A stretch of 4,399 nucleotides of DNA from IMG/VR virus record IMGVR_UViG_3300029253_000170; one strand, given 5' to 3'. Below, in pieces: positions 1-4,399 of this stretch; position 1 is the first letter of the stretch, and every line of letters begins with the position of its first letter. The stretch is from a virus (lineage: Duplodnaviria > Heunggongvirae > Uroviricota > Caudoviricetes). The notes beneath the pieces were generated by a model. The model had not been told where the DNA came from. It saw nothing but the letters and a program-made list of their open reading frames with translations, and did no database searches. The translations under genes and the position numbers were made by a program.

Positions 1-2444
<2,444 letters not shown>

Positions 2445-2466
2445 TCGTCATGCTCCATAAACGACA

Positions 2467-2486
2467 AAACCGCCCGCAGGCGGTTT
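2467..2486 (-). terminator. Perfect 8-bp stem / 4-nt loop hairpin in the I-J intergenic spacer, followed on the minus-strand transcript by a U-rich tract (terminator-like or RNA-stability element)
   Basis: Plus strand aaaccgcc-cgca-ggcggttt: the arms 2467-2474 and 2479-2486 are exact reverse complements. On the minus-strand RNA this reads AAACCGCC-UGCG-GGCGGUUU followed by UGUCGUUUAUGG, i.e. stem-loop plus U-run. It lies 22 nt upstream of the J start codon. I recall the same hairpin at the equivalent lambda position. Function is not established. Confidence 0.35.
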
Positions 2487-2504
2487 CACATAAAACATTT
2501 TGCA

Positions 2505-3176
2505 TCAGCGACCAATCACCACAACCTGACCACCATCCCCTTCGTCTGCCGTGCTGATCTCCTGAGAAACCACCCGCGACCCCACACGCATTTCACCGTA
2601 CAGAACAGGCAGAACATTGCCCTGGGCAACCATGTTATCCAGTGAGGAGAAATAGGTGTTCTGCTTACCGTTATCCGTTGTCTGTGTGCGGGGAGTTCTG
2701 GCTTTAGGTGCCAGCATCTGAGCCACACCGCCGAGCACCATACTGGCACCGAGAGAAAACAGAATGCCGGTCATACCACCGGCCCCAATGGCTGTTCCCC
2801 ATGCTGCAAGGGTGGCTCCGGCGGTAAAGAATGATCCGGCAATGGCGGCTGCCCCCAGGACAATCTGGAATACGCCACCTGACTTGGCCCCGGCGACTCT
2901 GGGAACGATATGAATCACAGCGCCGTCAGGCAGAGCCTCATGTAACTGCGCCGTTAATCCGGACGTGCTGACATCCTGCCCGGCAATACGTACCTGATAC
3001 CAGCCGTCGCTCAGTTTCTGACGAAACGCAGGGAGCTGTGTGGCCAGCGCCCGGATGGCTTCGGCCCCCGTTTTCACACGAAGGTCGATGCGGCGGCCAA
3101 ATCGTTGTAAATCCCCGTAAAGGCAGATGCGTGCCATGCCCGGTGACGCCAGAGGGAGTGTGTGCGTCGCTGCCAT
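2505..3176 (-). CDS. I: Tail tip assembly protein I (gpI-like), 223 aa, complete
   Basis: Track ORF 2505..3176 starts MAATHTLPLASPGMARICLYGDLQRFGRRIDLRVKTGAEAIRALATQLPAFRQ and ends ...EISTADEGDGGQVVVIGR with TGA at 2507-2505. Length and sequence match lambda gpI as I recall it (ubiquitin-like N-terminal half, Gly/Ala-rich hydrophobic C-terminal half). AGAGG-like purine stretch about 11 nt upstream of the ATG. The start lies inside the 3' end of K, as in lambda. Confidence 0.93.
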   Translation of the reverse strand: MAATHTLPLASPGMARICLYGDLQRFGRRIDLRVKTGAEAIRALATQLPAFRQKLSDGWYQVRIAGQDVSTSGLTAQLHEALPDGAVIHIVPRVAGAKSGGVFQIVLGAAAIAGSFFTAGATLAAWGTAIGAGGMTGILFSLGASMVLGGVAQMLAPKARTPRTQTTDNGKQNTYFSSLDNMVAQGNVLPVLYGEMRVGSRVVSQEISTADEGDGGQVVVIGR

Positions 3177-3809
3177 TTGTCGGTATACCTCTCTCGTTTG
3201 CTCAGTTGTTCAGGAATATGGTGCAGCAGCTCGCCGTCACCACAGTAAATGGCGGCATGATTCGGCACAGATGAACCAAAACAGCACAGCAGCACATCGC
3301 CCGGCTGCGCCGCTGACAGCGNNNNNNNNNNNNNNNNNNNNATTATCCAGATAGAGATTCTGACCGTTACGCCACCAGTCATCCTCACGATGAAAATCCG
3401 GCATCTCAATCCCCGCCAGATGGTAAGCATCCCGGAACAGCGTGTAACAGTCCGTCACCCCGTGCTCAAAGAGCCGCCCGGTGAGATGCGGCACACAGCG
3501 GAATTTATGAATCGCCCCCCGGCAGACCAGCCACCACGGCAAATCACTCTGCACCTGCAACCGCCGGTCGGCCTCACTCAGCCAGGGCAGACCACCGGGA
3601 TGGCTGTGCACCAGCGCCACAATCTCACCCTGCATTTCTGCCCGCAGCCAGTCCTCCGGCGACATCCGGAAATACGCCTCCGGCTCACCGGAGATATTTA
3701 CGCAGGGAAGATATCTGTCTCCCTCCGGCGTTCTCACCACAAAGCCGCACGACTCCGCTGGCGCACATCGCCGGGCGTGCGCCAGAATCGCTGATTCTGT
3801 CTCTGTCAT
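3074..3809 (-). CDS. K: Tail tip assembly protein K (gpK-like), MPN/JAB metalloprotease domain plus NlpC/P60 peptidase domain; interrupted by N-run 3322-3341
   Basis: ATG at 3809-3807, 5 nt after the L stop codon. N-terminal 156 codons (track ORF 3237..3809) contain a textbook JAMM motif H68-S-H70-x7-S78-x2-D81 (HSHPGGLPWLSEAD, plus 3567-3608) followed by the start of an NlpC/P60 fold (GVTDCYTLFRDAYH, Cys121 codon 3449-3447). After the N-run the protein continues in another frame (track ORF 3074..3430: LSAAQPGDVLLCCFGSSVPNHAAIYCGDGELLHHIPEQ...) with the His-containing half of the NlpC/P60 fold, ending at TGA 3076-3074. Domain architecture matches what is established for lambda gpK. Confidence 0.88.
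3322..3341. other. Run of 20 N (assembly gap or masked segment) inside K
   Basis: Literal n characters. The last complete K codon before the run ends at 3342 (AAT, Asn156). The downstream frame resumes with a codon straddling 3322-3320, leaving 19 N in between, which is not a multiple of 3. Confidence 1.
3567..3608 (-). other. JAMM/MPN+ metal-binding motif (HxHx7Sx2D) within K
   Basis: Codons for H68-S-H70-PGGLPWL-S78-EA-D81 of K read directly from the sequence; plus 3606-3608 gtg is reverse-complement CAC (His68). Confidence 0.8.
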
Positions 3810-3814
3810 GGGAT

Positions 3815-4399
3815 TTACTGCGAAAGTTTGTTAATGGAAAGGAAGCCGCCAAAGTTGCCGACGTTATTGCGAAACTTACAGCCACTCAGGCATTTGCTGC
3901 ATTTATCCTTCGTGATATCGGTTGTCGGCTGGTCATATTCATCCGCGACAGCCGGACCGTGATAACCGCACTCATCACCGCGATAGGTCCAGGTGCAGGT
4001 GTTGGCCAGCATGATACGTCCCGGAAAAACAGCGCCATCCGTTTCCGTCGGCGTGGACAGTACAAAGGAGGCACTGACCGCGCTCAGTTCGCTGCACTGC
4101 TCGATGCGCCAGCGGCTGATCACCTCCTGCTCCGGATCGGCGTCGCTGTTTCCGTTGACGAAGTTCACCGCATCCAGAAAACGGGCATAAACCTTACGCC
4201 TGACCACCGTTCCGCCGACCAGACTCTGCAGGTCTTCCGCCATCCCGGTGACCATACCGTACAGGTTAGAAACCGTCAGCGTGGGGCGCGTACTGGTACC
4301 TTTGCCATTCAGTTCGAAACCACTCCCCTGAATGGGATACGCCTGATACTGTCGCCCCTGCCAGGTGACCGGCTCACCTTTTTCGTTCTGCTCATTACA
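3815..4399 (-). CDS. L: Tail tip protein L (gpL-like), 5'-truncated at window end; C-terminal ~194 codons present
   Basis: Reverse complement of 3815-4399 translates in one frame without stops from the window edge: CNEQNEKGEPVTWQGRQYQAYPIQGSGFELNGKGTSTRPTLTVSNLYGMVTGMAEDLQSLVGGTVVRRKVYARFLDAVNFVNGNSDADPEQEVISRWRIEQCSELSAVSASFVLSTPTETDGAVFPGRIMLANTCTWTYRGDECGYHGPAVADEYDQPTTDITKDKCSKCLSGCKFRNNVGNFGGFLSINKLSQ, then TAA at 3817-3815. Matches lambda gpL as I recall it. The Met at 4255 used by the ORF track is internal, not the true start. Confidence 0.93.
   Translation of the reverse strand, partial: CNEQNEKGEPVTWQGRQYQAYPIQGSGFELNGKGTSTRPTLTVSNLYGMVTGMAEDLQSLVGGTVVRRKVYARFLDAVNFVNGNSDADPEQEVISRWRIEQCSELSAVSASFVLSTPTETDGAVFPGRIMLANTCTWTYRGDECGYHGPAVADEYDQPTTDITKDKCSKCLSGCKFRNNVGNFGGFLSINKLSQ

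What the first reader, a model, noticed from the sequence alone, without database searches (positions are those of the whole stretch)
2445..2504. Conserved perfect hairpin plus U-tract in the I-J spacer, 22 nt upstream of the J start
The 60-nt spacer contains an exact 8-bp inverted repeat with a 4-nt loop (plus 2467-2486). On the minus-strand transcript it is followed by a U-rich run, the geometry of an intrinsic terminator or a 3' stabilising stem-loop, yet it sits in the middle of a late operon that must be read through into J. The spacer length and hairpin appear the same as in lambda as I recall it, suggesting selection. Possible roles are partial termination or attenuation setting the I to J expression ratio, an RNase processing or stability element, or modulation of J translation initiation. 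I do not know of a characterised function; this is inference.
Basis: partly seen in the sequence, partly recalled or inferred. Interest (0 to 1): 0.45.

Follow-up and report, generated by a model that had tools for sequence, protein, structure and literature searches.

The report
Terminator-type hairpin before lambda tail gene J
The hairpin is real and under selection, but it is an ordinary predicted Rho-independent terminator sitting inside the late operon just before tail gene J; public records of phages 434, HK97 and mEp234 already annotate it, and its role has never been tested.

Summary
Observation confirmed. The window carries lambda-type tail genes L, K, I and J on the minus strand. The 60-nt I-J spacer holds a perfect 8-bp/4-nt-loop hairpin (+2467-2486), followed on the sense RNA by UGUCGUUUAU, GGAG and the J AUG 22 nt downstream. 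Lambda has the identical hairpin and spacer length.

It is not chance. 22 of 30 distinct J-upstream contexts carry a sense-strand hairpin plus U tract within 100 nt, against 0.015 expected. These include phages whose J is only 30-37% identical and whose stems are unrelated in sequence. Loops vary freely. All six stem transitions give G·U on the sense RNA only.

The element stays attached to J when extra genes (morons such as SodC in Fels-1) are inserted between I and the hairpin. The records of phages 434, HK97 and mEp234 already mark it as a terminator. Intra-late-operon terminators are a recognised class whose role is unknown (PMC8022706).

Best reading: an intrinsic terminator at a module boundary. 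Q-modified polymerase reads through it, and it stops unmodified polymerase. Attenuation that sets the I:J ratio is not supported. No experimental mapping was found. Already known in kind; low interest.

The parts
2505..3176 (-). Gene I (tail tip assembly protein, 223 aa), stop codon TGA at 2505-2507
   Evidence: ORF list. 100% identical to the tail tip assembly protein I of phage PhiR46_1 and 96% DNA identity to lambda across the junction.
2445..2504 (-). I-J intergenic spacer, 60 nt
   Evidence: Same length in lambda. The junction is present in 4279 of 5426 complete E. coli genomes.
2479..2486 (-). 5' arm of the hairpin on the sense RNA (AAACCGCC)
   Evidence: The only stem changes seen in relatives are C-to-U, which keep a U·G pair.
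2475..2478 (-). Tetraloop (UGCG on the sense RNA). It varies freely among relatives: UGCG, UCCG, UCAG, UGCA, UCUG.
2467..2474 (-). 3' arm of the hairpin on the sense RNA (GGCGGUUU)
   Evidence: Invariant in 28 haplotypes.
2457..2466 (-). U-rich tail UGUCGUUUAU. Together with the UUU of the 3' arm it reads UUUUGUCGUUUAU. The first interrupting base is always a purine followed by U.
   Evidence: Columns 39-49 of A4 are nearly invariant, and G43 is G or A only.
2453..2456 (-). Shine-Dalgarno GGAG of J, 8 nt before the AUG
   Evidence: Sequence. Annotated as the ribosome binding site in the phage 434 record.
2442..2444 (-). J start codon (central tail fibre / host specificity protein). The ORF is interrupted further on by masked N runs.
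2437..2505 (-). Possible bridging ORF of 22 codons. Its AUG overlaps the I stop (UGAUG), it reads through the hairpin, and its UAA lies at J nt 6-8. Its status is doubtful.
   Evidence: The ORF is open in 151 copies. One-base-deleted spacers (15 copies) shift to a frame that stops 3 nt before the J AUG. It is absent from Fels-1, Citrobacter and HK97-type spacers.

Best explanation
The element is a Rho-independent (intrinsic) terminator-type stem-loop encoded on the late, sense strand. It sits at the boundary between the tail-tip assembly genes and the J host-range module.

Shown here: it is an RNA-level structure, selected in the sense orientation. It is positionally conserved directly upstream of the J ribosome binding site across lambdoid and related siphophages, although the stem sequence turns over. 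It also marks the downstream edge of a slot where morons insert.

Inferred:
- During lytic growth the Q-loaded polymerase from pR' reads through it. The Q nozzle prevents the hairpin from forming in the RNA exit channel, so J is made normally.
- Polymerase that is not Q-modified is stopped before it enters J. Such polymerase could start at moron promoters, at spurious promoters inside the prophage, or arrive by read-in.
- The element therefore insulates J and the distal genes in a lysogen, and serves as the terminator for any gene inserted in the I-J slot.
- After read-through the hairpin can still fold in the finished mRNA. There it may additionally protect upstream RNA from 3' exonucleases. 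That would be a secondary effect and is not demonstrated.
For: 1. Anatomy. GC-rich 5-bp core extended to 8-11 bp, a tetraloop, then UUUUGUCGUUUAU. My hairpin + U-tract scan, which also picks up hairpins at about 40.6 kb, 38.6 kb and 33.9 kb that I take from memory, not checked against any annotation here, to be tR2, t-oop and tL2, scores it at -12.2 kcal/mol.

2. Independent annotation. OL657226 (phage 434) marks 15466-15485, this very hairpin, as 'terminator'. NC_002167 (HK97) marks a putative terminator at 15107-15129, directly before J. NC_019715 (mEp234) marks a 'rho-independent terminator' in the I-J gap.

3. Conservation of structure rather than sequence.
- 22 of 30 distinct J-upstream contexts have a sense hairpin + U tract within 100 nt. 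Background is 0.015 per 110 nt, and only 5 of 30 have one on the antisense strand.
- Stems differ completely: CCGCC/GGCGG, GCCACC/GGTGGC, GGTCGC/GCGACC, AGCGGC/GCCGCT, AACGGC/GCCGTT, CAGGCACCC/GGGTGCCTG.

4. Strand polarity. All 6 stem transitions seen give G·U on the sense RNA and would give C·A on the antisense RNA. In mEp234 the antisense side has no T tract.

5. The tail is conserved and carries terminator-specific features. HK97-type elements are exactly GC-U7-AU. The lambda type is GC-N6-GU, the same phasing as lambda tR2. This follows the bubble-edge motif of preprint 10.64898/2026.05.29.728758.

6. The hairpin stays with J when morons are inserted upstream of it: SodC in Fels-1, HK97 gp22/gp23, and at least 5 other inserts whose stop codon abuts the hairpin.

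7. In virulent T1-like phages, which I recall have no Q-type antitermination (not tested here), the I-J gap has a strong terminator immediately followed by a TATAAT promoter. So termination there is real enough to need re-initiation.

8. The Q-lambda mechanism (PMC9388147), and the published view that such intra-operon terminators may stop transcription that started without antitermination (PMC8022706).
Against: - There is no experimental 3'-end or termination measurement for this site. None was found in the searchable literature.
- The U tract of the lambda type is interrupted (4 U, then GUCG, then UUU), and the GC/RU dinucleotides are one base out of ideal phase. Efficiency may be modest.
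- The hairpin starts only 18-21 nt after the I stop codon. At that distance a trailing ribosome can partly repress a terminator (PMC4824070).
- What the insulator protects against is unspecified, because the lambda-type spacer has no moron or predicted promoter upstream.
- Some relatives lack the element. I/J overlap in Dhillonvirus, Burkholderiales and Paracoccus prophages. E. albertii-type loci have a reverse moron and no hairpin within 100 nt.
Confidence: 0.55

Rival explanations
1. RNA stability or processing element. After read-through, the stem-loop acts as a barrier to 3'-to-5' exonucleases for the upstream tail mRNA. Alternatively, the U-rich single strand next to it is an RNase E entry site. 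Either way, the I-side and J-side segments would have different half-lives.
For: The hairpin is stable at -13 to -15 kcal/mol. Similar hairpins follow the very highly expressed D and E genes in lambda, a classic position for stabilisers. Selection acts on the sense RNA, and this model accounts for that equally well.
Against: A pure exonuclease barrier needs no U tract. Yet the U tract and the purine-U that ends it are the most conserved part across families. gpI is not an abundant product, so it needs no stabilisation (my knowledge of lambda tail assembly, not tested here). The stem is too short for RNase III.
Confidence: 0.15
2. Partial terminator (attenuator) that lowers J mRNA relative to I during lytic growth.
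For: Terminator geometry. The possibility is raised for intra-operon terminators in general in PMC8022706.
Against: Q-loaded polymerase is termination-deficient by a mechanism that blocks hairpin formation (PMC9388147). The HK97-type counterpart is a near-ideal strong terminator, so it would nearly abolish J rather than tune it. J is required in every tail. From memory, unverified here, Sampson et al. 1988 (PNAS) reported roughly uniform late mRNA levels, with translation initiation setting protein ratios.
Confidence: 0.12
3. Translation element for J. The hairpin plus U-rich tract would work in one of three ways. It could present the J Shine-Dalgarno in an unstructured U-rich context (an S1 or standby platform). 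It could sequester the Shine-Dalgarno through a lower stem. Or it could be traversed by a bridging ORF that couples I translation to J.
For: The U tract abuts the Shine-Dalgarno in both lambda-type and HK97-type elements, with the hairpin ending 4-24 nt before the start. The minimum-free-energy fold pairs AUGUUUUAUG with UAUGGAGCAU, and one pair covaries: UA, UG, CG. An ORF starting at UGAUG spans the spacer and ends beside the J AUG in both the 60-nt and 59-nt versions.
Against: Predicted Shine-Dalgarno accessibility changes inconsistently with the folding window, and with hairpin mutation or deletion. The lower stem has broken pairs in 5-6 of 28 haplotypes and does not exceed the shuffle control, 69/500. 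Neither the lower stem nor the bridging ORF exists in Fels-1, Citrobacter or HK97-type spacers. In Stx-type and T1-type phages the hairpin lies 55-63 nt from the start.
Confidence: 0.1
4. Evolutionary leftover or DNA-level joint. The element would be the terminator of a lost moron, or a conserved linker where homologous recombination swaps the J module and morons. It would have no present function in gene expression.
For: The I-J gap is a moron slot. Nearly the same 20-nt linker, TTTTTTATGGGYGMAATATG, follows hairpins at K-I, I-J and lambda lom-stf junctions in different phages. The exact lambda-type hairpin occurs in about 5 of 120 cases before other genes.
Against: A leftover would decay. 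Instead the stem is 100% paired in 28 haplotypes while the loop and the flanks vary, and every transition is wobble-compatible on one strand only, which indicates selection at RNA level. The hairpin persists across J divergence down to 30-37% identity, with renewed stems.
Confidence: 0.08

Closest known systems
Putative Rho-independent terminators annotated in the I-J gap of phage 434 (OL657226 15466-15485), HK97 (NC_002167 15107-15129) and mEp234 (NC_019715 14409-14430)
   Same: Same position between the gpI and gpJ homologues, same sense orientation, hairpin + U tract directly before the J ribosome binding site. The phage 434 element differs from the window hairpin only in the loop.
   Different: These are predictions in database records, not measured terminators. 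The HK97 and mEp234 stems are unrelated in sequence and have an uninterrupted U6-7 tract.
Moron-flanking terminators of lambdoid phages (Juhala et al. 2000, as summarised in PMC3594210)
   Same: Morons are described as carrying their own promoter and terminator. In HK97, HK022, Fels-1 and many IMG/VR prophages the hairpin before J is the downstream edge of inserted morons.
   Different: The window and lambda have no moron in the gap. There the hairpin stands alone 21 nt after the I stop.
Intra-late-operon terminators of lambdoid and P22-like phages (phage L genome paper, PMC8022706)
   Same: A predicted terminator inside an operon that has a single Q-dependent promoter. The same two candidate roles are discussed there.
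   Different: In phage L the example lies at the end of the procapsid module, not before the tail fibre gene.
Lambda tR2 and tR' with N- or Q-mediated processive antitermination
   Same: Hairpin + U tract read through by a modified polymerase. The GC-N6-RU phasing equals that described for tR2.
   Different: tR2 and tR' are experimentally characterised. They lie near the start of their operons and act as the regulatory switch. The I-J element lies roughly 19 kb into the late transcript, by my reckoning from the lambda map (cohesive ends joined), and no regulatory switch depends on it.
Terminator-promoter boundary in the I-J gap of T1-like Drexlerviridae
   Same: A strong sense-strand terminator between the I and J homologues.
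   Different: It is followed within about 10 nt by a TATAAT-type promoter, so J starts a new transcription unit. No promoter is predicted in the lambda-type spacer.

Membership tests
Intrinsic (Rho-independent) terminator | GC-rich stem of about 5-14 bp with a 3-8 nt loop | tested here: met
   CCGCC/GGCGG core extended by AAA/UUU, tetraloop UGCG, -9.6 to -15.2 kcal/mol.
Intrinsic (Rho-independent) terminator | U-rich tract of 7-9 nt immediately 3' of the stem on the transcribed strand | tested here: inconclusive
   The tract is UUUUGUCGUUUAU: 5 U in the first 8 and 9 U in 13 after the GC core. My scan passes it, and the phage 434 record annotates this hairpin as a terminator. The tool's simple scan misses it. 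The tract is interrupted, unlike the U6-7 of HK97-type elements.
Intrinsic (Rho-independent) terminator | Bubble-edge dinucleotides GC at -11/-10 and RU at -2/-1 (HUB model, preprint 10.64898/2026.05.29.728758) | tested here: inconclusive
   The lambda type has GC, six intervening bases, then GU (or AU in variants). That is one base short of ideal, the same as described for tR2. HK97-type elements match GC-U7-AU exactly.
Intrinsic (Rho-independent) terminator | RNA 3' ends or measured termination at the site | not testable with these tools
   No Term-seq or in vitro data for this site were found. The RIL-seq supplement had no entry under the names I tried.
Intrinsic (Rho-independent) terminator | Orientation-specific selection on the transcribed strand | tested here: met
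   6 of 6 stem transitions are G·U-compatible on the sense RNA only. 22 of 30 contexts score on the sense strand against 5 of 30 on the antisense strand.
Moron (promoter + gene + terminator inserted in a late operon) | An extra gene absent from related phages lies next to the terminator | tested here: not met
   The window spacer is 60 nt with no inserted gene. Relatives do carry morons at this slot.
Curated RNA families (Rfam 15) | Match at or above a family's gathering score | tested here: not met
   The best hits are STnc130 at 19.8 bits against a gathering score of 55, rnk_pseudo at 16.9 and RNAI at 12.3. All have E > 1.
Translational operator or Shine-Dalgarno-sequestering hairpin | A conserved pairing that covers the Shine-Dalgarno or start codon | tested here: inconclusive
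   The lower stem pairs GGAG mostly through G·U. It is 94.6% paired with one covarying pair, does not exceed shuffles (69/500), and is absent in other families.

The most novel reading that the evidence does not exclude
The hairpin is one copy of a portable 'terminator-RBS cassette': a variable GC hairpin, a U tract ending in purine-U, a G-rich Shine-Dalgarno, then the start codon. Lambdoid phages reuse this cassette at K-I, I-J and lom-stf junctions. It would serve both as the recombination joint through which morons and the J host-range module are exchanged, and as a translation-gated terminator. In that model, ribosomes that re-initiate at the UGAUG overlap and read the bridging ORF melt the hairpin. 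Only translated, genuine late transcripts would then pass, even without Q.
Probability: 0.12. Interest if true: 0.5.

Novelty: already known. Interest (0 to 1): 0.2.

Why it matters
On its own this matters little. It is a predicted terminator that annotators have already marked in close and distant relatives, and it belongs to a class that phage genomicists have noted and left unexplained.

Its modest value is as a clean test case for a small open question: why do operons that depend on processive antitermination keep terminators deep inside them?

- The site lies in the best-studied phage.
- It is present in about 80% of complete E. coli genomes.
- It shows clear RNA-level selection.
- Natural variants exist: an empty slot, a moron-filled slot, and a terminator-plus-promoter arrangement.

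A handful of reporter and Term-seq experiments could therefore separate three roles: insulating prophage genes, tuning expression, and stabilising RNA. For engineering lambda-based vectors or host-range swaps at J, it is useful to know that the 60-nt spacer is not inert.

Tried and rejected
- **Rfam** on the spacer and on the Stx-phage insert: nothing near a gathering score.
- **The tool's simple terminator scan** missed the hairpin. I wrote a scan with Vienna energies instead.
- **The search for related loci** with an 8-sequence J alignment failed because no stretch was conserved enough. Narrower alignments worked.
- **RNAalifold** on a MAFFT alignment of cassettes from different families recovered only 3 pairs, because MAFFT did not put unrelated stems in register. 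I therefore did not claim alignment-based covariation across families. I relied on per-sequence hairpin detection against a background rate. Centring sequences on their own hairpins would have been circular.
- **Within-lambda-type covariation** is too weak to prove anything by itself (100% paired upper stem, but only one-sided changes).
- **Shine-Dalgarno accessibility modelling** with wild-type, arm-mutated and hairpin-deleted sequences gave window-dependent, contradictory results.
- **Hfq/sRNA idea.** The lambda RIL-seq paper reports LPR1/PreS, LPR2 and 6S only, none at I-J, and a supplement search found nothing. The EHEC anti-sRNA paper concerns the pR' moron site, not I-J.
- **Literature on experimental mapping.** Searches for Term-seq, long-read or classical mapping of this site returned nothing relevant. 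Juhala et al. 2000 and the Casjens and Hendrix 2015 review are not held.
- **Promoter in the spacer:** none by the consensus scan.
- **REP/BIME or an RNase III site:** considered and dropped from the look of the sequence and the stem length, with no search run against REP/BIME.

Full report
**What is in the window**

The window carries lambda-type tail genes on its minus strand. These are the end of L, then K, then I (3176-2505), and the start of J at 2444. The J reading frame is broken only by masked N runs. The I-J junction region is 96% identical to lambda and 99.5% identical to phage PhiR46_1.

- Between the I stop (2505-2507) and the J start lie 60 nt.
- A single perfect inverted repeat sits there, +2467-2474 and +2479-2486, with four bases between the arms.
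- The late (minus-strand) RNA reads GUGAAACCGCC-UGCG-GGCGGUUU-UGUCGUUUAU-GGAG-CAUGACGA-AUG.
- The stem is worth -13.1 kcal/mol, or -15.2 with G·U extension.
- It is the only perfect inverted repeat of this size in the window. Shuffles predict 0.5 per window but only 0.007 in a 60-nt spacer.
- Lambda has the same spacer length and the identical hairpin, with three substitutions elsewhere in the spacer.

**Close relatives: variation pattern**

I examined 28 spacer haplotypes from about 120 loci.

- The loop is UGCG, UCCG, UCAG or UGCA.
- The upstream part of the spacer and the region between the Shine-Dalgarno and the AUG vary.
- The 16 stem positions are paired in 100% of cells. The U-rich tail is almost invariant. 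Its first interrupting base is always a purine followed by U.
- The only stem substitutions are C-to-U in the 5' arm. These keep a U·G pair on the sense RNA but would give a C·A mismatch on the antisense RNA.
- The HK97-type counterpart behaves the same way: four different transitions, all wobble-compatible on the sense strand, and one singleton transversion that breaks a pair.
- Six of six is a small sample (about 1 in 64 under an even null). It points to selection on the sense transcript, not on the DNA or the opposite strand.

**Distant relatives: structure is kept, sequence is not**

I sampled J homologues down to 30-37% identity.

- In phi80-like mEp213, HK97-like mEp234, HK97 and HK022, the gap before J holds a GC-rich hairpin followed by U6-7 and then the ribosome binding site. 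The same is true in Serratia, Providencia, Phytobacter and Citrobacter prophages. The stem sequences are unrelated to each other.
- Stx2-type phages have a 245-nt gap with a different 9-10 bp hairpin plus U tract about 55 nt before J.
- Over 30 distinct upstream contexts, 22 score as hairpin + U tract on the sense strand within 100 nt of J. Background is 0.015 per 110 nt in the same loci, and only 5 of 30 score on the antisense strand. The contexts are not phylogenetically independent, but the excess is far beyond what relatedness could produce, given that the stems differ.
- The element is absent where I and J overlap or nearly touch: Dhillonvirus WFI, Serratia Opt-148, Moraxella Mcat8, and Burkholderiales and Paracoccus prophages. 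It is also absent from E. albertii-type loci with a reverse-strand insert.

**The gap is a moron slot, and the hairpin belongs to the J side**

- Fels-1 carries a reverse-strand Cu/Zn superoxide dismutase gene between I and the hairpin.
- HK97 and HK022 carry morons gp22 and gp23 there.
- IMG/VR HK97-like prophages show at least five other inserts whose stop codon abuts the hairpin.
- In every case the hairpin, U tract and ribosome binding site remain directly in front of J.
- An exact-pattern scan for the lambda-type hairpin plus tail found it before a J-like start in 115 of 120 viral contigs.
- The junction occurs in 4279 of 5426 complete E. coli genomes.

**It is one of a class**

A scan of the whole lambda genome shows the pattern. 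Every late-operon intergenic gap longer than 40 nt contains a sense-strand hairpin followed by a U tract. These gaps are D-E, E-FI, I-J, J-lom and lom-stf. (The annotated L-K gap is probably coding in the longer K reading frame.)

Virulent T1-like phages also place a strong terminator between I and J, but follow it at once with a TATAAT-type promoter.

**What is already known**

- The phage 434 record annotates this very hairpin as a terminator.
- The HK97 reference record and the mEp234 record annotate putative Rho-independent terminators at the same position.
- Morons are defined as having their own promoter and terminator (PMC3594210).
- A 2021 phage L genome paper states that intra-late-operon terminators are not unique and that their roles are not known. 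It names two possibilities: partial termination, or stopping spurious transcription that began without antitermination (PMC8022706).
- I found no experimental mapping of this site.

**Mechanism**

The best-supported reading is an intrinsic terminator that the Q-loaded late polymerase ignores and that unmodified polymerase obeys.

- Q-lambda forms a nozzle on the RNA exit channel that precludes terminator hairpin formation (PMC9388147).
- The conservation of the U tract, and of the purine-U that ends it, supports termination. A simple exonuclease barrier or protein site would not need these features.
- HK97-type elements match the recently proposed GC-U7-RU bubble-edge motif exactly. The lambda type has GC-N6-GU, the phasing described for lambda tR2.
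- Caveats for the lambda type: the U tract is interrupted, and the hairpin begins only 18-21 nt after the I stop. In that range a trailing ribosome can partly repress termination (PMC4824070).
- The idea that it tunes the I:J ratio during lytic growth is unlikely under Q antitermination. It fits poorly with the strength of the HK97-type element.
- A role in J translation is not supported by folding or by conservation of the lower stem.
- A role as an RNA stabiliser remains possible as a secondary effect.

**Verdict**

It is a known kind of feature, already annotated in relatives, with an untested and probably unremarkable role. The comparative picture assembled here rests on three points: positional conservation with stem turnover, sense-strand wobble polarity, and attachment to J across moron insertions. 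These sharpen the question but do not change the category.

Noticed in passing
L088 (lambda J02459) 6099-6116, 7163-7180, 15464-15481, 18920-18935, 19612-19633: Every late-operon intergenic gap longer than 40 nt (D-E, E-FI, I-J, J-lom, lom-stf) carries a sense-strand hairpin followed by a U tract. Short gaps carry none.
   Followed up: partly
L090 954-988 and 1617-1649; L229 1300-1334 and 2608-2641; L088 19612-19652; L137, L141, L143 and L145 just upstream of J: A nearly constant 20-nt linker, TTTTTTATGGGYGMAATATG (U tract, purine-U, G-rich Shine-Dalgarno, start codon), follows unrelated hairpins. It is seen at K-I and I-J junctions of HK97-like phages, at I-J in Serratia, Providencia and Phytobacter prophages, and at the lambda lom-stf junction. 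This suggests a reusable terminator-RBS joint.
   Followed up: partly
window 2437-2505, minus strand: A 22-codon ORF starts at an AUG overlapping the I stop codon (UGAUG), reads through the hairpin, and stops at J nt 6-8. In spacers with a 1-nt deletion, the shifted frame instead stops 3 nt before the J AUG. The peptide is not conserved between the two frames, and the ORF is absent in other families. It may be chance or a translational coupling device.
   Followed up: partly
L084 1482-1726 and L086 1449-1697 (Stx2-type phages): The I-J gap is about 245 nt. It has a reverse-facing terminator-like hairpin next to I and a forward-facing one about 55 nt before J, that is, convergent hairpins around roughly 150 nt with no annotated gene. 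There is no Rfam match.
   Followed up: partly
L091 1558-1676; L350 1192-1278; L351 1186-1263; L352 1183-1262; L354 1129-1208: In virulent T1-like Drexlerviridae and related Klebsiella phages, the I-J gap holds a strong terminator hairpin with a T6-9 tract. A TATAAT or TAGAAT promoter-like hexamer follows within about 10 nt.
   Followed up: no
L085 1532-2056 (Fels-1), minus strand of the locus: The gene inserted between I and the hairpin, annotated only as 'hypothetical bacteriophage protein', is a Cu/Zn superoxide dismutase: Pfam Sod_Cu, E = 4e-33.
   Followed up: yes
L094-L108, L116, L120, L121, L129-L132, L135: J N-termini 100% identical to lambda turn up on short, low-coverage contigs in assemblies labelled Neobacillus, Kitasatospora, Shewanella, Bradyrhizobium, Pseudomonas and others. 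These are most likely lambda control-DNA contamination of those assemblies.
   Followed up: no
window 869-909, 2258-2271, 3322-3341: Runs of N interrupt J (twice) and K, so the ORF list shows J in pieces with frame changes. This is masking, not biology.
   Followed up: yes
L088 29109-29128, minus strand: Lambda carries a very similar hairpin, AAGCCGCC-UGAU-GGCGGUUU followed by UUUCUUG, on the leftward strand just beyond the xis coding sequence. It is one of a cluster of three leftward terminator-like hairpins at 29.1-29.4 kb.
   Followed up: no

What the first reader, a model, noticed from the sequence alone, without database searches (positions are those of the whole stretch)
3074..3809. K carries an intact JAMM metalloprotease motif fused to an NlpC/P60 cysteine-peptidase fold
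Seen directly: H-x-H-x7-S-x2-D (HSHPGGLPWLSEAD) at K residues 68-81, then a Cys-containing segment (VTDCYTL) and, after the N-run, His-containing segments (HAAIYCGDGELLHH), consistent with an NlpC/P60 Cys-His-His catalytic arrangement. A two-domain MPN plus NlpC/P60 architecture is the established description of lambda gpK. The biochemical substrate of this tail-assembly protein is, to my knowledge, still poorly defined. The gene immediately downstream (I) has a ubiquitin-like N-terminal half, so the JAB domain may process or cleave the neighbouring I protein. Catalytic residues appear intact, arguing the enzyme activities are under selection.
Basis: partly seen in the sequence, partly recalled or inferred. 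Interest (0 to 1): 0.45.

Follow-up and report, generated by a model that had tools for sequence, protein, structure and literature searches.

The report
Lambda tail protein K: two-peptidase domains
This is the ordinary tail-tip assembly gene K of a lambda-like phage, with an intact deubiquitinase-like metalloprotease domain fused to an NlpC/P60 cysteine-peptidase domain. The idea that it clips the ubiquitin-like head off the neighbouring protein I was predicted in 2006 and has reportedly been demonstrated since.

Summary
Window 3074..3809 (minus strand) is gene K of a lambdoid phage or prophage, about 96-97.5% identical in DNA to PhiR46_1, phage 21 and lambda-derived phages. It sits in the canonical L-K-I-J order.

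HSHPGGLPWLSEAD is at K residues 68-81, and the JAMM glutamate is at E19. C121, H187 and H199 form an NlpC/P60 Cys-His-His triad.

Pfam finds Prok-JAB (54 bits) and NLPC_P60 above their thresholds. Across 97 homologs at 31-59% identity, the JAMM residues are complete in 94 and the triad in 95. A high-confidence AlphaFold model (pLDDT 97) matches PfJAMM1, including its complex with the ubiquitin-like protein SAMP2, and MepS/Spr-type NlpC/P60 enzymes.

The apparent frame break is a masking artefact: 20 N replace 28 real bases.

Iyer, Burroughs and Aravind (2006) predicted that the JAB domain of K cleaves the ubiquitin-like domain off I at its conserved C-terminal glycine. A 2026 conference report says the Davidson laboratory has shown this. 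Cryo-EM virion structures show only the C-terminal part of gpI and no gpK.

The role of the NlpC/P60 half remains undefined. Verdict: already known, low interest.

The parts
3074..3809 (-). Gene K (tail tip assembly protein K). ATG at 3807..3809, TGA at 3074..3076. The real length is 744 nt / 247 aa, because the 20-nt N-run at 3322..3341 stands for 28 nt.
   Evidence: ORFs; translations; DNA alignment to PhiR46_1 and lambda K; annotated K in PV340565.
3516..3800 (-). JAB/MPN+ (JAMM) metalloprotease domain, K residues 4-98.
   Evidence: Pfam Prok-JAB, 54.3 bits. Foldseek to PfJAMM1 5LD9/5LDA, TM about 0.67, rmsd 2.5-2.6 A.
3753..3755 (-). JAMM catalytic glutamate E19 (PAESCG).
   Evidence: Aligned to PNEACG of 2KKS. 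E in 95/97 homologs.
3567..3608 (-). JAMM zinc-site motif H68-S-H70-x7-S78-x2-D81 (HSHPGGLPWLSEAD).
   Evidence: Conservation: H68 97/97, H70 96/97, S/T78 96/97, D81 97/97.
3146..3479 (-). NlpC/P60 (C40, papain-like) peptidase domain, K residues 111-224, interrupted by the N-run 3322..3341.
   Evidence: Pfam NLPC_P60 on the C-terminal piece and on the unmasked homolog, residues 111-224. Foldseek to Acd33800, MepS/Spr and LytE.
3447..3449 (-). NlpC/P60 catalytic cysteine C121 (VTDCYTL).
   Evidence: C in 96/97 and the preceding D120 in 97/97 homologs.
3218..3259 (-). NlpC/P60 catalytic histidines: H187 (NHAAIY, 3257..3259) and H199/H200 (LLHH, 3218..3223).
   Evidence: H187 96/97, H199 95/97, H200 92/97. 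The H-to-H spacing of 12 matches what I recall for E. coli Spr/MepS (H119/H131); that comparison is from my own knowledge and was not tested here.
3322..3341 (.). Masked N-run (20 nt) that replaces 28 nt. It causes the apparent frame break inside K.
2505..3176 (-). Gene I (tail tip protein I), the reported substrate of K. It has an N-terminal ubiquitin-like domain, a Gly-rich hydrophobic segment and a C-terminal plug domain. As the 223-aa ORF it overlaps K by 103 nt.
   Evidence: Pfam Lambda_tail_I, 96.5 bits, residues 14-97. Lambda annotation. Literature.
2886..2903 (-). End of the ubiquitin-like domain of I, V91-P-R-V-A-G96-A97. This is the predicted JAB cleavage site, at the conserved glycine. 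The site is inferred, not shown.
   Evidence: V91, P92, R93, G96 and A97 are invariant in 18 homologs. The equivalents FVPIIVGAGG and FIPVVEGAGG occur in distant loci. The Iyer 2006 prediction. gpI is modelled only from about residue 101 or 134 in virions.
3815..4399 (-). Gene L (minor tail protein L), cut at the window edge. It is the upstream neighbour. Its stop codon lies 5 nt before the K start codon.
   Evidence: Pfam Phage_tail_L, 318.8 bits.

Best explanation
This is gene K of a lambda-like siphophage or prophage. K is a cytoplasmic tail-tip assembly enzyme that is not part of the virion. It has two peptidase domains.

The N-terminal JAMM/MPN+ domain uses zinc held by H68, H70 and D81, with E19 as general base and S78 supporting. 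It acts like a deubiquitinase on the product of the next gene, I. It cleaves the ThiS/MoaD-like ubiquitin-fold domain (about residues 14-96) off the structural part of gpI, at or next to the conserved VPRxAG|A glycine. The C-terminal part of gpI (hydrophobic helices plus plug) then stays in the tail-tip lumen with gpJ, gpL and the C-terminus of gpH. The ubiquitin-like domain and K itself are discarded. Cleavage is reported to occur only after gpI has joined the tip complex, which would enforce the order of assembly.

The C-terminal NlpC/P60 domain keeps an intact Cys121-His187-His199 triad and is presumably also catalytic. Its substrate is not established.

What was shown here: the domain identities, the intact and conserved catalytic residues, the folds, and the conserved L-K-I order. 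What comes from the literature: the cleavage of gpI by gpK and the absence of gpK from virions. What is inferred: the exact cleavage site and any role for the NlpC/P60 domain.
For: - Identity and context: 96-97.5% DNA identity to annotated L-K-I-J blocks. Pfam finds Phage_tail_L, Prok-JAB plus NLPC_P60, and Lambda_tail_I. PHROG phrog_30 'minor tail protein', E=3.5e-161.
- Catalytic residues: a complete JAMM motif aligned with the solved JAB protein 2KKS. JAMM complete in 94/97 and the Cys-His-His triad in 95/97 homologs of 31-59% identity.
- Fold: AlphaFold model of the 96%-identical P0008, pLDDT 97.3, pTM 0.91. Its best structural matches include PfJAMM1, alone and bound to the ubiquitin-like protein SAMP2 (5LD9/5LDA); AMSH, Rpn11 and CSN5; and the NlpC/P60 enzymes MepS/Spr, LytE and Acd33800. 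There is also a sub-threshold NCBIfam hit to desampylase.
- Partner gene: I follows K both here and in distant loci L086 and L087. The I-like proteins there end their N-terminal domain in VP..xGAGG. G96 and A97 are invariant in closer homologs. phrog_35166 matches both the K JAB domain and I in one protein family.
- Literature: the prediction in PMC1779556. [quoted passage not shown]
Against: - The experimental demonstration is available to me only as a conference summary. I found no primary paper or preprint.
- The missing N-terminal part of gpI in cryo-EM maps could reflect disorder rather than removal. One paper still treats the N-terminal domain as present but unseen.
- My own docking test was uninformative. 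The AlphaFold model of the K-I fusion P0030 had pLDDT 55.9 and pTM 0.40.
- Nothing here says which of the two peptidase domains cuts which bond.
- K in this window cannot be read across 28 masked bases, so its intactness there is assumed from relatives.
Confidence: 0.85

Rival explanations
1. Anti-defence deubiquitinase. The JAB domain of K exists mainly, or additionally, to strip host ubiquitin-like tags off the phage central tail fibre gpJ. Bil-type defence systems conjugate such tags to gpJ to block tail assembly.
For: Hor et al. (bioRxiv 10.1101/2023.09.04.556158) show that Bil conjugates a ubiquitin-like protein to the central tail fibre of siphophages. [quoted passage not shown] K acts in the same tail-tip assembly pathway as gpJ, and its fold matches enzymes that cleave ubiquitin-like proteins from their targets.
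Against: K is an essential tail gene of lambda in hosts that lack Bil (established lambda genetics; one search states that gpK is required for tail assembly). The JAB domain co-occurs tightly with a phage-encoded ubiquitin-like domain in the next gene, across distant relatives. That already supplies a substrate, and the reported experiments identify gpI as the substrate. The two roles are not mutually exclusive.
Confidence: 0.07
2. The NlpC/P60 domain is the functionally dominant activity. It would act as a peptidoglycan endopeptidase used at infection or lysis, as in canonical NlpC/P60 cell-wall hydrolases. The JAB domain would be accessory or structural.
For: RefSeq names lambda K 'C40 family peptidase'. 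The closest structures to the C-terminal domain are cell-wall hydrolases: MepS/Spr, LytE and Acd33800. There is a weak, sub-threshold hit to TIGR02219 'putative phage cell wall peptidase'. PMC11101478 notes that the lambda peptidoglycan-cleaving enzyme used at entry is unidentified.
Against: gpK was not found in virions by mass spectrometry and was not resolved in any virion map, so it cannot act at entry. I noticed no N-terminal signal peptide when reading the translation, but I ran no predictor. The JAMM residues are as conserved as the NlpC/P60 triad, which argues against a decorative JAB domain.
Confidence: 0.05
3. The gene is a decaying prophage remnant. On this view the frame break at the N-run is a real frameshift, and K in this particular genome is a pseudogene despite its intact-looking motifs.
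For: 3074..3809 is 736 nt and the two halves are in different frames. The database holds many truncated or fused K and I variants.
Against: The N-run is 8 nt shorter than the homologous segment in all relatives. Restoring 28 nt restores the frame exactly. The other two N-runs in the window also break the J reading frame, which suggests that masking in general does not preserve length. Outside the mask the gene has no stop codons, and it is closest (96%'s listing) to the 247-aa protein P0008.
Confidence: 0.03

Closest known systems
Bacteriophage lambda tail tip assembly protein K (gpK / TAPK; GenBank AAA96551, NP_040598; PHROG phrog_30)
   Same: Same gene. It has the same position between L and I, the same 103-nt overlap with I, about 96% DNA identity, and the same JAB plus NlpC/P60 architecture and catalytic residues.
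   Different: There are a few amino-acid substitutions. The lambda reference record annotates only 199 aa, starting at M49, because that sequence is one base shorter at about lambda position 14267. This window, PhiR46_1 and independently sequenced lambda isolates encode the full 247 aa, including the JAMM glutamate.
Archaeal JAMM/MPN+ desampylases (PfJAMM1, PDB 5LD9/5LDA; HvJAMM1)
   Same: Same fold and the same E...HxH...S..D zinc site. They cleave a ThiS/MoaD-type ubiquitin-like protein at its C-terminal glycine. From my own knowledge, not a tool result: HvJAMM1 also cleaves linear ubiquitin-like fusions.
   Different: Only 20-23% identity. The NCBIfam desampylase hit is far below its cut-off (29 vs 130 bits). 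The archaeal enzymes are stand-alone and act on isopeptide conjugates made by an E1. K is fused to an NlpC/P60 domain, and its substrate is a genetically encoded linear fusion inside a tail protein.
NlpC/P60 (C40) cell-wall endopeptidases: E. coli MepS/Spr (2K1G, 8XUP), B. subtilis LytE (8I2E), C. difficile Acd33800 (9UBF)
   Same: Papain-like fold with a Cys-His-His triad. TM-score 0.57-0.68 over the target.
   Different: 15-21% identity. K has no export signal that I noticed when reading the translation (no predictor was run), and it is not in the virion, so peptidoglycan is an unlikely substrate. Iyer et al. suggest it may also process the ubiquitin-related protein.
Eukaryotic JAMM deubiquitinases (Rpn11, CSN5, AMSH/AMSH-LP)
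   Same: Same catalytic motif and MPN core. Lambda K was already listed beside them in the 2003 JAMM paper, PMC300881.
   Different: K has the minimal prokaryotic MPN core without the eukaryotic insertions. rmsd is 4-10 A when longer stretches are aligned.

Membership tests
JAMM/MPN+ metalloprotease (Pfam PF14464 Prok-JAB) | Profile match above the curated gathering score | tested here: met
   54.3 bits against a cut-off of 25, residues 4-98. 51.2 bits for the unmasked homolog P0008.
JAMM/MPN+ metalloprotease (Pfam PF14464 Prok-JAB) | Complete E-x(n)-H-S/T-H-x7-S-x2-D motif at the canonical alignment positions | tested here: met
   E19, H68, S69, H70, S78 and D81. They align residue for residue with 2KKS. 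The motif is complete in 94/97 diverse homologs.
JAMM/MPN+ metalloprotease (Pfam PF14464 Prok-JAB) | MPN fold | tested here: met
   AlphaFold model with pLDDT 97.3. Foldseek to 5LD9/5LDA: TM 0.67, rmsd 2.5-2.6 A over 107-109 columns. 2KKS, AMSH, Rpn11 and CSN5 also match. The model is of P0008, 96% identical, not of the masked window protein.
JAMM/MPN+ metalloprotease (Pfam PF14464 Prok-JAB) | Zinc binding and (iso)peptidase activity | not testable with these tools
NlpC/P60 (C40) peptidase (Pfam PF00877) | Profile match above the curated gathering score | tested here: met
   The C-terminal piece of the window gives 30.9 bits against 23. The full domain in P0008 gives 47.6 bits, residues 111-224.
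NlpC/P60 (C40) peptidase (Pfam PF00877) | Catalytic Cys, His and a third polar residue (His/Asn/Gln/Glu) in order | tested here: met
   C121 (DCY), H187 (NHAAIY) and H199 (LLHH). The triad is complete in 95/97 homologs.
NlpC/P60 (C40) peptidase (Pfam PF00877) | Papain-like alpha+beta fold | tested here: met
   Foldseek to 9UBF, 8XUP/8XUD (MepS), 7V6S, 2K1G (Spr) and 8I2E (LytE), target TM 0.57-0.68.
NlpC/P60 (C40) peptidase (Pfam PF00877) | Peptidoglycan (gamma-D-Glu-mDAP) endopeptidase activity | not testable with these tools
   gpK is not in virions, and I noticed no signal peptide when reading the translation (no predictor was run). The substrate is unknown.
Lambda tail tip assembly protein K (TAPK) | Position between minor tail protein L and tail protein I, upstream of central fibre J, on the same strand | tested here: met
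   L is 3815..>4399, K 3074..3809, I 2505..3176 and J <..2444, all on the minus strand. The order matches PV340565 and NC_001416.
Lambda tail tip assembly protein K (TAPK) | Near-identity to annotated K genes | tested here: met
   96-97.5% DNA identity over 2 kb to 83 phage records. 95-98%-identical 247-aa proteins are in the protein database.
Lambda tail tip assembly protein K (TAPK) | Uninterrupted 247-codon reading frame | tested here: inconclusive
   28 nt are masked by a 20-nt N-run. The frame is restored if the homologous 28 nt are present, but this cannot be read in the window.
Phage ubiquitin-like/JAB processing pair (TAPI + TAPK, Iyer et al. 2006) | The adjacent gene encodes a protein with an N-terminal ThiS/MoaD-like domain ending in a conserved glycine, followed by a Gly-rich linker and a C-terminal domain | tested here: met
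   Lambda_tail_I, 96.5 bits, residues 14-97. VPRxAGA is invariant. The same layout occurs in distant loci. The beta-grasp fold itself was not confirmed here: pLDDT was only 50-66 in the fusion model. That classification rests on PMC1779556.
Phage ubiquitin-like/JAB processing pair (TAPI + TAPK, Iyer et al. 2006) | K cleaves I at the end of the ubiquitin-like domain | not testable with these tools
   Reported in a talk summary. It is consistent with virion gpI being modelled only from residue 101, 134 or 135. My fusion-model docking attempt was uninformative.

The most novel reading that the evidence does not exclude
The conserved NlpC/P60 half of K has its own protein substrate in tail assembly, distinct from the JAB/gpI reaction. 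[quoted passage not shown] Another is a second cut in the Gly-rich linker of gpI. Alternatively, the JAB domain might double as a counter-defence against Bil-type ubiquitin-like tagging of the tail fibre. None of these is excluded by my data, and none is supported beyond the strict conservation of the Cys-His-His triad.
Probability: 0.12. Interest if true: 0.55.

Novelty: already known. Interest (0 to 1): 0.1.

Why it matters
There is little new here. The finding rediscovers, correctly and from raw sequence, a textbook lambda gene. Its domain architecture was published in 2003-2006, and its proposed JAB-on-ubiquitin-like mechanism was predicted in 2006 and has reportedly been demonstrated since.

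Its general interest lies in the system rather than in this locus. It is a virus-encoded, ubiquitin-like/deubiquitinase pair used as an assembly checkpoint, not for signalling.

Two points remain open. The first is the substrate of the NlpC/P60 domain. The second is whether K also counters host ubiquitin-like tagging defences.

One practical by-product: the lambda reference annotation of K (199 aa) lacks the first 48 residues of the JAB domain, including the catalytic glutamate. This traces to a probable single-base error in the 1982 reference sequence, and it can mislead domain-based analyses.

Tried and rejected
1. I used a database K-I fusion protein (P0030, 428 aa, probably a frameshift artefact in the K/I overlap) as a single chain for AlphaFold.
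   - The first alignment, mixing K-only and I-only rows (A2), was badly misaligned by MAFFT: the K C-termini were dragged onto I. I discarded it.
   - The second alignment (A3) was acceptable, but the model was poor: pLDDT 55.9, pTM 0.40, ubiquitin-like region 50-66.
2. The search for related loci with the diverse alignment A4 failed because no stretch was conserved enough. With the closer alignment A6 it returned only 93-99% identical loci. Of three single distant queries, two gave five usable distant loci and one gave nothing.
3. Sequence search of the PDB found no solved gpK, only the JAB protein 2KKS.
4. Literature searches for a primary paper on gpK cleaving gpI found only the conference summary.
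5. I considered a real frameshift or pseudogene at the N-run and rejected it.
6. The consensus scan did not flag the hairpin between I and J as terminator-like.
Full report
**What the window is.** All substantial ORFs lie on the minus strand and form the lambdoid tail-tip block:
- L: 3815..>4399, Pfam Phage_tail_L, 318.8 bits.
- K: 3074..3809.
- I: 2505..3176, Pfam Lambda_tail_I, 96.5 bits.
- The start of J: ATG at 2444.

A 2-kb stretch covering these genes is 96-97.5% identical to many Escherichia phages, including PhiR46_1, phage 21 and lambda-derived recombinants. All of them annotate the same four genes. Lambda itself has the same order.

**Checking the observation.** Translation of 3342..3809 gives the N-terminal 156 residues of K. 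By direct counting, HSHPGGLPWLSEAD occupies residues 68-81 (window 3567..3608), and VTDCYTL places the cysteine at residue 121. Downstream of the N-run, the frame that ends at the TGA stop (3074..3076) reads ...PNHAAIYCGDGELLHHIPEQ.... That gives H187 and H199/H200 in full-length numbering.

The stated coordinates span 736 nt, which is not a multiple of three, and the two halves are in different frames. The DNA alignment with PhiR46_1 and lambda shows why: the 20-nt N-run (3322..3341) stands in for 28 nt. Consistently, 2000 window bases map onto 2008 bases in the best records. The break is therefore a mask that does not preserve length, not a frameshift. The real gene is 744 nt, or 247 aa. The other two N-runs (869..909 and 2258..2271) also break the J reading frame.

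**Domain tests.**
- Pfam detects Prok-JAB in the N-terminal piece (E=1.5e-14, 54.3 bits, cut-off 25) and NLPC_P60 in the C-terminal piece (E=2.7e-7, 30.9 bits, cut-off 23).
- The unmasked, 96%-identical database protein P0008 gives both domains cleanly: JAB at residues 4-98 and NlpC/P60 at 111-224.
- In a sequence search of the PDB, the only hit is the JAB protein 2KKS. There PAESCG aligns with PNEACG, and HSHPGGLPWLSEAD aligns with HSHPATPARPSAED. This places the motif at canonical JAMM positions.

**Conservation.** An exhaustive HMMER search of 50%-clustered proteins found 2751 relatives. I aligned 96 full-length ones, at 31-59% identity, with P0008. Counts at the catalytic positions:

| Residue | Conserved in |
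|---|---|
| E19 | 95/97 |
| H68 | 97/97 |
| H70 | 96/97 |
| S/T78 | 96/97 |
| D81 | 97/97 |
| C121 | 96/97 |
| H187 | 96/97 |
| H199 | 95/97 |

The complete JAMM set is present in 94/97, the Cys-His-His triad in 95/97, and both in 93/97.

**Fold.** With that alignment AlphaFold2 gives a very confident, compact two-domain model (pLDDT 97.3, pTM 0.91). Foldseek against the PDB returns two classes of match:
- For the N-terminal half: PfJAMM1, alone and in complex with the ubiquitin-like protein SAMP2 (5LD9/5LDA, TM 0.67, rmsd about 2.5 A), plus 2KKS, AMSH, AMSH-LP, Rpn11 and CSN5.
- For the C-terminal half: the NlpC/P60 enzymes Acd33800, MepS/Spr and LytE (TM 0.57-0.68).

No solved structure has the two-domain arrangement, and no gpK structure is in the PDB.

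**The neighbouring gene I and the proposed mechanism.** I overlaps the end of K by 103 nt in another frame, as in lambda. Its Pfam match covers residues 14-97. Among 18 homologs, V91, P92, R93, G96 and A97 are invariant at the end of that domain. A Gly-rich hydrophobic segment and a conserved C-terminal domain follow.

In two distant groups of viral contigs the order L, K (JAB plus NlpC/P60), I-like is kept. These were seeded with K homologs only 35-38% identical to lambda K. The I-like proteins are recognised by profile comparison (98.9% and 98.2% probability). Their N-terminal domains end in FVPIIVGAGG and FIPVVEGAGG. A PHROG family, phrog_35166, matches both the K JAB domain and I in a single protein.

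All this fits a JAB enzyme that recognises a ubiquitin-like domain and cuts at its C-terminal glycine. The exact site, G96|A97, is my inference.

**What is already known.**
- Lambda K was listed among JAMM-motif proteins in 2003 (PMC300881).
- Iyer, Burroughs and Aravind (2006, PMC1779556) identified the ubiquitin-like domain in tail assembly protein I and described K as JAB plus NlpC/P60. [quoted passage not shown]
- Cryo-EM and mass-spectrometry studies did not detect gpK in virions. They model gpI only from residue 135, 134 or 101 onward (PMC10721106, PMC12617516, PMC11101478).
[quoted passage not shown] The cleavage reportedly occurs only after gpI has engaged other tip proteins, which would enforce stepwise assembly (PMC12908700). 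I found no primary paper.
- Hor et al. speculate that such phage DUB domains might also counter the Bil defence, which tags the central tail fibre with a ubiquitin-like protein.

**What remains open.** The substrate of the NlpC/P60 domain is not defined. Because gpK is not in virions, peptidoglycan is an unlikely target. Iyer et al. suggested it might also act on the ubiquitin-related protein. The protease that converts gpH to gpH* is described as unknown. I cannot link K to that step with the present evidence.

**What failed.** My attempt to test docking with a K-I fusion protein from the database gave a low-confidence model (pLDDT 55.9), after one unusable alignment.

**Verdict.** This is a new copy of a known gene, not a new feature. 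I score interest at 0.1.

Noticed in passing
window about 3669 (K codons 45-46); lambda NC_001416 about 14267 (L002 about 1268): The lambda reference sequence (J02459/NC_001416) is one base shorter here (GGAGGC-TATTTCC) than this window, PhiR46_1 and independently sequenced lambda stocks and derivatives (KT232076, LC730321, PV340536, DE3, imm21/imm434 hybrids). This is why RefSeq annotates K as 199 aa starting at M49, without the first 48 residues of the JAB domain, which include the catalytic glutamate. It is probably an error in the 1982 sequence. Only 4 of 122 matching records share the short form.
   Followed up: partly
window 869-909, 2258-2271, 3322-3341: The N-runs do not preserve length. 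The run in K is 20 nt where relatives have 28, and the reading frame of J also shifts across the other two runs. Any frame-based reading across an N-run in this window is unreliable.
   Followed up: partly
window 3074-3176: K and I overlap by 103 nt in different frames, and the start of I is annotated inconsistently. Lambda RefSeq gives 223 aa from M1. A large database cluster gives 210 aa from M14. PV340565 and LR595860 give 190 aa, which corresponds to a start at the GTG codon for V34 and would remove the first strand of the ubiquitin-like domain. The Pfam match begins at residue 14.
   Followed up: partly
database proteins P0014, P0030, P0081, P0116, P0131 and others: Many apparent K-I, L-K or NlpC-I fusion proteins occur as singleton clusters. 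They are most likely single-base indel errors in or near the K/I overlap, not real fusions. phrog_35166 may be a genuine JAB-I fusion family.
   Followed up: no
L086 3402-4205 and 4202-5053: A distant metagenomic phage contig carries two tandem K-like genes, followed by an I-like gene. Both K-like genes hit Prok-JAB in Pfam. In the second, I read an HTH...S..D JAMM motif in the translation and, by eye, an NlpC/P60-like C...H...H pattern that Pfam did not detect.
   Followed up: no
window 2461-2490 (minus strand): In the I-J intergenic gap there is a GC-rich hairpin, AAACCGCC-TGCG-GGCGGTTT, followed by TGTCGTTT, just upstream of the J start codon. It looks like a terminator or an RNA-stability element. 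The consensus scan did not flag it. Phage 21's record lists a terminator somewhere under the 2-kb match.
   Followed up: no
window 3815-4020 (minus strand, C-terminus of L): The cysteine cluster CTWTYRGDECGYHG...CSKCLSGC in L is probably the gpL cysteine cluster that binds the 4Fe-4S cluster described in the lambda tail papers. This is my own reading and was not tested here.
   Followed up: no

What the first reader, a model, noticed from the sequence alone, without database searches (positions are those of the whole stretch)
3878..3997. Cysteine cluster at the C-terminus of L consistent with a metal / iron-sulfur binding site
The last about 60 residues of L contain five cysteines in a compact pattern (NTCTWTYRGDECGY ... 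KDKCSKCLSGCKF). Proteins of the lambda gpL family have been reported to coordinate an iron-sulfur cluster through conserved C-terminal cysteines; the pattern is intact here. A redox-active cofactor in a tail-tip structural protein is unusual and its role in assembly or infection is not well understood.
Basis: partly seen in the sequence, partly recalled or inferred. Interest (0 to 1): 0.4.

Follow-up and report, generated by a model that had tools for sequence, protein, structure and literature searches.

The report
Known iron-sulfur site in lambda gpL
The cysteine cluster is real, but it is the already described [4Fe-4S] iron-sulfur site of the phage lambda tail-tip protein gpL, here in a 97%-identical lambdoid copy, so it is an ordinary instance of a known feature.

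Summary
Window 3878..3997, minus strand, translates to CTWTYRGDECGYHGPAVADEYDQPTTDITKDKCSKCLSGC. Its five Cys correspond to lambda gpL C173, C182, C205, C208 and C212.

The gene is the C-terminal 194 codons of a lambdoid L gene. It scores 318.8 bits against Pfam Phage_tail_L. It is 189/194 identical to lambda gpL, for which there are five PDB entries. It sits in the canonical L-K-I-J tail-tip gene order.

Among 76 homologues below 60% identity, C173, C182, C205 and C212 are invariant, and 58 of the 76 have the spacing C-x8-C-x22-C-x6-C. C208 is Cys in only 3 of 76 and is usually Arg, Thr or Ser.

[quoted passage not shown] They align with the four assigned ligands of F-pyocin PA0638.

The biochemistry (an oxygen-sensitive [4Fe-4S]2+ cluster) was published by Tam et al. 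in 2013.

The role of the cluster beyond holding the small C-terminal domain together is still open in the literature, but this window adds nothing new to that question. Already known; low interest.

The parts
3815..4399 (-). Gene L (tail tip / baseplate hub protein 1). This is the C-terminal 194 codons plus the TAA stop, corresponding to lambda gpL residues 39-232. The first 38 codons lie beyond the window edge.
   Evidence: Open frame to the window edge. Pfam Phage_tail_L at 318.8 bits, covering profile positions 11-206 of 206. 189/194 identical to lambda gpL in the PDB. The equivalent gene is annotated as L in phage 434 and other lambdoid phages.
3818..4054 (-). C-terminal iron-binding ('4Fe-4S') domain of gpL, equivalent to lambda residues 154-232.
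   Evidence: Domain limits are taken from PMC10721106 and mapped by the residue-by-residue alignment to 8iyk_L. This domain alone matches 8iyk_L at E = 2.9e-50.
3995..3997 (-). Cys173 codon (TGC), cluster ligand 1.
   Evidence: Cys in 76/76 homologues under 60% identity. One of the four Cys around the cluster density in lambda. Aligns with PA0638 C165.
3968..3970 (-). Cys182 codon (TGC), cluster ligand 2.
   Evidence: Cys in 76/76 distant homologues. Named as a ligand in lambda. Aligns with PA0638 C178.
3899..3901 (-). Cys205 codon (TGC), cluster ligand 3, preceded by the invariant Asp203.
   Evidence: Cys in 76/76 distant homologues and D203 in 76/76. Named as a ligand in lambda. Aligns with PA0638 C201.
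3878..3880 (-). Cys212 codon (TGT), cluster ligand 4, followed by the nearly invariant Arg215.
   Evidence: Cys in 76/76 distant homologues and R215 in 74/76. Named as a ligand in lambda. Aligns with PA0638 C208.
3890..3892 (-). Cys208 codon (TGC), the fifth cysteine. It is clade-specific and is not a cluster ligand.
   Evidence: Cys in 148/151 homologues of 60% identity or more, but in only 3/76 below 60%, where it is R 37, T 15, S 9. It is not among the four Cys listed around the density. It is Arg in F2-pyocin BHP and Thr in T1 gp36, but Cys in hub protein gp21.

Best explanation
The segment encodes the [4Fe-4S]-binding C-terminal domain of a lambdoid tail-tip hub protein gpL. Four cysteines ligate one cubane cluster. 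In lambda numbering they are C173, C182, C205 and C212, spaced C-x8-C-x22-C-x6-C. The cluster is presumably inserted in the host cytoplasm by the host Fe-S assembly machinery (inferred). The cluster acts mainly as a structural pin (inferred from structures and homology). It holds together a small domain of about 80 residues. [quoted passage not shown] Without the cluster, gpL should not fold or dock correctly, and tail-tip assembly should fail. From my recollection of the Tam et al. 2013 abstract, Cys-to-Ser or Cys-to-Ala substitutions abolish gpL activity; I could not re-read that paper here. The fifth cysteine, C208, is a lineage-specific extra and not a ligand. What is shown here: the identity of the protein, the intact motif, and the conservation pattern. 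What is shown by others for the near-identical lambda protein: the bound cluster and its four ligands. What is inferred: that this copy binds the cluster, and that the role is structural rather than redox. The confidence of 0.9 refers to the identification (a gpL [4Fe-4S] site on these four Cys); the 'primarily structural' part alone I put at about 0.6.
For: The finding's coordinates translate to a 40-residue stretch with five Cys. Pfam Phage_tail_L scores 318.8 bits against a cutoff of 25. The fragment is 189/194 identical to lambda gpL, which has solved structures 8iyk, 8iyl, 8k35, 8xcg and 9e7m; the only differences are P58A, M95L, Y124D, S185H and S198T, and none touches a Cys. The window is 95-96% identical in DNA to lambdoid phages, with L, K, I and J annotated under the match. 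A full HMMER scan of 1.84 billion cluster representatives found 2127 relatives at E <= 0.001. Among the 76 retrieved homologues under 60% identity that cover the domain, C173, C182, C205 and C212 are Cys in 76/76, and 58/76 have the spacing 8-22-6. Y177, D203 and R215 are also invariant or nearly so. Three more distant solved homologues keep the four Cys in the aligned columns: F2-pyocin BHP, T1 gp36 and hub protein gp21. Lambda virion cryo-EM shows extra density modelled as an Fe-S cluster surrounded by exactly these four Cys, and the paper cites the biochemical demonstration of an oxygen-sensitive [4Fe-4S]2+ cluster (PMC10721106). In F-pyocin PA0638 the cluster ligands are C165, C178, C201 and C208, which are the residues aligned to the four here, and its authors call the cluster a 'molecular pin' (bioRxiv 10.64898/2026.02.24.707460; alignment). 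The RcGTA hub protein also has an Fe-S cluster on four conserved Cys (PMC7296036). In lambda the 4Fe-4S domain moves as a rigid body when the tip opens on LamB (PMC11101478).
Against: No experiment exists on this particular sequence variant. The primary biochemical paper (Tam et al. 2013) is not in the accessible library, so its details rest on other papers' summaries and on my recollection. [quoted passage not shown] Its authors take this as undermining the earlier purely 'stabilising' proposal, and they state that the function remains to be characterised. gpL-like hubs without any cysteines exist, for example phage LSH1 gp25 (PMC13243795), so the cluster is not indispensable for the hub architecture as such.
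Confidence: 0.9

Rival explanations
1. The cluster is a functional redox or oxygen sensor, or a trigger element. It is bound as described, but its oxidation or loss modulates tail-tip opening, infectivity or particle lifetime, rather than merely holding the domain together.
For: [quoted passage not shown] The authors state that its function is unresolved. The 4Fe-4S domain is one of the domains that rotates during receptor-triggered opening. The motif is strictly conserved across very diverse relatives.
Against: No data in the papers read link redox state to infectivity. Density for the cluster is seen in the cryo-EM maps of lambda, RcGTA and F-pyocin particles, which argues that it is stable once assembled. 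The domain moves as a rigid body, as expected of a passive structural module. Cys-less hubs exist.
Confidence: 0.12
2. In the mature particle the cysteines bind a different metal such as Zn2+, in the manner of a zinc knuckle or zinc ribbon, and the Fe-S cluster is an artefact of overexpression.
For: Four-Cys sites of this size can often bind zinc. This is general knowledge and no tool result supports it here.
Against: The density in native lambda virions was modelled as an Fe-S cluster, not a single ion. Cluster density was also reported in RcGTA, where it is stronger than the surrounding protein density, and in F-pyocin. Clustered density was seen at the C-terminus of T1 gp36, where the authors only suspect an iron-binding domain. 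The biochemistry cited assigns a [4Fe-4S]2+ cluster.
Confidence: 0.02
3. The cysteines form disulfide bonds that stabilise an extracellular structural protein, and all five, including C208, take part in a disulfide or thiol pattern.
For: The virion is extracellular and the domain is surface-exposed. An odd fifth Cys sits close by in the sequence.
Against: gpL folds and assembles in the reducing cytoplasm (established knowledge). The structures show non-protein density between the four thiols rather than S-S bonds. C208 is absent from most of the family, so it cannot belong to a conserved disulfide scheme.
Confidence: 0.02

Closest known systems
Bacteriophage lambda gpL (tail tip protein L / baseplate hub protein 1; PDB 8IYK, 8IYL, 8K35, 8XCG, 9E7M; Pfam PF05100)
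   Same: 189/194 identical over the part present in the window. All five Cys of the C-terminal domain are at the same positions. Gene order is the same (L-K-I-J). The four ligand Cys (C173, C182, C205, C212) are the same.
   Different: There are five substitutions (P58A, M95L, Y124D, S185H, S198T). Two of them (S185H, S198T) lie in the loop between ligands 2 and 3. His185 is the commonest residue at that position among close relatives (52 of 95) and is shared with phage 434. The first 38 residues are outside the window.
Pseudomonas aeruginosa F-type pyocin hub protein PA0638 (F2-pyocin BHP, PDB 25vf)
   Same: Homologous over the whole length (E = 8e-37). It has a 4Fe-4S cluster on four Cys (C165, C178, C201, C208) that align column for column with the four here.
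   Different: It is a tailocin, not a phage. It has a 4-residue insertion with an extra Cys after ligand 1. The position equivalent to lambda C208 is Arg.
Phage T1 gp36 (PDB 9l9p), hub protein gp21 (PDB 23gd), and RcGTA hub protein gp13
   Same: These are gpL-type hub proteins. T1 gp36 and gp21 keep the four Cys in the aligned columns. Cluster density is reported in RcGTA on four conserved Cys, and clustered C-terminal density is reported in T1.
   Different: They are much more divergent (E = 1e-12 to 1e-14 over the full length). Spacing between ligands 1 and 2 is longer. RcGTA carries an extra oligosaccharide-binding domain inserted in the iron-binding domain. RcGTA was not recovered by my sequence searches and is compared from the literature only.
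Phage T5 pb3 (single-chain baseplate hub protein)
   Same: The gpL C-terminal domain plus the gpJ N-terminus together correspond topologically to the pb3 HDII-insertion domain.
   Different: In T5 the gpL-like and gpJ-like parts are fused in one polypeptide. No sequence match was found in my PDB searches.

Membership tests
Phage minor tail protein L / lambda gpL family (Pfam PF05100) | Match to the family profile above the curated gathering score | tested here: met
   318.8 bits against a cutoff of 25, E = 1.5e-95, covering profile positions 11-206 of 206.
Phage minor tail protein L / lambda gpL family (Pfam PF05100) | Near-identity to the type member, which has a solved structure | tested here: met
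   189/194 identical to lambda gpL chains in 5 PDB entries, E = 6.9e-130.
Phage minor tail protein L / lambda gpL family (Pfam PF05100) | Position in the tail-tip gene cluster (M-)L-K-I-J | tested here: met
   Downstream on the same strand are K (Prok-JAB), I (Lambda_tail_I) and J. The same order is annotated in phage 434 and other lambdoid phages. M lies outside the window.
Phage minor tail protein L / lambda gpL family (Pfam PF05100) | Complete N-terminal HDI (tail-tube-like) domain | tested here: inconclusive
   The window starts at the codon for residue 39, so the first 38 residues cannot be seen. The rest of the domain is intact and in frame.
gpL-type [4Fe-4S] tail-tip proteins | Four conserved C-terminal cysteines at the ligand positions (lambda C173, C182, C205, C212) | tested here: met
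   All four are present. They are Cys in 76/76 homologues under 60% identity, with spacing 8-22-6 in 58/76. They align with the assigned ligands of lambda gpL and PA0638.
gpL-type [4Fe-4S] tail-tip proteins | Physically bound [4Fe-4S] cluster (colour, ICP, UV-visible or EPR spectroscopy, or cryo-EM density) | not testable with these tools
   This is shown by others for lambda and N15 gpL, RcGTA and F-pyocin. For this variant it is inferred from 97% identity.
gpL-type [4Fe-4S] tail-tip proteins | Ligand cysteines required for biological activity | not testable with these tools
   I recall this being reported for lambda gpL by Tam et al. 2013. The paper is not held in the library.

The most novel reading that the evidence does not exclude
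The fifth cysteine, C208, lies between ligands C205 and C212. It is fixed in the enterobacterial lambda-like clade (148/151 at 60% identity or more), absent from most of the family, and present in the distant hub protein gp21. It could be a functional accessory thiol. For example, it might be an alternative or transient ligand during cluster delivery, or a redox-sensitive neighbour that tunes cluster stability on the exposed surface of the tip. That would give this clade a behaviour other gpL proteins lack.
Probability: 0.06. Interest if true: 0.35.

Novelty: already known. Interest (0 to 1): 0.08.

Why it matters
An Fe-S cluster in a virion structural protein is an unusual piece of biology, and its purpose is still debated. 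The proposals are a structural pin, a redox role and an assembly role. However, it was discovered in 2013 and has since been seen in cryo-EM structures of lambda, RcGTA and F-pyocin, with clustered density also reported in T1. This window is simply another lambdoid copy with the motif intact. It is useful for annotation: four ligand Cys plus one clade-specific non-ligand Cys. It opens no new question.

Tried and rejected
1. I tried to read the primary paper (Tam et al. 2013, J Mol Biol 425:2450) by PMC id and by PubMed id. It is not held. Its content is cited only through other papers' summaries or marked as recollection.

2. I considered whether all five Cys form the site. This is rejected. 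C208 is not conserved in distant homologues and is not among the four residues around the density.

3. Ten homologues lack one of the four ligand Cys. I inspected each. Eight are frameshifted, truncated or chimeric gene calls, in which the sequence switches abruptly from unrelated to identical. One (P0233) is misaligned at a domain boundary. One is a single Citrobacter sequence (P0085) with C182R. None represents a Cys-less lineage among close relatives.

4. The plus-strand ORFs overlapping the region (3828..3962, 44 aa; 3993..4190, 65 aa) are short ORFs antisense to a conserved gene. I dismissed them.

5. I did not run structure prediction or fold search. Experimental structures of a 97%-identical protein exist, and the tool returns no coordinates from which Cys geometry could be measured.

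6. Searches of the papers from 2023 onwards for a demonstrated function of the cluster found only the rigid-body movement of the 4Fe-4S domain on tail opening. They found no functional test.

Full report
**What is in the window**

The 4399-base window carries one operon on the minus strand. Reading 3815..4399 on the minus strand gives 194 codons without a stop, ending in TAA at 3815-3817, and the frame is open to the window edge. This protein matches Pfam Phage_tail_L (PF05100) at 318.8 bits against a gathering score of 25.

It is 189/194 identical to lambda gpL residues 39-232, a sequence present in five PDB entries (8iyk, 8iyl, 8k35, 8xcg, 9e7m). The five differences are P58A, M95L, Y124D, S185H and S198T.

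Three more genes follow downstream on the same strand:
- K starts at 3809 and has a Prok-JAB domain.
- I occupies 2505..3176 and matches Lambda_tail_I.
- J starts at 2444.

The whole window is 95-96% identical in DNA to lambdoid phages such as 434, PhiR46_1 and 4A7. In those records L, K, I and J are annotated under the match. The window is therefore a lambdoid phage or prophage tail-tip module.

**Checking the observation**

Window 3878..3997, minus strand, translates to CTWTYRGDECGYHGPAVADEYDQPTTDITKDKCSKCLSGC. The five cysteines correspond to lambda C173, C182, C205, C208 and C212. Their codons are at 3995-3997, 3968-3970, 3899-3901, 3890-3892 and 3878-3880 (read). The finding's coordinates run exactly from the last to the first of these codons.

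Five Cys in 40 residues is improbable by composition alone. The binomial probability is 8e-5 at a Cys frequency of 1.1% (a typical value from my own knowledge) and 1.6e-3 at the window's own coding Cys frequency of 2.15%. The only omission is that the gene is on the minus strand.

**Which cysteines matter**

A word-indexed search returned 630 relatives, the best of which are 69% identical or more. A full HMMER scan of 1.84 billion cluster representatives found 2127 relatives at E <= 0.001 and listed the best 150, reaching down to about 35% identity. I aligned all 263 retrieved proteins to the query and kept the 227 aligned stretches that cover the C-terminal domain.

Among the 76 with less than 60% identity:
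- C173, C182, C205 and C212 are Cys in 76/76.
- C208 is Cys in 3/76; otherwise it is mostly Arg (37), Thr (15) or Ser (9).
- Y177 (76/76), D203 (76/76) and R215 (74/76) are also conserved.
- The spacing is C-x8-C-x22-C-x6-C in 58/76, and the last interval is x6 in 75/76.

In homologues of 60% identity or more, C208 is Cys in 148/151. It is therefore a feature of the close enterobacterial clade.

Ten retrieved homologues lack one ligand Cys. Eight are evidently broken gene calls (frameshifted, truncated or chimeric), one is a misaligned domain boundary, and one is a single Citrobacter sequence with C182R.

**Agreement with experiment**

The lambda virion cryo-EM paper (PMC10721106) reports extra density in the gpL C-terminal domain (residues 154-232). 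The density is surrounded by Cys173, Cys182, Cys205 and Cys212 and was modelled as the iron-sulfur cluster. The paper cites Tam et al. 2013 for the biochemical demonstration of an oxygen-sensitive [4Fe-4S]2+ cluster in gpL and its homologues. These are exactly the four invariant columns found above.

In F-pyocin PA0638 the assigned ligands are C165, C178, C201 and C208 (bioRxiv 10.64898/2026.02.24.707460). In the HMMER alignment to the F2-pyocin BHP chain 25vf_7, those residues sit in the columns of the window's four conserved Cys, and lambda C208 aligns with Arg.

T1 gp36 (9l9p) and hub protein gp21 (23gd) also keep the four Cys in the aligned columns. The T1 authors report clustered C-terminal density and suspect an iron-binding domain. 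The RcGTA hub protein has a cluster on four conserved Cys.

**How it most likely works**

What is shown here is the identity of the protein, the intact ligand set and the conservation pattern. What is shown by others, for a 97%-identical protein, is a bound [4Fe-4S] cluster on these four Cys in the assembled virion.

The rest is inferred. The cluster is loaded in the cytoplasm by host Fe-S machinery and serves chiefly as a structural pin for a small domain. [quoted passage not shown]

Several points are consistent with a passive structural module:
- The 4Fe-4S domain rotates as a rigid body when the tip opens on LamB (PMC11101478).
- The cluster is still visible in the particle maps of lambda, RcGTA and F-pyocin.
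- The F-pyocin authors describe it as a 'molecular pin' at the interface with the gpJ homologue.

Two points count against a purely structural reading. [quoted passage not shown] Cys-less gpL-like hubs also exist, such as LSH1 gp25.

I give about 0.95 to 'this domain binds a [4Fe-4S] cluster through these four Cys' and about 0.6 to 'its role is primarily structural or assembly-related'. A redox-sensing role is the main functional rival, at about 0.12. Zinc binding or disulfide bonding are unlikely, at about 0.02 each.

**Comparison with what is known, and novelty**

This is a member of the lambda gpL family. Every defining feature that could be tested was met; only the N-terminal 38 residues are out of view. 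Nothing in the window departs from it.

The two substitutions inside the domain (S185H, S198T) lie in the variable loop. His185 is the commonest residue at that position among close relatives (52 of 95) and is shared with phage 434.

The one detail worth recording for annotation is that only four of the five cysteines are ligands. C208 is a clade-specific extra whose role, if any, is untested.

Verdict: a real feature, correctly interpreted, already known, and of low interest.

**Limits**

The primary biochemical paper could not be read. No PDB coordinates were accessible, so I could not measure how close C208 lies to the cluster. No structure prediction was run because experimental structures of the near-identical protein exist.

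Noticed in passing
window 869-909, 2258-2271, 3322-3341: There are three runs of N (41, 14 and 20 bases). The window around the 3322-3341 run (positions 3319-3341, 23 bases) corresponds to 31 bases in phage 434, so the run stands in for about 28 bases. The region around the 869-909 run is 49 bases in the window and 45 in phage 434. The masks therefore do not preserve length. The apparent frame breaks in K (ORFs 3237..3809 and 3074..3430) and probably also in J (ORFs 2166..2444 and 793..2253) are therefore likely masking artefacts, not real frameshifts.
   Followed up: partly
window 3074-3809 (-), gene K: gpK carries an intact JAMM/MPN+ metalloprotease-type motif (…ALVHSHPGGLPWLSEAD…, Pfam Prok-JAB, E = 2.3e-14). 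This is followed by a region with a Cys in the context GVTDCYTLF. RefSeq annotates the equivalent gene in related phages as a C40 (NlpC/P60) family peptidase. gpK is reported to be absent from the virion, and its location is reported as unknown.
   Followed up: partly
window 3074-3176 (-), K/I junction: The 3' end of K (stop at 3074) overlaps the 5' end of I (start at 3176) by about 100 bases in a different frame, as annotated in phage 434. Pfam matches the N-terminal domain of gpI to Lambda_tail_I. From my own knowledge this domain is ubiquitin-like and has been proposed as a substrate of the gpK JAB domain. In the virion structure only gpI residues 135-223 were modelled.
   Followed up: no
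window 3810-3817: The TAA stop of L (3815-3817) and the ATG of K (3807-3809) are separated by only 5 bases. Such tight spacing is compatible with translational coupling within the tail-tip operon.
   Followed up: no
window 4094-4096 and 4397-4399 (-), gpL Cys140 and Cys39: There are two further cysteines in the N-terminal HDI domain of L. C140 is not conserved: in distant homologues it is mostly Lys, and in closer ones Met or Leu. C39 is Cys in the 10 distant homologues whose alignment reaches that column. Neither belongs to the cluster site.
   Followed up: partly
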